DNA from: Bacilli bacterium
Lineage (GTDB): Bacteria > Bacillota_I > Bacilli_A > ML615J-28 > CAG-698
Assembly: GCA_050953085.1 (NCBI GenBank)
Contig: JBMNLX010000002.1
Coordinates: 9,866-73,865, forward strand
DNA: 64,000 nt
Direction of reading: 5' to 3'
Shown here piece after piece: positions 1 through 64,000 of the stretch. Both the position numbers and the translations under genes were made by a program. The notes under the pieces were generated by a model. That model had not been told where the DNA came from. It ran no database searches and worked only from the letters and a program-made list of their open reading frames with translations. Numbering within the stretch: the first letter of the stretch is position 1; every line of letters starts with the position of its first letter.

Positions 1-84
1 GGCGTCGATCAAGGTTTCGACGTTTCCGGTGAGGACGGCGTAGATTATGCAAAACAAAACGAGAAAAGCCCAGATTTTATTCAT
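1..84 (-). CDS. spmA: SpmA-like spore maturation / nucleoside-recognition membrane protein, first 28 codons only (runs off window)
   Basis: ATG at 84-82 overlaps the TGA of the upstream carboxypeptidase gene (ATGA). Translation MNKIWAFLVLFCIIYAVLTGNVETLIDA resembles SpmA N-termini. dacB-spmA order is known from Bacillus. Confidence 0.4.
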   Translation of the reverse strand, partial: MNKIWAFLVLFCIIYAVLTGNVETLIDA

Positions 85-1103
85 CAGTAGTACCTGTGGA
101 TATCAGTCTCAAATACCTTTTTACCGTCGAGATAGAGGGTAGCCTTGCCGATGACCATGCCGCTTGAAGGCTTCTTAAGCAAATAAATCACGAAAACGAA
201 TTTTTCCCCTTCCCGCGCCGGGTAGCGAACGTCTTCCGTGATCATCGGCGTCGCCGGGTAGAGGTAATCGTTCACCTTAACGATTTGGCGCCTGATGACG
301 GTCGCGATTTTATAATTATTAAAACCGTATTCCAGCAAGTTTTTATGAACCTGCCAGTCGTTCCCGCAATTAAACGTCACGACGATAATCTCCATCCCGT
401 CTTTCTTCGCGCTCGTCACGAGCGTTCGCTTGGCGCTCGTCGTGTACCCCGTCTTCCCGCCGGTGACATAGTCAAGCGATAGGATAAGCCGGTGCTTGTT
501 TACAAAATACATTGTCTTGCCTTCGCCCGTTTTCGCAACATATTTCTTCGCTCCGGCGATTTTCCGAAAAAGTTTGTTATTTAAAGCGTAAGCCATAAGG
601 AGCGCCATGTCGTAGGCCGTCGAGTAATTGGCCGAGTCCTCGTCAAGCCCGGAAGGGTTGGAAAAACTCGACGACTTCATCCCAATTTTTTTCGCCGTCT
701 CGTTCATTAAATAAATAAAGTCGTCATAGCCGCGCCCGACGTTCGCGGCGATTAAATAGGCGGCGTCGTTTCCGCTTCTTAGCATCAGTCCGTAAAGCAG
801 GTCAATGAGCCTCACGCGATCGCCGAGTTCAAGATAAAGGCTCGAGCCGGTCTGCCGCGTGGCCGCCTCATCAACAAGGCACCATTTCTCCAAATCACCG
901 TGCTCAATCGCGACTATCGCCGTCATAATCTTCGCGATCGAGGCTGTCAGGCACCGCTCGTCAATGTTTTTCCCGTATAACACCCTTTTTGAATCCTTCT
1001 CCAGCAAAATCGCGGAAGCCGCGTCGACGGAAACCTCCGCCCTCGCCCGGAGTGCGCCGTAACCGGCGAATACCAACAATATCGCGAGCAATATCTTTTT
1101 CAA
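84..1103 (-). CDS. dacB: D-alanyl-D-alanine carboxypeptidase (S11 peptidase, PBP5/DacB-like)
   Basis: Signal peptide, then SxxK (SIAKIMT), SGN and KTG (KTGYT) boxes in canonical order. Confidence 0.85.
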   Translation of the reverse strand: MKKILLAILLVFAGYGALRARAEVSVDAASAILLEKDSKRVLYGKNIDERCLTASIAKIMTAIVAIEHGDLEKWCLVDEAATRQTGSSLYLELGDRVRLIDLLYGLMLRSGNDAAYLIAANVGRGYDDFIYLMNETAKKIGMKSSSFSNPSGLDEDSANYSTAYDMALLMAYALNNKLFRKIAGAKKYVAKTGEGKTMYFVNKHRLILSLDYVTGGKTGYTTSAKRTLVTSAKKDGMEIIVVTFNCGNDWQVHKNLLEYGFNNYKIATVIRRQIVKVNDYLYPATPMITEDVRYPAREGEKFVFVIYLLKKPSSGMVIGKATLYLDGKKVFETDIHRYY

Positions 1104-1196
1104 ATTCCCTCACCGGGTAATTATATGAGAATATCCGCTTTTTTATTTTATAACCGCACTCTTTTCCCGTAAAAAAATTTTTCTTGAGCGTATCGC

Positions 1197-1243
1197 TTGC
1201 GTTATTTTTATTTTATTATATAATATTAGTAACTATTACTAAT
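1197..1243 (+). promoter_or_regulatory. promoter (TTGCGT-16-TATAAT) followed directly by an 8-3-8 palindrome, candidate Fur-family operator
   Basis: TATAAT at 1219-1224. ATTAGTAA-CTA-TTACTAAT at 1225-1243, between the -10 box and the RBS of the Fur-family gene. Confidence 0.5.
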
Positions 1244-1257
1244 AAGGAATGGTTACT

Positions 1258-1659
1258 ATGAAAAACAAACGCGAAACAATCCAAAAAACGATAATTCTCG
1301 AAAAAACCCGTCGGCTCGCCAATCACCCGACGGCCGAGGAAATCTACCGCGCCGTCCGGGCCGATTTTCCCCGCGTCAGCATGGGAACCGTCTATCGCAA
1401 CCTTAACCGGCTCGCGGGAGAAGGAAAGATTAAAAAAATCGAAATCCCGAACGCCGCCGACCGCTTCGACCACCAAACCCACTTTCACCATCATTTAAAA
1501 TGCGAGGAATGCGGCGGGGTATATGACGTCGAGATGAAAACCGGAGACTCGGTCCTTGAGAGCGTCATTAACCGGGACGACTTCGTTATCAAGAGTTATC
1601 AAATAATCTTTTACGGCGCATGCCAAAAATGCCATAAAAAACATAAGGAGGATATATAA
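1258..1659 (+). CDS. Fur family transcriptional regulator (PerR-like by context)
   Basis: HHHLKCEECG and CQKC metal-site motifs and an N-terminal wHTH. AAGGA lies 9 nt before ATG 1258 (ATG 1249 has no spacing to an SD). A peroxiredoxin gene follows 2 nt downstream. Confidence 0.8.
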   Translation: MKNKRETIQKTIILEKTRRLANHPTAEEIYRAVRADFPRVSMGTVYRNLNRLAGEGKIKKIEIPNAADRFDHQTHFHHHLKCEECGGVYDVEMKTGDSVLESVINRDDFVIKSYQIIFYGACQKCHKKHKEDI

Positions 1660-1660
1660 T

Positions 1661-2329
1661 ATGGAAAACGAAATTAGAATGCCTTTAATCGGAGACAAAG
1701 CTCCCGAGTTTGCGGCGAAAACAACCCAGGGAGACATTAATTTTCCCGCCGATTACAAAGGGAAATGGGTAATCTTCTTCTCCCACCCGGCCGACTTCAC
1801 GCCGGTCTGCACCACCGAGTTCATGACTTTCGCGCGGATGGCCGACGAATTCAAGGAACTCAACGCCGAGCTCGTCGGGCTCTCGGTTGATTCGCTTTAC
1901 GCCCACATCGCCTGGCTCAGGAAGATTAACGAGCTTGAATGGAAAGGAATGAAAAATCTTGAGGTACAGTTCCCGGTAATCGAGGACATCACGATGGAAG
2001 TTTCGAAAAAATACGGGATGATCCAACCGAAGCAGTCCAACACCCAAGCGGTCCGGGCCGTTTTCGTGATCGACCCGGAAGGGATTATCCGCGCGATCCT
2101 CTACTATCCGCTCACAACGGGAAGAAACTTCGACGAAATCAAAAGGCTCCTAATCGCCCTGCAAACGGCGGACAAAGAAAAATGCGCCACTCCCGCCGAT
2201 TGGCGGCCGGGCGAGGACGTGATCGTTCCCACCGCCGGGTCATGCGGCGCGGCGAAAGCAAGAATGGAGTCCCCGGGCGAGGACGCCTATTGTCTCGACT
2301 GGTTCCTGTGTTTCCGGAAACTCAAATAA
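1661..2329 (+). CDS. peroxiredoxin (AhpC/TSA family, Prx6-like)
   Basis: FFSHPADFTPVCTTE active-site motif. AAGGAGG RBS. Confidence 0.9.
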   Translation: MENEIRMPLIGDKAPEFAAKTTQGDINFPADYKGKWVIFFSHPADFTPVCTTEFMTFARMADEFKELNAELVGLSVDSLYAHIAWLRKINELEWKGMKNLEVQFPVIEDITMEVSKKYGMIQPKQSNTQAVRAVFVIDPEGIIRAILYYPLTTGRNFDEIKRLLIALQTADKEKCATPADWRPGEDVIVPTAGSCGAAKARMESPGEDAYCLDWFLCFRKLK

Positions 2330-2358
2330 AAACAAGCATTTTTCCTCGTCTCTCATAT

Positions 2359-2391
2359 AAAACCGAACCGGTTGTAGCGGTTCGGTTTTTT
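2359..2391 (+). terminator. intrinsic terminator after peroxiredoxin gene
   Basis: AAAACCGAACCG-gttgtag-CGGTTCGGTTTT followed by a T run. Confidence 0.8.
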
Positions 2392-2467
2392 ACAATCCGG
2401 ATGATAAAAATCGCCATCATTTCAAGTTAATGATGACGATTTGTCTGTAAAACGCGTTTATATTTTA

Positions 2468-2866
2468 TATCGCGGCATGCGCGCGGTCAAAGACGTCGCG
2501 GCAGACGACGATGAGTTTCCCGTTGCCGTAATGGAGTCCCGCGATCTCGCCGCCGGCCTAATACTCGCATACAAACTCGTGACCCGGGTAGGAAAGAATG
2601 ATGATTTTCTTCCCGGAAGCGAGAAACACGCGGCCGTCGGGGAGATCGAAAGCGATTGAACTAAAGGTATAAGGAATTTTCCGTTCCCGGCTCAGATCGC
2701 TGCGCGTATTCTCTTCAAACTCGTAGACATAACCGGCTTCTTTGTAAAGGTAAATGCCGTCGGCGGATATATAGTTTTCCGAGGTCGAGGAGGCGGAGGT
2801 CTTGATTGCGACCCGTATGCGGTCAGAATCAAGATCCCAAACGACAAACTTCCCTACTTCTTCCAA
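2468..2866 (-). pseudogene. gene remnant: open frame with in-frame TAG (2558-2560), no ATG and no RBS
   Basis: The 102-codon frame ends ...GHEFVCEY-TAG. It continues in the same frame for 30 more codons (AGGEIAGLHYGNGKLIVVCRDVFDRAHAAI-TAA). The only start is a TTG without an SD. Confidence 0.35.
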
Positions 2867-2982
2867 ATAGAGCCGGTTGAATGTTTTATTATAAAGAAAA
2901 TATTAGCAAACGCAGATACTTCATAATAACCCCCATTCGCTTCTTCTGATATAATATTACCATTATTAGCCTTTAAGTTTAA

Positions 2983-3008
2983 GAAAAAAATCCGCGTTTT
3001 ACGCGGAT
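2983..3008 (-). terminator. intrinsic terminator after ileS
   Basis: Minus strand ATCCGCG-taaaa-CGCGGAT followed by TTTTTTT, directly after the TAA at 3012-3010. Confidence 0.8.
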
Positions 3009-3009
3009 T

Positions 3010-6000
3010 TTACTTCATCTTCACGATTACTTCCATGCCGTCAATCGAGATCGCCTTTTCCAGTCGCGGCGACGCGATATCAGCGCGGACGGTCGCGAGC
3101 GTCTCGACGCCGAGTTGGGCGGAATAAGCGCCGAGAACCCGCTTCATGTTCTCGCTTTCGGTGAGAATCGCGAGCTCGATCCGGTCGGAAACATGAAAGC
3201 CCGCTTCCTTTCTCAGGACCTGGCATTGCCTTAAAAGCTCGCGGTAATAACCCTCGTCGATTAGTTCCGGGGTAAGTTCCGTCGCGAGGGCCACCAGGCG
3301 CTCGCCTTCCTCGAACCAGGCGTAGCCGGGCAGGTATTCGGACTCGACCTTAAAGATCTCGCCCGGTAAAACATATTCCCCGACCGCGATTTCCGCGCCC
3401 TCGTCATAACGCTTGACCGCTTCCGCCATCGCCGCGGGCTCAAGCCCCGCGAGCAAATCCTTAACGGCGTTGACCTTGTCCTTTAGGACCGGGCCCGCCT
3501 TCCGAAAATCAAGCGCTCAAATAACGGCGCTTAAGTTCTTCGCTTCCGGAAAGAAACTTGATTTCCTTAACGTTAATCTCGCTTTCGATCGTTCCGCGGT
3601 AAGACTCGACGACTTTCTCCTCATAGCCGGCCAGGTAAAGGGCGGAAAGCGGCTGCTTGATTTTAAGATTATTCTCGTTGCGCAGCTTGAGGGCGCCGGT
3701 AATCACTTCCCGCGCGACTTCCGTCTCCGAAAGGATTTCCTCGTCAACGCCGGCGGATTCCGGGAAACGGGTCAGGTGAACGGAATGCTCTTCATCCGGC
3801 TCGACGCGCAGGACGAGCGCCTGCCAAATCCACTCGGTCATGAAGGGGATGATCGGCGCCATAACTTGCGTCATCATTTTAATCGCCCGGTACAGAGCGT
3901 AGTACGCGGTGTATTTGTCCTCGTTCATTTCCGATTTCCAGAACCGCTTGCGGTTGATCCTGATATACCAGTTGGAAACGTCGTCGACGCATTTTTCAAA
4001 AAGTTTGATAATCTCCCACGGCTCGTAAGCCTCGTAAGCGGCCGTCGCCGCGGAAACAAACTTTCTCACCCGGGCCGATAGCCAACGGTCGGACTTGTCG
4101 GTTAATTCCGGTACCCGGTTTAATTCGGGTTTATCGATCTGGTAATAGAGGTCGAAAAAGACGACGATATTCCAGAAAGCGAGCAACCGGCGCTTCGCGT
4201 CGTCGCCCAGGGAGAACCCGAAGCGGACCTCGCTCGTGGCGGGGGTGGAAACGTAGATATAACGGGAGGCGTCGGCGCCGATTTTTTCCGCGGCTTCCTC
4301 GAACCTGATCATAACGCCGGTTTTCGAGAAACGCGACCCGTCTTCCGAAACCACAATCCCATGCGTCCCGACTTGCTCGTACGGCGGCTCGCCGATCAAC
4401 ACAGTCGACATAAAGAGGAGCGAATAAAACCACAGCCGAACCTGTTCGTGCATCTCGATCACGTACTCGGCGGGGAAATACTCGCGCCAATAATCGCGGT
4501 CCTCGAAATACTTCAGAGTCGAAAACGGCACGATCCCGGCGTCAAGCCAAACGTCGCCCACTTCCGCGATCCGCTCCACGGCCGCGCCGCATTTCTCGCA
4601 CTTAATCTTGACCTCGTCGATCCACGGCCGATGCAGTTCCTTAAGATTGTCGACGAGGCGCGGGTCGACGGCTTTTTCGCGCAGCTCCTCCTTGCTTCCG
4701 ATAACGGTCAGGTGACCGCAGGAGCAGGGATAAAACGGCAGCGGCAAGCCGTAGAAACGTTTCCGGGAAATATTCCAGTCCGACATATTGTTAAGCCAGT
4801 CTTCCATCCGCTTCCCCTGGTACGCGGGATACCATTTTACTTTCCTGGCGTTTTCGATCAGAAGCGGCCTCAGTTCGTCGACGGCGATCGCCCATTCCTT
4901 GCCGAGGCGGAAAAGGATTTCTTTTTTACAGCGCCAGCAGACGGGGTAACTATGCTTATAAGGGTGAACCAAAAAGAGTTTTCCCTGCTCGCGCAGGCGC
5001 TCGAAAACAAGCTCGCTTACTTCCTGGGCGTGCTTGCCGGCAAGAAAGCCGAAATCTTCGTAAAAGTAGCCGTTCTCGTCGATCGGCATGATGACCGTAA
5101 GGTCTTCCTTTAACCCCAGATCGTAGTCCTCGGCGCCGCACCCGGGGGCGATATGAACGACGCCCGAACCCTCGTCGGCGGAAACCTCGTCCCAGAGGAT
5201 GATTCGGTGGTCGACGCCCCGCTGGCGGGGAAGGTCGGGAAACATCGTCTCGTAACGCTTGCCGGCAAGATCCGCTCCCTTAAGCTCCGAAAGGATCTTC
5301 CCGCCGTCTTTATGAAACTTCTTGAAATATAACTCCTTAACCATAATAAGCGGCCGCGCTTCGCCGGGGACGGTTACCTTAAGATACGTGAGCTCGGGGC
5401 TTACCGCGAGCGCGGTATTGCTCGAAAGCGTCCAGGGCGTCGTCGTCCAGACAAGAATATCGGCGTCCTCGCCCTTAAGCGGGAGTTTAACGAAGACCGC
5501 CGCGTGCTCGAGTTCCTTGTAGGACCCTGCCATCTCATGATCGGATAGCGACGTCCCGCACCGCCCGCACCACGGCATCGGCCGGTACAACTGCTTCAGC
5601 CAGCCGCGCTCGTGACAACGCTTAAGCATCGCCCAGATGCTCGTGATATTGCCGTCATGATGGGTGTAATACGAGTTATCCCAATCCATCCATTGCCCGA
5701 GTCGCTTCGACTGCTCGGTAATGACGGCGGCGTATTTCTCCACGCGGGCGACGCAGGCCTCGGTGAACTTGTCCAGGCCAAATTCCTCGATATCCTTTTT
5801 CGAGGCAAAGCCGAGTTCTTTCTCGACCTCGACCTCGACCCATAGCCCTTGGCCGTCAAAACCGTTGCGGTAATGCGACGTGTAACCCCGCATCGCTTTA
5901 TAACGCAGGAATGTATCTTTTAAAGTCCGGCCCCAAACGTGATGCATCCCCATCGGGTTGTTGGCGGTAATCGGCCCGTCGATAAAACGGTACTTCTCGC

Positions 6001-6109
6001 CGGCCTTGTTCTTCTCAAGCAGTTTTTTGAACGATTGCGACTCGTCCCATAATTTGAGAACAGCCTTTTCGTTGCGCACGAAATCATATTCGGGATTGAT
6101 CTTAAACAT
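3010..6109 (-). CDS. ileS: isoleucine--tRNA ligase (long, type-2-like form), frame interrupted about codon 867 as assembled
   Basis: HIGH region (GMHHVWGR) and a KMSKS-like region (SRFSKTG). ATG 6109 is preceded by AAGGAGG. The N-terminal 866 codons end at TGA 3511-3509. The C-terminal 168 codons (ALDFRKAGPVLKDKVN...) continue in the +1 frame from 3516. Confidence 0.9.
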
Positions 6110-6126
6110 AAAAATTAACCTCCTTA

Positions 6127-6389
6127 TAAATGAAAAAACTTTTCCTATCATAAATAGAAAAAGCTTGTCAACCACTATTTACAACATACCGTCATATGCG
6201 TTCCCGGTAACGGGGGAAATCCGTTAATTCTTACTGTTAGTTCGGAATTACGACAATAGAACGATCTTCGCGCTAAACTACCGATACCGGGTTCGCACTA
6301 TCCCCGGCTCACTGGGATGCCTCGTTTAACGTTACTCTTTCTATTATGGTCTTTATTATTAAGCGTTATAGGTCTAGAATGCTTTATTT
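6127..6389 (-). promoter_or_regulatory. T-box-like leader with ATC (Ile) specifier candidate and terminator
   Basis: Minus strand shows a GAGTA box. CAGTGAGCCGGGG...ATAGTGCGAACCCGG resembles the Stem I AG bulge and distal loop. ATC-G at 6285-6282 sits on the 3' side. AAATAG-TGGT (6174-6171) lies next to the hairpin CTTTTTC-11nt-GGAAAAG plus TTTTTT (6132-6164). Confidence 0.5.
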
Positions 6390-6395
6390 ATTAGT

Positions 6396-6424
6396 ATTGT
6401 ATGATATTTTGCCTTGGATGTCAA
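6396..6424 (-). promoter_or_regulatory. sigma-A type promoter of the ileS leader
   Basis: Minus strand TTGACA (6424-6419), 17 nt, TACAAT (6401-6396). Confidence 0.7.
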
Positions 6425-6443
6425 CCTTTTTTTCTTCCGAACG

Positions 6444-7559
6444 CTAGTCGCGCAAAATATCAAGCTGTTCCCGGTAGACGTATAAGCGGCTGCGCGCGCA
6501 GAACCCCGCGGTCTCAAGAATTCCCATCTCCGCGAGCAGTTTCGCGTTCCGGGCCGCGGCCGGAAACGACTTGTTTTGAATCTCGCTTAAGCGGTTGACC
6601 GTCGTGACCGGGTTAAACACCATGTATTCGAGCGCCGAGATGAGGTTGTTTTTGATTGTGTTCGAATGGGGCGTCTCGAGAATACGGCGATGGTTACGCT
6701 TCAGCAGCGTGAGGGAAAAATCGATAATATTGCGCATGTGGTTGCTGGTCGCGGTGATCGCCTTCAAATAATATTCGACCCAGCCCTGAAAATGCCCGTG
6801 GCTGCGGACCGCGGTCAAGGCGTCGTAATATTCGCTCAAGTTCGCGGCGAAATAATTCGACATATAAAAGCAATGCGGGCCGCAGGGGTTAGAGCGTTTT
6901 AAATAAAGCATATTGAAAAGGCGGGCCAGGCGGTCGTTCCCGTCATGGAAGGGATGAATCGTCGTCAGCTGATAGTGCACGAGCGCCGCCTTAATCAAAT
7001 AATTGGTGTTCGCCGTCCGGTTGATATATTCCTCGAGGGCGTTCATCGAGGACTCGAGTTCCTCGTCAAAGGGCGGGTTATAACGGTTATGGCGGTAATA
7101 CGTGTAGATCATCATCCTACCGATCCGGTAATGTCCCGGACGGGCGTTTTTGTCGTTAACGATCCGGCGGTGAAGATTTTTCAAAAAATCGTTGTTAAGT
7201 TTTCCCGTCTCCTCGGCCGCCGCTTTCGCGACTTGATAAAAACGATACCCGACGTCGGCCGCGCTGCCGAGATCCGCGGTATAGAAATTCTCAAGCGTCA
7301 AGTTGTTCCCGCTGATCAAAAGGCTCGCGAGCGTCTCTTTTTTCAGGCAATAATCGTAAAAATATTCGCGCAGGTAGGGGTCGGTTCCCTGATAGGCGTA
7401 GTGCAGGCGGGTAATCGCTTCGTTTGCTTCCATCAAAAGAGTCAAAACGTCGATATCAAAAACGATTTTCTTTTCAATTTCCTGAAGCGGCAGCGGAACA
7501 AAAACGTCGTGCAGCAGCTTGCCTTTGCTATTCACCAACATGCGTGGATTGATGTTCAT
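6444..7559 (-). CDS. Fic family protein (Fic_N plus Fic core plus C-terminal wHTH-like region)
   Basis: HPFHDGNDRLAR at residues 202-213 (compare HxFx[DE]GNGRxxR). N-terminal region matches the Fic_N pattern. Confidence 0.8.
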   Translation of the reverse strand: MNINPRMLVNSKGKLLHDVFVPLPLQEIEKKIVFDIDVLTLLMEANEAITRLHYAYQGTDPYLREYFYDYCLKKETLASLLISGNNLTLENFYTADLGSAADVGYRFYQVAKAAAEETGKLNNDFLKNLHRRIVNDKNARPGHYRIGRMMIYTYYRHNRYNPPFDEELESSMNALEEYINRTANTNYLIKAALVHYQLTTIHPFHDGNDRLARLFNMLYLKRSNPCGPHCFYMSNYFAANLSEYYDALTAVRSHGHFQGWVEYYLKAITATSNHMRNIIDFSLTLLKRNHRRILETPHSNTIKNNLISALEYMVFNPVTTVNRLSEIQNKSFPAAARNAKLLAEMGILETAGFCARSRLYVYREQLDILRD

Positions 7560-7571
7560 TGGACAACTCCT

Positions 7572-8525
7572 TCATGTCGCCATTTTATCGTTATTTGCGT
7601 CCTCCCCCCCAAAAAATATATCTACCTCTTCCTTTGCTTTTCTCACGGTCTTTTCGAAATCGTCGTAATCGGGCGCGATAAAAACAGCTTCGGTCTGATT
7701 CCGGAACCAAGTCAACTGGCGCTTGGCGTAGCGGCGGGTTTTCGTCTTGATTACCGTCTTCGCTTCTTCCAAAGACAAGGCGCCCGCAAGAAATGACGCG
7801 ATTTCCCGGTAGCCGATCTCTTTTATCTTGGCGATATTAACGCCGCGCGCGATCAGGCCACGGACTTCCTCGACCCACCCTCCCGCAAACATTTCCTCGA
7901 CGCGCTCGTCTATGCGGGCGTAGAGAGTTTCGCGGTCGCCGCGAAGGCATAGAATCAAACTGCGGTAAAGAAGGTTTCGGCCGGCGCGGTTCTCGCTCAC
8001 CTTCTTGCCGGCCCGAGCCGCCTCAATCGCCCTTAAGACGCGCCGGCGGTTATTGGGATGGATTGTCTCCGCCGCCTTGGGGTCTTCCCGTTTAAGAATA
8101 TTATGCAGTTCCTCGTTACCGACGTCGTCAAATTGCCGGTCGAAAGACGGGTCGCGCCCCGGGATCGACAAATCGTAATCGCCGAGCGCGGCGTTGATAT
8201 ATAAACCCGACCCGCCGACAAGAAACGGCGTTCGCCCCCGGGAGGCGATATCCTCGATTAAAGGACGGGCGAGCGCCTGGTAATCGCGAATCGAAAAATC
8301 GTCGTCAGGACCGATAATATCGAAAAGATGATGCTTAACCGCGCTTTCCCGCCAAGCGGTCTTCGCTGTGCCGATATCGAGCCCGCGGCGGATTTGCGAG
8401 GCGTCGGCGTTAATGATCTCGCCGTCGTACAGGGAAGCAAGCGAAAGCGAGAGCGTCGTTTTCCCGCTTCCGGTCGGGCCGGCGATAACGACGACCGCCG
8501 GTTTCATAAGATCCGCCGGAACCAT
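7572..8525 (-). CDS. miaA: tRNA dimethylallyltransferase
   Basis: P-loop GPTGSGKT near the N-terminus and MiaA-like length. An alternative start, ATG 8507, overlaps the mutL TGA (ATGA). Confidence 0.85.
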   Translation of the reverse strand: MVPADLMKPAVVVIAGPTGSGKTTLSLSLASLYDGEIINADASQIRRGLDIGTAKTAWRESAVKHHLFDIIGPDDDFSIRDYQALARPLIEDIASRGRTPFLVGGSGLYINAALGDYDLSIPGRDPSFDRQFDDVGNEELHNILKREDPKAAETIHPNNRRRVLRAIEAARAGKKVSENRAGRNLLYRSLILCLRGDRETLYARIDERVEEMFAGGWVEEVRGLIARGVNIAKIKEIGYREIASFLAGALSLEEAKTVIKTKTRRYAKRQLTWFRNQTEAVFIAPDYDDFEKTVRKAKEEVDIFFGGEDANNDKMAT

Positions 8526-10327
8526 TTTTCAATTTCCGAGCGGCCGAAGCGAACGATTACCGGTCGTCCGTGCGGGCAAGTATAGGGATTCTCGCAGGCG
8601 TTAAGTTGTGAAAGCAAGTTTTCGGCCCCTTCTTTCGCAAGCGGCTCGTTGCCTTTGATCGAGCGTTTGCAGGCAAGGGCGACGGCCAAATAGTCTAAAA
8701 ATTCGTGTTTCGCGCCGCCTTTTTTCTCCAAATGCTTTTGGATTATTTCCTCGGCGAAATCCTTCTCCCGCCCCTTGGGAATCCAGGCGGGAACGGCGCG
8801 GATCATGTAGGTGCCGCCGCCGAACTCCTCGATTTCAAGACCCAAGGAAGCGAGCTCTTCGATTTTTTCCCCGACCATCACCGCTTCCGCCGGCGTGAAA
8901 TCAAGCTTCGCGGGAATAAGCAGCTCGTATCGCCGGGCGTCGGGTTTTTTCAGTTCGTCCCGGAAACGCTCGTAATTAATGCGCTCGTGGGCGGCGTGCT
9001 GGTCGATCAAATAAAACGCGTCCTCGTTTTGGGCGAGGATATAGGTCCCGAAGAGTTGGCCGATATAATATAATTTCGGCAGGCGGTCGCCGGCGAAAAG
9101 CAAATCGTCCCCGTCCTCCAGGAACGAAAACTCCGTCTGCGCCGCGTCTTCTTCCTCCGCGGGCGCGGGAGGCACCGTATCTTCCCGGGGCTTAAAAATA
9201 TCCAAATAGGCGGCGTCATCGTCATCGGTTTCGGCGGAAAAATCCTTCTCGCTAACGTATTCGCTCCGCGACTTAAAGGCCTGGCGCGAGCGCGGCGAGA
9301 TCCCGATATCCTTGGCGGGAATTTCCTGATCGACGATTAAATCGACGCGGTTAAGAGTATTGTCGATCGCCCGCGTGATAAGGGCCAGCAAATCTTCCTC
9401 GTTGGAAAAGCGGATTTCCGTCTTCTGCGGGTGAACGTTAACGTCAATCAGCGACGGGTCGACGCTGACGTTAATCACGCAGACGGGATAGCGGCCGCCG
9501 GGGATCCGGCCCTCGTAGGCCTCGTAGACGGCGGCGATGAGTTTGTTGTTACGCGCGACGCGACCGTTAACGATAATCGTTATGTGATTCCGGGACGATT
9601 TCGTCACCGAGATATTGCCGATAAAGCCCCGGACCCGGAAAAAGCCGTCGTTTTCGTCGATTTCCGTCATGTTCTTGGCGACATCGTTCCCGTAGACGTT
9701 TTGAATCGCCTCGAGCAGTCGGCCGCCGCCGAACGTCTGTAATAATTTCCGGTCATTGTTGGTAAGCCGGAAGGCGATATCGGGCCGGGCGAGGGCGATT
9801 TTATCCAAAAAGTCGAGAATATAGCTTAATTCCGTGCTCAGCGATTGCAGGCTTTGTAAGCGGGCGGGCGTGTTGAAAAACAAATTCTTAACGGCAATTT
9901 CCGTGCCGCGGGGAAAGGCGATGACCGCCTCGCTCACCAATTTGCCGCCCTTGTGCGAGTACATCATTCCCCGAACGCCGTCCGGGCTCGTCTTCAGGAT
10001 GAAGTGGCTCACTGCCGCGATCGATGGCAGGGCCTCGCCGCGGAAACCGAGAGTCCGGATCTGATACAAATCCTCGCTTCTCGCGATCTTGCTCGTCGCG
10101 TGCGGTTCGAGCGCGAGGCGCGCGTCGGCGGCGCTCATTCCCGAGCCGTCGTCAAGGACGACGATTTCCTTAAGCCCGGAATCGACGAGGTTGACGTCGA
10201 TATGCCGGGCCCCGGCGTCGATCGCGTTCTCAACAAGTTCCTTGACGACCGAGGCCGGTCCGGTGACGACTTCGCCGGCGGCGATCAAATTAACGACTTT
10301 TTGGTCAAGCTTAATTATTTTCGCCAT
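8504..10327 (-). CDS. mutL: DNA mismatch repair protein MutL
   Basis: N-terminal GHKL ATPase motifs (IAAGEVV, ELVENAIDAG). C-terminal dimerisation/endonuclease region. Confidence 0.95.
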   Translation of the reverse strand: MAKIIKLDQKVVNLIAAGEVVTGPASVVKELVENAIDAGARHIDVNLVDSGLKEIVVLDDGSGMSAADARLALEPHATSKIARSEDLYQIRTLGFRGEALPSIAAVSHFILKTSPDGVRGMMYSHKGGKLVSEAVIAFPRGTEIAVKNLFFNTPARLQSLQSLSTELSYILDFLDKIALARPDIAFRLTNNDRKLLQTFGGGRLLEAIQNVYGNDVAKNMTEIDENDGFFRVRGFIGNISVTKSSRNHITIIVNGRVARNNKLIAAVYEAYEGRIPGGRYPVCVINVSVDPSLIDVNVHPQKTEIRFSNEEDLLALITRAIDNTLNRVDLIVDQEIPAKDIGISPRSRQAFKSRSEYVSEKDFSAETDDDDAAYLDIFKPREDTVPPAPAEEEDAAQTEFSFLEDGDDLLFAGDRLPKLYYIGQLFGTYILAQNEDAFYLIDQHAAHERINYERFRDELKKPDARRYELLIPAKLDFTPAEAVMVGEKIEELASLGLEIEEFGGGTYMIRAVPAWIPKGREKDFAEEIIQKHLEKKGGAKHEFLDYLAVALACKRSIKGNEPLAKEGAENLLSQLNACENPYTCPHGRPVIVRFGRSEIEKWFRRIL

Positions 10328-10337
10328 ATCCTCATAC

Positions 10338-12908
10338 CTACTTCTTCAAAAGTTTTTGTATTTTCTCAAGGGCGTTTAAAGCCTCGAGCGGGCTCATGTT
10401 ATACAAGTCAAGCGATTTGATCTCTTCCAGGGCGAGAGTTTCTTTTTCCGTTTTCGAGTCAAACAAAAGCGGCGGTTGGTAGTTTTTCGCGGACAGAAGA
10501 CCCGCGTCCGGCTTTTGCGTCTCGAGTTTGTTCAGAATATCGGTCGCCCTTAAGATCACGGGGAGCGGCAGGGACGCGAGTTTCGCGACGTTGATCCCGT
10601 AACTCTTGTCGGCGGCGCCGGGACGGACTTTATAAAGAAAGACGATGTCTCCCGCCACCTCCTCCGCCGCCACGTGAACGTTCTTCAAGCGCGGGACGCT
10701 TTCCTCGAGAACGGTCAGCTCGTGATAATGGGTCGAAAAAAGCGTCTTACAGCCGAGGTGAGCGTCGATATATTCGATGATCGCCTGAGCGAGGGCCATG
10801 CCGTCGTAGGTCGCGGTGCCGCGGCCGATCTCGTCAAGCAATATCAGGCTGTTTTTTGTGGCCTGGGTCAAGGCCTTGTTTACTTCCGTCATCTCCACCA
10901 TGAACGTCGACTGGCCGCTGATAATATCGTCGGCGGCGCCGATTCGCGTAAAAATGGCGTCGAATATCGGCAGGCGCGCCCGGTCGCAGGCGACGAAGGA
11001 GCCGATCTGGGCCATAATCGCCGCGATGGCGATCTGGCGCATATAGGTCGATTTCCCGCCCATGTTCGGGCCGGTAATAAGGAGAATATTTTCTTCCGCC
11101 CCCAACTTCGCGTCATTGGGGATGAACGCGGTCGAAGCGAGTTCCATTACCGGGTGGCGGAGGTTTTTAATTTCAATCTCGTGATTGTCGGTAAAGCGGG
11201 GGCGGACGTAATTGTTTTCCTTGGCGACGCGGGCAAAGGATAGCATCATGTCAAGCTCGGAAATAATTTTTGCCAGGCGCTGAAGCAAGGGCACGTCTTT
11301 TTTCGCGCGGTCGCGGACGGAGTTAAAAAGTTCGATTTCGAGCGCCAGGGATTTTTCCGCGGCCTGGAGGATTTTCGTCTCCATTTCCTTAAGCTCCGGG
11401 GTGATGAAGCGCTCGGTGTTGCTTAAGGTTTGTTTGCGGATGTAGCCGAACTCGTCGCGGACGAGCGCGCTCGCCCCTTTGGAGACCTCGATATAATAAC
11501 CGAAGACGCGGTTGTATCCGACCCGAAGAGTTTTGATTCCGGTCTTCTCCCGTTCGCGTTGCTCGAGGGCGAGAAGGTATTCCTTGCTGTGATCCTGAAT
11601 GGCCCTAAGCTCGTCAAGTTCCGCGTTATAGCCGGGCTTAATCGCGCCGCCGTCGCGGGCGTAAAGGGGGGCGTCCGGAGAGATCGCTTCCTCGATCGCG
11701 CTTTGCAAGTCGCGACAACGCTCGCGCTCGTCCTCGAGAGCGAAAAACCCCGCGATCTTCATTTTCCGAAGCAAATCGCAAATTCCCGGAACCGCGGCGA
11801 GCGAGCGCTTAAGCTGCAGGAGGTCGCGCGGTCCCGCCGTCTCGTAGGACAGTCGGCCGGCGATCCGCTCGAGGTCATATATCTCGTCGAGCGCGTTTTT
11901 TAAATCGCTCGCCTCGAGAAACGCTTTCCCGACTCGGTCGATAATATCATAACGGCGTTCGATTTTCTCTTTATCCACGAGGGGAAAAAGCAGGGTTTTC
12001 TTAAGATACCGGCTCCCCATCGCCGTCGCGCATTTATCGAGAGTGGAAAGCAGAGTGTTCTTTCTCTCCTGGAAACGCAGGGTCTCGGTCAACTCGAGAT
12101 TCCGGCGGGAAGCGAAATCGATCTTCATATAAGCGGAACTATCGTACTTTACCGCCGGTTGGAGATGGACGAGCGTCCGTTTCTGCGTCCGGATAATGTA
12201 ATTTATCAGCCGCCAGAAGCTCTTCGTCTCCTCGGCGTCAAGATTCGCGGCGAGCGCCCGCAAATACGCGACCTCGCCGTCCCGTTCCTCTTCAGAAACG
12301 GTAAGAGAACGGGCGACGGAAATCGGGGCGAGGAGCGCGCGATTAAACCCGGGCGCGACGACGACCTCGCGCGTGTTGAGTTTTAATAACTCCGCCGCGA
12401 GCAGTTCCTCAGCCGGCGGGATCTCCGTGACGTAATTTTCGCCCGTGGATAGGTCGCTGTAAGCGAGAATGAACCGATCTTTCCCGACCGTTACCGAGAC
12501 GAGATAGTTGTTATCGCGGGCGTCAAGCGTCTCCCCCTCGGTCACGGTTCCGGGGGTTATCACCCGCGTCACCTCGCGGCGGACCAAGCCCTTGGCGAGC
12601 GCCGGGTCCTCCACTTGCTCGACGATCGCGACCTTATACCCTTTCTCCGTCAACCGGTCGAGATAGCCGCTAACGCTGTGGTAAGGGACGCCGCACATCG
12701 GCACCCGCTCCGGGGCGCCGGCGTCGCGCGAGGTCAATACGATCTCAAGCTCTTTGGAAGCGACGATAGCGTCGTTGAAAAACATTTCGTAAAAATCGCC
12801 GAGACGGAAAAACACGAGCGCATCGGCGTATTCTTCCTTGATTTCGAGATACTGCCTCATCATCGGCGTATATTGGTTTTTATCAATCTCCTGATACATA
12901 ATCTTCAC
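10338..12908 (-). CDS. mutS: DNA mismatch repair protein MutS
   Basis: MMRQYLEIK...GDFYE mismatch-binding N-terminus. Walker A GPNMGGKST. Confidence 0.95.
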   Translation of the reverse strand: MKIMYQEIDKNQYTPMMRQYLEIKEEYADALVFFRLGDFYEMFFNDAIVASKELEIVLTSRDAGAPERVPMCGVPYHSVSGYLDRLTEKGYKVAIVEQVEDPALAKGLVRREVTRVITPGTVTEGETLDARDNNYLVSVTVGKDRFILAYSDLSTGENYVTEIPPAEELLAAELLKLNTREVVVAPGFNRALLAPISVARSLTVSEEERDGEVAYLRALAANLDAEETKSFWRLINYIIRTQKRTLVHLQPAVKYDSSAYMKIDFASRRNLELTETLRFQERKNTLLSTLDKCATAMGSRYLKKTLLFPLVDKEKIERRYDIIDRVGKAFLEASDLKNALDEIYDLERIAGRLSYETAGPRDLLQLKRSLAAVPGICDLLRKMKIAGFFALEDERERCRDLQSAIEEAISPDAPLYARDGGAIKPGYNAELDELRAIQDHSKEYLLALEQREREKTGIKTLRVGYNRVFGYYIEVSKGASALVRDEFGYIRKQTLSNTERFITPELKEMETKILQAAEKSLALEIELFNSVRDRAKKDVPLLQRLAKIISELDMMLSFARVAKENNYVRPRFTDNHEIEIKNLRHPVMELASTAFIPNDAKLGAEENILLITGPNMGGKSTYMRQIAIAAIMAQIGSFVACDRARLPIFDAIFTRIGAADDIISGQSTFMVEMTEVNKALTQATKNSLILLDEIGRGTATYDGMALAQAIIEYIDAHLGCKTLFSTHYHELTVLEESVPRLKNVHVAAEEVAGDIVFLYKVRPGAADKSYGINVAKLASLPLPVILRATDILNKLETQKPDAGLLSAKNYQPPLLFDSKTEKETLALEEIKSLDLYNMSPLEALNALEKIQKLLKK

Positions 12909-13327
12909 CCGCCGGCGGCGTTTTATGCATAAATTATCCGCGCGGCTTTCACATTATTAATATTATATCATATTTTCTTAAAATTCCAAATAAAAAGTCA
13001 AAAGATATCGGGCGCGGGAAAAAGCAATTATTTTTGTTATTAATTCCCAGATTTGACGGAAAATGACGAATTTTCGCGCTCATAAGTTTTCCACAATTAT
13101 GTTGAAAACCCGGGAAAAACGGGGGGAAAATGACTGTCCGCGGCGTATTTTTAAAAGGAAATGTGGAAAACTTTTAAGCCGAAAAACTTTTTTCGCAAAC
13201 CCCATTGAGATACGCGCGCCGCGAAACCGGCGATCAACTTGACCTCGCGGAAAATATTTTGCGGCAAAAGGGCCGTTTGTGGTATAATAAAGTCGTAAGA
13301 AAAAGCGTTTTGAGGAGGATTTTATAA

Positions 13328-14311
13328 TTGAGACGGAGGGAAAACATTTATTATGTTATTGAGGCCCTGGCGTATTTGGGCGGGGTAGGCGATCCGGAGG
13401 ATGTGTATAATAAAGCGGGAGAGTTGTTCCCGCAATCAATAATAAAAAGCTATCCCGACGCTGGCGCGTTTGACGAAGCCGTTCGCAAAGCTGTCGACGA
13501 TTGCCTGGATTCGGCCGCGGGAAAAAAAGTTTTCAAAAGGAACCCCGCCGGCAAACTCGTTTTCAAAGAACCTTACGCGCGGCTCGCGCGGCGCGTGAGG
13601 GAAGGAATAAACCCGCGGGAGACGATCCGCCTATGGTGGTATATGGGTAATGAGGAATTTTGCGCGGTCACCGACAAATGCGTGTATTTTTTATCCGTCG
13701 ACCCGAACCCGGTCTTAATACGCGGAAGCGTGAACTCGGCGAAAGTAATTTTGAACGAAGAATGGATGACGATAATATTCGAAAGCTACGACGGGATAAC
13801 GTGGGAAGTGGGCGCGGAATACGACGAGGTAATCTTCGCCTTGCTTAAAGAAACGATCTTCTGCCTAAAAACCTTGATCGTCTGCGAGTCGTATCATCAC
13901 AAGAACACTTTGAAGGTCGCGAGCCGGATGGCGGCGGCGCTATACGCCGACCTCCTCCCGGCGGGGGAGGTTGATGATATCGAAAAATATGACCTCGTCG
14001 GCTTTGGTTCCGGAATCTACTTCAACAAGCATCACCGGCGACTGCGCGAGCTTGTCGAGAAACTTAACCTTAAGGATAAGCGCGTCTTCGTCTTCTCGAC
14101 GAGCGGGATCGGCTTTAAATGCTTTAACCGCGGGCTGATAAGAAAACTAAGGAAAAAAGGCGCCGTAATCGTCGGCAGTTTTGCATGCCGGGGATACGAC
14201 ACCTTCGGAATTCTGAAGAAAATCGGCGGGATCGCCCGCGAGCGCCCGAACGAGCGCGATTTGAAAAAGGCCGAGGCTTTTGCCCGCGGCCTCTTGCGCG
14301 CCGATTTATAA
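13328..14311 (+). CDS. hypothetical protein with C-terminal flavodoxin-like domain
   Basis: TTG start 8 nt after GAGGAGG. The C-terminal ~150 aa (KTLIVCESYHHKNT...VFVFSTSG) look flavodoxin-fold. I do not recognise the N-terminal ~175 aa. Confidence 0.55.
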   Translation: MRRRENIYYVIEALAYLGGVGDPEDVYNKAGELFPQSIIKSYPDAGAFDEAVRKAVDDCLDSAAGKKVFKRNPAGKLVFKEPYARLARRVREGINPRETIRLWWYMGNEEFCAVTDKCVYFLSVDPNPVLIRGSVNSAKVILNEEWMTIIFESYDGITWEVGAEYDEVIFALLKETIFCLKTLIVCESYHHKNTLKVASRMAAALYADLLPAGEVDDIEKYDLVGFGSGIYFNKHHRRLRELVEKLNLKDKRVFVFSTSGIGFKCFNRGLIRKLRKKGAVIVGSFACRGYDTFGILKKIGGIARERPNERDLKKAEAFARGLLRADL

Positions 14312-15526
14312 CTTGACCAGTTCCCCGCCGGCCTTGCGCGAGGATTCCGCGGCGAAGGCCATGCGGTGACTTTCGATTGAATTGTTAATGTCGGTAAGGC
14401 CCGATAAGGGCTCGCCGGAACGGACGTTCCGGACGAAATCAAGAACCATCCGGACGTCGCCCCCGGCGTGGCCGGAAAGGTCGGTCTCTCGGGCCTTGAT
14501 ATCAACGGTTTCCTCGCCCTCCCCGTAGACCTTGACCGCGAATCGACCTTCTTCCAAATCGCCGGTAATCTCGCCCTTGGAGCCGTGGATCTTCAGGCTG
14601 CGATGGATCTCGTTCGAGAAAGCGGTGACGGTAAGGTTGGCGGTCGCGCCCGAGGCGAAAATCATGCTTACGACCTGGTGATCGGGGACGTTGTTATCGC
14701 TTCGGTACACGCAGCGGCCGTAATTAATCCGCTCGTCTCGCAAGACTTTCTCGACGTCGGGGTCGAGGGAGAATATCATAAACCAGTCCGGATGCGATTT
14801 ATAAAACTCGATCGCGTTATAGGGACAGGGAACATCGCATTTATAGCAATATTCGGCGCTCCCCTCGGGGGCGTTTTCTTTTTTAAAATAGAAAAGGTTA
14901 CCGAAGGAGCTTAAGGCCTCGCACTTCTCGCCGACGAGCCATTGGATAATATCAAGATCATGACAGGCCTTGGCGAGAATCATTGGCGCGGAATCTTCCT
15001 CGCGCCGCCAGTTCCCGCGGACGTAACTGTGGGCGAAATGATAATAGCCGATATGCTCGGTCTGCGAAACGGTCGCGACCTTGCCGATCTTGCCGGATTC
15101 GATGATCTTTTTGACTTCCCGGTAAAAGGGCGCGTAACGCAGGACATGGCAAACCGCCACTTTGCGTCCCAAGGAGTTCGCTTTGTCTCGAATCGCGAGA
15201 CAATGGTCCAATTCCGCCGCGATCGGTTTTTCAAGCAACAGATCGTACCCCAATTCAAGGCCGGCCATCGCTTGCTCGTAATGATCGCGGTCCATCGTGG
15301 AGACGACCAGAATATCGGCGATTTTCCCTTTCTTAAACATTTCCTTATAATCGGTGTAATAATCTTCTTCTCTCACGCCGAACAATTGCATGATAAACGG
15401 CTTCTTAACGGGGTTGATCTCGCAAACCGCCGCCAATTCCATCTCCTCCGGATGGCTTTTAATAATGTTCGCGTAGGTGAAACCGCGCGCGCCGAAACCC
15501 AGAATCGCTAATTTTACCTTTTTCAT
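14306..15526 (-). CDS. Gfo/Idh/MocA family oxidoreductase
   Basis: N-terminal Rossmann motif (ILGFGARG). Family-typical length and EKP motif (LLEKPIA). Confidence 0.8.
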   Translation of the reverse strand: MKKVKLAILGFGARGFTYANIIKSHPEEMELAAVCEINPVKKPFIMQLFGVREEDYYTDYKEMFKKGKIADILVVSTMDRDHYEQAMAGLELGYDLLLEKPIAAELDHCLAIRDKANSLGRKVAVCHVLRYAPFYREVKKIIESGKIGKVATVSQTEHIGYYHFAHSYVRGNWRREEDSAPMILAKACHDLDIIQWLVGEKCEALSSFGNLFYFKKENAPEGSAEYCYKCDVPCPYNAIEFYKSHPDWFMIFSLDPDVEKVLRDERINYGRCVYRSDNNVPDHQVVSMIFASGATANLTVTAFSNEIHRSLKIHGSKGEITGDLEEGRFAVKVYGEGEETVDIKARETDLSGHAGGDVRMVLDFVRNVRSGEPLSGLTDINNSIESHRMAFAAESSRKAGGELVKL

Positions 15527-15658
15527 CGTTATTCCTCCTCGTCGATTTCATTATAACATTTATCGGGAAATTTGTTAAGCGAAAAATAGGTTGTTGGCGC
15601 GAGAGGGATATTTTCTCGGAAGTAATTAAAAAATATTTAATTTTTTGTTAATTTTTGG

Positions 15659-15686
15659 TTGATTTTTTTGGAATAAGTGATATAAT
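15659..15686 (+). promoter_or_regulatory. strong sigma-A type promoter of an orphan small transcript
   Basis: TTGATT (15659-15664), 16 nt, TGaTATAAT (15678-15686). Confidence 0.6.
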
Positions 15687-15706
15687 AAAGGCGGACAAGG
15701 CAATAT

Positions 15707-15781
15707 ATGGCAAATATCCGGACACAGGCTCTTTTTGGCTTCGCCAGTTTTGTTTTAATTAAGGACAGGCATACGGCCTAA
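15707..15781 (+). CDS. candidate 24-aa small ORF (MANIRTQALFGFASFVLIKDRHTA) inside the orphan transcript
   Basis: ATG 6 nt after AAGG. The ORF sits between the promoter and an 18-bp terminator. No homology is recognisable, so this could equally be a non-coding RNA. Confidence 0.25.
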   Translation: MANIRTQALFGFASFVLIKDRHTA

Positions 15782-15788
15782 CATAAAT

Positions 15789-15835
15789 GCTGGGGAACTT
15801 CGGTTCGTCGAACCGAAGTTCCCCGGCCTTTTTTC
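15789..15835 (+). terminator. very strong intrinsic terminator
   Basis: GGGGAACTTCGGTTC-gtc-GAACCGAAGTTCCCC, extended by three flanking pairs, then a TTTTTT run. Confidence 0.85.
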
Positions 15836-15840
15836 TTATG

Positions 15841-15864
15841 AAAAAAGACCGGCGGTTTCCGGTC
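15841..15864 (-). terminator. intrinsic terminator facing the opposite direction
   Basis: Minus strand GACCGG-aaaccg-CCGGTC followed by TTTTTT. Confidence 0.6.
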
Positions 15865-15995
15865 CAGAGCGTGACGTCAGCGCTCATTTTATTAGCGGAT
15901 AACATTTTGTTATGAGCGGGACAGATTTATTGTTTTAGATGCTTTCTTTAACTATATTACTCACAAAAAATGTTATACGACGTTAGGGTGGAGAA

Positions 15996-16036
15996 TGAAA
16001 AAACTACTTTTTTAGTCAAAGCTAAAAAAGTAGTTT
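15996..16036 (-). terminator. AT-rich 15-bp hairpin terminator after the ECF S-component gene
   Basis: AAACTACTTTTTTAG-6nt-CTAAAAAAGTAGTTT, followed by a T run on the minus strand. Confidence 0.6.
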
Positions 16037-16066
16037 GTCAACAGGCTGGACCGGCGGTTTCCTTCT

Positions 16067-16687
16067 TTAAGCTTCTGCTGGTTGTTGCGTCATCGCCTTC
16101 TTTATGGCGAGAACAATCGGGGCGCCGATCACCGCCGCCGCCGCTATTTCCAGGAGCATATTGTTCACGACGATAAAGAGCATATAGGCAAGGAAGCCTT
16201 TCTCAATAATGAACGTGTGCTCGGACGCGAAGAAATGAAATCCCGTTTTCGCGACCACGAATAAAATCGGGACGACGATTAGCGTGTGAAACATTGTTGC
16301 GGTGATCGCCGCAAGCGTCACGGACACCGCCTCGCGTTTGAAAATTTTCCGAAACGCGTCGTACAACAGGGCGGCGACGTAACCGAAAAGCATCCGCGGC
16401 AGGACGGATAAAAGCGGGTTAGTAAAGGGCACGTTCTCGGGGACTACCTCGATAAAGCTGCGAATCATCGCCCCGGCTCCGAAAACAAAACCGAGCAGCA
16501 GCCCGTACCTTTTTCCCAACACAATCGCGCCGAGGATCACCGGGATATGAAGAATGGTAATCTTAATCCCGCCGAAAAACGGGATATAACCGACGGTCGC
16601 GGTTAAAATCACGATAATGGCGATCAGGGCGGAAGCATAGACAAACTTAAAGATTTCCTGATTGCGCTTTGTTTTTTTGTTATTCAT
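16067..16687 (-). CDS. ECF transporter S component (substrate unknown)
   Basis: About 200 aa with 5-6 TM segments. N-terminal pattern ...TILHIPVILGAIVLG... is typical of ECF S units. No adjacent ecfA or ecfT. Confidence 0.6.
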   Translation of the reverse strand: MNNKKTKRNQEIFKFVYASALIAIIVILTATVGYIPFFGGIKITILHIPVILGAIVLGKRYGLLLGFVFGAGAMIRSFIEVVPENVPFTNPLLSVLPRMLFGYVAALLYDAFRKIFKREAVSVTLAAITATMFHTLIVVPILFVVAKTGFHFFASEHTFIIEKGFLAYMLFIVVNNMLLEIAAAAVIGAPIVLAIKKAMTQQPAEA

Positions 16688-16782
16688 AATTCTCTCCTTT
16701 TTGGGCCGGAAAAGGTCCCGTAAGTTTTTTGCTATAAAATAAACGCTTTTTCCGTGATTAGTATGCTCTATAAAAGTAGCGT

Positions 16783-18054
16783 CTAATCAAAAAGCTCAAA
16801 CTCGTATCCGAGTATCCTGACGGTGTCGCCGGCGGCGACTCCCGCTTTTCGCAACTCATCCTCGACTCCGAGATTCCGGAGCCGGCGGGCGAACATTTTC
16901 ACGCTTGACTCGTTATTGAAGTCAACCGCGTTGAAATATTTCTCAATCACCGGTCCCCTAACATTATACACGCCGTCGGGCTCTTTTTCAATAGTGAAGG
17001 GATCGGGCTCGGGTTCGAATTTGTATTCCACGTGCCCGCCCACGATCTCAACGAAATCCCCGGGTCCCGTCTTATCAAGCGCGTCGGCGATCCGGTATAA
17101 AAGCTCGTTGACATTATCTTTAGTATACGCGCTGATCGCCACGATCGGGACGCCCGTAATCCGCGTTTTTAATTTTTCCAAGTTTTCTTCCGCCCCCGGC
17201 AAATCCATCTTATTGGCGGCGATGATTTGCGGGCGGAGAAGCAACGCCGGGTTATGGCTTTCAAGTTCCCGGTTGATGTCATGGTAGTCCTGAACGGGGT
17301 CGCGGCCGCTTTCGGCTGCGACGTCAATAACGTGAACGATGACGCGCGTCCGCTCGATGTGGCGCAGAAACTGGATTCCGAGGCCCGCTCCCTGGCTCGC
17401 CCCTTTAATCAGTCCCGGCAAGTCCGCCACGACAAACGATCTCTCGTCGCCGATTCTCACGACCCCCAGTTGGGGCGTGAGCGTGGTGAAGGGATAAGCG
17501 GCGATTTTCGGCCGCGCGGCGCTAATGACGGAAATCAAAGTCGATTTCCCGACGGAAGGAAAGCCCACGAGCCCGACGTCGGCCAAAACTTTCAACTCGA
17601 CGCGCAACTCGCGCTCCTCGCCCCGCTCGCCGGGCTCCGCGAAGTCGGGGGCGGTAACGCGCGGCGTCGCCAAGGAAGCGTTCCCGCGGCCGCCGCGGCC
17701 GCCCTTCGCGATGACTTCCGCCTGGCCGGGGCGGGTGATATCGGCGATAACCTTCCCGTCCGCGTCATAAACGACCGACCCGAGCGGCACGCGAACATAA
17801 ACATCGGCCCCGTCGCGACCGTAGCGGTTCTTGCTTTGACCGGGGGCGCCGTTTTCCGCCTTAATCATCTTCCGATAATAAAGATCGACCAAAGTCGAAA
17901 GCCCCTCGTCGCCGACGAAAATAACGTTTCCGCCGCGGCCGCCGTTCCCCCCGGCGGGTCCGCCTTTCGGCACGTATTTTTCCCGACGATATGCGACGAT
18001 CCCGCGACCGCCGTCGCCGGCTTTCACTTTAATTTTCACTTCATCGACAAACAT
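16783..18054 (-). CDS. obg: GTPase Obg/CgtA
   Basis: MFVDEVKIKVKAGDGG N-terminus, glycine-rich Obg fold, G1 GFPSVGKST, and a C-terminal TGS-like extension. ATG 18054 is preceded by GGTGA. Confidence 0.95.
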   Translation of the reverse strand: MFVDEVKIKVKAGDGGRGIVAYRREKYVPKGGPAGGNGGRGGNVIFVGDEGLSTLVDLYYRKMIKAENGAPGQSKNRYGRDGADVYVRVPLGSVVYDADGKVIADITRPGQAEVIAKGGRGGRGNASLATPRVTAPDFAEPGERGEERELRVELKVLADVGLVGFPSVGKSTLISVISAARPKIAAYPFTTLTPQLGVVRIGDERSFVVADLPGLIKGASQGAGLGIQFLRHIERTRVIVHVIDVAAESGRDPVQDYHDINRELESHNPALLLRPQIIAANKMDLPGAEENLEKLKTRITGVPIVAISAYTKDNVNELLYRIADALDKTGPGDFVEIVGGHVEYKFEPEPDPFTIEKEPDGVYNVRGPVIEKYFNAVDFNNESSVKMFARRLRNLGVEDELRKAGVAAGDTVRILGYEFELFD

Positions 18055-18101
18055 TTTATTCACCAACCGTTTCGGTTAAAAAAAATGCACGGGTAGTGCA
18101 T

Positions 18102-18389
18102 TTATCTTGTCTCGTATACGGAAACTTGTTTTTTCTTTCTTCCGACATATTCGTATTTCACGTATCCCGAACTTTTCGCAAACAAAGTATCGTCCCCGCC
18201 GCGGCCAACGTTAACGCCCGGGAAAATTTTCGTTCCCCGTTGACGGTAAATAATCGCCCCGGCTTTGGCGAACTGGCCGTCGGAAAGTTTCATGCCCAAA
18301 CGTTTCGCGTGCGAATCGCGACCGTTTTTCGTGGAACCGGCGGCTTTTTTTGATGCGAAAAACTGAATATTTATCCAAATTTTTTTCAT
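18102..18389 (-). CDS. rpmA: 50S ribosomal protein L27 with N-terminal pro-sequence
   Basis: ...[18 protein letters not shown]. The FF/ASKK junction is the known Prp cleavage context in Firmicutes. Confidence 0.95.
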
Positions 18390-18402
18390 TGCGTTCTACC
18401 TC

Positions 18403-18717
18403 CTATCTAAGATAATCGATTGCGAGATAATCACCATAATCGCAACTGATTGAGTATAGCGAGTCGACGAGATTATCGAGCACCATATCGGTTATCTCGT
18501 TCGTCTCGATAATTTTCAGCGACATCAGCGCTTTCTTTTCATCGCTTTTAAAACTGTAGCGGGGGCAAACCTTCTCGACCAACCCCAGGCTGACGAACAT
18601 CGCGGTGGAAACCGCGCTGCAGACGATATCTTTTCCGATTTCTTCGTATCCGGAATGTCCGGAAATAGTCACTTCTTTAATGCGGTCCTGATTATACCGG
18701 ACTTTCACTAATATCAT
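18403..18717 (-). CDS. prp: ribosomal-processing cysteine protease Prp
   Basis: GHSGY...DIVCSAVS motif. Located between rplU and rpmA. Confidence 0.85.
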   Translation of the reverse strand: MILVKVRYNQDRIKEVTISGHSGYEEIGKDIVCSAVSTAMFVSLGLVEKVCPRYSFKSDEKKALMSLKIIETNEITDMVLDNLVDSLYSISCDYGDYLAIDYLR

Positions 18718-18719
18718 AC

Positions 18720-19019
18720 TTATCCTTCGATTTTCGTTATTTTTATCTTCGTGTAAGGCTGACGATGCCCTTGCTTTTTCCGGTAATTCTTCTTCGGCTT
18801 GTATTTGAAAACGATGATTTTTTTGTTTTTGCCTTGTTTCTCAACGACTCCGACAACTTTCGCGCCCTTGACATAGGGAGCTCCGATTTTTTTTCCGAGC
18901 ATTAAGACATTTTCAAAGACAACTTCGTCGCCTTCGGCGGCCGCGAGTTTCTCGACGAAAATTACGTCATTCTCGGCGACGCGGTATTGCTTACCGCCGG
19001 TTTCAAAAACAGCATACAC
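18720..19019 (-). CDS. rplU: 50S ribosomal protein L21
   Basis: (V/M)[14 protein letters not shown]-terminus. GTG 19019 lies 10 nt after GAGGAGG. Confidence 0.9.
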
Positions 19020-19146
19020 TTGTAAAGCACCTCCTCGTAAAGTAAGACTCGCCATACGGGCGGACATTAGTCGCTTAAGGCCCGGTCTGAGCGGTTGCGC
19101 TTGTTCACAACATACATATTATACACTTTTTAAGCGTGAAAGTCAA
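19020..19146 (-). promoter_or_regulatory. rplU promoter (TTGACT-17-TATAAT) and ~90-nt leader (possible L21 leader)
   Basis: Minus strand -35 at 19146-19141 and -10 at 19123-19118. The leader is GC-rich and structured. Assignment to the L21-leader family is by position only. Confidence 0.45.
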
Positions 19147-19173
19147 AGATTATTTTTGTTATTTTTCACGGGA
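19147..19173. repeat. 27-bp target-site duplication, left copy
   Basis: AGATTATTTTTGTTATTTTTCACGGGA, identical to 20796-20822. Confidence 0.9.
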
Positions 19174-20795
19174 TGTGAATATATTATGATAATTTCATAT
19201 AGAGTTATATAATGATAATTTCACTAAATACAAAGGTTAATTGTATTAGCGTAGGCAACCCTTAATTTTGTAATTTAAGCCCTTCTTTGATATCATATGG
19301 ATTAATATGGATATGTATCAACGGAGGGAAGACACATGAGAAAGGTCGAACTAAGAATGAACGAGCAAATGAAGTATGAAATTATCAGAAGAGTAGCTTT
19401 TAAAGAAATCAGCGTCCACAGAGCAGCGGTCCAGCTTAACTGTACCGTAAGAACCGTCTATAACCTCGTCAAAAAGTATCGGGAACATGGTAAGGCCGGC
19501 TTTATCCACGGTAACAGGAACCGAAAACCGGCCGCTACCATGAGCCCAAAACTTGAACAAACCATTGTTTCGTTTTATATGCAAAAATGCGAAGGTGCCA
19601 ATTTTCTACACTTCCAGGAGTTGCTGGAAGAGATAAAAGGCATTAAAGTCTCTTATTTCAAACTCTACGCGCTTCTGCGTAAGCATGGGATCATATCTCC
19701 CAAGTGTCATAGGATTACCCGTAAAAAACACCGGCAACGGCTAAAGCAAAAGGTAGAAAACAAAGAAAAACTTACGCCTGCCGAACAGCATTATATTGCC
19801 GAAACCAATCTTCAGGATCCCGAGAAAAGCCATCCCCGGAAACCCAGGGCAAAATATTTCGGCGAACTCTTGCTCATGGACGCATCAGAACACCAATGGT
19901 TCGGTAAATCCCATGCTCATCTGCACTTGGTAATGGATGATTCGTCAGGTTCGATTTTAGGCGCTTATTTTGTCACGCAAGAGACTTTAAAGGGTTATTA
20001 CAACATATTTCACCAGGTATTGACCAAATACGGCATACCGGCGAAAATTTTGGCCGATAACAGGTCAATCTTCAATTACAAGCTTAAGAACAGCCATTCT
20101 AAAGAAAAAGACACGCATACGCAATTCGGATATGCCTGCCATCGGCTCGGGGTCGATCTTGACACGACTTCCGTCGCCCAAGCAAAGGGCAGAATCGAAA
20201 GAATGTTCGGTACCCTCCAAAGCCGGTTGGTTACGGAACTTAGGATGGCAGGCATATTCGATATCGATGCGGCTAATGAGTTCTTGAAGGATTTTGTCCC
20301 AAAATTCAACGAGCGTTTCGCGCTCCCCATCGATTATCTCACATCGGTTTTTGACGAGAACATCGATCAAGAAACCATCAATAACACATTAGCCGTCATC
20401 AGCGCAAGAAAAGTCGATAACGGTAATACGATTAAGTACAAAAATAAGTATTATCACCTGTATGACTTTGATGGCAACATGATGCCATTCAAACCCAAAA
20501 CGGTATGTATCGTTATGGAAACTTACGACGGATCTCTCATCGCCTCGGTTAACGATGATCTTTACGGGTTGGTAGAGCTTGAGGTCCATCACGAATTTTC
20601 CAAGAACTTTGACACGAAAAAACCGGAAAAGAAACGCTATACCGGCCATAAGCCCAAGGATTGTCATCCCTGGACCTATAAAAGCTATCTGGCCAGAAAA
20701 AGAAGGCGTTACAAGTCCAGGGCGGAAACCCTTGCTTAACAAGTACTGGACAAATAATCAGGTATTTTTTGTGAAATTTTCATTATATATTGACA
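19174..20795 (+). mobile_element. intact insertion sequence, IS1202-group (ISNCY)-like, 1622 bp
   Basis: 24-bp terminal inverted repeats starting TGT (19174-19197 against the reverse complement of 20772-20795, 21/24 identical). Single DDE transposase ORF. Flanked by a perfect 27-bp direct repeat. Confidence 0.85.
19336..20739 (+). CDS. DDE (rve-type) transposase with N-terminal HTH
   Basis: HTH region (VRTVYNLVKKYREHG). Candidate D/D/E residues lie in LLLMDASEH, ILADNRS and KGRIERMF. GGAGGGAAG RBS. Confidence 0.85.
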   Translation: MRKVELRMNEQMKYEIIRRVAFKEISVHRAAVQLNCTVRTVYNLVKKYREHGKAGFIHGNRNRKPAATMSPKLEQTIVSFYMQKCEGANFLHFQELLEEIKGIKVSYFKLYALLRKHGIISPKCHRITRKKHRQRLKQKVENKEKLTPAEQHYIAETNLQDPEKSHPRKPRAKYFGELLLMDASEHQWFGKSHAHLHLVMDDSSGSILGAYFVTQETLKGYYNIFHQVLTKYGIPAKILADNRSIFNYKLKNSHSKEKDTHTQFGYACHRLGVDLDTTSVAQAKGRIERMFGTLQSRLVTELRMAGIFDIDAANEFLKDFVPKFNERFALPIDYLTSVFDENIDQETINNTLAVISARKVDNGNTIKYKNKYYHLYDFDGNMMPFKPKTVCIVMETYDGSLIASVNDDLYGLVELEVHHEFSKNFDTKKPEKKRYTGHKPKDCHPWTYKSYLARKRRRYKSRAETLA

Positions 20796-20822
20796 AGATT
20801 ATTTTTGTTATTTTTCACGGGA
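20796..20822. repeat. 27-bp target-site duplication, right copy
   Basis: Identical to 19147-19173. Confidence 0.9.
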
Positions 20823-20960
20823 ATATTCCCGCTATTTTTAAATGTTTTTCTTCGCTTCGGGCAAAAACCGCCCGCCGCTTTGTTAATATTATACCACGAA
20901 TCACCCGCGCGCAAGCGGCTTACGCTCTTTAACGGCGACTTCCGCGGTTTCTTCGCGCCG

Positions 20961-21500
20961 CTAATTCTCTTTTCCTTTAAGCAAATCGCGAATTTCCTTA
21001 AGCAAATCGATCTCGGTCGGGTTCTTCTCTTTTTCCTCCCGGGCGCGGGCGGCCGCTTCCTCGGCTTTCTTTTGCCTGTAGGAAACAACGTCCTCCTCTT
21101 TTTTCGGATCCATTCCCAACTCGAGCATTTCTTTCTTTTCCGGCGCCGTCGGACGTTTCTCGTTTATTTTTTTGAATCCTTCCTTTAACCGAAGCATGGC
21201 CTTAACGGCGATGAAAACGGAAAAAGCGATAATCAAAAAATCAATCACCGATTGTAAAAAACGTCCGTAATAAAGCGCGGCCTCGGCGGCGCCCGTCGCC
21301 GGGTCGGCCGGGGTAATCACCAATTTCCAATCGGCGACGTTAATCCCGCCGACGGCGAGGCCGATTACCGGCATAATAATATTTTGCACGAGGCTCGAGA
21401 CAATCGCGTTAAAGGCGTTGCCGATGACGACGGCGACGGCCAAGTCCAGGATGTTTCCCTTGCTGATAAAGTTTTTAAACTCAACAAAAAATTTTTTCAT
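20961..21500 (-). CDS. mscL: large-conductance mechanosensitive channel MscL with extended charged C-terminus
   Basis: [23 protein letters not shown]...IIMPVIG signature. Confidence 0.9.
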
Positions 21501-21518
21501 GACAGCGCGAGCCGGCCC

Positions 21519-22640
21519 TTATTCCAAATCAAGTTTATAACAGCGGCGGCGGCGGTGCTGCCGGACGTCGAATTCTTTCCATAAAGCCTGGACGTTTTGA
21601 TTGGTCTCAAGCTCGGGACCGGTTTCGGCGTGCGAGACCCCGTGTTTAATCGACGATTTAATCCCCTCGCAAAGCATCAAGACGTTGACGCCGAGATTCT
21701 GATATTCCGGCTTGACGGCGATCATATACATGTCAAGCACTTTCGGCTTTCTTAAGGCGCGCAGGGCGCGAATAAATCCGAACGGGAAAAGGCGGCCGTT
21801 GGATTTTTTTGTCGCGGCGTTAAGCGAGGGCACCATCAGGCCCAAACCGATAAGCTCGCCTTCCTTATTAGCCACAAGATATAAAAACTCCATATTGACC
21901 ATCGTCACGAATTGTTTCATCGCTTTTTGGATTTGTCCCTCGTTTAGGGGAACGGTGCCGTAAAGCGGCGAGAAAGCCTCGTTGATGAGGTCAAAGCCGG
22001 CCTTGATATAAGGTTTCATTTCTTTCCGCTTCCTTAACCTAATCAACTGATAACCGTACCTTTTGGTGATGACGTTCGCCATCCGGTTGATCCGCTCGCT
22101 GATGTTTTCCGGGCAGAAAATTTGGAACTCAAGCCAGTCGACGTCCTTGACGAAACCGAGTTTCTCCAGGTGCTCCATATAGTACGGGTGATTATAAAGG
22201 GTGATCGTGTTGCTTTCTTCCTCGAAGCCCTCGACCAAAAGTCCTTGCTTGTCGATGTCGCTAAAGCCGATCGGCCCGATTATCCGGTTCAGGCCGCGTT
22301 CTTTCGCCCAGGCGATTACCGGCTCGAAAAGTTTTTTCGTTACCTCGAAATCGTCGATAACGTCAAAGCGGCAGAAACGCATCTGCCGGGCGTTAATTTT
22401 TTTATTGTACGCGTGATTTATTAGCGCGCATATCCGGCCGACGATTTTGTTGTCGCGGTACGCGAGAAAAAACCTCGTTTCACAATATTCATAAGCCGCG
22501 TTGGTCTTCGGGTCGAGCATTTCCAGCTCGTCCTTAAAGAAGGACGGGATATAGTATTTGTTGTCGCGATATAACTTATTAGGAAAATCAACAAACTTTT
22601 TCTTGTCTTTTTTGCTGGTAATTTCTTTGATGACGATCAT
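21519..22640 (-). CDS. GNAT-like N-acetyltransferase family protein (uncharacterised ~370-aa type)
   Basis: The N-terminal pattern (KKFVDFPNKLYRDNKYYIP...FFLAYRDNKIVGRI) recalls an uncharacterised acetyltransferase-like family. From memory only. Confidence 0.45.
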   Translation of the reverse strand: MIVIKEITSKKDKKKFVDFPNKLYRDNKYYIPSFFKDELEMLDPKTNAAYEYCETRFFLAYRDNKIVGRICALINHAYNKKINARQMRFCRFDVIDDFEVTKKLFEPVIAWAKERGLNRIIGPIGFSDIDKQGLLVEGFEEESNTITLYNHPYYMEHLEKLGFVKDVDWLEFQIFCPENISERINRMANVITKRYGYQLIRLRKRKEMKPYIKAGFDLINEAFSPLYGTVPLNEGQIQKAMKQFVTMVNMEFLYLVANKEGELIGLGLMVPSLNAATKKSNGRLFPFGFIRALRALRKPKVLDMYMIAVKPEYQNLGVNVLMLCEGIKSSIKHGVSHAETGPELETNQNVQALWKEFDVRQHRRRRCYKLDLE

Positions 22641-22666
22641 GGTCTTCCTCCTTATATGGTATTATA

Positions 22667-23242
22667 CTATTTTTTTTCCTTTTCGTAAACTGTTTTTATT
22701 TTTGGGCGCGAATCTCGCGCCGAATTTTGCTCTTTACGGTCGTTTTCGGGCGGAAAAAAAAGGTCGCGAAGGCCAAAGTAAACGCTCGGAACAAGGCCGG
22801 AAAGTAGGGCGGCGCTCCAAACGTCCCCAGTTTCCCGAGGCTCGCGGCGGGAAGGAATCGACTCGGAAAGCCTTTCTTGAAAAAAAAGCAACAGGTAAAC
22901 GATCAAGGAATCGCGGAGATAATCGGATAAAAGCCGGGTACCGAAAGGCTCTTCCCCGGGCGGGGCGAGGGTCCGGGCGACGCCGTAATAGACGCCCGCG
23001 GAAAGGAGCGTGAGCGCAAGAAGCGAAACCCGCCCGGAAAACACCGCTCCCGTAAATCCAGACGCGATTCCCGCCAAATATTCCTCGTAACCGGAGGCGC
23101 GTCCGAGGATATCGGCCTTTCCCCGGGCGACATTGCTAATAATATCGGAAAAATACTGGCCGACGAAGCCGGAAGTCGCGCCGGCGGCGAGCGCCCGCGC
23201 GCGGTTGTTTTTTTCCATTCCTCCCCCTCTTCCCGCGAGCAA
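22667..23242 (-). CDS. hypothetical membrane protein
   Basis: Open frame with hydrophobic segments. The likely real start is ATG 23218, after GAGGGGGAGG. Confidence 0.4.
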   Translation of the reverse strand: MLAGRGGGMEKNNRARALAAGATSGFVGQYFSDIISNVARGKADILGRASGYEEYLAGIASGFTGAVFSGRVSLLALTLLSAGVYYGVARTLAPPGEEPFGTRLLSDYLRDSLIVYLLLFFQERLSESIPSRREPRETGDVWSAALLSGLVPSVYFGLRDLFFPPENDRKEQNSARDSRPKIKTVYEKEKK

Positions 23243-23341
23243 GTAATTTTTACCTGCCTATTTTTCTTTTACATTCTCCGCCCGATATGTTATAATATTT
23301 TTAATTATAGTAGAAAGTGCTATTTTTTGGTGAAATTTAAA

Positions 23342-25285
23342 ATGAAAAGAAAGAAAACCGCCCGTTTTTTTCTCTTTATCGCGCTTATCGCAATAATCGC
23401 CTTGGCCTGCGCGCTATTGGTTTGGGACCTAAGGCCCGCGATCGCGGCGGCGATCAAGGCGAGGGATTGGCAGCCACTGACCGATAAATTCGCAAGTTAC
23501 GGATTTTGGACATTTTTCTTCATCGGTCTCGCCAACGCGATTCAAGTCGCGCTCGCGGTTCTTCCCGGGCAACCGCTCCACATTATCGCCGGGATAACTC
23601 TCGGTCCGATTCTCGGAACGCTCGCGTGCCTCGCAGGCGTGTTTCTCGCGAACATCATAATTCTTATGATCGTAAGAAAGACGAAAACCGCGCCGCTATT
23701 GGTTTACAGGGAAAAAGACGAGGCCAAACTGGAAAAGGTCGCGACGGCGTCGTCCGATAAGGCCCGGGTTATTATACTACTCGCTCTTTATTTGATTCCG
23801 ATCATGCCGTTCGGGCTGATCGCCTTCGCGGCGGCGAAATCAAAACTTAAATTCGGTCCCTATATCGCGACGACGACGGTGGGAGCCGCGCCGGCGATTC
23901 TTCTTTCGACCTGGTTCGGCTCGCTCATCATCGATTCGAATTATGTTCTCGTCTCCATAGTTTTATTCATCGTTATTATTTTGGTTATTTTGGGTCTTAA
24001 ATATTACCCGAAAATTATTAATTACCTGGAGACAAAACTCGCAAAAGACATGCGTTACTTCCAAAACAACGTCAGGCCGCCGCGCAGGTGGCTCTACCGC
24101 CTTGTCTATCTCGTCGTGAGATTATATTATTTCCCGAAGTTTCGCGTGCGAACCAACAGCAAGGATTTCAAAAAATACCCCGCGCCCTATGTCTTGATAT
24201 ATAATCATCCTTCCTTCTTTGACTGGGCGTTCGCTTTCGCTCCGCTTTACCCGCGGCGCGTGAACGCGATCATGAATTACTACTACTTTTGTAATTACCG
24301 TCTCGGCACGCTTTTAAATAAAATCGGCGCCTTCCCGAAATATCTCTTCCAGCCCGATATCGGCGCCGTCAAGAATATCAAGCGCGTGATTAAAAACGGC
24401 GGAATCGTCGGCATCGCTCCCGAGGGAAGACTTTCACCGCACGGGCGGATGGAGTCGATCACGGCGGCGACCGCCAAACTATTGAAAAACCTCGGCGTCC
24501 CCGTCATCCTCGCGAAAATCAACGGAGCCTACTTCAGCTACCCGAAATGGGCGAAGACTTACCGGCGCGGCCGCGTCGACGTTAATTACCGCGAGCTTTT
24601 CGACGCCGAGAGGATAAAAAATCTTCAGGTCGAAGAAATCGAGGAAATTCTCCAAAGAGAGCTCGCCTACGACGACTATAAATGGCAGGAGGAGACGGGC
24701 GTCGTCTTCAAGGGCAAGCGGTTCGCGGAAGGTCTTGAGGACCTCCTCTATATCTGCCCCGCCTGCAAGCGCGAGTTCACTTTAACCGCGAAGGACGATG
24801 CGCTCGAATGCTCCCGTTGCGGTCTGCGCGTCAGGCTCGGCGGCGATTACCGGTTCACATCCGACGCCAAAGCTCCCGAAAATATCGCCGAATGGTTCGA
24901 ATGGCAAAAGGAGCGCGAGCGCGAACGGATTGAGGCCGGCGACTACCGGCTGGAAGCGAAAGTAACCCTGAAACTCCCCGACCCGGAAGGAAAGGGGATG
25001 AAGGTCGCGGGGTCGGGAACGACCGTTTTGGACCGCGAAGGCTTAACCTATCGCGGGACGGTATACGGCGAGACGAAAGAAATCGTTTTTAAAATTCAAA
25101 ACTTGCCGGCAATCCCCTTCGGGGCTCGCGTTGATTTCGAGGTCTGCCACCATAACACTCTGTATTATTTTATTCCCGAGGATATCCGGGCGTGCGTTAA
25201 GTGGTCGGTTGTCGGCGAACAGTTTTATTACCAATATTTAAAGGAGAACGGGAATGAACAAAGACCAAATAATCAGGATCAATAA
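23342..25285 (+). CDS. fusion protein: TVP38/TMEM64 (DedA-related) membrane domain + PlsC-type acyltransferase + C-terminal Cys4 ribbon domain
   Basis: VLPGQPLHIIAGITLG (TVP38-type). NHPSFFD (HX4D) and APEGR acyltransferase blocks. CPACK...CSRCG. Confidence 0.75.
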   Translation: MKRKKTARFFLFIALIAIIALACALLVWDLRPAIAAAIKARDWQPLTDKFASYGFWTFFFIGLANAIQVALAVLPGQPLHIIAGITLGPILGTLACLAGVFLANIIILMIVRKTKTAPLLVYREKDEAKLEKVATASSDKARVIILLALYLIPIMPFGLIAFAAAKSKLKFGPYIATTTVGAAPAILLSTWFGSLIIDSNYVLVSIVLFIVIILVILGLKYYPKIINYLETKLAKDMRYFQNNVRPPRRWLYRLVYLVVRLYYFPKFRVRTNSKDFKKYPAPYVLIYNHPSFFDWAFAFAPLYPRRVNAIMNYYYFCNYRLGTLLNKIGAFPKYLFQPDIGAVKNIKRVIKNGGIVGIAPEGRLSPHGRMESITAATAKLLKNLGVPVILAKINGAYFSYPKWAKTYRRGRVDVNYRELFDAERIKNLQVEEIEEILQRELAYDDYKWQEETGVVFKGKRFAEGLEDLLYICPACKREFTLTAKDDALECSRCGLRVRLGGDYRFTSDAKAPENIAEWFEWQKERERERIEAGDYRLEAKVTLKLPDPEGKGMKVAGSGTTVLDREGLTYRGTVYGETKEIVFKIQNLPAIPFGARVDFEVCHHNTLYYFIPEDIRACVKWSVVGEQFYYQYLKENGNEQRPNNQDQ

Positions 25286-26669
25286 ACGGTCGTTTTTTAC
25301 TGTCTGCGCAGTTTTGCTTGCTTTGATATTGTTTGCTTACTTGCTTGCCTTCCTGCTCCCGAAAGGATATTACCCGGTCGACGCCGACGGTAACGTCTTT
25401 AGCGACCAGTACACTCCTCTCCCGGGAAAAGGGTACTCGTTTTTAAACCTTTTGACCGCCCCCTTCCGGCTCTTCGCGACCGAGGACGGCCTCACGGTCA
25501 TCGTGATCGCGGTGTTCCTTATCGCCGTTTCAGGAGCCTTTAACGTAATGGATAAAACCAAGGGCATCGGCTCGATCATCGGCTACTTGATCGAAAAATA
25601 CCGGGACAAGAAATATCTCCTGATGTATCTTATTATCTTGTTTTTCATGCTTTTCGGGGCCTTGTTCGGGATTTTCGAGGAGTCGGTAACGCTCCTGCCG
25701 ATCATCATCATGCTCGCTCTTTCCCTCGGGTGGGACACCTTCACCGGACTCGGGATGTGTCTCATGGCCGCGGGATTCGGCTTTTCCACCGCCCTGACCA
25801 ATCCCTTTTCCGTCGGGCTCGCCTCAGAGAAAATGGGCGTGAATTTGTTCGCGGGGTTCGGCTACCGGGTCGTTATATTCGCATCGATGTATTTGCTTTT
25901 ATGCCTTTATCTTCGCCGGCACGTTAAAAAAATCGAGGCGGATCCCGAGTCTTCCCTGACATATAAGGAAGATCAAGAAAAAAAATCGAAGTTCGGCGAG
26001 ATATCCTTTAATACGATTGACCGCCGCGTCCTTCGCGTCTATGCCGGCTTCTTTACCGCGATTGTCCTGATTATCATCGGAGCCGCTTTGATCCCGGCCT
26101 TAAGCGGCTATTCGATTCCGATTCTGGCCGCCGCCTTCTTAATCGGCGCTTTCGTCTGCGGCCTCCTGGTCGGTCGCCGCGCGGGCGAGATCGGGAAAAT
26201 CTTTCTTTCCGGGGTCTTGGGGGTGCTCCCCGCGGTCGTGATGATCGTTCTCGCGGGGACGATAAAATTCGTCCTCGAGGACGCGCGAATCCTCGCGACG
26301 ATTATCGAGAAAATATCGGCGCTTTTCACCGGGACATCTCCCGTCGTCGGCATACTCTTTATCTATTTCGTGATCTTGGTCGTCGAGTTTTTTATCGGCT
26401 CGGCCTCGGCGAAAGTCGTTCTTATTATCCCGATTATCAAGGTGCTCGTCGCAAAACTGGCGATCTCGCCGAAAATCGCGATCCTTGCTTTCATATTCGG
26501 CGACGGATACAACGATCTTATCTACCCGACGAACCCCGTGCTCCTGATCGCGCTCGGCATCGCCGGCTTCAGTTACGCGAAATGGGCGAAAAAGACAATC
26601 GGGCTTCAATTGCTTGTTCTCATAATTACCGCCCTCTTTCTCGTCATCGGGTACTACATCGGATACTGA
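25254..26669 (+). CDS. YfcC/DcuC-like multi-pass membrane transporter
   Basis: About 470 aa with more than 10 TM segments and a YfcC-like N-terminus. AAAGGAGAA RBS. Confidence 0.5.
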   Translation: MNKDQIIRINKRSFFTVCAVLLALILFAYLLAFLLPKGYYPVDADGNVFSDQYTPLPGKGYSFLNLLTAPFRLFATEDGLTVIVIAVFLIAVSGAFNVMDKTKGIGSIIGYLIEKYRDKKYLLMYLIILFFMLFGALFGIFEESVTLLPIIIMLALSLGWDTFTGLGMCLMAAGFGFSTALTNPFSVGLASEKMGVNLFAGFGYRVVIFASMYLLLCLYLRRHVKKIEADPESSLTYKEDQEKKSKFGEISFNTIDRRVLRVYAGFFTAIVLIIIGAALIPALSGYSIPILAAAFLIGAFVCGLLVGRRAGEIGKIFLSGVLGVLPAVVMIVLAGTIKFVLEDARILATIIEKISALFTGTSPVVGILFIYFVILVVEFFIGSASAKVVLIIPIIKVLVAKLAISPKIAILAFIFGDGYNDLIYPTNPVLLIALGIAGFSYAKWAKKTIGLQLLVLIITALFLVIGYYIGY

Positions 26670-26734
26670 AAGGGTTTTCTATAACTCTTTTTCTCTTTAT
26701 TATCTAAATGTAAGCGTTTTCCTTATTAAAAGGC

Positions 26735-26763
26735 TTGATTTTTAGAGCGAGACAATATATAAT
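26735..26763 (+). promoter_or_regulatory. sigma-A type promoter with no downstream gene
   Basis: TTGATT (26735-26740), 17 nt, TATAAT (26758-26763). Confidence 0.5.
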
Positions 26764-27090
26764 CTTTACAACTTAACCGCGACAACGGTTAAGCCGCAAT
26801 GCATCAATATCTCTCATCTACTTTAAACCGTTTATCGCGCGGCGGCCCGCGAGTTTGCGCCGGGTCCCGGTCGGGAAAACCTCTTATTAAATGCGACTTC
26901 CGCTGGTTTCCGTGAACCTCTTTCAAGTTTGCATTTGTCTTATTCTTCCTATTATCAATGTTTACGACCTCTATCGATAACGCTCCTTTTTCTTGCGAAC
27001 CGCGCGTCACGAAGCGCTGCAACTTCCTGATCGCGGCCGGCCTGATCGCTCCCGGCGGTCCAACTCGCCGCCGCAAGCGCGATAAAAATG

Positions 27091-27134
27091 AAAAACAAGC
27101 GCGCCGTTTTCCGGCGAAACGCTTGTTTTTTTTT
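27091..27134. terminator. two-tier bidirectional intrinsic terminator
   Basis: ACAAGCG-CGCCG-ttttc-CGGCG-aaa-CGCTTGT, flanked by an A run and a T run. It abuts the ABC gene stop at 27133. Confidence 0.8.
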
Positions 27135-29610
27135 ATATGTCGTATTTGCTTAGGATTTGCGCGGGCGTTTTCCGCAGGAGCGAAAACACCGGGAGCATGC
27201 CGGTAACGGTATTTACGAGAAAGATAAAAATCATGCTCAAAGGCGGGATATGCCAGGGGAAGTAAATGAGCTCGAACGGCTTAGCCAAGGCGTTAATTCG
27301 ATTGACGATATAGGTCGTCGCGAGAACGCCGAACGTGGAAGTCGCCAGAGTCAGGACGACGATTTCCGAGAAAAATAAGCGGTACACGTTCGACTTTTTA
27401 ATTCCCAAAGCCCGGTAAACGCCGACTTCGTAAACGCGGCGAATCAAGCTCGAGCGCATGAGAAAGTAAATAAAGAAGAGCGACGCCGCGAAGATCACGA
27501 GAGAGAAGATATAACGCCTGACGGAAAAGTTTTGCGCGTAATGCGCCCGGTATAAAACGCGGTAAACATCCTTCCCCGCGAGGCCGTTGTCCTTCAGTTT
27601 CGCGATCATCGCTTCCTTGTCCGTAGCGAAAACGACGGGGTTTTGGCTGGAGTATTTGGGCAATTTCCCTAGACTGTAATAAAAGAGGTTTTCAATGTTC
27701 TCGCTCGCCAAAATCGCCTCCTCTCCTCCCGTTGTGTTGAAAAAGCCGACGATCCGGTACTCCTTATCGTAAAGCACCGTCTCCGCCGCTTCTTGCCGGA
27801 GGGTGAGCAGCTGTTGGTAATAAAAATCGGAAACGATGATCTCGTCCCCCGCGAGTTCCGCGGGATCAAAATCCACGGTCGCGGGTTCGTCCTGGCCCCA
27901 ATCGGAAAGCGGATGGTAGAAGGCGATATCCGCGTTTTCCGCGGCGCGGATGTAAGTCGAGCGCGTAAAATGATAAAAAATCATCAATTCCCGGTAATCG
28001 ATCGTCCGCAGGTAAACATTCGGGTTGCCCGTGTCGACGATTCCGACGATTTTCCCGCCGACGGTCGTATGCGAATCGTCGAAATAATAATACTCCATGT
28101 CGAGAAACTGCTCGGGATAACGGATCCCGCTCGCGACGAACATTGCGTCCTCTAACGCTAAATCGATTAAGTACTTATCGATTACCGCCTCGTACGGGGC
28201 CTCCGGCAACCGGCCGTACAGTAGCTTCTCCTCCATGTCGTAGAGTTCCATCGGCAGGAAGGAATTATCGCCAATCGACCCGCCGACGGGGTATTGCGAG
28301 AACCACTGGAGATCGACTTCCCGGACGCCGATCTGGCTATGGGGACCGAGGATGTAGTCGACGCCCAACTTTTCCTTAAGCTCGCGATAATCGTCCGGCT
28401 CGTAGCCGTCGGCGCCGATTATCTCGACGAGATTACGGTTGTCTTTCAGAAAATCAGACTCCTCGACCCGGAACGAGGAAAAGAACACCGTCATCGCGTA
28501 AACGACCATTACCGCCGCGAAGATCAAAATCAAAAGCAGGAACCGCTGGCCGCGGCGCAAGCGCCCGAGCCCGGAAAGCGCCATCTTAAAGGTGTCGCGA
28601 TATCTCACGGCGGCGCGCGCCGGTTTTCCCCCGTCCTTAATCGGCGGCAGGTGATAATCGAAATCGTATAAATCCGCCTGTCTTACCACCGGCCGCGGCG
28701 CGTCGATAACCTTCACCTCGCCGTGGGCGTCGATGACCTTGATCTCGATTTTTTCGGCGCCCGCGCCCTGGATGTAATAAGCGCCGTTATGATGGATTAA
28801 TTTAAGCGCAAGCGGCGCCGGGCGCTCGCCGTAATAATAATCGATCTTAAGGCTCCCGGCGTTAATCTCTTCGTGTTTTAACTCCGGCAAGTAGATGTTG
28901 CGATCGTCTTGAGCGGTTAGCTCGCCGCCGCCCGCGTTCTCGCGGATGTCGGTAATCTTTCCGTCCCTGAGTTCGATAATCTCGTCGCCGTAAAACTCGG
29001 CCAGCCGCCGCTCGTGCGTCACCAACACGACAAGACATTCGGCCGATATTTTTTTGATGATGTTCATAATCTGCGTCTTGTTCCGCTCGTCGAGATTTCC
29101 GGTCGGCTCGTCGGCGACGACGACTTCCGGGCTTTTTACGAGCGCGCGGGCGATCGCCGCCCGTTGTTGCTGGCCGCCGGAAAGCTGATAGGGTTTGCGT
29201 TTCCGGTATTTGAACATCCCGACCGCGGTCAAGGCGTATTCGATGCGCCGGTCGATCTCCTCCCGCGGCAGGTCGAAAATCTTGAGGACAAACTCAAGAT
29301 TCTGATAAATCGTGAGTTCGGGAAGGAGATAGTAGTTTTGAAACACGTAACCGAAATGGCGGCTGCGAATCAAATCCCAGGGGCGCGAGCGATAACCGCG
29401 CATTTCCTTGTCCTTAAACGCGACCGTTCCCTTGCTCGGCTTGTCAAGGCCGCCGATAATGTTTAAAAGCGTCGTCTTCCCGCAGCCCGACGGTCCCAAA
29501 AGGCAGACAAGACCGGTCTTGGGGAAGCTGTAGTTGACGTCGTCGACGGCGTGGATTTCGTTGTTTTGGCCTTTATTATAATATTTATGCAGGTTGGTTA
29601 CTTTAATCAT
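27133..29610 (-). CDS. fused ABC ATPase / FtsX-type (MacB-like) permease
   Basis: [17 protein letters not shown] and DEPTGNLD motifs. These are followed by one TM, a long extracytoplasmic region, and a C-terminal 3-TM FtsX bundle. Confidence 0.85.
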
Positions 29611-29611
29611 C

Positions 29612-31726
29612 TTACTCGTCCCCTTTCAATTCGCTAAACAAATTGCGCTTGGCGATATATTTATTAAAGCGGTAGGCGATGAGAAAAATCAAAACCGCGT
29701 CGATTACGACAAGCGTCAGGTAATCGCGGAACCCCATCTTGGAGAAAAGCGCGGCGAGTTCCGAGTGGATGCTCGGCATCGCGATGACGAGCGCCGTCAT
29801 TAAGGCGTATGCGAAGGCGAGGTTGATTAAAAGCTCGAGCAAGATAATCAAAATGATCCGCCCGCGGGGTAAGCCGAGAATCCTGAAGATCGCGTAATCG
29901 CGTTTTTTGCTTAGAAGAATCGCGCGAATAATCACATAGGTTAGAATAAATATAACGAACAAGTTCACCGCGATCCCGAAGAAGCCGAAAATCGCGAGCG
30001 GAATCGATATCAGCCGGTAGATAGGGTCTGACCGGGCCGGCGACATCGCGTAATAACCGAGGTTGTAAAGTTTATTGATCGCGGAATCGGCTTTGTCGGG
30101 ATCCTTGAGATTGACGGTATATTGGTATTGCTCGGGAATCCTTAGCTCTTCGAAAAACTCGGGGCTGATATAGATTACGTAATACTCGCCGCCCGGTTTC
30201 GGTTTTCTCTCCATTTTTTGGCCGGCGATATACAAATCCGCGCCTTCAAAAAAATCGTCGTTCATCGCGGCCTCATAGCCCTCGAGGTTTTCGTCGACGA
30301 CGAGGGAAAATTTTTCGTAATTATACGAGCGCTCGTCTTCGACAAATATTATCTCATAACCTGCTTGGGAGACCTTGAGAATCTCGTTCAGCCGCTCGCG
30401 GTCGGCGGCGCTGATAACCGCCTCGGGACCTTCTTTCGGCGCGAGATATACTCCCACCACTTTGTAATTTTCCGCGAGCGGATAGGCGTCGCTCGCGTAG
30501 CGGACGCTTACGTAACTATCCAAAAGCGCGGGGATCTTATCGACATCCTCCTCGTCAACATACATAGACAAAAGTATCTCGCCGGCTTTCTCCGGCATCC
30601 GGCCGCGGAGACGCGAGCCCTTAAACTCGGAAACAAAATTAAACCTTCCAAACCTGAGCTGCGGGTAGCCGCCGAGTTCGTAGGTAATCTCAAACGCTAA
30701 ATCGACGACCATGTCTTCCTCGATTACCGACGCGACGTCGGACACGCCCAAGATTTTCTCCTTGTCGGCGGCGGTTAGCGCCCCCCGATCCTTTCGGACG
30801 ACAAGAAGCCTTTCCGGGTAATCGTTAACCGGATAAATATAATGAACGCCATCGTCGTACTCTACGGACACGGTAAGAAGATAGCCGCCGAGCGAGGTGA
30901 ACGTGAAAAAGACCATGGCGAGGATGACGAGGAACGTAAATATTGTTTTCTTCGGTTGTCCCAAAAGCCCCATGAAAGAGAGCGAAAGCGCTTGGCGGGC
31001 GGGGGAAACGCGAATCTCCTCCCGTTCCTCCGGCAAGGGGAGTTCCCGTCTCTCAAATATCGCGTCCTCGACAATCTCGCCGTCAAAAAGACGAATCTTT
31101 CGGGTGGCGTAAGCCGCGACGGCCTCGTAATCATGGGTCACGACGATGACGAGCCGCTCTTGGGAGATTTCGTGCAGGAGCTTGAAGATTTCCGCGCCGC
31201 TTTTGGAGTCTAGATTTCCCGTCGGTTCGTCGGCGACGATGACCGGCGTGTTCTTGGCGAGGGCGCGGGCGATCGCCAGACGTTGTTTTTGCCCGCCGGA
31301 AAGGCGAGCGGCGCGGTGACGGATATGACTTTCGAGCCCGACGCGGCGGATGATCTCCAAAGCTCGCCGCCGGCGCGTCTTGCGATCGACGCCTTGGATC
31401 ACGAGCGACGCCTCGACGTTTTTCAAAACGGTAAAGCTGTCGATCAAGTTATAATTTTGAAAAATAAAACCGATTTTATCGCGGCGGTACTCTTCCCAGT
31501 CGCGGGCGTCGTAATAAGAAGTCTCTTTCCCCGCCACGTACATTTCCCCGTCCTCGTAACTGTCGACGCCGCTGATGACGTTTAAAAGCGTCGTCTTCCC
31601 GCTCCCCGACTCGCCCGTGATAACGGCGAACTCGCCGAGACGGAAATGGAGATTGACGTTGCGCAGGCCGAGAGTCACTATCCCCTCGTTATGATAGTAC
31701 TTCGAGATGTTTTCCAGTCTGATCAT
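29612..31726 (-). CDS. fused ABC ATPase / FtsX-type (MacB-like) permease, paralog
   Basis: GESGSGKTT, LSGGQKQR and DEPTGNLD motifs. Same topology as its neighbour. Confidence 0.85.
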   Translation of the reverse strand: MIRLENISKYYHNEGIVTLGLRNVNLHFRLGEFAVITGESGSGKTTLLNVISGVDSYEDGEMYVAGKETSYYDARDWEEYRRDKIGFIFQNYNLIDSFTVLKNVEASLVIQGVDRKTRRRRALEIIRRVGLESHIRHRAARLSGGQKQRLAIARALAKNTPVIVADEPTGNLDSKSGAEIFKLLHEISQERLVIVVTHDYEAVAAYATRKIRLFDGEIVEDAIFERRELPLPEEREEIRVSPARQALSLSFMGLLGQPKKTIFTFLVILAMVFFTFTSLGGYLLTVSVEYDDGVHYIYPVNDYPERLLVVRKDRGALTAADKEKILGVSDVASVIEEDMVVDLAFEITYELGGYPQLRFGRFNFVSEFKGSRLRGRMPEKAGEILLSMYVDEEDVDKIPALLDSYVSVRYASDAYPLAENYKVVGVYLAPKEGPEAVISAADRERLNEILKVSQAGYEIIFVEDERSYNYEKFSLVVDENLEGYEAAMNDDFFEGADLYIAGQKMERKPKPGGEYYVIYISPEFFEELRIPEQYQYTVNLKDPDKADSAINKLYNLGYYAMSPARSDPIYRLISIPLAIFGFFGIAVNLFVIFILTYVIIRAILLSKKRDYAIFRILGLPRGRIILIILLELLINLAFAYALMTALVIAMPSIHSELAALFSKMGFRDYLTLVVIDAVLIFLIAYRFNKYIAKRNLFSELKGDE

Positions 31727-31824
31727 AAAAAGCCCTTTCCTTTTCGATATTAAATAAATTTAAAATCATCAATATTTTACCATTAGCCGCCGCCTTTGTA
31801 AATAAAAATCGCCGCATTTCCCTG

Positions 31825-32547
31825 TTAAGCCCCGAAAAGCGAGGAAAAAACGCGGCGAAGCGGGTTGTTGAAGTAAAAATAGCGGCCCGGGGAAAGCGCC
31901 TCGGCGCCCGCGCGCAAATCGCGAAGCAAAAACGCGTTAACCGCCGGGATGAGCCCCGCGAGAACCGATAAGGCGATCATCAAAAGCGAGACGACGATCG
32001 CCGCCTTCGCGAGCGAAAACAAGGCGCCGCCGAGACTGTTTATCCAGCCCAAAAATCCGAACGAAAGAACGTCGTCGACGACGCCCGCGATGAGTCTCAC
32101 GGTTAGAATAAAAAAACAAAATAAAAATAAAAACCCGGCAAAGTAAAGCGCCGCCTCCGCGACCGGGGCCGCCAAAGCCTGGGCGAGAGTCGCTTCCGGA
32201 CTCGGAGCGACGACGCCCGCGCGCCGGATGATAAAATCCCCGATAAAGCCCGGCAAGCCCAACTCGCCGAGCGCCGCGCCGATCTGAGCGCCGGAATCGA
32301 CGCGGTCGAGCGCCGCCGCGAAAACGGGCGAGCGCGCCGCGAGATAAGCGGCCGTTTTTTCCTCAAGCAAAGAATAAAGGACGGTGCCGTTAAGATAGCG
32401 GGCGAAAGGCCCGGCGAAAAGAGCCGCGAGCGTCAGCGCCAAAAACCAATTGGCGAAGGCGAAGATTTGCTTCGCGAGGCCGGCCGAAAACCCGCGGACG
32501 ATCGCGAAAGAAAAAATGACGATAACGCAAAAATCAATAATTCCCAT
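31825..32547 (-). CDS. CvpA family membrane protein
   Basis: MGIIDFCVIVIFSFAIVRGFSAG... CvpA-like N-terminus with 4-5 TM segments. Confidence 0.6.
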   Translation of the reverse strand: MGIIDFCVIVIFSFAIVRGFSAGLAKQIFAFANWFLALTLAALFAGPFARYLNGTVLYSLLEEKTAAYLAARSPVFAAALDRVDSGAQIGAALGELGLPGFIGDFIIRRAGVVAPSPEATLAQALAAPVAEAALYFAGFLFLFCFFILTVRLIAGVVDDVLSFGFLGWINSLGGALFSLAKAAIVVSLLMIALSVLAGLIPAVNAFLLRDLRAGAEALSPGRYFYFNNPLRRVFSSLFGA

Positions 32548-32641
32548 TATTCCACCCCGGATACGACGGTTTCTCTTTATATCTTGAACCGCCGAGAAAA
32601 AATTATCATAAAACGGGGATGAAAATAATGGGAATCTTTAT

Positions 32642-33379
32642 TTAAGAGAATATCCCGTCAAGGGAAAAAGTTCCTTTAAAAATCTCAATCAACGGGTTGC
32701 GTTCGTAGAAATATTTCCCGATCCCGAATCCCGCTGACTCGAGTCTTAAATCCGCGACTAAAAATTCGTTCAATGACGGGATGACCCCGCTTAAGACCGA
32801 GACCAAAAGCATAAGGACGCTGATCATGATAAACGCCTTCACAAGGCCCAACCCCGCGCCCAGAATCCGGTTCACGAACCCCAAAACGCCTTTTTCGAAA
32901 AGTTTGCTGAAGAGGGAGATAATGATTTTAAAGACGATCATGAAAAAGACGATGATCATGATAACGGCCAAAACGGTCACGATAATATTAGAAAACGCGG
33001 GGGCGAGAACTTCCGAAAGCGTGAGTCCCTCCGGCGCGTCGGCGATATTTATGCCGTCGGAGATCAGCGAGGCGAGAAACTTCGGCAGGCCGAGCTCGCT
33101 GATCGCCTCCGTGAGCTGTTCCCGGTAACCCTCGTAAGCGAAAGGCTGGCTGAAAGCATCGCCTTTCGAGGCTATCCAGGTCGCGACTTTTTCGTTGATG
33201 CGGTCGTAAATCGCGGTCTTCATCAATAACCGCGAGACCGGTTTGGTAAGAATAAAAGGCGCCACCAGAGACAAAAGCCAATTGGCGGTCGAGAGCGCTC
33301 CCTTAACGAATCCTTTAAAAAAGCCCAACAACACAAATATTAAAGTCAAGGCGATAATCGCCAAATCAATTTTTCCCAT
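32642..33379 (-). CDS. CvpA family membrane protein, paralog
   Basis: MGKIDLAIIALTLIFVLLGFFKGF... Same architecture and C-terminal motif (YFYxxNPL) as 31825-32547. Confidence 0.6.
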   Translation of the reverse strand: MGKIDLAIIALTLIFVLLGFFKGFVKGALSTANWLLSLVAPFILTKPVSRLLMKTAIYDRINEKVATWIASKGDAFSQPFAYEGYREQLTEAISELGLPKFLASLISDGINIADAPEGLTLSEVLAPAFSNIIVTVLAVIMIIVFFMIVFKIIISLFSKLFEKGVLGFVNRILGAGLGLVKAFIMISVLMLLVSVLSGVIPSLNEFLVADLRLESAGFGIGKYFYERNPLIEIFKGTFSLDGIFS

Positions 33380-33394
33380 AAAATTCTCCTCGTA

Positions 33395-33973
33395 TTACTT
33401 CTTTTTTTTGCTTAATAGTATCAAGTAGCGAACCAAATATTTATCAACGAGATTGGGTTTCTCCGGATGCCGGCTGCCGGCGATCAAAAGATATATCAAA
33501 AGACAGGCGAGTCCGTAAAAAATAATACCCACGATAATAAAAGCGATATCGACCAATAGTTCGACGGATAGAAGCAAAACCGCCCCCAGGATATATTTCC
33601 AAAAATTTTTCCGGAAATAAGCTTTCCTATCGGTCCTCACAAAAAGGGTGATCGTTGGCGTCGCGATAAAAACCAAGAAAATCACAATCAACACCATAAA
33701 GCGGGGAAAAATAACCGTCAGGACAGCGAGCGTAAGCAGCCCCGCCGCCGCCGCGAACGCCGCCGCGCGGTTGTTAAGAATGGCTCCCTCCAGATTCGAC
33801 CTCAAGGCGAGGATAAAAATATAAACGGCGGCGCCGGTTAAATATAAGGCAAGAATAACGGAAAATATCCTGATAAAATCCAAGCCGGGAAGAACGACGA
33901 AAAAAGTGCCGACGGCGAGCAATATTAAAATCATGATAACGACAGCGAAATTTTTCTTCAAATACAACCACAT
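33395..33973 (-). CDS. hypothetical multi-pass membrane protein
   Basis: Open frame that is strongly hydrophobic throughout. Confidence 0.45.
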   Translation of the reverse strand: MWLYLKKNFAVVIMILILLAVGTFFVVLPGLDFIRIFSVILALYLTGAAVYIFILALRSNLEGAILNNRAAAFAAAAGLLTLAVLTVIFPRFMVLIVIFLVFIATPTITLFVRTDRKAYFRKNFWKYILGAVLLLSVELLVDIAFIIVGIIFYGLACLLIYLLIAGSRHPEKPNLVDKYLVRYLILLSKKKK

Positions 33974-34001
33974 AATTTTACCTCCGTGTCAAGCGCGCCG
34001 C

Positions 34002-34664
34002 TCAAAAAATATCCATGCCGTCCTCTCTTTCCGCCGCCGCCTTCTCCAAAACCTCATAAATATTGAACTTATCCGACTTTTCCAGGAACAATAGATTCAA
34101 ATACAAATAAGGGCAGAATGTCGCGGCGAGAACAATTTGAAACAGACTGCTAATGCCGTAGTTAATCAGAATCAACACGTTAAATGCCAAAACGACGAGA
34201 AAAGCGATCAGGCTTTTGATAAAGACGGCGCGGTCAATCTTCGAGTAAGTAAATACAAAGACCAGGAGGGTCACGGCGCAGGAAACGGCCGACACCCGCG
34301 CCAGGATATTATGAAGTTTTCCCGCGATCGGGAACATCGTCGGCGCGAAAGGCAAAAACACCGTCACCAAAATCGAAAGGCAGCTTAGCGCCAAATTGAT
34401 CTGGAAAAAAATATTTTTCTCCCCGGTAAGTTGATAGAGATAGCTTAGGAAGAAAAAATAATATAGGCTGAGCATTATTCCCCAGAAAATAAGCGATTCG
34501 ATCGCGCCGTAACGGGAGCCGATTTGCGAAAAGGTGACGATAATCAAGTCGCCGCCCGGACCGTTAAGGGCGAACAAATAACTGTATGCGGGAATAATTA
34601 AAAAACCGAAAATCCCGAAAAAAACTTTTTTATAATAATGCTTTTTTCGATAATCCACGCTCAT
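34002..34664 (-). CDS. hypothetical multi-pass membrane protein
   Basis: Open hydrophobic frame. Its ATG overlaps the cca stop (ATGA). Confidence 0.45.
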   Translation of the reverse strand: MSVDYRKKHYYKKVFFGIFGFLIIPAYSYLFALNGPGGDLIIVTFSQIGSRYGAIESLIFWGIMLSLYYFFFLSYLYQLTGEKNIFFQINLALSCLSILVTVFLPFAPTMFPIAGKLHNILARVSAVSCAVTLLVFVFTYSKIDRAVFIKSLIAFLVVLAFNVLILINYGISSLFQIVLAATFCPYLYLNLLFLEKSDKFNIYEVLEKAAAEREDGMDIF

Positions 34665-35857
34665 CCCTCCTTTTTTATTTCTCCGGCCCGCTTTAAGAGC
34701 GCCTCCCGGCGATTGGGGAGTTTGCCGAGGGCGACCTCGGATAAGATCCGCTCCAAAGCCAGGCGGACCCCGACTCCCTCCTTAAAACCGATCGCGAGCA
34801 AATCGCGGCCGCCGATCTTCAAATCCTTAAGCCGAAAACACTCGCGCTCGCGGTAAAGGCGCATAAGCCCCTCCCGCGCCGCCGCGTCTTCCGCGCGCGG
34901 GGAATAAGCAGCGCGCAAATCAATAAGATCGATTAAATCCCGATAATCGTAACGCAACAGGAGCGAAACGAGCCGCTCTTCTTCTCCCGATAACTCCAGG
35001 GAAAAATTATCGACCAAAAAGCCGGTTTTCTTAACCGCGGCGCGGCTGTATTTAAGCCGGCGCATTACCGCGGGCGCGGACGCGCCGAGCGGCAGGAAAA
35101 AAGCCGCGAGCCGGAGATGAAAACCCTCCAGGCGCTTTAGCGCCGCCAAATGGGGCGCGGGATCGAGGGCGCGGTATTCGGGGATAAAAACGCGTATGAC
35201 GGGAAAATAGGCGCCGGTAATCGCGGCCGCCGCGGGCGCGGCGAGCAGTTTATTCAACTCAATATTTATCCGTTCGGCGGAAACTTTCGCGATTAAGCCG
35301 GCGTGGGCCAAAACGGCCGCCGCGGTCGAGGGCTCGATCGTAAACCCGAGTTCCGCCGCGAATCTCAAGGCTCTTAAAATCCTTAAAGGATCCTCGGTAA
35401 AGCGTTCCTCGGGGTCGCCGATCGCCCGGATGATTTTACTCTTGAGATCGGCGATTCCTCCCACGCGGTCGATAATCTTTCTATTATAGGCGAGGGCGTT
35501 AATGGTGAAATCGCGGCGCTTAAGGTCGGTATCAAGATCGCGGACAAACGTCACCTTTTTCGGATGGCGGAAATCCTCGTAATCCTCCTCGCTCCGGTAA
35601 GTCGTGATTTCAAGCATTTTTCTCTCGATCATCACGCTCACGGTGCCGTGCTTAATGCCGGTATCGAAAACGCGGTAACTGGCAAAAACCTCCCTAACTT
35701 CGTCGGGACGGGCGTTTGTCGAGACGTCATAGTCGTTCGGTTCCTTGTTCAGGAGATAATCGCGGACGGCGCCGCCGACCACGTACGCCTCGTAGCCCCC
35801 GCTTTCCAATTTATCCAGCGCTTTTTGCACGTATGACGGCAATCTCATCATTTTCAC
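34661..35857 (-). CDS. cca: CCA-adding tRNA nucleotidyltransferase
   Basis: GGAVRD...DYD polymerase-beta-type head motif. RRDFTINA. Confidence 0.9.
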   Translation of the reverse strand: MKMMRLPSYVQKALDKLESGGYEAYVVGGAVRDYLLNKEPNDYDVSTNARPDEVREVFASYRVFDTGIKHGTVSVMIERKMLEITTYRSEEDYEDFRHPKKVTFVRDLDTDLKRRDFTINALAYNRKIIDRVGGIADLKSKIIRAIGDPEERFTEDPLRILRALRFAAELGFTIEPSTAAAVLAHAGLIAKVSAERINIELNKLLAAPAAAAITGAYFPVIRVFIPEYRALDPAPHLAALKRLEGFHLRLAAFFLPLGASAPAVMRRLKYSRAAVKKTGFLVDNFSLELSGEEERLVSLLLRYDYRDLIDLIDLRAAYSPRAEDAAAREGLMRLYRERECFRLKDLKIGGRDLLAIGFKEGVGVRLALERILSEVALGKLPNRREALLKRAGEIKKEG

Positions 35858-35995
35858 CCATTCTTTATATATATTTTATCACATTTTTATCTTCTTTTAA
35901 ATAAATATCTGCATTTTTCCGGAAATCGCAACGCCGCAAAAATTACCTTTCCGAGCGGGCGTTACCGAAAAAGAGCGAATCATGAAAATTTCCCG

Positions 35996-36057
35996 ATTGA
36001 AGCGAAAGGCTTTTTATGGTATAATATTTAAGTGGTTTTTGCCGGGGACCCGGCAAA
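35996..36057 (+). promoter_or_regulatory. mgtE promoter (TTGAAG-17-TGgTATAAT) and 9-bp 5'-UTR hairpin
   Basis: -35 at 35996-36001 and -10 at 36019-36024. TTTTGCCGG-ggac-CCGGCAAAA at 36036-36057. Confidence 0.6.
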
Positions 36058-36074
36058 ACTAAAAGGTGATGACA

Positions 36075-37416
36075 ATGAAAAAAACGACGGATCTCATCAA
36101 GAAGCTTAATCAAACGCCGAGACAAGGCCATCGCCGGGAAGACCGGGAACTTGCATCCGTACGACTTCGCGCGGGTATTTCCCGCGCTTAAAGAGACGGA
36201 GCGCCGGTTCTTATACGATAATCTCCCGGCGGAAAGACTGGCCGATATTTTGTCATACCTTGACACCGGAAAAACGATCGCCTGCCTGAAAGAGATTGGC
36301 ATCGACAAAAGCATCCCGATTCTCGAGAAAATGGCGAGCGACGACATCACCGATATCTTAAACGAAATCGAAGACGAGGACTTCCGCGCCATTCTCGGCC
36401 GCTTCAGCCGGGAGTCGCAAGCGGAACTCGCTTATCTGCGCAAATATAAAGAGGATCAGGTCGGCGCCGTGATGACAACGAATTATATCGCCGTCGAGAG
36501 CGATCTTGACGTCAAGGACGCGATGAAGATCCTAATCCGCGAATCCGAAGACAGCGAAACGATCGACCCGGTCTACGTCACCGAAAACGGGAAGCTGATC
36601 GGCTTTATCAAACTCGTCGATTTAATCATCGCCCGCAGCCCGATAAAAATCGCCGAGCTCGCCGACGGAATGATCGTATCCGCGGAAGTTGAGGACAAGG
36701 CCGCCGACGCCGCCGCAAAAATGAACAATTACGGCCTTTCGGTCCTGCCGGTCGTCGAGGACGGAAAACTGGTCGGCATCGTTACCATTGACGACGCTTT
36801 GGACGTCGTCGAGAAAGAGGAAACGGAAACCTACGGCCAACTCGCCGCGGTCGCGATCGAGGAAGAGAGCCTTTTTAAGGGAACGCTTCGCCGCGTCCCG
36901 TGGCTTTCGTCGCTGCTCGCGCTCGGTTTTCTCCTATCCGGCCTAATCAGTTCCTTCGAGGGCGCGATCCGCCAGGTAACGGCCTTGGTATTCTTCCAGA
37001 CGATGATTCTCGACATGGTCGGGAATATCAGCACTCAGTCGCTTTCGGTCTCAATCCGCCATCTCGTGCGCGGCGACCTTAACACCCCCCGCAAAACCGC
37101 GAAACACCTTTTCAAGGAACTCCGGGTCGCGGTCATTAACGCGGCGGTCTGCGCGGTTCTCGCCTTCGCGGTAAGTTACGCCGTTCTCTCCGTTACAAAA
37201 ACCGAGGCCAAGGCGACGATCGCGCTTATCGTCTCGCTTTCGATTATGGCATCGCTTGTTTTCGGCGGGATGTTCGGCGCCGCCGTCCCGATTGTCTTCT
37301 CGCGACTGAAAATCGACCCGGCGCTCGCCTCGGGCCCGCTCATCATCACCTTAAACGACCTTTTCGCCACGGTAATCTATTTCGGCCTGGCGACCGCCCT
37401 GCTCAATTTGGTTTAG
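36075..37416 (+). CDS. mgtE: magnesium transporter MgtE, N-terminal ~12-25 codons in a different frame from the rest as assembled
   Basis: ATG 36075 with a GGTGAT RBS opens a 38-codon frame (stop at 36189-36191). The MgtE frame is open from 36079 but has no start before TTG 36151. CBS pair and ASGPLIITLND TM domain are present. Confidence 0.8.
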
Positions 37417-37425
37417 GAGGCAAGC

Positions 37426-38799
37426 ATGAACAGAGACCTTGAAAAAATCATCCGGGCGATGAAAGATAGCCAAGCGGCGCCGCGGGAAATCTGCGAGTTT
37501 TTGCTTCAACGCCACCCGTACGAGATCGCCGAGGCGCTCCCCGAATTGCCGGACGAGATTCGCCGCGAGTTATACGAAGCCTTCACGCGCAGGGAACTTG
37601 CGGAAATCGTTTCTTTCGTCGAGCCCGAAAAAGCCGCGGAACTCCTGGAGGACGTCGCCAACCGCCAAATCGCGGGCGTAATCAAGGAAATGGCGTCCGA
37701 CGACGCAACCGATATCCTCGATTATTTCGACGAAGAGAAGCGCCAGGCGGTAATCAACCTGTTGGACCGGGAAACCCGGGACGACATCGAGACCCTGGCG
37801 GCCTACGAGGAACACGAGGCCGGAAGCATCATGTCGACCGAATATATCGCCATCGAAAGCGGGAAAGACATCAAGGACATCACGCGCGAGATCGTGAAAA
37901 GAGCGCCCGACGCCGACACGATTAAAACGACCTTCGTCGTTGATAATAACGGTAGGCTGCTCGGAACGCTTGATTTAAAAAAAGTGATCGTTACCAAAGC
38001 CCCCTGCCCGGTCGACGAGATCATGGACACGAATTTCCGCGCCGCGGAAGTCAACGATGACATCGACGAAGTCATCAAGACAATCAAGGACTACGATATC
38101 GACGCCCTGCCGGTGCTCGAGGCGGGCGTCCTGAAGGGCATCATTACCGAGGACGACGCGATGGACGCGTTTGTTGAGGAGGCGGAGGAAGACTACGCCC
38201 GCCTCGGCGGTCTTACCGATAGCGAGGAGTTATACGAATCGACGATTGACTCGGTGAGGAAAAGACTTCCGTGGCTATCGATTCTTCTCGTTATGAATGT
38301 CCTCGTTGTGATTCTAATTTCCGCTTTTGATTTTCTTTTCGCGTTGGAAAGCCTGACCGTCCTCGCCTTCTTCCAGCCCGTTATCCTGAACATGGCCGGG
38401 AACAGCGGGACGCAGACCCTGGCGATCACCATCCAGAAAATCACGAAAAACAAACTCGAAAACAAAAACGATATTTTAAAACACCTCGGTCGCGAGACTC
38501 TGCGCGGGGGCATCCTGGGAATCGCTTTCGGCATCCTTTCGTTCGCTTTCTCCGCCGCCCTGCTCGCGCTTTCCGAAAACAATGGCTATGAAATATACAA
38601 AATAGCTTTTGTGTTCGCTTTTTCGCTCGCAATCTCGCTTACGGTCGCGAATCTCTCGGGCGCCGTTATCCCGGTTCTCTTTTCAAAAGCGAAAATCGAC
38701 CCGGCGACCGCCTCGGGACCATTTATCACGACCGTAATCGATATCGTCGCCCTGCTTATCTATTTCGCGCTCGCGACGGCGCTGCTTTACGCAGCCTGA
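37426..38799 (+). CDS. mgtE: magnesium transporter MgtE, paralog
   Basis: N-domain, CBS pair, and ASGPFITTVID membrane domain. GGAGG RBS. Confidence 0.9.
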   Translation: MNRDLEKIIRAMKDSQAAPREICEFLLQRHPYEIAEALPELPDEIRRELYEAFTRRELAEIVSFVEPEKAAELLEDVANRQIAGVIKEMASDDATDILDYFDEEKRQAVINLLDRETRDDIETLAAYEEHEAGSIMSTEYIAIESGKDIKDITREIVKRAPDADTIKTTFVVDNNGRLLGTLDLKKVIVTKAPCPVDEIMDTNFRAAEVNDDIDEVIKTIKDYDIDALPVLEAGVLKGIITEDDAMDAFVEEAEEDYARLGGLTDSEELYESTIDSVRKRLPWLSILLVMNVLVVILISAFDFLFALESLTVLAFFQPVILNMAGNSGTQTLAITIQKITKNKLENKNDILKHLGRETLRGGILGIAFGILSFAFSAALLALSENNGYEIYKIAFVFAFSLAISLTVANLSGAVIPVLFSKAKIDPATASGPFITTVIDIVALLIYFALATALLYAA

Positions 38800-38801
38800 A
38801 T

Positions 38802-38828
38802 AAAAAGCCTCCGGGCTTTTTTTGTTTT
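38802..38828 (+). terminator. intrinsic terminator after mgtE pair
   Basis: AAAAAGCC-tccg-GGCTTTTT followed by a T run. Confidence 0.6.
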
Positions 38829-38883
38829 GCTTGGTTTTTTTCGAAAAAAATACTATAATAATAAAGCGTAAGGAGGAAAGATT

Positions 38884-41133
38884 ATGGATTTTTTGAAGAA
38901 AATGAACGTATCAATTGATTATGAAACGACCGCCGAAAAACGCTGGCTGGAAAAAAAGGTGGAAAAGACGCGGGCGCTACCGCTTGCGGATTTTTCGTTC
39001 TCCGGTCGCGGCAGTCTCGAGCGAACGCCGGAGGGTTTCGTTCTTTCGACCAACGCCGAGGCCGACGATAACAACACGCGGCCCGCGAGCATGATAAAGC
39101 TTAACTTTGAAGACGAAGATTGGAGCGAATACAACAGGATTTCCCTATCCGTCCACCCGGAAGCGACCGGATTTCCCAACTTTTATTTTCACTTCCGGCT
39201 TGCGGGCGGCGATAAGTCTTATGGGCACGCCCCGAGCGTGATTCCCAACCGCTGGAACCAAGTCGTCTGGGAAATCGGCGAATTTGCCAGGGAGAAAATC
39301 ACAAGCCTTAGTTTCGGGCCGGTTCTTCTCGGTTGCCCGCCCGAGGCGCTTCCCGACGTTAAGTTTTATTTTAAGGACATCGAGATTCAAAAAGTCGCGC
39401 CCGACCATGTCGACGGGTGGGAGCTCGGCGACCGCGTCGCGTTCTGTCATAGCGGCTATTTCCCCGCCGCCGAGAAAATCGCCGTGACGGGGGAAGCGAA
39501 AGCCGATTATTTCGAGATAATTGACGAAAGCGACGGCAGCCGCCGCCGTTTCCCGGTCAAGACCGCCGAAAGCGAACTCGGCTCGTTCTATATCTTGGAT
39601 TTTTCCGCCCTGCAAAAGCCGGGTCGTTACCGGCTCGCGCTCGACGGGCGCGAAACTTTCGCTTTTGTTGTGGACGAGTTTCCTTACCGTCCCGCGTTTA
39701 TCAAAAGCATCGCTTTCTTAAAAACACTCCGGTGCGGCGATGACGTCCCGGGCGTCCACAGCCCCTGCCATCTTAACTCATACACTTTCCATCATGACGG
39801 CCGGATGGCGCCCAATCACGGCGGTTGGCACGACGCGGGCGACGTCTCCCAATTTGAAATCTGCACGGCGGAAATAGCCCACGCCGTGTTCGAAACGGCC
39901 GACGCCCTGCCCGACGGCAAATTGCGCGACGAGGTTCTCGCCGAGGGTCGCTGGGGCGTGAACTGGCTCCTCAGGACCCGTTTCGGCGACGGCTACCGGG
40001 CGATGGCCGTTCTTTACTCAATCTGGCGGCCGAACGTCCTTGAGGGAATCGAGAATTTTACGAGGAGAAATGTTGCGGAAAACGGGCCGTTTGAAAACTT
40101 CTTGGCGGCCGGCGCCGAGGCGGCCGCGGCTCGCCTGTATAAAGATCGCGATCCGGTGTTTTCGGACTGGTGCCGCCGGGCGGCCGAAGAGGACTTTTGG
40201 TTTGGTGTCGAGGGAAGAAAACAGGGCCTCTACACGAAACGCTGGGGACCGGGGGCGGCGGCCCAGGTTTGCGGCCAGGGAGCGCTCGCGGCGGCGGAGA
40301 TATATCTTTTGACCGGCGACGCTCGTTATCTCGAGCAGGGAGCCGAATACGCCAGCGTCGTTCTATCCTGCCAACAACGAAAACTCCCGACGTGGGATAA
40401 GCCCCTGCGCGGCTTCTTTTACAAAAACCCCGATCACGCGCAAATCTTGAACTACGAACACCGCGGGCACGAACAATCGCCGGTTTGCGGGCTTGCGCGG
40501 CTTCTTGAAGTAGCGCCCAATCATCCCGACGCCGCGGCGTGGCGAGAGGGAATCGAGTTATACGGCGAATATATTAAAGCGACCGCCGACGTCGCCCTCC
40601 CTTATGGGCTGCTCCCGGCATATATCTACGACACAAGAAAACTCGATCTTAACGATCACACTTATTCGAAAACGCTATACAGCGACGAGGAAGCGATGGC
40701 CTCGCTCGTCGCCCAGGCGAAAAGCGGAATCAAACTCGCTGACAACATTTATCTCCGCCGTTTCCCGATCGCCGTTTCCCGACGCGGGTACCACGCCACC
40801 CTTTTAAGCAAGGCCAAGGCGGTCTCCGCGTGCGCGAAAGTATTGGGTGACCGTGAGCTCGCGCAGATCGCCGTTCGCCAGCTCGAATGGGTCCTAGGCA
40901 AAAACCCCTTTGCTTCTTCAACGATGTACGGCGAAGGACACAACTACCATCCCTTATACGTCGCTTTTTCCGCTCAAATGATAGGAGCGCTCCCGGTCGG
41001 GATTATGACCCGCGGCGCGAAGGACGCCCCTTATTGGCCGACCGCGAACGGCGCCGTCTATAAGGAGATTTGGGGGCATACGACCGGCAAGTTTCTCGGT
41101 ATCCTCGCCGATCTTCTCGCAATATACAAATAA
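38884..41133 (+). CDS. glycoside hydrolase family 9-like protein (no obvious signal peptide)
   Basis: GGWHDAGD motif and an Ig-like CelD_N-type region (FCHSGYFPAAEKIAVTG). AAGGAGGAAAG RBS. Confidence 0.7.
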   Translation: MDFLKKMNVSIDYETTAEKRWLEKKVEKTRALPLADFSFSGRGSLERTPEGFVLSTNAEADDNNTRPASMIKLNFEDEDWSEYNRISLSVHPEATGFPNFYFHFRLAGGDKSYGHAPSVIPNRWNQVVWEIGEFAREKITSLSFGPVLLGCPPEALPDVKFYFKDIEIQKVAPDHVDGWELGDRVAFCHSGYFPAAEKIAVTGEAKADYFEIIDESDGSRRRFPVKTAESELGSFYILDFSALQKPGRYRLALDGRETFAFVVDEFPYRPAFIKSIAFLKTLRCGDDVPGVHSPCHLNSYTFHHDGRMAPNHGGWHDAGDVSQFEICTAEIAHAVFETADALPDGKLRDEVLAEGRWGVNWLLRTRFGDGYRAMAVLYSIWRPNVLEGIENFTRRNVAENGPFENFLAAGAEAAAARLYKDRDPVFSDWCRRAAEEDFWFGVEGRKQGLYTKRWGPGAAAQVCGQGALAAAEIYLLTGDARYLEQGAEYASVVLSCQQRKLPTWDKPLRGFFYKNPDHAQILNYEHRGHEQSPVCGLARLLEVAPNHPDAAAWREGIELYGEYIKATADVALPYGLLPAYIYDTRKLDLNDHTYSKTLYSDEEAMASLVAQAKSGIKLADNIYLRRFPIAVSRRGYHATLLSKAKAVSACAKVLGDRELAQIAVRQLEWVLGKNPFASSTMYGEGHNYHPLYVAFSAQMIGALPVGIMTRGAKDAPYWPTANGAVYKEIWGHTTGKFLGILADLLAIYK

Positions 41134-41152
41134 ATCGTAAACGTAAAAAATA

Positions 41153-41186
41153 GCGAAGCCTGAAAACGACGGGCTTCGCCTTTTTT
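41153..41186 (+). terminator. intrinsic terminator after the GH9 gene
   Basis: GCGAAGCC-11nt-GGCTTCGC followed by CTTTTTT. Confidence 0.8.
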
Positions 41187-41388
41187 AAGAGCATTATAAA
41201 AAAAATTAGGTGAATTAATTCAAGAATGAAAACTATAATCTTCTATATGTCAAATTATATTATTAAACAGAAACACCCTTTTTGCAAGAGCAAATAAAAA
41301 ACGATATATCCAATCTAGGCTTCAGCAAGGAACATTCCTGTTTCCTTATTAATATTATCCGCTGTTTTACAAAAAGGAGACTTCAATC

Positions 41389-41454
41389 ATGGCATATCTG
41401 GGACAGAACAATACTCTCAATAAAATATTTCCCGTAAAAGGAACGCCAAAATAA
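41389..41454 (+). CDS. candidate 21-aa small ORF (MAYLGQNNTLNKIFPVKGTPK)
   Basis: AAAGGAGA lies 8 nt before the ATG. A terminator lies 27 nt downstream. The ORF sits in an AT-rich gene-free island. Confidence 0.3.
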   Translation: MAYLGQNNTLNKIFPVKGTPK

Positions 41455-41481
41455 TAAAAAGCGCGTTTAGTTAATTAAAAG

Positions 41482-41516
41482 GCATCTCAACCGAATGTTG
41501 GTGAGATGCTTTTTTT
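41482..41516. terminator. bidirectional intrinsic terminator
   Basis: GCATCTCA-12nt-TGAGATGC, flanked by AAAA and TTTTTTT. Confidence 0.75.
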
Positions 41517-41616
41517 AACCGCTTATTTTGTAACTGCGGTAAAAACCACAAAATATCTAACAGAGCATTTTTATAACATCATTGATTATTTAACAAGCGT
41601 CGCTTATATTTTGCTA

Positions 41617-42771
41617 TTAAAAGAATATCATAAAGGCCCCGGCGGCGATTGCCGAGCCGATCACGCCGGCCACGTTCGGGCCCATCGCGTGCATCAATAA
41701 ATAATTCTCGGGGTCTTCCCTTTGGCCTTCAAGGTGAGCGACCCTGGCGGCCATCGGCACGGCGCTTACGCCCGCGGCGCCGATTATCGGGTTGACCTTG
41801 CCTTTCGTAATCCAGCACATCAGTTTCCCGAAGAGGACCCCGCCGGCCGTCGCCGTCATAAAAGCGACCACGCCCAAGCCGATAATAAGCAAAGTCTCAA
41901 TTCGCAAGAATTGCTCGCCCGTCGCGGTGGCGCCGACGCTTACGCCCAAAAGGATCGTGACGATATAAAGCAAGGAATTGGCTGCGGTCTCGGTAAGTTT
42001 CGGGACGACGCCCGATTCCTTAATCAAATTACCGAGCATCAGGCACCCAATTAAAGGCGCGCAGGAAGGCACTAATAACAAAACGACGAGCGTCACGGCG
42101 ATTGGGAAGATAATCTTTTCAAGTTTGCTTACTTCCCGGAGCTGCTCCATTTTAATCCGTCGCTCGCGTTTCGTCGTGAGCAAGCGGATTACGGGCGGCT
42201 GGATCACGGGGACGAGCGCCATGTAGGAATAGGCGGCGATGCTTACCGAGCCCAGAATGTGCGGGGCGAGCCTGTTCGTAAGGAAGATCGCCGTCGGCCC
42301 GTCAGCCCCGCCAATAATGGCGATTGAAGCGGCCTCGAAACCGTTAAACTGAGGCAAGACAATAGCAACGAGAAAAGTGAGGAATATGCCGATTTGCGCG
42401 GCCGCGCCCAGGAGCAGGCTTTTCGGGTTGGCGATAAGCGGCCCGAAATCGGTCGTCGCCCCGATGCCGAGAAAGATAAGGGCGGGATAAATCCCGAGTT
42501 TCACCCCCTGCTGCAGGTAATAAATCAAGCCCCCGACCTCTTTCGTCTCGCCGTCGACGATAACCGGGGGATTGGTAATGCCCCCGAGCGGGAAATTAGC
42601 AAGAAACATCCCGAAGGCAATCGGGATTAAAAGATATGGCTCAAACTTTTTCGCGATCGCAAGATAAAACAAAACAAAGGCGACCAGTATCATGACGATA
42701 TTACGCCAGTTTCCGGCGAGAATTTCGCTGATTCCCGTCGAATTCCAAAATTCCTTGAACAAGTCGATCAT
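41617..42771 (-). CDS. sodium ion-translocating decarboxylase beta subunit (OadB/GcdB/MmdB family)
   Basis: About 380 aa multi-pass protein with a family-typical N-terminus (MIDLFKEFWNSTGI...) and GADGPT motif. Confidence 0.8.
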   Translation of the reverse strand: MIDLFKEFWNSTGISEILAGNWRNIVMILVAFVLFYLAIAKKFEPYLLIPIAFGMFLANFPLGGITNPPVIVDGETKEVGGLIYYLQQGVKLGIYPALIFLGIGATTDFGPLIANPKSLLLGAAAQIGIFLTFLVAIVLPQFNGFEAASIAIIGGADGPTAIFLTNRLAPHILGSVSIAAYSYMALVPVIQPPVIRLLTTKRERRIKMEQLREVSKLEKIIFPIAVTLVVLLLVPSCAPLIGCLMLGNLIKESGVVPKLTETAANSLLYIVTILLGVSVGATATGEQFLRIETLLIIGLGVVAFMTATAGGVLFGKLMCWITKGKVNPIIGAAGVSAVPMAARVAHLEGQREDPENYLLMHAMGPNVAGVIGSAIAAGAFMIFF

Positions 42772-43070
42772 TATTTTCTTCCTTCCTTCGTGATTTTCTT
42801 AACGGAAACGAGCCTGACGTCTTGTTTCGTTTCCTCGGCATAATCAACCGTCGCGACCAAAGCCGCGACCCGCGCGTCCTCGTCCAACTCTTCCCAGTTC
42901 ATCTCCTTTGGGGCGGGTTTTGCCGGGCGCGCATAATTAAGCAACGAAATAATGAACATTAATAGCGCCAAAATCAAAAACACGAGTAACATTGAAAACA
43001 AGGTTATTAATAATGCATCGGAAAAATTAGCTGCGTTAAAATTTTCTCCGTCGTAGATTGCTAAAAACAT
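42771..43070 (-). CDS. OadG-like small decarboxylase subunit
   Basis: Single N-terminal TM segment and a 99-aa length. Its stop overlaps the beta subunit start. Confidence 0.55.
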   Translation of the reverse strand: MFLAIYDGENFNAANFSDALLITLFSMLLVFLILALLMFIISLLNYARPAKPAPKEMNWEELDEDARVAALVATVDYAEETKQDVRLVSVKKITKEGRK

Positions 43071-43233
43071 GAGTTCACCTGCTTTTCTTGTGATAACTTG
43101 TTATATTGTATCACTTTTAATCTTTTTTTTCAACACTCTTACTTGTTAATATCTTTCGCTTTTTGCCTGCCGTCGATAAATGGCAAATTTCGGCTCGATA
43201 TGCGTTTAGCCTATTGATTATGACAAAAAAACA

Positions 43234-44073
43234 ATGTATAATAAAAACGGCGCATATAATAATACAAAAAGAAAGCAGGAAAGAAGTGTGAAAAATTCGC
43301 TGAAAAAAATCGCCGGCGGCATCGTAAGCATAATCGTGATCGCCGTCGCCGCGTTCTTCGGATATGATTACTTATTCGCCGACGACAACGGCTATCCCCA
43401 ATTGCCGCTTGAGGAATACTACGCGGGCGCCGAGGGGTTGGATGGCGAGGAACTTAAGAATTTCTTGACGGAACTTGTTTCGACCAACGTCACGCTCGTC
43501 TCTTACGCCGACGCGAAAGTCGCCCTGGCTGAAGCCGACGCCGACCCCGATAACCCCGGCAAGGTGCTCACGATTTATTCCCGCGCGAGCGTTCCGGCCT
43601 TATGGGACGGCTCCAGCTGGCATCGCGAGCATGTCTGGCCAAACTCGCGGCTTGGCGTCGAGCGCGTCGACGAGCACGAGAAAAACCAAGCGAGCGACCT
43701 TCACAACCTGAGGGCGATTCAACCGTCCGTAAACAGCAGTCGGGGAAACAAGGTCTTCTCCGACGAGACGGGGCCGGAAACATATTACCCCGGCGACGAA
43801 GACAAGGGCGACGTGGCTCGGATTCTCTTTTACATGGTCATCCGCTATCCCGAGTTTGACTTGGTCGAGGAAGTCCTGCCTAACGACCCGAATACCAACT
43901 ACACCCCCGAGGCCGCGAAAATGGCGGTCTTATCCTGCCTGCTTAGGTGGCACCGGGAAGACCCGCCCGATGATTTCGAAAAACAACGCAACGATGTCAT
44001 CTACCGCTGGCAAAACAATCGCAATCCTTTCATCGATCACCCGGAATTTGTGGAAATGATTTTTGGCGACTAA
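43234..44073 (+). CDS. membrane-anchored extracellular endonuclease I family nuclease
   Basis: REHVWPNS and DLHNLRAIQPSVNSSRGN motifs. N-terminal TM anchor. An alternative start is GTG 43288, after AGGAAAGAAG. Confidence 0.8.
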   Translation: MYNKNGAYNNTKRKQERSVKNSLKKIAGGIVSIIVIAVAAFFGYDYLFADDNGYPQLPLEEYYAGAEGLDGEELKNFLTELVSTNVTLVSYADAKVALAEADADPDNPGKVLTIYSRASVPALWDGSSWHREHVWPNSRLGVERVDEHEKNQASDLHNLRAIQPSVNSSRGNKVFSDETGPETYYPGDEDKGDVARILFYMVIRYPEFDLVEEVLPNDPNTNYTPEAAKMAVLSCLLRWHREDPPDDFEKQRNDVIYRWQNNRNPFIDHPEFVEMIFGD

Positions 44074-44085
44074 TAAGGAGGAAAT

Positions 44086-44475
44086 ATGGAACAAATTAAT
44101 ATGCCCGCCGGCGCCTATTATGTCGGCGATCCCTGCCTGATAATCAAAGGAACGCCGGGCTACCATTGGATCGAAAAACTTTGGTCGCTCTTCTATAAAC
44201 TCGATCAACGGGCGGCCTTGCTGGAAGTCGACGGCGTCAAGATCTTTATCGGCCAAACATACGGCGGCGACGGGATCTATGACGGCATCACGGTCGACAC
44301 CGGCACAATCGCCGTTATCCCGGTAGATAACCTGTCCGGCGACGAGCGCTTTAACTTCGATAATTTCGCGATCCGGGGAACGAAATTCTTTACCGCCCCG
44401 GAGCCGTTCGTCATCACCTACGATAAAGGCGACTTTCAAATCGGCAGTCACCTGACCGTTAAAACGAGATTTTAA
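44086..44475 (+). CDS. hypothetical cytoplasmic protein co-transcribed with the nuclease
   Basis: AAGGAGG lies 4 nt before the ATG, and the ATG is 12 nt after the nuclease stop. No signal peptide and no recognisable motif. Confidence 0.6.
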   Translation: MEQINMPAGAYYVGDPCLIIKGTPGYHWIEKLWSLFYKLDQRAALLEVDGVKIFIGQTYGGDGIYDGITVDTGTIAVIPVDNLSGDERFNFDNFAIRGTKFFTAPEPFVITYDKGDFQIGSHLTVKTRF

Positions 44476-44512
44476 AAACCCGAAGGTTATGAGCTAAACT
44501 TTCGGGTTTTTT
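44474..44512. terminator. bidirectional intrinsic terminator
   Basis: AAAACCCGAA-16nt-TTCGGGTTTT. Confidence 0.8.
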
Positions 44513-44513
44513 A

Positions 44514-45935
44514 CTACCATTTATTCAAAATATCTTTCAGCGTTTCCGCGGCGTCGCCCATAACAAGCCAGACGCCTTCTTCTCTTCTATATAGGGGGTT
44601 CTCGACGCCGGCGTAGCCGGGCTTCATGTCGTAATTGAAAATCACGATCCGCGGGCAATGGTCGGCGTTTAGTATCGGCATTCCCGATATCGGCGTTCCG
44701 ACGGTGTCGCGGGCCGCGGGATTGACGACGTCGTTGGCGCCGACGATTACCGTGAGATCCGCCCCGGCAAAATCATCGTTGATATCCGACATTTCGTATA
44801 AATCCTCGTAGTCGACGCCCGCCTCGCACAAAAGGACGTTCATGTGTCCCGGCATCCTCCCGGCCACCGGGTGAATCGCGAATTTCACCGTCGCGCCGTT
44901 CGCGCGGAAACGTTCCGCCAAATCCCTAACCAGGTGCTGAGCCTGGGCGACCGCCATGCCGTAGCCGGGAACAATGATCACGTTTTTCGCTTCCCGCATC
45001 GCTTCAAGAGGCGACGCGGCCGGTTTTTCGTCCGGCTTCTTCGCCTCGGGCTTCGCGTCCGCGGCGGACGCCTCTGTCACGACAGCGGCGGTTGTTTTTC
45101 CGAGTAAAATCGCCGACAAGTGGCGGTTCATCGACCGGCACATGATTCTCGTCAAAAGCAGTCCCGAGGCGCCGACGATCGCGCCGACGATAACGAGCAA
45201 GAGATCCCCGATCGCAAGACCCGCGATCGCTCCGGCGACGCCGCTTAAACTGTTAAGGAGGGAAATCGTAATCGGCATGTCGGCTCCGCCTACGCGGACG
45301 GTAAAGACGATGCCGAAAAGCGTGGCGATAATCGTCAAAGCGACGGCGTTTAGCGTCGGCATCCCGCTAAATGCCGGAATGACGGCGAAAACCGTGTAAG
45401 CCGCCGTCAAAACCAGAAGCAGGACGGTGATTCCGGTGTGAAAAGGCAGAATAATCGGTTTCTGGTTAATTAGTTTATGCAGTTTCCCCGCGGCGATCAT
45501 GCTTCCGAAAAACGTTATCGCGCCGACCGCGATCGCGAGGAGCGCCGTGATCCGGGAAAAGAGGTCGTCTCCCGCGCCGATGCCGAGATACGCGAAAAAT
45601 CCGACGATGGCGGAGGCGGCGCCGCCGAGCCCGTTAAATAAAGCCACGAGCTGCGGCATCTCGATCATCTTAACCTTAACCGCGAGCCATAAACCGATCA
45701 AAAAACCCAAGGCGATGCCGATATATAAAACCCAGTCGGGGAGAATCTCGTATTTCAGCAAAGTCACGACGATGGCCGCGGCCATCGCGAGGGCGCTGAG
45801 CCGGTTGCCGAGAACGGCGGTTTTTACCTTGCTCATCAGGGAGATCCCGATCAGCACGATCAAGGCTAACGCCCCGCAAATCACATAATAAGCCGTATCC
45901 GGCAAAACGAGAAGAAAATTAATCGTTCGATTCAT
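44514..45935 (-). CDS. pntB: NAD(P) transhydrogenase subunit beta
   Basis: Multi-pass N-terminal half and a C-terminal dIII domain (VPGYGMAVAQAQH). ATG 45935 follows GGAAGGA. Confidence 0.9.
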   Translation of the reverse strand: MNRTINFLLVLPDTAYYVICGALALIVLIGISLMSKVKTAVLGNRLSALAMAAAIVVTLLKYEILPDWVLYIGIALGFLIGLWLAVKVKMIEMPQLVALFNGLGGAASAIVGFFAYLGIGAGDDLFSRITALLAIAVGAITFFGSMIAAGKLHKLINQKPIILPFHTGITVLLLVLTAAYTVFAVIPAFSGMPTLNAVALTIIATLFGIVFTVRVGGADMPITISLLNSLSGVAGAIAGLAIGDLLLVIVGAIVGASGLLLTRIMCRSMNRHLSAILLGKTTAAVVTEASAADAKPEAKKPDEKPAASPLEAMREAKNVIIVPGYGMAVAQAQHLVRDLAERFRANGATVKFAIHPVAGRMPGHMNVLLCEAGVDYEDLYEMSDINDDFAGADLTVIVGANDVVNPAARDTVGTPISGMPILNADHCPRIVIFNYDMKPGYAGVENPLYRREEGVWLVMGDAAETLKDILNKW

Positions 45936-46236
45936 TTTCTTTATCCTTCCCGTCAAACATTCTTAACATCCTGTCGGTAACGATAAACCCGCCGGCGACG
46001 TTAATCATCGCGAGAACGATGGCGAGAGATCCGAAAATATAACCTCCAACCGGGGAGGATGACTTCACGGCGACGGCGGTCGCCACCAAAGCGCCGAGAA
46101 TGGTGATTCCCGACAGGGCGTTCGTTCCCGACATTAGCGGCGTATGCAATAGGCTCGGGATGCGGTTAATGATAAGATACCCGACTATCGCCGCTACTAC
46201 AAATACAACCAGCAAAACTATTTGTATCGTATCCAT
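45919..46236 (-). CDS. pntA: NAD(P) transhydrogenase subunit alpha part 2
   Basis: About 105 aa with 3-4 TM segments (MDTIQIVLLVVFVVAAIVGY...). AAAGGAG RBS. Confidence 0.85.
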   Translation of the reverse strand: MDTIQIVLLVVFVVAAIVGYLIINRIPSLLHTPLMSGTNALSGITILGALVATAVAVKSSSPVGGYIFGSLAIVLAMINVAGGFIVTDRMLRMFDGKDKENESND

Positions 46237-46261
46237 TGATTGCTCCTTTCGGTCATTGCCC

Positions 46262-47428
46262 TTACCGGCTTTGACCCATCGCCTCGAGTGCGCCCTCGTG
46301 AACGATTTTCCCGTCCTTGGTGACGAGAATCGAGGCGACGATTTCGTCGTCAAGGTTCAATTCGATCTTGCCGTTCTTGGCGACGTAACTTAACAAATTA
46401 TAAATATTTTGCGCGAACATCCAAGTCGAGCTGGCGGGAATCATCCCGGGAATATTTTTAATCCCGATAATCGTTACCCCGTGACGCGTCTCCTTCGTTC
46501 CCGGCGGCGTGATCTCGCAATTACCGCCCTGGTCGATCGAGACATCGACGATGCAACTTCCCGGCTTCATCTTCTTAACCATTTCCTCGGTGACGATAAT
46601 CGGAGCGAGTTTTCCGGGAACAAGCGCCGACAGGAAGACGATGTCCGCCGCAAGAATCTTTTCCTCAAGGTTTTTCCGTTCGACCTCGAGCCATTTCTCG
46701 GGAAGACTGCGGGCGAATTTCCCGTCCGCGCTCACGGCAACTTCGGCCGGAACCTCCAAATCGATGATTCTCGCGCCCAACGATTTCGCCTGCTCCGCGG
46801 CCTCGGGCCGAATATCGGCGGCGTGGACGGTGGCGCCCAATCCGCGGGCCGTGGCGATCGCCCGGAGCCCGGCGACGCCCGCGCCGACGACCACGACGCT
46901 CGCGGGCGGGAGCATCCCGACGGCGCTCGCGACCGGCGGAACGAATTTCCCGATCTCGTCGATCGCCATAATCATTCCCTTATAACCCGCGCAGGTGCTC
47001 ATTGAGGACAGGGCGTCCATCGATTGCGCGCGGCTGATGCGGGGAACGCCGTCAAGCGTGAGGCCGATAATCCCTCTTTCCGCCATCATCCGGACAAGTT
47101 CGTGATTGGCGGGAGCGGCCGGGTGAAGAAAAGTAATCAAATATTGACCGCTCTTCATCATATCGATTTCGTGTTTTTCTTTTTCTTGGTTATAACGCGG
47201 TTCTTTTACCTTCAAAATAACGTCGGCCCGCGCGGCGATAACTTCCGGATCGTCCACCAACACGGCGCCCGCTTCCTGATACGCCGCGTCGGAATAAAAT
47301 GACTTCAGGCCGGCGTTGGTCTCGACAAGAACGGTATGACCGCTTTCGATCATTTTTTTTACCGTCTCCGGCGTGCCGGCGACGCGTCGTTCTCCCGGCA
47401 TTATTTCTTTTAAAATTCCAATAACCAT
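46262..47428 (-). CDS. pntA: NAD(P) transhydrogenase subunit alpha part 1
   Basis: Alanine-dehydrogenase-like fold with VVVVGAGVAGL Rossmann motif. GGAGGAT RBS before ATG 47428. Confidence 0.9.
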   Translation of the reverse strand: MVIGILKEIMPGERRVAGTPETVKKMIESGHTVLVETNAGLKSFYSDAAYQEAGAVLVDDPEVIAARADVILKVKEPRYNQEKEKHEIDMMKSGQYLITFLHPAAPANHELVRMMAERGIIGLTLDGVPRISRAQSMDALSSMSTCAGYKGMIMAIDEIGKFVPPVASAVGMLPPASVVVVGAGVAGLRAIATARGLGATVHAADIRPEAAEQAKSLGARIIDLEVPAEVAVSADGKFARSLPEKWLEVERKNLEEKILAADIVFLSALVPGKLAPIIVTEEMVKKMKPGSCIVDVSIDQGGNCEITPPGTKETRHGVTIIGIKNIPGMIPASSTWMFAQNIYNLLSYVAKNGKIELNLDDEIVASILVTKDGKIVHEGALEAMGQSR

Positions 47429-47585
47429 ATTATCCTCCAAATTGTCGTTATTAGCGGCGGCGTCCCGAAAAAACGCTTGTTTTCGCTCGCCGCCGGTAAT
47501 CCGAGATAATTATAACACAAAAAAAGGAAAGATATCAATCGTTTTCATTATAAAATTACAAACTCCGCCGGGCGGCGCCATCCGG

Positions 47586-48350
47586 TTATTCGCCGTTTTT
47601 CGCGATATCCCGGGCCAAGCGCTCGCTTAGGAAACGGTAACTGTCTTCCGTCATTTCCGGGGTCGATTCGTGACCGGTCGCGTACTTTTTAAAGACGACG
47701 TCCTCGCCCCGAAGCAACTCGCTCAGTTCCTCGGCGTAAACCGGCGGCACGATAACGTCCTCGGTCCCGCCGGAAAGAAACAGGCTTTTCCCCTTAAACC
47801 TTTGCCAGTTAAGGAGCGGGTCCTCCGAACGGTAGCTTGCGAGATTGACGGCGTAATATTCGTCGCGCGCGAACCCGTACGCTTCCCGTTTGCGTTCGTA
47901 AAACGCGCAAAACGAGGGCGAGCCGACGATGCTCACGGCGGTTTTCGCCTCGGGCATAAAGGACGCAAGATAGAGAGCAATCGCCGCCCCCATCGACACC
48001 CCGTACGCGTAGACGGCGTCCGTGTTAAAGCCGCGCTTGTCTTTATAGTATTTGCGGTAAATAAGCTCGGCTTCCCGCGCGGTCCTGATAATAATGTTCA
48101 CGATTTCCTTTTGGCGGCGGCTATTGTCCCAATTCGCGAAAAAAGCGGGCGAGCGCTCGCCGTGCAAGTAAGCGTCGGGGGCGACGATCAAAAACCCGAG
48201 ATCCGCGAGCGCCTCCGCCCGGTCGCCAACGCCCGTTTTCCGCTCGCCGGTAAAACCGTGAAAGAAAAAAAGCAGACGGCGCGGCGCGCGGTCTTCTTTT
48301 TGATACTCGGTGACGGGAATCCCGTCCAAAATCATGTCTTTTATAATCAT
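47586..48350 (-). CDS. alpha/beta hydrolase (S9/dienelactone hydrolase-like)
   Basis: GVSMGA nucleophile elbow. HGF oxyanion-region motif. Confidence 0.7.
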   Translation of the reverse strand: MIIKDMILDGIPVTEYQKEDRAPRRLLFFFHGFTGERKTGVGDRAEALADLGFLIVAPDAYLHGERSPAFFANWDNSRRQKEIVNIIIRTAREAELIYRKYYKDKRGFNTDAVYAYGVSMGAAIALYLASFMPEAKTAVSIVGSPSFCAFYERKREAYGFARDEYYAVNLASYRSEDPLLNWQRFKGKSLFLSGGTEDVIVPPVYAEELSELLRGEDVVFKKYATGHESTPEMTEDSYRFLSERLARDIAKNGE

Positions 48351-48458
48351 CTTGGCTAATCTCCTCCGGTGAAATTATATCACGGCGGCGGCGAAATGTA
48401 TATATATATGATTGCCATCCGCCGCTTTTTTATGATATAATGGGAGCGGGTGATGACA

Positions 48459-49145
48459 ATGTGCGGCCGTTTCGCGATCGCGTCCAGCAAAGACGAGATG
48501 CTCGAGTATTTACAGGAATATTTTGATATTTACGACCCGGGGATCGAGTTCCGTCTTCCCCGGTACAATATCGCCCCCGGCGAAATGATTCCGGCAGTGG
48601 TTTACGAAGGCGATCGCCGGTATTTCCGCCTTTTGAAATGGGGTTTCGTTCCCGGCTTCGCCCGGAAAGACGCGAAACCGTTAAGATTAATAAACGCGAA
48701 ATCGGAAACGGTCAGGGAAAAGCCCGCTTTCCGCTCCGCCTTCCGGCGGCGGCGCTGCCTGATACCCGTTACCGGTTTCTTCGAATGGCAAGCGACGGGA
48801 AAAGGGAAAGTCCCTTACTACATCACCGTCAAAAACCGGCCGATTTTCGCCCTCGCCGGCATTTGGGACGAGTACCGGACCGCGACGGGAGAGGCGGGCG
48901 CCGCCTGCGCAATCCTGACGACCGCGGCGGGCGGGGAATTGCTTTCAATCCACGAGCGGATGCCGGTTATCGTCGACGAGACGAATTTTGGCCCGTGGCT
49001 TGACGACGGGATCGATCCCGGGAAACTTGGGGCGTTATTTTTCTCGATTCCCGGCGAGCGCTTGGCGCTCGCGGAAGTCTCGACGGCCGTAAACCGGCCG
49101 GCGAACGATACCATCGAATGCGTAACGCCCGTTAACAAACGCTAA
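48459..49145 (+). CDS. SOS response-associated peptidase (SRAP/YedK family)
   Basis: MCGRF N-terminus (catalytic Cys2). Family-typical length. Confidence 0.85.
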   Translation: MCGRFAIASSKDEMLEYLQEYFDIYDPGIEFRLPRYNIAPGEMIPAVVYEGDRRYFRLLKWGFVPGFARKDAKPLRLINAKSETVREKPAFRSAFRRRRCLIPVTGFFEWQATGKGKVPYYITVKNRPIFALAGIWDEYRTATGEAGAACAILTTAAGGELLSIHERMPVIVDETNFGPWLDDGIDPGKLGALFFSIPGERLALAEVSTAVNRPANDTIECVTPVNKR

Positions 49146-49180
49146 TAAAAAACAAAGGCCAGCGCCGAGCTGGCCTTTTT
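49146..49180. terminator. bidirectional intrinsic terminator
   Basis: AAAGGCCAGC-gccga-GCTGGCCTTT, flanked by A and T runs. Confidence 0.85.
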
Positions 49181-49278
49181 TCCGGGCGAGGCCCGGTATC
49201 GGGAAGCAACTAAATACCTTATTTTTGTCATAGACTCCCATCATAAAACAAACGCAACAAAACCGATTGCTAAGAAAA

Positions 49279-49551
49279 TTACTGTACTAAACTGGTGAGT
49301 TGTTTGCCGGCTTTGAACTTGATGACTTTCTTCGCGGGGATCATAATCTTTTCTTTCGTTTTCGGATTCAATCCCATGCGCGCCGGACGTTCGCCGACTT
49401 TAAGGGAAAAGACGCCTGTTAACTGGACATCTCCCCCGGCCGCAAGTTCCTCGCTGATCGCGCTAACGAAAGCGTCCAACGCCCGTTCGGCGTCGGCTTT
49501 TGTCAACGAGGCTTTCTCCGCCATTTTTTCAACAAGTTGTTTTTTGGTCAT
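49279..49551 (-). CDS. hup: DNA-binding protein HU
   Basis: MTKKQLVEKMAEK...GERPARMGLNPKTKEKI. GGAAAGGA RBS. Confidence 0.9.
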   Translation of the reverse strand: MTKKQLVEKMAEKASLTKADAERALDAFVSAISEELAAGGDVQLTGVFSLKVGERPARMGLNPKTKEKIMIPAKKVIKFKAGKQLTSLVQ

Positions 49552-49586
49552 CCTCAATCCTTTCCAGGTATTTAGTCGTCAGTTTT

Positions 49587-49614
49587 ATTATATCACCATA
49601 ATTCCTAATGTCAA
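49587..49614 (-). promoter_or_regulatory. near-consensus promoter of hup
   Basis: Minus strand TTGACA, 16 nt, TGaTATAAT. Confidence 0.7.
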
Positions 49615-49667
49615 TAAACTTTATGGCTTTTTTTGTATTTTTTTGTCATAAATAGCGGAAAAAAACC

Positions 49668-50228
49668 TTATTCCGTTAATAATTGCTTCACCAAAGCGCG
49701 AAAAGTGTCCATGCTTTCCCCGTGTTTCGGGAACCAATGCATGACGTCGGCGTGATTGCTCGCGATTCCCAGGCGATAGCCCTCGCAGTGGGTGATAATG
49801 TCGCGCTCGCTAAGGCCGTATAGCCGGCAAAGATAGGCGCATAGTTCCGCCGCCCGCCGGAATACCTTCCGGAAATAATCTTCGCGCATGGCGGCGTCAT
49901 AGCCGATCATTTCCGGGCCGCGATAAGTATGCCCCGCCGGCTCGCAAATCTCAAAGCCGATATGGGTGTCGTTGGCCTTCCCGCCGGCATGCCAGCCGCG
50001 ATGATCCCAAGGCAAATACTGATAAATATCCTTATCGTCCAAAAACGCGTGCACGCAGACTTGGCGGTCGGTCTCGCCGGCCTTGTATGATTTGTTCCAG
50101 CGCGCGAACCACTCGCCGGCCATCACCCCGGGGGTCGCCGTCGAATGAACCATGATGCCCTTGGGCGTTATTTTCCGCCCGGCGAGATAACAATCGTTAC
50201 GAATCATAAATTTTTCGATAATCTTCAT
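49668..50228 (-). CDS. N-acetylmuramoyl-L-alanine amidase (Amidase_2/PGRP fold)
   Basis: About 186 aa with His/Cys zinc-ligand pattern (MVHSTA..., HAF..., HC). Confidence 0.65.
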   Translation of the reverse strand: MKIIEKFMIRNDCYLAGRKITPKGIMVHSTATPGVMAGEWFARWNKSYKAGETDRQVCVHAFLDDKDIYQYLPWDHRGWHAGGKANDTHIGFEICEPAGHTYRGPEMIGYDAAMREDYFRKVFRRAAELCAYLCRLYGLSERDIITHCEGYRLGIASNHADVMHWFPKHGESMDTFRALVKQLLTE

Positions 50229-50320
50229 TTTTTCCTTCTCTCCTTCGCATCAATTATACACGATGTATCGCTTCCTGACAATCCCCCAGGGAAAATTGTC
50301 GTTTTTTAGGAGGTTTTTGA

Positions 50321-51481
50321 TTATGAGTAAATCCTCCCGAAAACGACGTTTTCCTCGGCGTAAAACGCAAACATCTCCGAGACGGTCACGAACTCATATC
50401 CAGCCGCGAGCAAATAATTAATCACGGCCTCAATGACCGTTTTGTGCCGGCCGTTGTCATGAAAAAGGATCACGGCGCGATCGCTTAAACCCGCGATCAC
50501 GTTTTGATAGACGGCCTGCCCGTCGCGGTAGCGCCAATCCTCGGAATCGCAATTCCACAACACCACCGGCAAAGCGATCCCCGGCAAAAGGTCGCGGTAA
50601 TAGTGCCCGTAGGGAAAACGGAAATGTTTCGGGTAGGAGCGCGTCGCGCGGTAGATCGCATCCCTGGCGGCGGCGATTTCCCGAGCCGCCGCGGCCGGCG
50701 AGAGATCGGTAAAATCGGGATGGGAATAGGAATGATTGCCGAGCTCGTGCCCGGAAGCGTGGATATAGGCGGCGGCCTCGGGATATAGTCGCGCCCTTTC
50801 GCCCAAAAGGAAAAACGTCGCCTTGACCCCGTAGGAGTCAAGCAGATCGACGAGTTGCTTCGTCGCGGGACCCGGCCCGTCGTCAAACGTCAAGGCCGCG
50901 AGCCGCGCCGGCTTTTCCGGTTTCGCGGAAGCGGCCTCCCCGCCGCCCAAATTAGGGAGTCTCACCTCAATATAGTTGGCGTCGTAGTCAAGCGGGTAGA
51001 AAAAAATAATCTCGGAACTCCCGATGGAGTATTTAAAATACTTCAAGTCGTTCTCGGTAATCGCGTAGCCCCGTTTTTCCATTTCCCGCGCGAGCCGCGG
51101 CAAATACTTCTCTTTTAAGGCCGACGCGCTTAAAACGAGCGGTTGACCGTCGTCGGCGCGGTAATTATAGGCGCGCTTGATTTTCCGAATCGTTTTCCCC
51201 TCGCGGTAAACGTGAAAATCAAACAAATAGCTTAAAACGGCTTCGTCCCCGCGCGTCTCGTAAACGACGGTAACCTCGCCTTTTTCCTCTCGGTAGCTTT
51301 CGTTCAGCTTAACGAACAACTCGAAAACTTCCCGGTCGATATCCGCGTTTATCGCGATCCCGGCGACCGCGGAACTATCAAAGGCCGCGCCCGCCGACTC
51401 CGGCTCGCACGCAACTTTCCCTCCCGCGAAAAGCAAAAACAAACAACCCAGCGCGTTCGCAAACAACATTATTTTTTTCAT
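50321..51481 (-). CDS. polysaccharide deacetylase (NodB domain) with N-terminal extra domain, probably exported
   Basis: TFDDGP and HSYSHP NodB motifs. MKKIMLFANALGCLFLLFAGG signal-like N-terminus from ATG 51481. Confidence 0.8.
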   Translation of the reverse strand: MKKIMLFANALGCLFLLFAGGKVACEPESAGAAFDSSAVAGIAINADIDREVFELFVKLNESYREEKGEVTVVYETRGDEAVLSYLFDFHVYREGKTIRKIKRAYNYRADDGQPLVLSASALKEKYLPRLAREMEKRGYAITENDLKYFKYSIGSSEIIFFYPLDYDANYIEVRLPNLGGGEAASAKPEKPARLAALTFDDGPGPATKQLVDLLDSYGVKATFFLLGERARLYPEAAAYIHASGHELGNHSYSHPDFTDLSPAAAAREIAAARDAIYRATRSYPKHFRFPYGHYYRDLLPGIALPVVLWNCDSEDWRYRDGQAVYQNVIAGLSDRAVILFHDNGRHKTVIEAVINYLLAAGYEFVTVSEMFAFYAEENVVFGRIYS

Positions 51482-51575
51482 CGCGTCACCGCTTTTATTG
51501 TTTATAAATATCAAAAATTTCATTCCCTGCAAAATAAGCCAAGAAAAAATAAAAGCCGCGAAACTGCGGCTTCTT

Positions 51576-52253
51576 TTACAATATTTCTTCCAGCGCTTTT
51601 CTGTCGGTTATGAGAATCTTGCGCGGGGTGATGAACTTGATCCAGCGTTTCTCGCGAAACAGGGCGAATTTCCGGCTCAGCGTTTCCCGGCTCATGCCGA
51701 TTTGGCTCGCGAAATTCCCTTTCGTGGTGTTTAAAACGACGACGTTGTTTTTATCGGCGCGACTGAGCAACACGCGCGCCAGGCGCCATTCCACGGAATG
51801 GAGGTTAATCCCCTCGATCAGCTCTTCCAGGACCGAAAGACGCTTGCTTAACTCTTCGATAATTTTCATCCCGACCGCGGGATGTTTTTCGATTAACTTT
51901 TTTAAATGCTCGCCGTCGATAACGCATAAAGAGGATTCTTCGACGGCGACGGCGTAGTCCGCCGGTGGCGCCGAGCCGAAGAGCGAAAGCTCGCCGACGA
52001 ATTCCCCGGGGCCGGCGACGCGGATAATCTGCTCGCGGCCGTCATCGGTATAACGCGAGATTTTTATTTTCCCCTCGTGAACGATATAAAGTCTCTTCCC
52101 GGCCTCGCCGGGGGAATAGACGATCCCGCCTTTCTCGTAAAACCGATGCGCCGCCAGGGCGCGGATTTCTTGTTTCTCCTCGGCGCTTAAAAACGCGAAG
52201 ATCGGCACGAGATCGACGCAGGAAGCAAAATCACGGCAGCTGTCGCGCTCCAT
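51576..52253 (-). CDS. Crp/Fnr family transcriptional regulator
   Basis: cNMP-binding-like barrel (GEFVGELSLFG) and a C-terminal HTH (ASQIGMSRETLSRKF). ATG 52253 lies 4 nt after the ATPase stop. Confidence 0.85.
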   Translation of the reverse strand: MERDSCRDFASCVDLVPIFAFLSAEEKQEIRALAAHRFYEKGGIVYSPGEAGKRLYIVHEGKIKISRYTDDGREQIIRVAGPGEFVGELSLFGSAPPADYAVAVEESSLCVIDGEHLKKLIEKHPAVGMKIIEELSKRLSVLEELIEGINLHSVEWRLARVLLSRADKNNVVVLNTTKGNFASQIGMSRETLSRKFALFREKRWIKFITPRKILITDRKALEEIL

Positions 52254-52257
52254 TTTC

Positions 52258-54105
52258 TCACCCTTTCTTTTTCTTCTTATATATTTTACCATAATTTAAA
52301 AGTCTTGCGGCGTTAACGATAACCAATAACACGGAAATCTCGTGGACGAGCATTCCCAAGGCAAGGCTCACCTTGCCGGTCAAGACGCCCAAAAGCAACG
52401 CCGCCGCGACCGCCAGGGCGAAGAAAATGTTTTGTTTTAAGATTCTCCCGGTCGCGCGCGAAAGCCCGAAGGCATAGTTCAGGGTGTCGAGCCTGTCGCC
52501 CATTAAGACGATATCGGCCGTCTCCATGACCGCTTCTTTCCCGGCGCCGCCGATGGCGACGCCAAGATCGGCGGAAGCGAGCGCCGGGGCGTCGTTCACG
52601 CCGTCGCCGACCATGACGACGGTCGCGTAATCGGCTTTCAGGCGGGCGAGGATCGCCGCTTTATCGGCGGGCAACAGCTCGCCGTAATACTCGTCGACCC
52701 CGACCTCGGTCCCGACCGCCCGCGCCGCGCGATGACTGTCACCGGAAAGCATGACGATTTTCTCAATTCCCTGCCGCTTAAGACCGGTTATCGTCGACCG
52801 CGCCTCGGGCCGGACGGCGTCCGCGATCGCGATAACCGCGAGCGTCTTTTCTTCGTCGCTTAAAAAGACCGCGGTCGCTCCCGCCAATTCGGGCAGTCCG
52901 GGGGGCGTGAGGCCGTTTTCTTTTAGAAACCTGTCGCTTCCCGCAAAATATACTTTTCCTTTATACTTAAACTTGATTCCCCGTCCGGTAAGGATCTCGA
53001 CGTTTTCGCATTCCCCCGCCTCAATTTCCCGTTCCCGCGCCGCCGCGACAATCGCCTTGGCGAGCGGGTGCTCGGAATAAGCCTCCCCCGCCGCCGCGAT
53101 CGCGAGCGCTTCTTCCTCGGCGAGACCGTAAGTTATGATTTCCCGTACCGCGGGCTCGCCGCGCGAGATCGTTCCCGTCTTATCCAGGGCGACCGCGCGG
53201 GCGGAGGCGAGTTTTTCGATGATCTCCCCGCCTTTAAAGAGGACGCCGCGCCGGGCGCCGTTGCCGATGCCGGCGACTAAAGAGACGGGCGTCGATATAA
53301 CGAGCGCCCCGGGGCAAGCGATAACAAGCAGGGTAAGCGCCATCCTAAGATCCCGCTTAACAAGATACAAGATTACGGCCAGGATAACGACCGCGGGCGT
53401 GTAATATTTCGCGAACCGTTCGATAAACTTTTCCGTTTTCGCTTTCTTATCCTGCGCTTCTTCAACCATCTCCAAGATTCTTGCCAATGTCGTGTCCTCG
53501 CCGACCTTCACGGCGCGGATTTTCAAATACCCGGCCTCGGCGATCGTTCCGGAATATACCCAAGCGGCCGTCTCTTTTTCCACGGGGAGGCTCTCTCCCG
53601 TTATCGTCGCCTCGTTAACGGCAGCCTGGCCTTCGAGGACGACGCCGTCAACGGGGATTTTCTCCCCCGGCTTCACAAGAACAACATCGCCCGCGCGCAC
53701 CTCTTCGGGACTGATTTCTTTCTCGACCCCGTCGGTTATGACCCTCGCCGTCGCCGGCGCGAGAAGCAAAAGTTCCCTGAGCGCCGAGCGGGTCTTATCG
53801 ATCGTCCGCGCCTCCAGATAATCGCCGAACATGAAAAGGAAAGAGACGGCGGCCGCTTCCCAGTACTCGCCGATTATAGTCGCTCCGACGACGGCGATCG
53901 TGACCAAAAGCTCGATGCTGAAGACGAGACGGCGAAGCGAGAACAACGCCTTCCGGAAAATCGGGAAACCGGAGACAATCGTCGCAAGAATCATTAAGAC
54001 GATCGTTGGGACCCGGTAGCCGAGAATTTTATAGAGAATAAAGGCCGGGACGATTAAAACGGCGGCCGCGATAAGCCTTTGTTTTTTGGTTATACGGAGC
54101 GTCAA
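52258..54105 (-). CDS. heavy-metal-type P1B ATPase lacking an N-terminal metal-binding domain, TM motif CPG
   Basis: DKTGT, TGES and GDGVNDAP motifs. TM6 reads ACPGALV where CPC is usual. Confidence 0.85.
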   Translation of the reverse strand: MTLRITKKQRLIAAAVLIVPAFILYKILGYRVPTIVLMILATIVSGFPIFRKALFSLRRLVFSIELLVTIAVVGATIIGEYWEAAAVSFLFMFGDYLEARTIDKTRSALRELLLLAPATARVITDGVEKEISPEEVRAGDVVLVKPGEKIPVDGVVLEGQAAVNEATITGESLPVEKETAAWVYSGTIAEAGYLKIRAVKVGEDTTLARILEMVEEAQDKKAKTEKFIERFAKYYTPAVVILAVILYLVKRDLRMALTLLVIACPGALVISTPVSLVAGIGNGARRGVLFKGGEIIEKLASARAVALDKTGTISRGEPAVREIITYGLAEEEALAIAAAGEAYSEHPLAKAIVAAAREREIEAGECENVEILTGRGIKFKYKGKVYFAGSDRFLKENGLTPPGLPELAGATAVFLSDEEKTLAVIAIADAVRPEARSTITGLKRQGIEKIVMLSGDSHRAARAVGTEVGVDEYYGELLPADKAAILARLKADYATVVMVGDGVNDAPALASADLGVAIGGAGKEAVMETADIVLMGDRLDTLNYAFGLSRATGRILKQNIFFALAVAAALLLGVLTGKVSLALGMLVHEISVLLVIVNAARLLNYGKIYKKKKKG

Positions 54106-54106
54106 A

Positions 54107-54322
54107 TTATTTTACCCCGATAACTTTGTAACCGGTTTTCTCGATCACTCTTTTCAACTCGTCGGCGCTGACGACCTCCTCGTCATAGGTTAGTTTCGCT
54201 CGCGAAGAGATAAATGCGACTTCGGCCGCGCCGACTCCTTTTGTTTTGCGTAGAATTTGCGCGATTTTGCTTGCGCATGTCGGGCAAGACAATGTTTCCA
54301 ATTGAAATACTTTGTTTGTCAT
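54107..54322 (-). CDS. heavy-metal-associated (CopZ-like) domain protein
   Basis: 71 aa with a CPTC metal-binding loop. CAGGAGG RBS. Confidence 0.8.
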   Translation of the reverse strand: MTNKVFQLETLSCPTCASKIAQILRKTKGVGAAEVAFISSRAKLTYDEEVVSADELKRVIEKTGYKVIGVK

Positions 54323-54356
54323 GATAAAACCTCCTGAATTATTTATTTACGCTTAT

Positions 54357-54398
54357 ATTATACGCAAAATCGGCCGCTAACTTTTTGACTTAGGTCAA
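54357..54398 (-). promoter_or_regulatory. -10 element plus TTGAC-N4-GTCAA Crp/Fnr-type box replacing the -35
   Basis: Minus strand TATAAT at 54362-54357. The perfect palindrome TTGACTTAGGTCAA at 54385-54398 is centred about 41.5 nt upstream of the inferred start. The -35 hexamer is poor. Confidence 0.55.
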
Positions 54399-54403
54399 AA
54401 AAT

Positions 54404-54442
54404 GAAAAAAGAATTATCCCGTGACGGGATAATCCTTTTTTT
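54404..54442. terminator. bidirectional intrinsic terminator
   Basis: ATTATCCCG-tga-CGGGATAAT, flanked by A and T runs. Confidence 0.75.
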
Positions 54443-54468
54443 ATTAAACTTAGTCTTTTATGTAACCG

Positions 54469-56082
54469 TTATTTAACGTGAACATACGCTATTTCGACGA
54501 CTTCATAAATAACCGGAAGATTGAGTTTTATCTCATGGTCGGTCGTCGCAATCTCCCACAACAAATCAAAATCAATATCGTCCGCGGATTCGAAACTCAG
54601 AACCGCGTACGGCAGGTACGGCGAGATATTAATCTTGGCGCGAACGCGCTCAAGACGGTACTTCTCGAGATTACCGTTATGGTACACGTTAAGGTTGATA
54701 TTAATAATCTTTTCCTTCTCCTTCGCGATGAAATTCCGCGCTTTTTCTATTTCGGCTTTGCTCGTTAACTCGAAGCATGCAACCGTCTCGCGTCGATTGA
54801 TATACTTGATAACGATATCTTTTATTCCCGTTTTCGGTTTTTCATATTCAATCACGCTCTTATAACTAACGACGTCACAGGTTCCGATCCGCGGGATGTA
54901 TCTGTCGACAAGGATCGTCATGTTATCATCGTCGTCCAAATAAACTCCTAAGATTGTATGTCGGTTCGACCCCGAAGGTTCGTAATGAGAATAGATCACG
55001 AGTCCCGATTCCGCAAAAAATTCCTCGTCATAAAAGATTATCTGGCCGTATTCGGAAACAAAATCCAAATAATCTTGATAAGTGTCGATTCGCGCCGATT
55101 TATTGATATTTACATGATACCCGGCATATAAGCCCCGATATTTTACGGGAATCTCCCGGCCAAGGTCGTCGCGGGCGGACGGTTTCGGATAATGAAATGT
55201 TTCCGTGTCCGTCGCCTCCCGCAAGAATTCCAACTTTAAGGAGATGAGATCGTCCGTCCCGGCAATATCGACCAACAAATCCAAATCAATATCCTCCGGA
55301 GAAGCGAACTTGACAGCGACGGAAGGTATGTATCCGCTCGCGATCAAATCACCCTTGACGCGCGAAAGGCCGTACTTTTCCGCGTTTCTCTCGTTGAATC
55401 CTTTATATGGTTCCCCGGGCTCGGGATGCTCGAGAAACCGCGCGTCGAGACGGACTTCGACGATATCGTCGCGATTCCCGGCAAGGAATTCCCCGACAAC
55501 TTTTTTGCATGCCTCGCCGTCGAGGACAAAATCCTCGCGTTTATAATAGGAAGTAACATATTTAAGATAGATATCGGCGACTTCCCGCTCCGGCTTCTCG
55601 TATTCCACCGCGAACAGGTATTCGGCCACGTCATCGGTGCGGATGTACGGCGCCGTCACATCGACGACGATTATCAAATTGTCCGCGTCGTCCAAATAAA
55701 CGCCGGCAAGCTCATGTCGGATCGATCCCGACGGTTCCCATCTGTAAAAGAGGATTAGACCGGAGGACGCGAAAAAGCCTTCGTCGTAATCGTCGATCTT
55801 TTCGTAAACTTCCGCGATATCATGTCGGGATATGAAATCCAAGTAATCCCGATAATCGTCAATCCTGACGAAATTCTCGTCTCCGAGAACGGGTCTGACC
55901 GCGAAATACCTGATTATTGAGTCGTCGTAATCAAGCGGGGTCCCCTCGCTCGGAACGGGGTTTTTTTTCGCGGAGCCGGTCAAATCGGGATTCTCGACCG
56001 GCGGCGGGAAAACGCCCGCGTAAAAACAGCCGGACAATAAAGAAAGCGATAATGCAAGGATAAAGAACCTCAATATTTTCAT
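54469..56082 (-). CDS. lipoprotein of unknown function with an internal tandem duplication
   Basis: Lipobox LLSGC. Two ~240-aa repeats share RIDxYxDYLDF, EPSGSxRH, GVYLDDxDN and EYEKP. Confidence 0.7.
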   Translation of the reverse strand: MKILRFFILALSLSLLSGCFYAGVFPPPVENPDLTGSAKKNPVPSEGTPLDYDDSIIRYFAVRPVLGDENFVRIDDYRDYLDFISRHDIAEVYEKIDDYDEGFFASSGLILFYRWEPSGSIRHELAGVYLDDADNLIIVVDVTAPYIRTDDVAEYLFAVEYEKPEREVADIYLKYVTSYYKREDFVLDGEACKKVVGEFLAGNRDDIVEVRLDARFLEHPEPGEPYKGFNERNAEKYGLSRVKGDLIASGYIPSVAVKFASPEDIDLDLLVDIAGTDDLISLKLEFLREATDTETFHYPKPSARDDLGREIPVKYRGLYAGYHVNINKSARIDTYQDYLDFVSEYGQIIFYDEEFFAESGLVIYSHYEPSGSNRHTILGVYLDDDDNMTILVDRYIPRIGTCDVVSYKSVIEYEKPKTGIKDIVIKYINRRETVACFELTSKAEIEKARNFIAKEKEKIININLNVYHNGNLEKYRLERVRAKINISPYLPYAVLSFESADDIDFDLLWEIATTDHEIKLNLPVIYEVVEIAYVHVK

Positions 56083-56247
56083 AACATACTCCCTCTCTAT
56101 TTTCGTTAAATTTCAATCGGGGCGCCCGCGTCAAAAGTCTTTTACGGCGCCGCGCATCACAAACGCGAACATTACCGCCGCGGATTATCGCGAGCCGGAA
56201 CATACTTTTCAAAAACCAAAGTATTATAAGCTTATCGCTCGCCGTTA

Positions 56248-57336
56248 TTATCTTTTTGAATCGCGAAGCGAATAAAGTCCGGAGATCATTGTCTCGTAGA
56301 AAACGTAAACCGGCCCTCCCTCGTCATGCTCGCCGGAGATGAATTCATCCCGAAATATATCGAGCTCTTCCAGAAATTGCGACGACACGGGAAGCATCGG
56401 CGGCGCGTCGTCGCTAGTAATGACCGGCAAGGCAAAGTCTTCGCGGTTTTGATAATTAAGAAGATACTCGGGCATCGCGTCGTTAAGCGACCGGTAATTA
56501 TCCAAATCCTCATCCAAACTCAAGCAAACAAGTTCCGTTCGGCCTTCGTAAAACGCGTCAAGCTCGGCGTTTTCCGCGGTCGGGACGAGATAAGGGCTTT
56601 TGTCGGAATCGGCGAAAGAAAAATTGTTAACGAGATAGAAGGGCAACTTTCTCGACTCGTTGTTTTCCAAACTCGTCACCGTGACTTCCCAAACGCGATA
56701 CACGATTATCGGCGCATGGCCTTTCGCTCGCGCGGGAATTTTCGCGCCGTCACGAATTTTAAACCATAAGAGCGACCCGTAATCGTCCCGGTTCATCGCA
56801 AAGGCGTAATAGAGCAGCCCGTCGACGCTTTTCGGGTCAAACTGTATTTCCTTACCCTCGATTTCGACGCTTCCCGTTTCCAAAAGCCGCGCCCGGGCTT
56901 CTTCTTTTATATATCCCGCCACATAATACCTGTTTTCCGCCGTCCCGTGTTGTATTTCATAGAAATCATAAGTTTCATCTTCCAAAAAGCGGTCGATTCG
57001 TTCGTTAAAAGGCGGCGCCACGGTCTTTTCCCCGGTGAATTTATCAAGCGGCACGCCGAACGATTCTATCTCGTCAATCTTATCCTTATCATTAATATAA
57101 TAACGATCATAACTTGCCTCTTTTTTAATTATGACCAGGGAGCAATAAAAAATAATCAATATAATAACCGCGACGGAAGCCAGTTTCGAAATGATATCGA
57201 GACGGGCGACGCGGAGACTTTGCCGGTAGAAAAACAGGCGTCGGTAATCGATCTTATCTCTTATCGCTTCGAAACCGCCGGCGACGGAGACGCTCAGGGC
57301 TTCTTTCAGTTGCTTTTTCAAATCTTTCGTTTTCAT
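56248..57336 (-). CDS. single-pass membrane protein, candidate anti-sigma factor
   Basis: Short cytoplasmic N-terminus, one TM segment (ASVAVIILIIFYCSLVII), and a large extracytoplasmic domain. Directly downstream of the ECF sigma gene. No zinc anti-sigma motif. Confidence 0.45.
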   Translation of the reverse strand: MKTKDLKKQLKEALSVSVAGGFEAIRDKIDYRRLFFYRQSLRVARLDIISKLASVAVIILIIFYCSLVIIKKEASYDRYYINDKDKIDEIESFGVPLDKFTGEKTVAPPFNERIDRFLEDETYDFYEIQHGTAENRYYVAGYIKEEARARLLETGSVEIEGKEIQFDPKSVDGLLYYAFAMNRDDYGSLLWFKIRDGAKIPARAKGHAPIIVYRVWEVTVTSLENNESRKLPFYLVNNFSFADSDKSPYLVPTAENAELDAFYEGRTELVCLSLDEDLDNYRSLNDAMPEYLLNYQNREDFALPVITSDDAPPMLPVSSQFLEELDIFRDEFISGEHDEGGPVYVFYETMISGLYSLRDSKR

Positions 57337-57431
57337 ACGCATCACCTTTGCTCGCTAAATAAGACAATCGAAGGTCGAGAAACGGTTGTGGTAATTTTTG
57401 GAACAAAAAAAGCGGGATATAAATCCCGGCT

Positions 57432-57950
57432 TCAATCCAGCGTTTTTTTGTATTTTTTTATCGCCCGGCGATACTTCCCCTTAACCGAGTCGACGGTGGC
57501 GCCTTTCTCGGCGGCGATCTCCCGGAAGGTGAGGTTAAACACGAGCCGCATAATAATGATGTCGATTTCTTCTTCCGTCAAAACCCGATAAAGACTTTTG
57601 ATTATCGGAGGCAGTTTGCTTTCGGCGGCGGGAATGAATAAAAAATCGGAATCGCTGCGAATCGTTCCCGCGTCCTTTGACTTCAGGTAATTAAGCGACA
57701 GATTTCTCGCCGCGGTCACAAGCCAATATTTGATATTCCGAAATTGCGTTTTCTTAAGCGAATTAAAAAAGCGCATAAAAACTTCCTGGGTAATGTCTTC
57801 CGCCTCTTCCTTTCGTTTCACGATTTTAAAGGAAATATAATAGACGAGATTTTGATAACGATAATAGATTTTCTCGAATACTTCTTCCAGGGCGCTTTCG
57901 TTTTTCTGTTTGATCGCTTTTTCGATATCTTTTTTAAAATTGTCGCTCAT
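57432..57950 (-). CDS. RNA polymerase sigma-70 family, ECF-type sigma factor
   Basis: 172 aa with region 2 (EDITQEVFMRFF) and region 4 (FREIAAEKGATVDSVKGKYRRA). Confidence 0.85.
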   Translation of the reverse strand: MSDNFKKDIEKAIKQKNESALEEVFEKIYYRYQNLVYYISFKIVKRKEEAEDITQEVFMRFFNSLKKTQFRNIKYWLVTAARNLSLNYLKSKDAGTIRSDSDFLFIPAAESKLPPIIKSLYRVLTEEEIDIIIMRLVFNLTFREIAAEKGATVDSVKGKYRRAIKKYKKTLD

Positions 57951-58062
57951 AATAAACTCCGCGTCGCTAGTTACATTTTACCATAGTTATTAAGAATAGC
58001 AAGCAAACTATTCCTTCGCGCTTTGCGAGCGAAAAAAACCGGTCAGTTCAAGCGACCGGTTT

Positions 58063-58602
58063 TTAATCCCGACCGTTTAAATAATCCTCCCTTGTCATGA
58101 TATATCGCAAGGATCGGATAGTTTTCCCGAGCCGGGGAAGTTCCCTTGTTTCCTCGTCATAATAACGGAAACCGCATTTCTCGATAACCCGCTTCGAAGC
58201 CCGGTTATAATCAAAATGCCCGCACCATAAAACCTCGATATCCGTTTCCGTGAAAAAGTATTCGATCACGGCTCGGACCGCTTCCGTGGTTAACCCCCGA
58301 TTCCAATAAGACTTTTTCAGCGCATAACCGATTTCTCTTGATTTTCGCGGGTCGCCGGCGCGCGGGCGGATATGCGCGCCGACCGAGCCGATCACTTTTC
58401 CGGTCTCCTTATCCACCACTGCGTAAACGTCCGCCGCGGCGATAAACCGGTTAAGAATTTTTCTCGAATCCTCGATCGACTCGTGCCGAGGCCAACCGGC
58501 GTGAACTCCGACGCCTTCCTCGCTCGCATACTCGTATAAGTCCTCGAGGTCGGAATCCCGCCATAGGCGTAATATCAATCTTTCCGTTTCCAATGTTTTC
58601 AT
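58063..58602 (-). CDS. GNAT family N-acetyltransferase (RimJ/RimL-like)
   Basis: TERLILRLW N-terminus. GNAT core motif (NRGLTTEAVRAVIEYFF). Confidence 0.8.
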   Translation of the reverse strand: MKTLETERLILRLWRDSDLEDLYEYASEEGVGVHAGWPRHESIEDSRKILNRFIAAADVYAVVDKETGKVIGSVGAHIRPRAGDPRKSREIGYALKKSYWNRGLTTEAVRAVIEYFFTETDIEVLWCGHFDYNRASKRVIEKCGFRYYDEETRELPRLGKTIRSLRYIMTREDYLNGRD

Positions 58603-58624
58603 TGAATTATTGCTTTATTAATGC

Positions 58625-59413
58625 TTACTCCAATTCCAAATGCTTGTAAATCAAGTTCCGCGAAAGGAAATAAAGACCGGGGATAAAGAGCAGGGTCCAA
58701 AAGAGCTTGTTAAAGTTCAACACGATGTAGATGTCAAGTCCCGATAGGCCATGGTAATCTTCAAAATGGACGATATTAAAGCCATCGAAGTAGTGTAATC
58801 CGTAAGGTAACACCACAAAGAGATTACTAACCCAATTGAATATAAGCGTAATGCCGAAAAACACGGCGAACCCCACCAACATTTTATGCCGGCGGATTTT
58901 CCCGGCGTTAAGAAGCGCCAAAGCGAAAAGAAGTATCAAGAGCGTGAGTATTAATTGAAAGGCGAACGCTATCGCGCGAATCAAAAGCGGCAGGATATTG
59001 ATTATCTGTAGTATTTCCTTAAAGATTTTCACAAGATTATCAAAATCGATATTAACGGCCAGGATAATAAAAAAGCCGAACGCCACGCATAAAACCGTGA
59101 AAAAGTATAAAACGATATTGCAGATCAACTTGCTTATAATCAGGCTGTCGACCGATACCGGCAAAGTAAAGGTTAAGTAACCCTCGCTCGTGAACATTTT
59201 TTTATTGAACGATTTAATGATGTTGTAAATCAAAATAACGAACAGGGCAATGATCACGATGAATAGCGTTGTCAACGACAGAATTAAAATAACCGCCGAT
59301 CTGGAAGTGAGCGTCACCGCGACGAAGAGCGATAGAACGACGAAGACGATATTGGTAATCAAGATTTCAAAATAGGAGTTTTTGAACTCGTGTTTCAATA
59401 ATTTCCCTAGCAT
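58625..59413 (-). CDS. ABC-2-like multi-pass permease
   Basis: Six hydrophobic segments. Its start overlaps the stop of the ATPase gene. Confidence 0.55.
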   Translation of the reverse strand: MLGKLLKHEFKNSYFEILITNIVFVVLSLFVAVTLTSRSAVILILSLTTLFIVIIALFVILIYNIIKSFNKKMFTSEGYLTFTLPVSVDSLIISKLICNIVLYFFTVLCVAFGFFIILAVNIDFDNLVKIFKEILQIINILPLLIRAIAFAFQLILTLLILLFALALLNAGKIRRHKMLVGFAVFFGITLIFNWVSNLFVVLPYGLHYFDGFNIVHFEDYHGLSGLDIYIVLNFNKLFWTLLFIPGLYFLSRNLIYKHLELE

Positions 59414-60108
59414 CGGAACGCCTCCTTAAAGTATTCATTCAGGCTCTTTCCGGTCTCCTTGCGAAGTTCGTCGGCCGCTACGTACCGAAAAACCTCGCCC
59501 TCCCGCAAAAAGACGGCATAATCGACGATGTTTTCAATATCGCTGATAAGATGGGTGGAAACGATGACGGTCCCGGCTTTGTTATAGTGTTCCAAAATCA
59601 ATTCGAAGATAAACTCCCGGGTCGCGGGATCGACGCCGGCGATCGGCTCGTCGAAAAGATAAATCCCGGCCTGTCGCGCCAAAACCATGATGAGTTGCAG
59701 TTTATCCTTTGTTCCTTTGGACAAACTCTTAAACTTCTGACGCGGGTTGATCCGCAGGCGCTCAAGCAATCGCATAGCTTTTTTCTCGTTAAAATCATCG
59801 TAAAAATCGCGGAAAAACGCGATCGCGTCGAGCGCGGTCCACTGTTCGGAAAGATAATTGCAATCTGGCAAATAGGAAATAATCCTTTTCGATTCGATTC
59901 CCGGCTTATGGCCGTTGATCAATACCTCGCCTTCGTAAGTCATGAGCAAATTGGCGAGGATTTTTAAAAGCGTGGTTTTCCCGCTGCCGTTCGGACCCAT
60001 CAGACCGATAATCTTCCCGGCAGGCAGTTCCAGATTAACATTGCGTAAGGCGGTAATACCGCCGTATCTTTTTGTAAGGCTTCTAGTTTTTACGATAATG
60101 TTATCCAT
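59407..60108 (-). CDS. ABC transporter ATP-binding protein
   Basis: GPNGSGKTT, LSKGTKDKL and LFDEP motifs. Confidence 0.9.
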   Translation of the reverse strand: MDNIIVKTRSLTKRYGGITALRNVNLELPAGKIIGLMGPNGSGKTTLLKILANLLMTYEGEVLINGHKPGIESKRIISYLPDCNYLSEQWTALDAIAFFRDFYDDFNEKKAMRLLERLRINPRQKFKSLSKGTKDKLQLIMVLARQAGIYLFDEPIAGVDPATREFIFELILEHYNKAGTVIVSTHLISDIENIVDYAVFLREGEVFRYVAADELRKETGKSLNEYFKEAFRC

Positions 60109-60174
60109 AAATCCTCCCTACGGGTATTATATCATATTCGCCCAATAAAACAAAAATTTTTTGGAATATATCGC

Positions 60175-60975
60175 TTACCTGGCGAGAAGCATTTGATCGG
60201 TCAACTCGATATCGGCAGCGGCTTCGAATTTACGGAGCAAGTCTTCGATCGTAAGCTTTTTCTTAACGGCCCCGGAAGCGTCAAACACAACCCGCCCGTT
60301 ATCGAGCATCAAGATTCTGTCGCCATACCTTAACGCGTCCCGCATGTTATGGGTCACCATGATCGTCGTTAGTTTGTTTTGAGAGACGATTTCGTCGGTA
60401 ATCGAAAGAACCGTCCTCGCCGTTTTCGGGTCGAGCGCGGCGGTATGCTCGTCGAGAAGCAATACTTTCGGCTCGCCAAGCGTCGCCATTAAAAGCGTCA
60501 CCGCCTGGCGCTGGCCGCCGGACAAAAACCCGATCTTATGCGTCAACCGGTCCTCAAGACCTAGATTCAGTGTTTTTAGTTTTTCCCGGAAAAACTCCCG
60601 GGTTTCCTTGGAGAACGCCCAGCGCAACCCCTTCCGCCGCGGCCGGCGCAGGGCGATCGCGAGGTTTTCCTCAAGCGACATGTTGGCGGCCGTCCCCGAA
60701 AGCGGATCTTGAAAGACGATGCCGATATACTTCGCCCGCTCGTGTTCTTTGAGCCGCGTAACGTCGGCGCCGTTAATGCTGATTTGTCCGGCGTCGGGAA
60801 GCACGGAACCGGAAATAACGTTCAAAAGCGTTGTTTTACCGCTGCCGTTCCCGCCGATGACCGTCACGAATTCTCCTTCCTCGATAGAAAGCGACACGTT
60901 ATCCAAAGCGACTCGGACGTCTTCGGGCGTCAAGTCTTTATTAAATATCTTGGTGACGTTATTAATTTTAAGCAC
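60175..60975 (-). CDS. ABC transporter ATP-binding protein (COG1101-type partner of the COG2984 binding protein)
   Basis: GGNGSGKTT, LSGGQRQA and LLLDEHTAALD motifs. GTG 60975 follows GAAGGAGGGGG. Confidence 0.85.
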   Translation of the reverse strand: MLKINNVTKIFNKDLTPEDVRVALDNVSLSIEEGEFVTVIGGNGSGKTTLLNVISGSVLPDAGQISINGADVTRLKEHERAKYIGIVFQDPLSGTAANMSLEENLAIALRRPRRKGLRWAFSKETREFFREKLKTLNLGLEDRLTHKIGFLSGGQRQAVTLLMATLGEPKVLLLDEHTAALDPKTARTVLSITDEIVSQNKLTTIMVTHNMRDALRYGDRILMLDNGRVVFDASGAVKKKLTIEDLLRKFEAAADIELTDQMLLAR

Positions 60976-61879
60976 GGTTATACGCCCCCTCCTTCCGCCG
61001 CTGTTTCGCCGCCCGGATCTTTTTAACAAGCGGCAAGGCTAAAATAAAGGCGATGAGAATAGCCTGTAAGAGCTTCAAATCATTGGGATTCAGGCCCAAG
61101 GCGATGGCGACGCCGACTAAAACCTCGTAAGCGACGCTTCCTAAAATAACGGAAATTAGCCAGTTTTTAAACGAGCGTTTTCCGAATAAGATCTCGCCGA
61201 GAATAATCGCCGCGAGGCCGATAACGATCGTCCCTTTCCCGACGTCCATATTCGCGCTGTTCGCGCTTTGGGCGTGAAGCGCGCCGCATAAAGCGACGAG
61301 GGCGTTCGCGAGCGCCAGCCCGAAAATAATCATAATATCGGTGTTGATTCCCTGGGCGCGCGCCATTTTTTTATTCATCCCCGTGGCGCGGATCGACATC
61401 CCGATTTCCGTCCCGAAAAACCAATAAAGAACGAAAAAAATGATGACGACGACCAAAAACGTCGTAAGCGTCTCGGCGACGAACGCGTTCTCGATGATTC
61501 CCCGGGGGAACGTGTAAATCGTCGCGGCGTCGCCCAAATGAACCGCGGATTTGCCTAAGATCCTTAGGTTTACCGAATAAAGTCCGGTCATCGTGAGAAT
61601 CCCGGAAAGAATCGCGGGAATTTTAAGTTTTGTATGCAAGATGCCGGTAACGATTCCGGCCAAAAACCCGCCGGCGACGGAGAGCAAGGTCGCGATAAAA
61701 GGCGGGGCGCCTTTTAAGATCAGGCTCGCGGCGACGGCGCCGCCCATCGTTACCGCGCCCTCGGCCGTAAGGTCCGCGAACTCCAAGACTCGGAAGGCGA
61801 TAAAGATTCCCAATGCCAAAAGCGACCAGATCAATCCTATTTCAAGCGCGTCTTTTACGATATTTAGCAACTCATCCAT
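60968..61879 (-). CDS. ABC transporter permease
   Basis: About 300 aa with 8-9 TM segments. Lies between the binding-protein and ATPase genes. Confidence 0.8.
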   Translation of the reverse strand: MDELLNIVKDALEIGLIWSLLALGIFIAFRVLEFADLTAEGAVTMGGAVAASLILKGAPPFIATLLSVAGGFLAGIVTGILHTKLKIPAILSGILTMTGLYSVNLRILGKSAVHLGDAATIYTFPRGIIENAFVAETLTTFLVVVIIFFVLYWFFGTEIGMSIRATGMNKKMARAQGINTDIMIIFGLALANALVALCGALHAQSANSANMDVGKGTIVIGLAAIILGEILFGKRSFKNWLISVILGSVAYEVLVGVAIALGLNPNDLKLLQAILIAFILALPLVKKIRAAKQRRKEGAYNRA

Positions 61880-61890
61880 CGCGATCGACC

Positions 61891-62868
61891 CTATTCGATA
61901 ATCCTGTCGGCTCGGTCCAGAAGACTCTGGGGAATGACGATGCCGATTTCGTCCAATTCTTTTTTATTGATGACGAGATCGAATTCGGAAAGACCGGTCG
62001 ACGGGATATCCTTGGGGTTGACATTGTCCCGCAAAATCTTAACGGCCATTTCCGCCGTTTGCTTGCCGAGACGGTAATAATTGATGCCGAAAGTGATCGA
62101 GCCGCCCGCGGCGACGATATTCGGCTCGCCGACGATCGCCGGGATTTTCTTTTCCCTAAGAACGTCCTTAACGATTCCCATCGCCCCGGCGATGGTGTTG
62201 TCGGTCGGAATGTAGAGGGCGTCGACGCCGGACGCGAGCTGGCCTGCGACCTGCTGCAGGTCGTTGACGCCTTCGATAGTTTTAATCGTGACTTCAAGGT
62301 CGATTTTTTCCGCTTCTTCTTTGGCGATATTAGCCTGGACCGCGGAATTGTTCTCGCTCGCGGTATAAAGAATTCCCAGTTTTTTCGCCCCGGGGAGCAG
62401 TTCCTTCACCAGCGATATTTGCTCGGCGATCGGATTCATGTCGTTTGTGCCCGTTACGTTCCCGCCCGGTTTTTCGGGGCTTGCGATTAGTTTGGCGTCG
62501 ACGGGATCCGTCACCGCCGTGAAAAGAATCGGCGTGTCTTTCTTCTGCTTCTTCGCCTCGTTTACGACGGCGTTCGCCGCTTGCGTGGCGATAGCGAGAA
62601 TTAGGTCGGATTTACGGACGAGTTTCTTCGCCTGAAGCGACATCGTGTTGGCGTTGGCGTGCGGGTTTTCTTCCAGGATCGTGATATTTTCCCCGTCAAC
62701 GAACCCCGCTTCCGCGAGCCCGTCGATAAAACCCCTTTTCGCTTCATCCAACGCTTCGTGCTCGGTGTACTGAAGAATGCCGATTTTTATCCGCCCGTCA
62801 TCGCACCCGGCAAACATCGCGACGACAAGCGTCAATAAAAACAAACCAAAAAACTTACTAAATTTCAT
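61891..62868 (-). CDS. ABC transporter substrate-binding lipoprotein (COG2984 / ABC_sub_bind type)
   Basis: Lipobox (MFAGC). KIGILQYTEHEALD N-terminal strand typical of this family. AGGAGG RBS. Confidence 0.8.
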   Translation of the reverse strand: MKFSKFFGLFLLTLVVAMFAGCDDGRIKIGILQYTEHEALDEAKRGFIDGLAEAGFVDGENITILEENPHANANTMSLQAKKLVRKSDLILAIATQAANAVVNEAKKQKKDTPILFTAVTDPVDAKLIASPEKPGGNVTGTNDMNPIAEQISLVKELLPGAKKLGILYTASENNSAVQANIAKEEAEKIDLEVTIKTIEGVNDLQQVAGQLASGVDALYIPTDNTIAGAMGIVKDVLREKKIPAIVGEPNIVAAGGSITFGINYYRLGKQTAEMAVKILRDNVNPKDIPSTGLSEFDLVINKKELDEIGIVIPQSLLDRADRIIE

Positions 62869-62887
62869 TTTTTCCTCCTTATGCTCA

Positions 62888-63001
62888 TAAAATAAAAAAT
62901 TGTGTTATCACATCAAGTAATAACACAATAATCTTAGGCTTTTTTACCGTTACCGTGTTATTACTTTCGACGCCTTCGGCCGGTGTCACGTAATAACACG
63001 G
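62888..63001 (-). promoter_or_regulatory. four-segment attenuator: hairpin 1:2, alternative 2:3, terminator 3:4 plus U tract
   Basis: Minus strand segment 1 is CCGTGTTATTAC (63001-62990). Segment 2 is GTAATAACACGG (62964-62953). Segment 3 is ATTGTGTTATTAC (62929-62917). Segment 4 is ATAACACAAT (62908-62899), followed by TTTTTATTTT. Confidence 0.7.
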
Positions 63002-63051
63002 ATTTAATTATGACTTATGACTTACTCCCGCAAGAAAAAGCCAAGAATCAA

Positions 63052-63126
63052 TCAGTGTTTTTCATGACACCTTCTTGGAAAGTAATAATAATAATAGTAG
63101 TAACGGTTGACTACAAGCCTCGTCAT
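63052..63126 (-). CDS. leader peptide MTRLVVNRYYYYYYYFPRRCHEKH (seven consecutive Tyr codons)
   Basis: AGGAG lies 7 nt before ATG 63126. Codons 9-15 are TAC TAC TAT TAT TAT TAT TAC (63102-63082), then TTT. The TGA is at 63054-63052. Confidence 0.6.
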   Translation of the reverse strand: MTRLVVNRYYYYYYYFPRRCHEKH

Positions 63127-63152
63127 AATTAAGCTCCTATCAAGTTTAACTA

Positions 63153-63181
63153 ATTATATCATTATTATTATGCCTTGGCAA
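63153..63181 (-). promoter_or_regulatory. promoter of the leader / ABC uptake operon
   Basis: Minus strand TTGCCA (63181-63176), 17 nt, TGaTATAAT (63161-63153). Confidence 0.65.
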
Positions 63182-63250
63182 TGAAAAATTTCAAAGAAAA
63201 CGCTTACTGTAAGATATTTTTGAAAATAAAGCGCGAATAAACCGCTTACA

Positions 63251-63454
63251 TCATTGTTCCAGCAATTTAAGCGCCCTTTTGTAAAGGGGATCGAACTCGC
63301 AGCCGCAGTTACCGCATTCCGCATCCGCCCGCCGTAAAGCCGCGACAAGCCGCTCTTTGTCTTTGTTTCCGGATAGCCAGTCCCGCGCCGGCGCGGCGAT
63401 CACGCTCCAGCCCGAGCGAGCGAACTTCTCAAGTATTTCCCTTAACTCATCCAT
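63251..63454 (-). CDS. hypothetical 67-aa protein
   Basis: ATG 63454 follows AAAGGAGAA. Contains a CGNCGC motif. Confidence 0.45.
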   Translation of the reverse strand: MDELREILEKFARSGWSVIAAPARDWLSGNKDKERLVAALRRADAECGNCGCEFDPLYKRALKLLEQ

Positions 63455-63473
63455 AACGTTCTCCTTTCTTTCG

Positions 63474-63764
63474 TTATAATATCGACAGAATAAATAGCAC
63501 TGTGAATAATACAAAGGCTGCCAAAAAGAACAAAACGACGACCCAATCGTATTTTTTATTGTCTCTAACGGCAAGCCAGAAAAACCAAAATCCCGTAAGA
63601 AGCATCATGCCGACAACCGGGATCCTGACTTCCTTCAACATCCGGCGCATGCTCGACCATTCCGGATAATCGTCGATTAAATAGTTAAAAAAGATCCCCG
63701 TGCCGACGGCAAGCAAAAGAATGACGCAGCCGATAATAAAATTATGTTTCCGCAAATTTTTCAT
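63474..63764 (-). CDS. hypothetical small membrane protein (3 TM)
   Basis: ATG 63764 follows GGAAAGGA. Three hydrophobic segments. Confidence 0.45.
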   Translation of the reverse strand: MKNLRKHNFIIGCVILLLAVGTGIFFNYLIDDYPEWSSMRRMLKEVRIPVVGMMLLTGFWFFWLAVRDNKKYDWVVVLFFLAAFVLFTVLFILSIL

Positions 63765-63843
63765 CGCCAAAATCCTTTCCGCGTTTTTTCATCCTTTATA
63801 TTTTTTTCCCAATTCCCGTTCTTAAACTATTTATCTTTGATTT

Positions 63844-64000
63844 TTACATTCCGGGAAGTTTCAAAATGAAATCGTACAGATCGGTTATCCGCCCCCGCCT
63901 GAACGAATCAATCTCCGCGCCTTTCGCGTTAATCAGGCAATCCAGGAGAAGATATGTCTCGCAACCGAGTTCGCGGGCGACCATGTCCTCGTCGACGTCG
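63844..64000 (-). CDS. C-terminal fragment of a HAD-like hydrolase (runs off window)
   Basis: Minus frame ...DVDEDMVARELGCETYLLLDCLINAKGAEIDSFRRGRITDLYDFILKLPGM-TAA resembles HAD hydrolase C-termini. Confidence 0.4.
   Translation of the reverse strand, partial: DVDEDMVARELGCETYLLLDCLINAKGAEIDSFRRGRITDLYDFILKLPGM

Follow-up and report, generated by a model that had tools for sequence, protein, structure and literature searches.

In the DNA of a member of the Bacilli analysed here (64,000 nucleotides, hereafter the window), a small open reading frame with seven consecutive tyrosine codons precedes the genes of an ABC uptake transporter. The question raised by this locus is whether a ribosome translating these codons could control the transporter genes and, if so, how its stalling would be relayed to RNA segments that lie far downstream of the leader stop codon. 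The sequence-only reading of the window had suggested a trp-style attenuator with four segments, in which this relay remained a puzzle. Our analysis makes us fairly confident that the element is a ribosome-mediated attenuator, which senses charged tRNA, chiefly tRNA-Tyr and less so tRNA-Phe, and which controls a tyrosine ABC importer. As predicted from the RNA, its architecture is that of a five-segment, his/pheA-like switch, where the pairing of the segments b and c would supply the relay missing from the four-segment model. The coordinates of all elements are collected in Table 1.

Table 1. Elements of the leader and genes of the transporter, in the order of transcription (SD, Shine-Dalgarno sequence; SBP, binding protein; segments 1 to 4 are those of the sequence-only reading).
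Element	Position	Strand	Description
cre-like DNA motif	63195..63208	(-)	AGTAAGCGTTTTCT, just 5' of the -35 box
Promoter	63153..63181	(-)	-35 box TTGCCA 63181-63176, 17-nt spacer, extended -10 TGaTATAAT, -10 hexamer 63158-63153
Leader SD and start codon	63122..63138	(-)	AGGAG 63138-63134, 7-nt spacer, ATG 63126-63124
Leader ORF	63052..63126	(-)	24 codons and UGA stop, encodes MTRLVVNRYYYYYYYFPRRCHEKH
Sensor, segment a	63079..63102	(-)	seven Tyr codons 63102-63082 and one Phe codon 63081-63079
Leader hairpin	63034..63078	(-)	CCAAGAA 63078-63072 with UUCUUGG 63047-63041, encloses b and the stop codon; U tract CUUUUUC 63040-63034
Segment b	63055..63074	(-)	3' end of the leader ORF to the stop; core GGUGUCAUG 63071-63063, AACAC 63059-63055; partner c
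Element X and anti-AUG element	63004..63033	(-)	X, CUUGCGGGAGUAAG, complementary to the UUACUUUCCAAG end of the Tyr run; anti-AUG, GUCAUAAUUAA 63014-63004
Segment c (segment 1)	62982..63001	(-)	CCGUGUUAUUAC and flank GUGACACC; partner b or d
Segment d (segment 2)	62947..62967	(-)	AAAGUAAUAACACGGUAACGG; with c anti-antiterminator, with e antiterminator
Segment e (segment 3)	62917..62929	(-)	AUUGUGUUAUUAC; partner d or f
Segment f (segment 4)	62888..62911	(-)	GUGAUAACACAAU 62911-62899 and U tract UUUUUUAUUUU; with e intrinsic terminator
SBP lipoprotein gene	61891..62879	(-)	SD AGGAGG 62879-62874, ATG 62868, 325 aa, PF04392 (E 7e-74)
Permease (BPD_transp_2)	61879-60968	(-)	gene of the same transporter
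ABC ATPase	61029-60175 (ORF)	(-)	same transporter; true start probably further in

The promoter and the leader ORF were found where the sequence-only reading had placed them. The promoter of the window matches the consensus in 11 of 12 positions and has the upstream TG, and its -10 box lines up across the aligned homologous leaders. The SD, the spacing, the frame and the translation with seven Tyr residues and the adjoining Phe also agree with the earlier description; the tyrosine codons are, in order, TAC TAC TAT TAT TAT TAT TAC. Conservation of this run upstream of orthologous binding-protein genes was examined in 14 distinct leaders, namely that of the window and 13 others, which lie upstream of orthologous PF04392 SBP genes with protein identities from 82% down to 47%. 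Most of the close relatives were obtained by exact-protein look-ups; a metagenome scan added the close relative L013 as well as L014, and a scan of genome contigs returned only relatives at about 50% identity, every one of them with a T-box. An nhmmer search over 451 kb of fetched loci placed the element solely upstream of such SBP genes, and the order SBP-permease-ATPase is also found in the orthologous loci. A Tyr/Phe run is present in the frame of the ORF in all 14 leaders, 5-10 codons before the stop (for example YYYYYYF, FYYFYYF, FFYYFYF and, in locus L102, FFFFYF). The ATG is likewise kept in 14 of 14, and a recognisable SD with correct spacing precedes it in 12 of 13. The N-terminal sequence and the length of the leader differ among the relatives, and the frame stays open despite indels, while the changes within the run are either synonymous (TAT/TAC) or exchange Tyr for Phe. 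The proportions of Tyr to Phe vary, the window copy being the Tyr-richest of the family, and judging from these codons the family would sense Tyr and Phe in varying proportions.

The leader region folds better than any of its 200 shuffles (z = -5.75). Its first hairpin, CCAAGAA/TTCTTGG followed by CTTTTTC, had already been pointed out in the earlier reading and is indeed present at that place, with 7 bp and -7.9 kcal/mol; it is conserved in the relatives, where two of its pairs show compensatory change. The hairpin and its U tract are probably a pause or early-termination signal for RNA polymerase, by which transcription is coupled to translation, although they may also be a mere partner of AAGAAG. 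In the untranslated RNA the 5' arm of this hairpin pairs instead with the U tract and GGGAGUAA. Additionally, UUAAUUAUGAC (63132-63122), in the SD/start region of the leader, is predicted to pair with the anti-AUG element, and in the predicted fold X and the anti-AUG element close the untranslated leader as a long hairpin with the start codon sequestered. The duplex of the AUG region with X reaches -11 to -17 kcal/mol in 7 of the 13 leaders and -8.7 kcal/mol in L100.

Downstream of these elements, three helices compete in the window: c:d (12 bp, -16.6 kcal/mol), d:e (14 bp, -15.5 kcal/mol) and e:f (12 bp, -14.2 kcal/mol). The terminator stem (62929..62899, 13 pairs, tail TTTTTTATTTT) lies past the leader ORF and ahead of the first structural gene and is conserved, with 95.5% of the cells paired in the homologue alignment. 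The proposal of a trp-style arrangement is thus correct as regards the competition of 1:2, 2:3 and 3:4 and the conservation of these helices, but four segments have to be extended to five by the addition of b, the 3' end of the ORF. The cognate duplexes of b with c have a mean energy of -17.1 kcal/mol, compared to -11.2 kcal/mol for non-cognate partners, and the duplexes taken from the individual sequences are GGUGUCAUG/CGUGACACC, GAUAUCUUGU/ACAAGAUAUC, GAUAUUGUG/CACAAUAUC and UUGUUCG/CGAACAA. The relay puzzle, namely that the leader stop is far from segment 1, would be solved by this pairing, because segment 1 is c and b reaches the stop codon. The relay proposed in the earlier reading (63046-63035 with 62944-62932) exists in no leaders other than those of the window and its closest relative. 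The energy of UCUUGGCUUUUU paired with AAAAAGCC-U-AAGA is -12.1 kcal/mol for the window and -8.5 kcal/mol for L009, and the average of the other leaders equals that of non-cognate pairs. The Tyr run itself was also considered as a conserved relay through its pairing with segment d, which appears in the MFE fold of the window. This pairing is strong in the window, L010, L093 and L103 and has no cognate advantage overall, so that we rejected it in this role; it is possible that it contributes to termination by default.

The comparison of the homologues supports two alternative folds. In the ON fold (b:c and d:e) 81.8% of the cells are paired and 13 pairs are changed on both sides; none of 500 shuffles scored as high, a control which overstates the significance because the sequences are related, and slid controls gave 31-58%. 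In the OFF fold (hairpin, c:d and e:f) 92.6% of the cells are paired and 9 pairs are changed on both sides, and RNAalifold gives this fold unprompted. The covariation check proposed for orthologous upstream regions therefore returned compensatory changes in the terminator, antiterminator and anti-antiterminator helices alike, and the mutual exclusion of antiterminator and anti-antiterminator is borne out by covariation. Since 13 of the 14 leaders show hardly any variation in the core words GUGUUAUUAC and GUAAUAAC, the covariation in c:d, d:e and e:f rests on the helix ends and on L014, where all four helices are retained although the words are others, GUUAUCG and CGUGAUAAC. The position of b is no less regular: in all 13 leaders its strand straddles the stop codon (-22 to +9 nt) and starts 7-11 nt past the first base of the last aromatic codon.

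For the translation of the ORF, the pausing, the stalling and the response in vivo we infer the following course. Transcription would start at the extended -10 promoter, and RNA polymerase would probably pause after the leader hairpin and the U tract while the first ribosome translates the 24-codon leader. When Tyr-tRNA is plentiful, the ribosome would reach the UGA and its footprint would cover b (63074-63055), so that c:d and e:f could form and transcription would terminate at 62899-62888. When Tyr-tRNA is scarce, the ribosome would stall in the seven Tyr codons, upstream of b; the exposed b would capture the emerging c, leaving d free for e, no terminator would form and the SBP-permease-ATPase genes would be transcribed. 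Without translation, the leader would fold on itself, the U tract and GGGAGUAA being taken up by the end of the Tyr run and CCAAGAAG, and GUCAUAAUUAA by the SD/AUG region; a further pairing, of the Tyr run with d, may form in the window, and termination would be the default state.

Selection of the fold by the ribosome position fits by geometry, as b spans the stop codon in each of the 13 leaders, and the folds of the window calculated with ribosome masks agree with it, although the results for the homologues are mixed. In the full leader of the window the terminator has a probability of 1.00 without a ribosome and 0.98 with a ribosome at the stop, and a stall in the middle of the run lowers it to 0.29, the antiterminator being then at 0.70. 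In most homologues, too, the antiterminator is higher with the ribosome stalled mid-run than with the ribosome at the stop. Masked folding, one of the tests suggested by the earlier reading, thus gave the shift towards the antiterminator in the window, but for about half of the homologues the masked equilibrium folds leave the outcome ambiguous: in L103, L098a and L102 the terminator or c:d dominates whatever the mask, and in L009, L098b and L100 (truncated transcripts) d:e does so. The model therefore relies on the co-transcriptional order of events, and masked folding was left out of the primary evidence.

The transporter offers independent ground for judging what is sensed. The best match of the SBP in the PDB is the tyrosine-binding protein CD0873 (6HNI, E 6e-56), and VC_1101 (3LKV, 4e-45) and SP1069 (3LFT, 4e-51) were matched as well; the local alignments to these three proteins are roughly 35-45% identical, as read by eye. 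Glu248 and Tyr264 of the window SBP align with Glu-263 and Tyr-279 of CD0873, which bind the tyrosine hydroxyl and exclude tryptophan (PMC6816091). SBP relatives at about 40-50% identity carry T-boxes (Rfam E 8e-15 and 1e-16), and the T-box specifier is UAC (Tyr) or UUC (Phe) in every readable case, in 25 rows that include 5 near-identical copies of one weak partial match. The tyrosine substrate claimed in the sequence-only reading is thus supported, as a prediction, by the Tyr/Phe T-boxes of the relatives and by the CD0873 residue signature. We also considered whether the residue at the specificity position (Glu or Ala) discriminates Tyr-rich from Phe-rich leaders. Glu is found in all SBPs with data behind Tyr T-boxes, and Ala only behind Phe T-boxes; however, Glu also occurs behind some Phe T-boxes and in every leader-linked SBP, Phe-rich leaders included. 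Therefore, the residue signature does not track the leader composition, and it was discarded as a discriminator. Tandem SBP genes, each with its own sensor, occur with T-boxes in L002, L003 and L066 and with leaders in L098 and L106. A QueT gene lies directly upstream in L098 and L099.

One would argue that the switch depends on a protein or a ligand and that the small ORF is incidental, the UUAUUAC/GUAAUAA words, including the UAU repeat, being sites of an attenuation protein or part of an aptamer that acts without translation. Such an explanation would account for GUGUUAUUAC and GUAAUAAC being conserved in sequence in 13 of 14 leaders, more than pairing demands, and for the resemblance of the Tyr run, which can pair with d, to these words. 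However, each segment pairs with two partners, and this alone explains a slow drift of the words; in L014 the words are different and the architecture is the same. An incidental ORF also agrees poorly with an ATG in all leaders, an SD in 12 of 13, a frame kept open through indels and divergent N-terminal codons, run changes limited to TAT/TAC or Tyr to Phe, and a stop codon that is always inside segment b. The relatives' Tyr/Phe T-boxes, which sense tRNA, fit codon sensing, and no Rfam family was matched. Thus it is not likely that a protein or ligand operates this element.

Still less probable, in our opinion, is that the leader is translated but reports something other than the tyrosine supply, such as general translation stress or tRNA-Tyr modification (e.g., queuosine at position 34), or that it acts by arrest of the nascent peptide at the conserved YFPRR motif. 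A sensitivity of Tyr-codon runs to the modification of tRNA-Tyr is known (PMC13602947), the QueT gene of L098 and L099 would suit this explanation, and the residues after the run are fairly conserved (FPRRC, FPRGC, FPRRY). Nevertheless, the FPRR codons double as hairpin arm and segment b, so that RNA pairing explains their conservation; other leaders carry KEEV, QGRY, QERC or QEVS at this place. The Tyr/Phe composition of the runs, moreover, is in keeping with the ligand of the transporter family and with the Tyr/Phe T-boxes. As for a chance or decaying (TAT)n expansion beside an ordinary terminator hairpin, with no regulatory role, it would have in its favour the simple repeat TATTATTATTAT and the AT-richness of the region in a window of 51% G+C. 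We consider it very improbable, as 14 distinct sequences, down to an SBP identity of 47%, share the whole arrangement, the Tyr codons are mixed TAC/TAT and never a stop codon, the helices covary, the fold has the low z value given above, and the related loci, whose samples and flanking genes differ, are no assembly duplicates.

The preferred reading, attenuation by a ribosome translating Tyr codons, can be compared with several known systems. The Rfam scan, intended to exclude a T-box or a known riboswitch, gave no relevant match: no T-box was found at E up to 10 in 62500-63600 and none at the gathering score in the whole window, and the permissive scan returned noise-level matches to unrelated eukaryotic RNA families, with none of the amino-acid leader families for Trp, His, Leu, Thr or Leu/Phe and no riboswitch. 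The proteobacterial leaders (trpL, hisL, pheL/pheA, pheM/pheST, thrL, leuL, ilvL) are alike in having a short SD-ATG ORF with a run of the regulated amino acid's codons, overlapping alternative hairpins, the last of which is an intrinsic terminator, an antiterminator upon a stall in the run and a terminator upon arrival at the stop, and termination as the default without translation. In its multi-segment logic (A:B, B:C, C:D, D:E, E:F) the his leader is closer to the present element than the trp leader (PMC11802643, PMC3082878). The element differs from all of these in that tyrosine, with some phenylalanine, would be sensed, that the regulated genes encode an uptake ABC transporter and not a biosynthetic operon or a tRNA synthetase, and that the regulatory codons are upstream of the first switching segment and not inside it. 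No sequence or Rfam relationship connects them, and the host lineage here consists of uncultured Bacilli related to Acholeplasmataceae; leader-peptide attenuators are rare in such a Gram-positive lineage (PMC2965389).

We found no description of a leader with a Tyr run in the literature, in agreement with the sequence-only reading, and the nearest precedents are leaders before aroF, either candidates or of mixed aromatic codon content. The first, the motif uORFC-13-1 from Acholeplasma and environmental sequences, was put forward as a candidate leader-peptide attenuator (Brewer et al., 2021; PMC8632094); it is reported solely before aroF, the gene of DAHP synthase, and its U run codes for at least one Phe. 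It shares with our element the promoter, the RBS, the start codon, Phe codons, an adjacent terminator and the connection to aromatic amino acid metabolism, in the same broad lineage and by the same logic, and is set apart by its description: our element stands before the genes of an ABC importer, and its run has 5-8 Tyr/Phe codons. The second is the AroR leader of Corynebacterium glutamicum aroF (Neshat et al., 2014, as summarised in PMC11802643), a ribosome-mediated attenuator with Phe-Tyr-Phe; according to that summary, the operon responds to Phe limitation and is reportedly unaffected by Tyr availability. As summarised there, AroR is alike in having Tyr as well as Phe codons and unlike in its single Tyr codon, its biosynthetic target gene and its actinobacterial host. 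The Tyr (UAC) and Phe (UUC) T-boxes of the paralogous PF04392 transporters and the TrpXYZ T-box of Streptococcus suis (PMC9382623) have in common with the leaders the transporter family, the tRNA-charging signal and the terminator/antiterminator output, and tandem SBP genes with individual sensors are laid out in parallel in both. However, the sensor here would be a ribosome translating codons and not direct tRNA binding, and the element has no T-box sequence and no Stem I. With CD0873 the window SBP shares Glu and Tyr at the specificity positions, and its binding of tyrosine is predicted.

On the comparative evidence, then, the element is most likely a classic attenuator of the trp/his type adapted to tyrosine, with a mechanism that is known as such, conserved in a group of uncultured Bacilli. 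If so, tyrosine would join the amino acids sensed by leader-peptide attenuation, and the mechanism would be extended to an uptake transporter and to a Gram-positive lineage. It would also provide a regulatory argument, apart from protein homology, for tyrosine import by the poorly annotated PF04392 ("COG2984") transporter. With somewhat less assurance, we lean towards a broader interpretation: these leaders may constitute an undescribed RNA family, in which Tyr/Phe leader attenuators replaced Tyr/Phe T-boxes before aromatic importers in the Acholeplasmataceae-related lineage, and in which the Tyr:Phe codon ratio tunes each SBP gene to its own ligand; the window copy may then be the first clear tyrosine-specific ribosome-mediated attenuator. 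This would amount to an evolutionary swap between two tRNA-charging sensors, the T-box and the leader peptide, on one gene family. The natural variants, with their different Tyr/Phe ratios and tandem leaders, suit the study of how specificity depends on codon composition. Such ratios are exemplified by the run of L102 and by tandem SBP genes that are preceded by Tyr-rich and Phe-rich leaders.

A second layer of control may exist beside the attenuator. The cre-like motif next to the -35 box has another, weaker copy at 63237-63250. The cre consensus is without enrichment across the window (19 matches against 26 expected), and only the positional conservation of the motif in orthologous promoters is notable: GTAAGCGTTTTC, with up to 2 substitutions, occurs in 12 of 13 of these at a constant distance from the -10 box, where 0.017 would be expected per region. 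The motif is therefore a candidate operator for a transcription factor.

The leader in front of the transporter operon is a real and conserved element. The sequence-only reading had described a promoter, a Shine-Dalgarno (SD) sequence with its ATG, an ORF with seven tyrosine codons, a hairpin and a terminator, and all of them are present where it had placed them, as are the three mutually competing segment pairings. The folding that it had recommended gave z = -5.75 for the 281-nt leader relative to dinucleotide shuffles. The parts are collected in the table below, together with comparable elements from fetched loci with related substrate-binding protein (SBP) genes, which carry L-numbers.

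Features of the leader and of related loci (window coordinates unless a locus is named)
Feature	Position	Strand	Details
Extended -10 promoter	63181..63153	minus	TTGCCA-17-TATAAT, TG preceding; 11/12 matches
Leader Shine-Dalgarno	63138-63134	minus	AGGAG, 7 bases before ATG at 63126
Leader ORF	63126-63052	minus	24 codons, MTRLVVNRYYYYYYYFPRRCHEKH
Seven Tyr codons	63102-63082	minus	TAC TAC TAT TAT TAT TAT TAC, then Phe
Leader hairpin	63078-63072 with 63047-63041	minus	CCAAGAA with UUCUUGG, then CUUUUUC; 7 bp, -7.9 kcal/mol
Segments 1:2			12 bp, -16.6 kcal/mol
Segments 2:3			14 bp, -15.5 kcal/mol
Segments 3:4			12 bp, -14.2 kcal/mol
Intrinsic terminator	62929..62899	minus	tail TTTTTTATTTT; picked up independently by terminator scan
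Genes 3' of leader			PF04392 SBP (E 7e-74), BPD_transp_2 permease, ABC ATPase
Cre-like motif	63195-63208, 63237-63250	minus	
Ribosomal protein L21 leader RF00559	19035-19106	minus	47.6 bits, Firmicutes-type
T-boxes, L002	2328-2815, 3966-4279		tandem SBP genes; Phe (UUC), Tyr (UAC)
T-boxes, L003	1211-1549, 2699-2996		tandem SBP genes; Phe (UUC), Tyr (UAC)
T-boxes, L066	1165-1386, 2560-2766		tandem SBP genes; Phe (UUC), Tyr (UAC)
T-boxes, L008	2143-2458, 2493-2821		Phe + Tyr in tandem 5' of one gene
Leaders, L098	1240-1503, 2594-2847		SBP gene pair in tandem, either gene preceded by its promoter, cre-like motif, leader; leaders FYYYYYL, FFYYFYF
Leaders, L106	3-148, 1242-1503		same arrangement as L098; first leader truncated by contig edge

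Relatives of the SBP are numerous in metagenome assemblies (53-82% identity), the named ones being Bacilli or Acholeplasmataceae MAGs. The leader-yielding loci comprise eleven of these, around which DNA was fetched, one further close locus and one with 47% identity, the last two added by a metagenome scan; every one of them has the same layout 5' of the SBP gene. Their leader peptides are MTKVFANRYYYYYYFPRRCHEKTLI, MTKLVKVNYYYYYYFPRRCRG, MKPNVSLIAEFYYYYYYFPRGCHV, MINIVMNEFYYFYYFLRGRHV, MNSIICNQFYYYYYLPRRYQS, MNSIIINQFFYYFYFPRRYLVN, MTSYYYSYQYYYFKEEVM, MKQILLNQFFFFYFQGRYCD, MIKSINNVNQYYYYYYFPRRCHV, MKKGMIQFHLYFYYFQERCCE, MKKLNSIVMSKSYYYYYYFPRVVR and MKKTLLNLFKSFFYYYFYFFQEVSSSLGI. The ATG is kept in all leaders and a recognisable SD in 12/13; the frame stays open although the N-termini differ in both length and sequence; the tyrosine codons alternate between TAT and TAC, phenylalanine is the sole exchange partner of tyrosine, and none of the many UAY codons across the leaders has turned into a stop. 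Taken together, this speaks for a translated sensor and against a simple repeat. The comparison of orthologous upstream regions thus bore out the earlier proposal, since both the SD-ATG ORF and the Tyr/Phe run recur. Run against 451 kb of fetched loci, an nhmmer profile of the leader matched solely 5' of SBP genes of this kind; the window gave a single match.

The sequence-only reading had left a gap between ribosome stalling and the segments, and the link that fills it is a conserved pairing other than the one it proposed. In the minimum free energy fold the 3' end of the ORF, stop codon included (strand b, GGUGUCAUG...AACAC, 63071-63055), pairs with segment 1 and its 3' flank (strand c, GUGUUAUUACGUGACACC). 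The b:c pairing is found in all homologues and covaries, as in GAUGUCAUG/CAUGACAUC, GACGUCAUG/CAUGAUGUC, GAUAUCUUGU/ACAAGAUAUC, GAUAUUGUG/CACAAUAUC and UUGUUCG/CGAACAA; the mean duplex energy is -17.1 kcal/mol for cognate strands versus -11.2 kcal/mol for non-cognate ones. Outside the window and its nearest relative the relay proposed earlier (63046-63035 with 62944-62932) is not strong, and it was rejected as the conserved solution.

Two alternative folds were evaluated on an alignment of 14 leader sequences. In the read-through fold (b:c and 2:3), 81.8% of cells are paired and 13 pairs are changed on both sides, values that no column shuffle out of 500 matched; slid controls reached 31-58%. 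The termination fold (leader hairpin, 1:2 and 3:4) has 92.6% paired and 9 pairs changed on both sides, and RNAalifold arrives at it unprompted. In locus L014 all four helices are retained, at -15 to -16 kcal/mol each, but built from other words, GUUAUCG and CGUGAUAAC.

The position of b agrees with control by a ribosome: it straddles the leader stop codon in 13/13 leaders (-22 to +9 nt, counted from the stop's first base). Its start lies 7-11 nt past the last aromatic codon and 20-36 nt past the first one, each distance measured from the codon's first base. A terminating ribosome covers about -15 to +12 nt. Therefore, a ribosome that reaches the stop would hide b, and b would stay free if the A site of a stalled ribosome holds an aromatic codon earlier than the final one or two. 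By summed helix energies the two states of the window leader are nearly iso-energetic (-36.3 kcal/mol for b:c with 2:3 versus -38.7 kcal/mol for hairpin, 1:2 and 3:4). Masked folding of the full leader gave a terminator probability of 1.00 without a ribosome and 0.98 with a ribosome at the stop; a mid-run stall lowered it to 0.29, with the antiterminator at 0.70. For transcripts ending before segment 4, a mid-run stall as compared with the stop raised the antiterminator in L010, L093, L096, the second leader of L106, L108, L109 and L102, equilibrium folding being uninformative for the other homologues. By analogy with classical attenuators, the choice between the folds would have to be kinetic.

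The 5' domain folded alone forms a long hairpin, in which the end of the tyrosine run and CCAAGAAG are paired with the U tract and GGGAGUAA. The SD/AUG region (UUAAUUAUGAC, 63132-63122) is perfectly complementary over 11 bp to GUCAUAAUUAA (63014-63004), just 5' of segment 1. This pairing occurs in 7/13 leaders; the complement covaries in L009, L010, L096, L102, L103 and L108 and is absent from L093, L098, L106 and L109. In untranslated RNA, b and the start codon would thus be buried, so that 1:2 and 3:4, and hence termination, would be the default; the start-codon pairing may also limit leader translation to one round by a single ribosome. Conservation across leaders extends to the small hairpin and its U tract (63078-63034), which could make RNA polymerase pause or terminate early and so tie it to the first ribosome.

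At the sequence level the leader has every feature of membership in the ribosome-mediated attenuators, and we consider it probable that it works as a classical one, with a multi-segment logic nearest to that of the his leader. Its most likely function would be read-through into a tyrosine importer operon, induced by starvation for tyrosine (and phenylalanine). New relative to known attenuators are the amino acid, the target class and the lineage, and there is no Rfam family. Our literature search found no described leader with a tyrosine run. One of the two nearest cases is AroR of C. glutamicum, a Phe-Tyr-Phe leader that responds to phenylalanine and reportedly not to tyrosine (PMC11802643); the other, compared by description only, is the candidate uORFC-13-1, found only 5' of aroF in Acholeplasma and containing Phe codons (PMC8632094). 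A permissive Rfam search of 62500-63600 returned only noise-level matches to eukaryotic miRNA and snoRNA models and none to a T-box or riboswitch, the classes that the earlier reading had wished to see excluded; at gathering thresholds the entire window holds just one match, an L21 leader at another place, whose Firmicutes type agrees with the nearest relatives being assigned to Bacilli. At 51%, the G+C content of the window far exceeds that of classical Acholeplasma; within it the leader region stands out as an AT-rich island.

More distant SBP relatives (about 40-50% identity) have T-boxes in place of the leader, two of them with Rfam E-values of 8e-15 and 1e-16. Leader peptides in Firmicutes have been deemed rare and noted as T-box replacements (PMC2965389), and the same pattern is seen in this SBP family. 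Every alignable specifier loop reads UAC (Tyr) or UUC (Phe). The census behind this has 25 rows, in which a single weak partial match is represented by five near-identical copies, and it may miss other specifier types because its profile was seeded from Tyr/Phe examples. In several loci with SBP genes in tandem, one T-box is of the Phe and the other of the Tyr type; the T-boxes of L002, L003, L066 and L008 score 69-76 bits, under the Rfam gathering score of 93. L098 and L106 show this tandem layout with leaders in place of T-boxes. A single permease and ATPase follow the SBP genes there, so a transcript started at the first promoter would reach the permease genes only by crossing the second attenuator.

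Among proteins of solved structure, C. difficile CD0873 (6HNI, E 6e-56) is nearest to the window SBP. It binds tyrosine; its Glu-263 reads the hydroxyl, its Tyr-279 keeps tryptophan out, and the Glu-263 position is Ala in the Phe- and Trp-binding proteins VC_1101 and SP1069 (PMC6816091). The window SBP has Glu248 and Tyr264 at these two positions. Glu is found in all SBPs behind Tyr T-boxes where the site is readable, and Ala behind Phe T-boxes only. The signature and the Tyr/Phe T-boxes therefore fit the tyrosine substrate suggested earlier, but all leader-linked SBPs, Phe-rich leaders included, carry Glu, so the signature does not separate tyrosine from phenylalanine within the family. Another family member, TrpX, is under T-box control, with genetic evidence for tryptophan uptake (PMC9382623).

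Some neighbouring loci deserve mention. Transfer RNA-Tyr carries queuosine, and a gene for QueT, the queuosine precursor transporter, lies directly 5' of the Tyr-leader operon in L098/L099 (710-1186), in one lineage only; this adjacency could exceed coincidence. A Halanaerobiales relative (L007, 2700-3000) is without a T-box and without this leader, and has a short ORF starting ATG TAT TAT GGT ATT ATG and, 3' of it, a terminator-like hairpin rich in G+C (ACACACTCCTACAGGTGTGTGTTTTTTT), which may be another kind of attenuator. In a Bacillota MAG (L001, 3980-4054) a Gut-1 RNA (RF01706, 52.7 bits) adjoins a tRNA gene 3' of the transporter.

Just 5' of the leader -35 box, 12/13 orthologous promoters have a cre-like or LacI-family-operator-like motif, (A/T)GTAAGCGTTTTC, with 0.017 expected per region. 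It has the same position in L009, L010, L093, L096, L098 (both leaders), L100, L103, L106 and L109, and in the window, L096 and L100 the motif is repeated about 42 nt 5' of the first copy. The motif suggests a DNA-binding regulator on top of the attenuator. Window-wide the cre consensus is not enriched (19 matches versus 26 expected). A near-perfect palindromic cre-like site, TGTAAGCGTTTTCC, is present on both strands at 26709-26722 and shares its word with the leader promoter.
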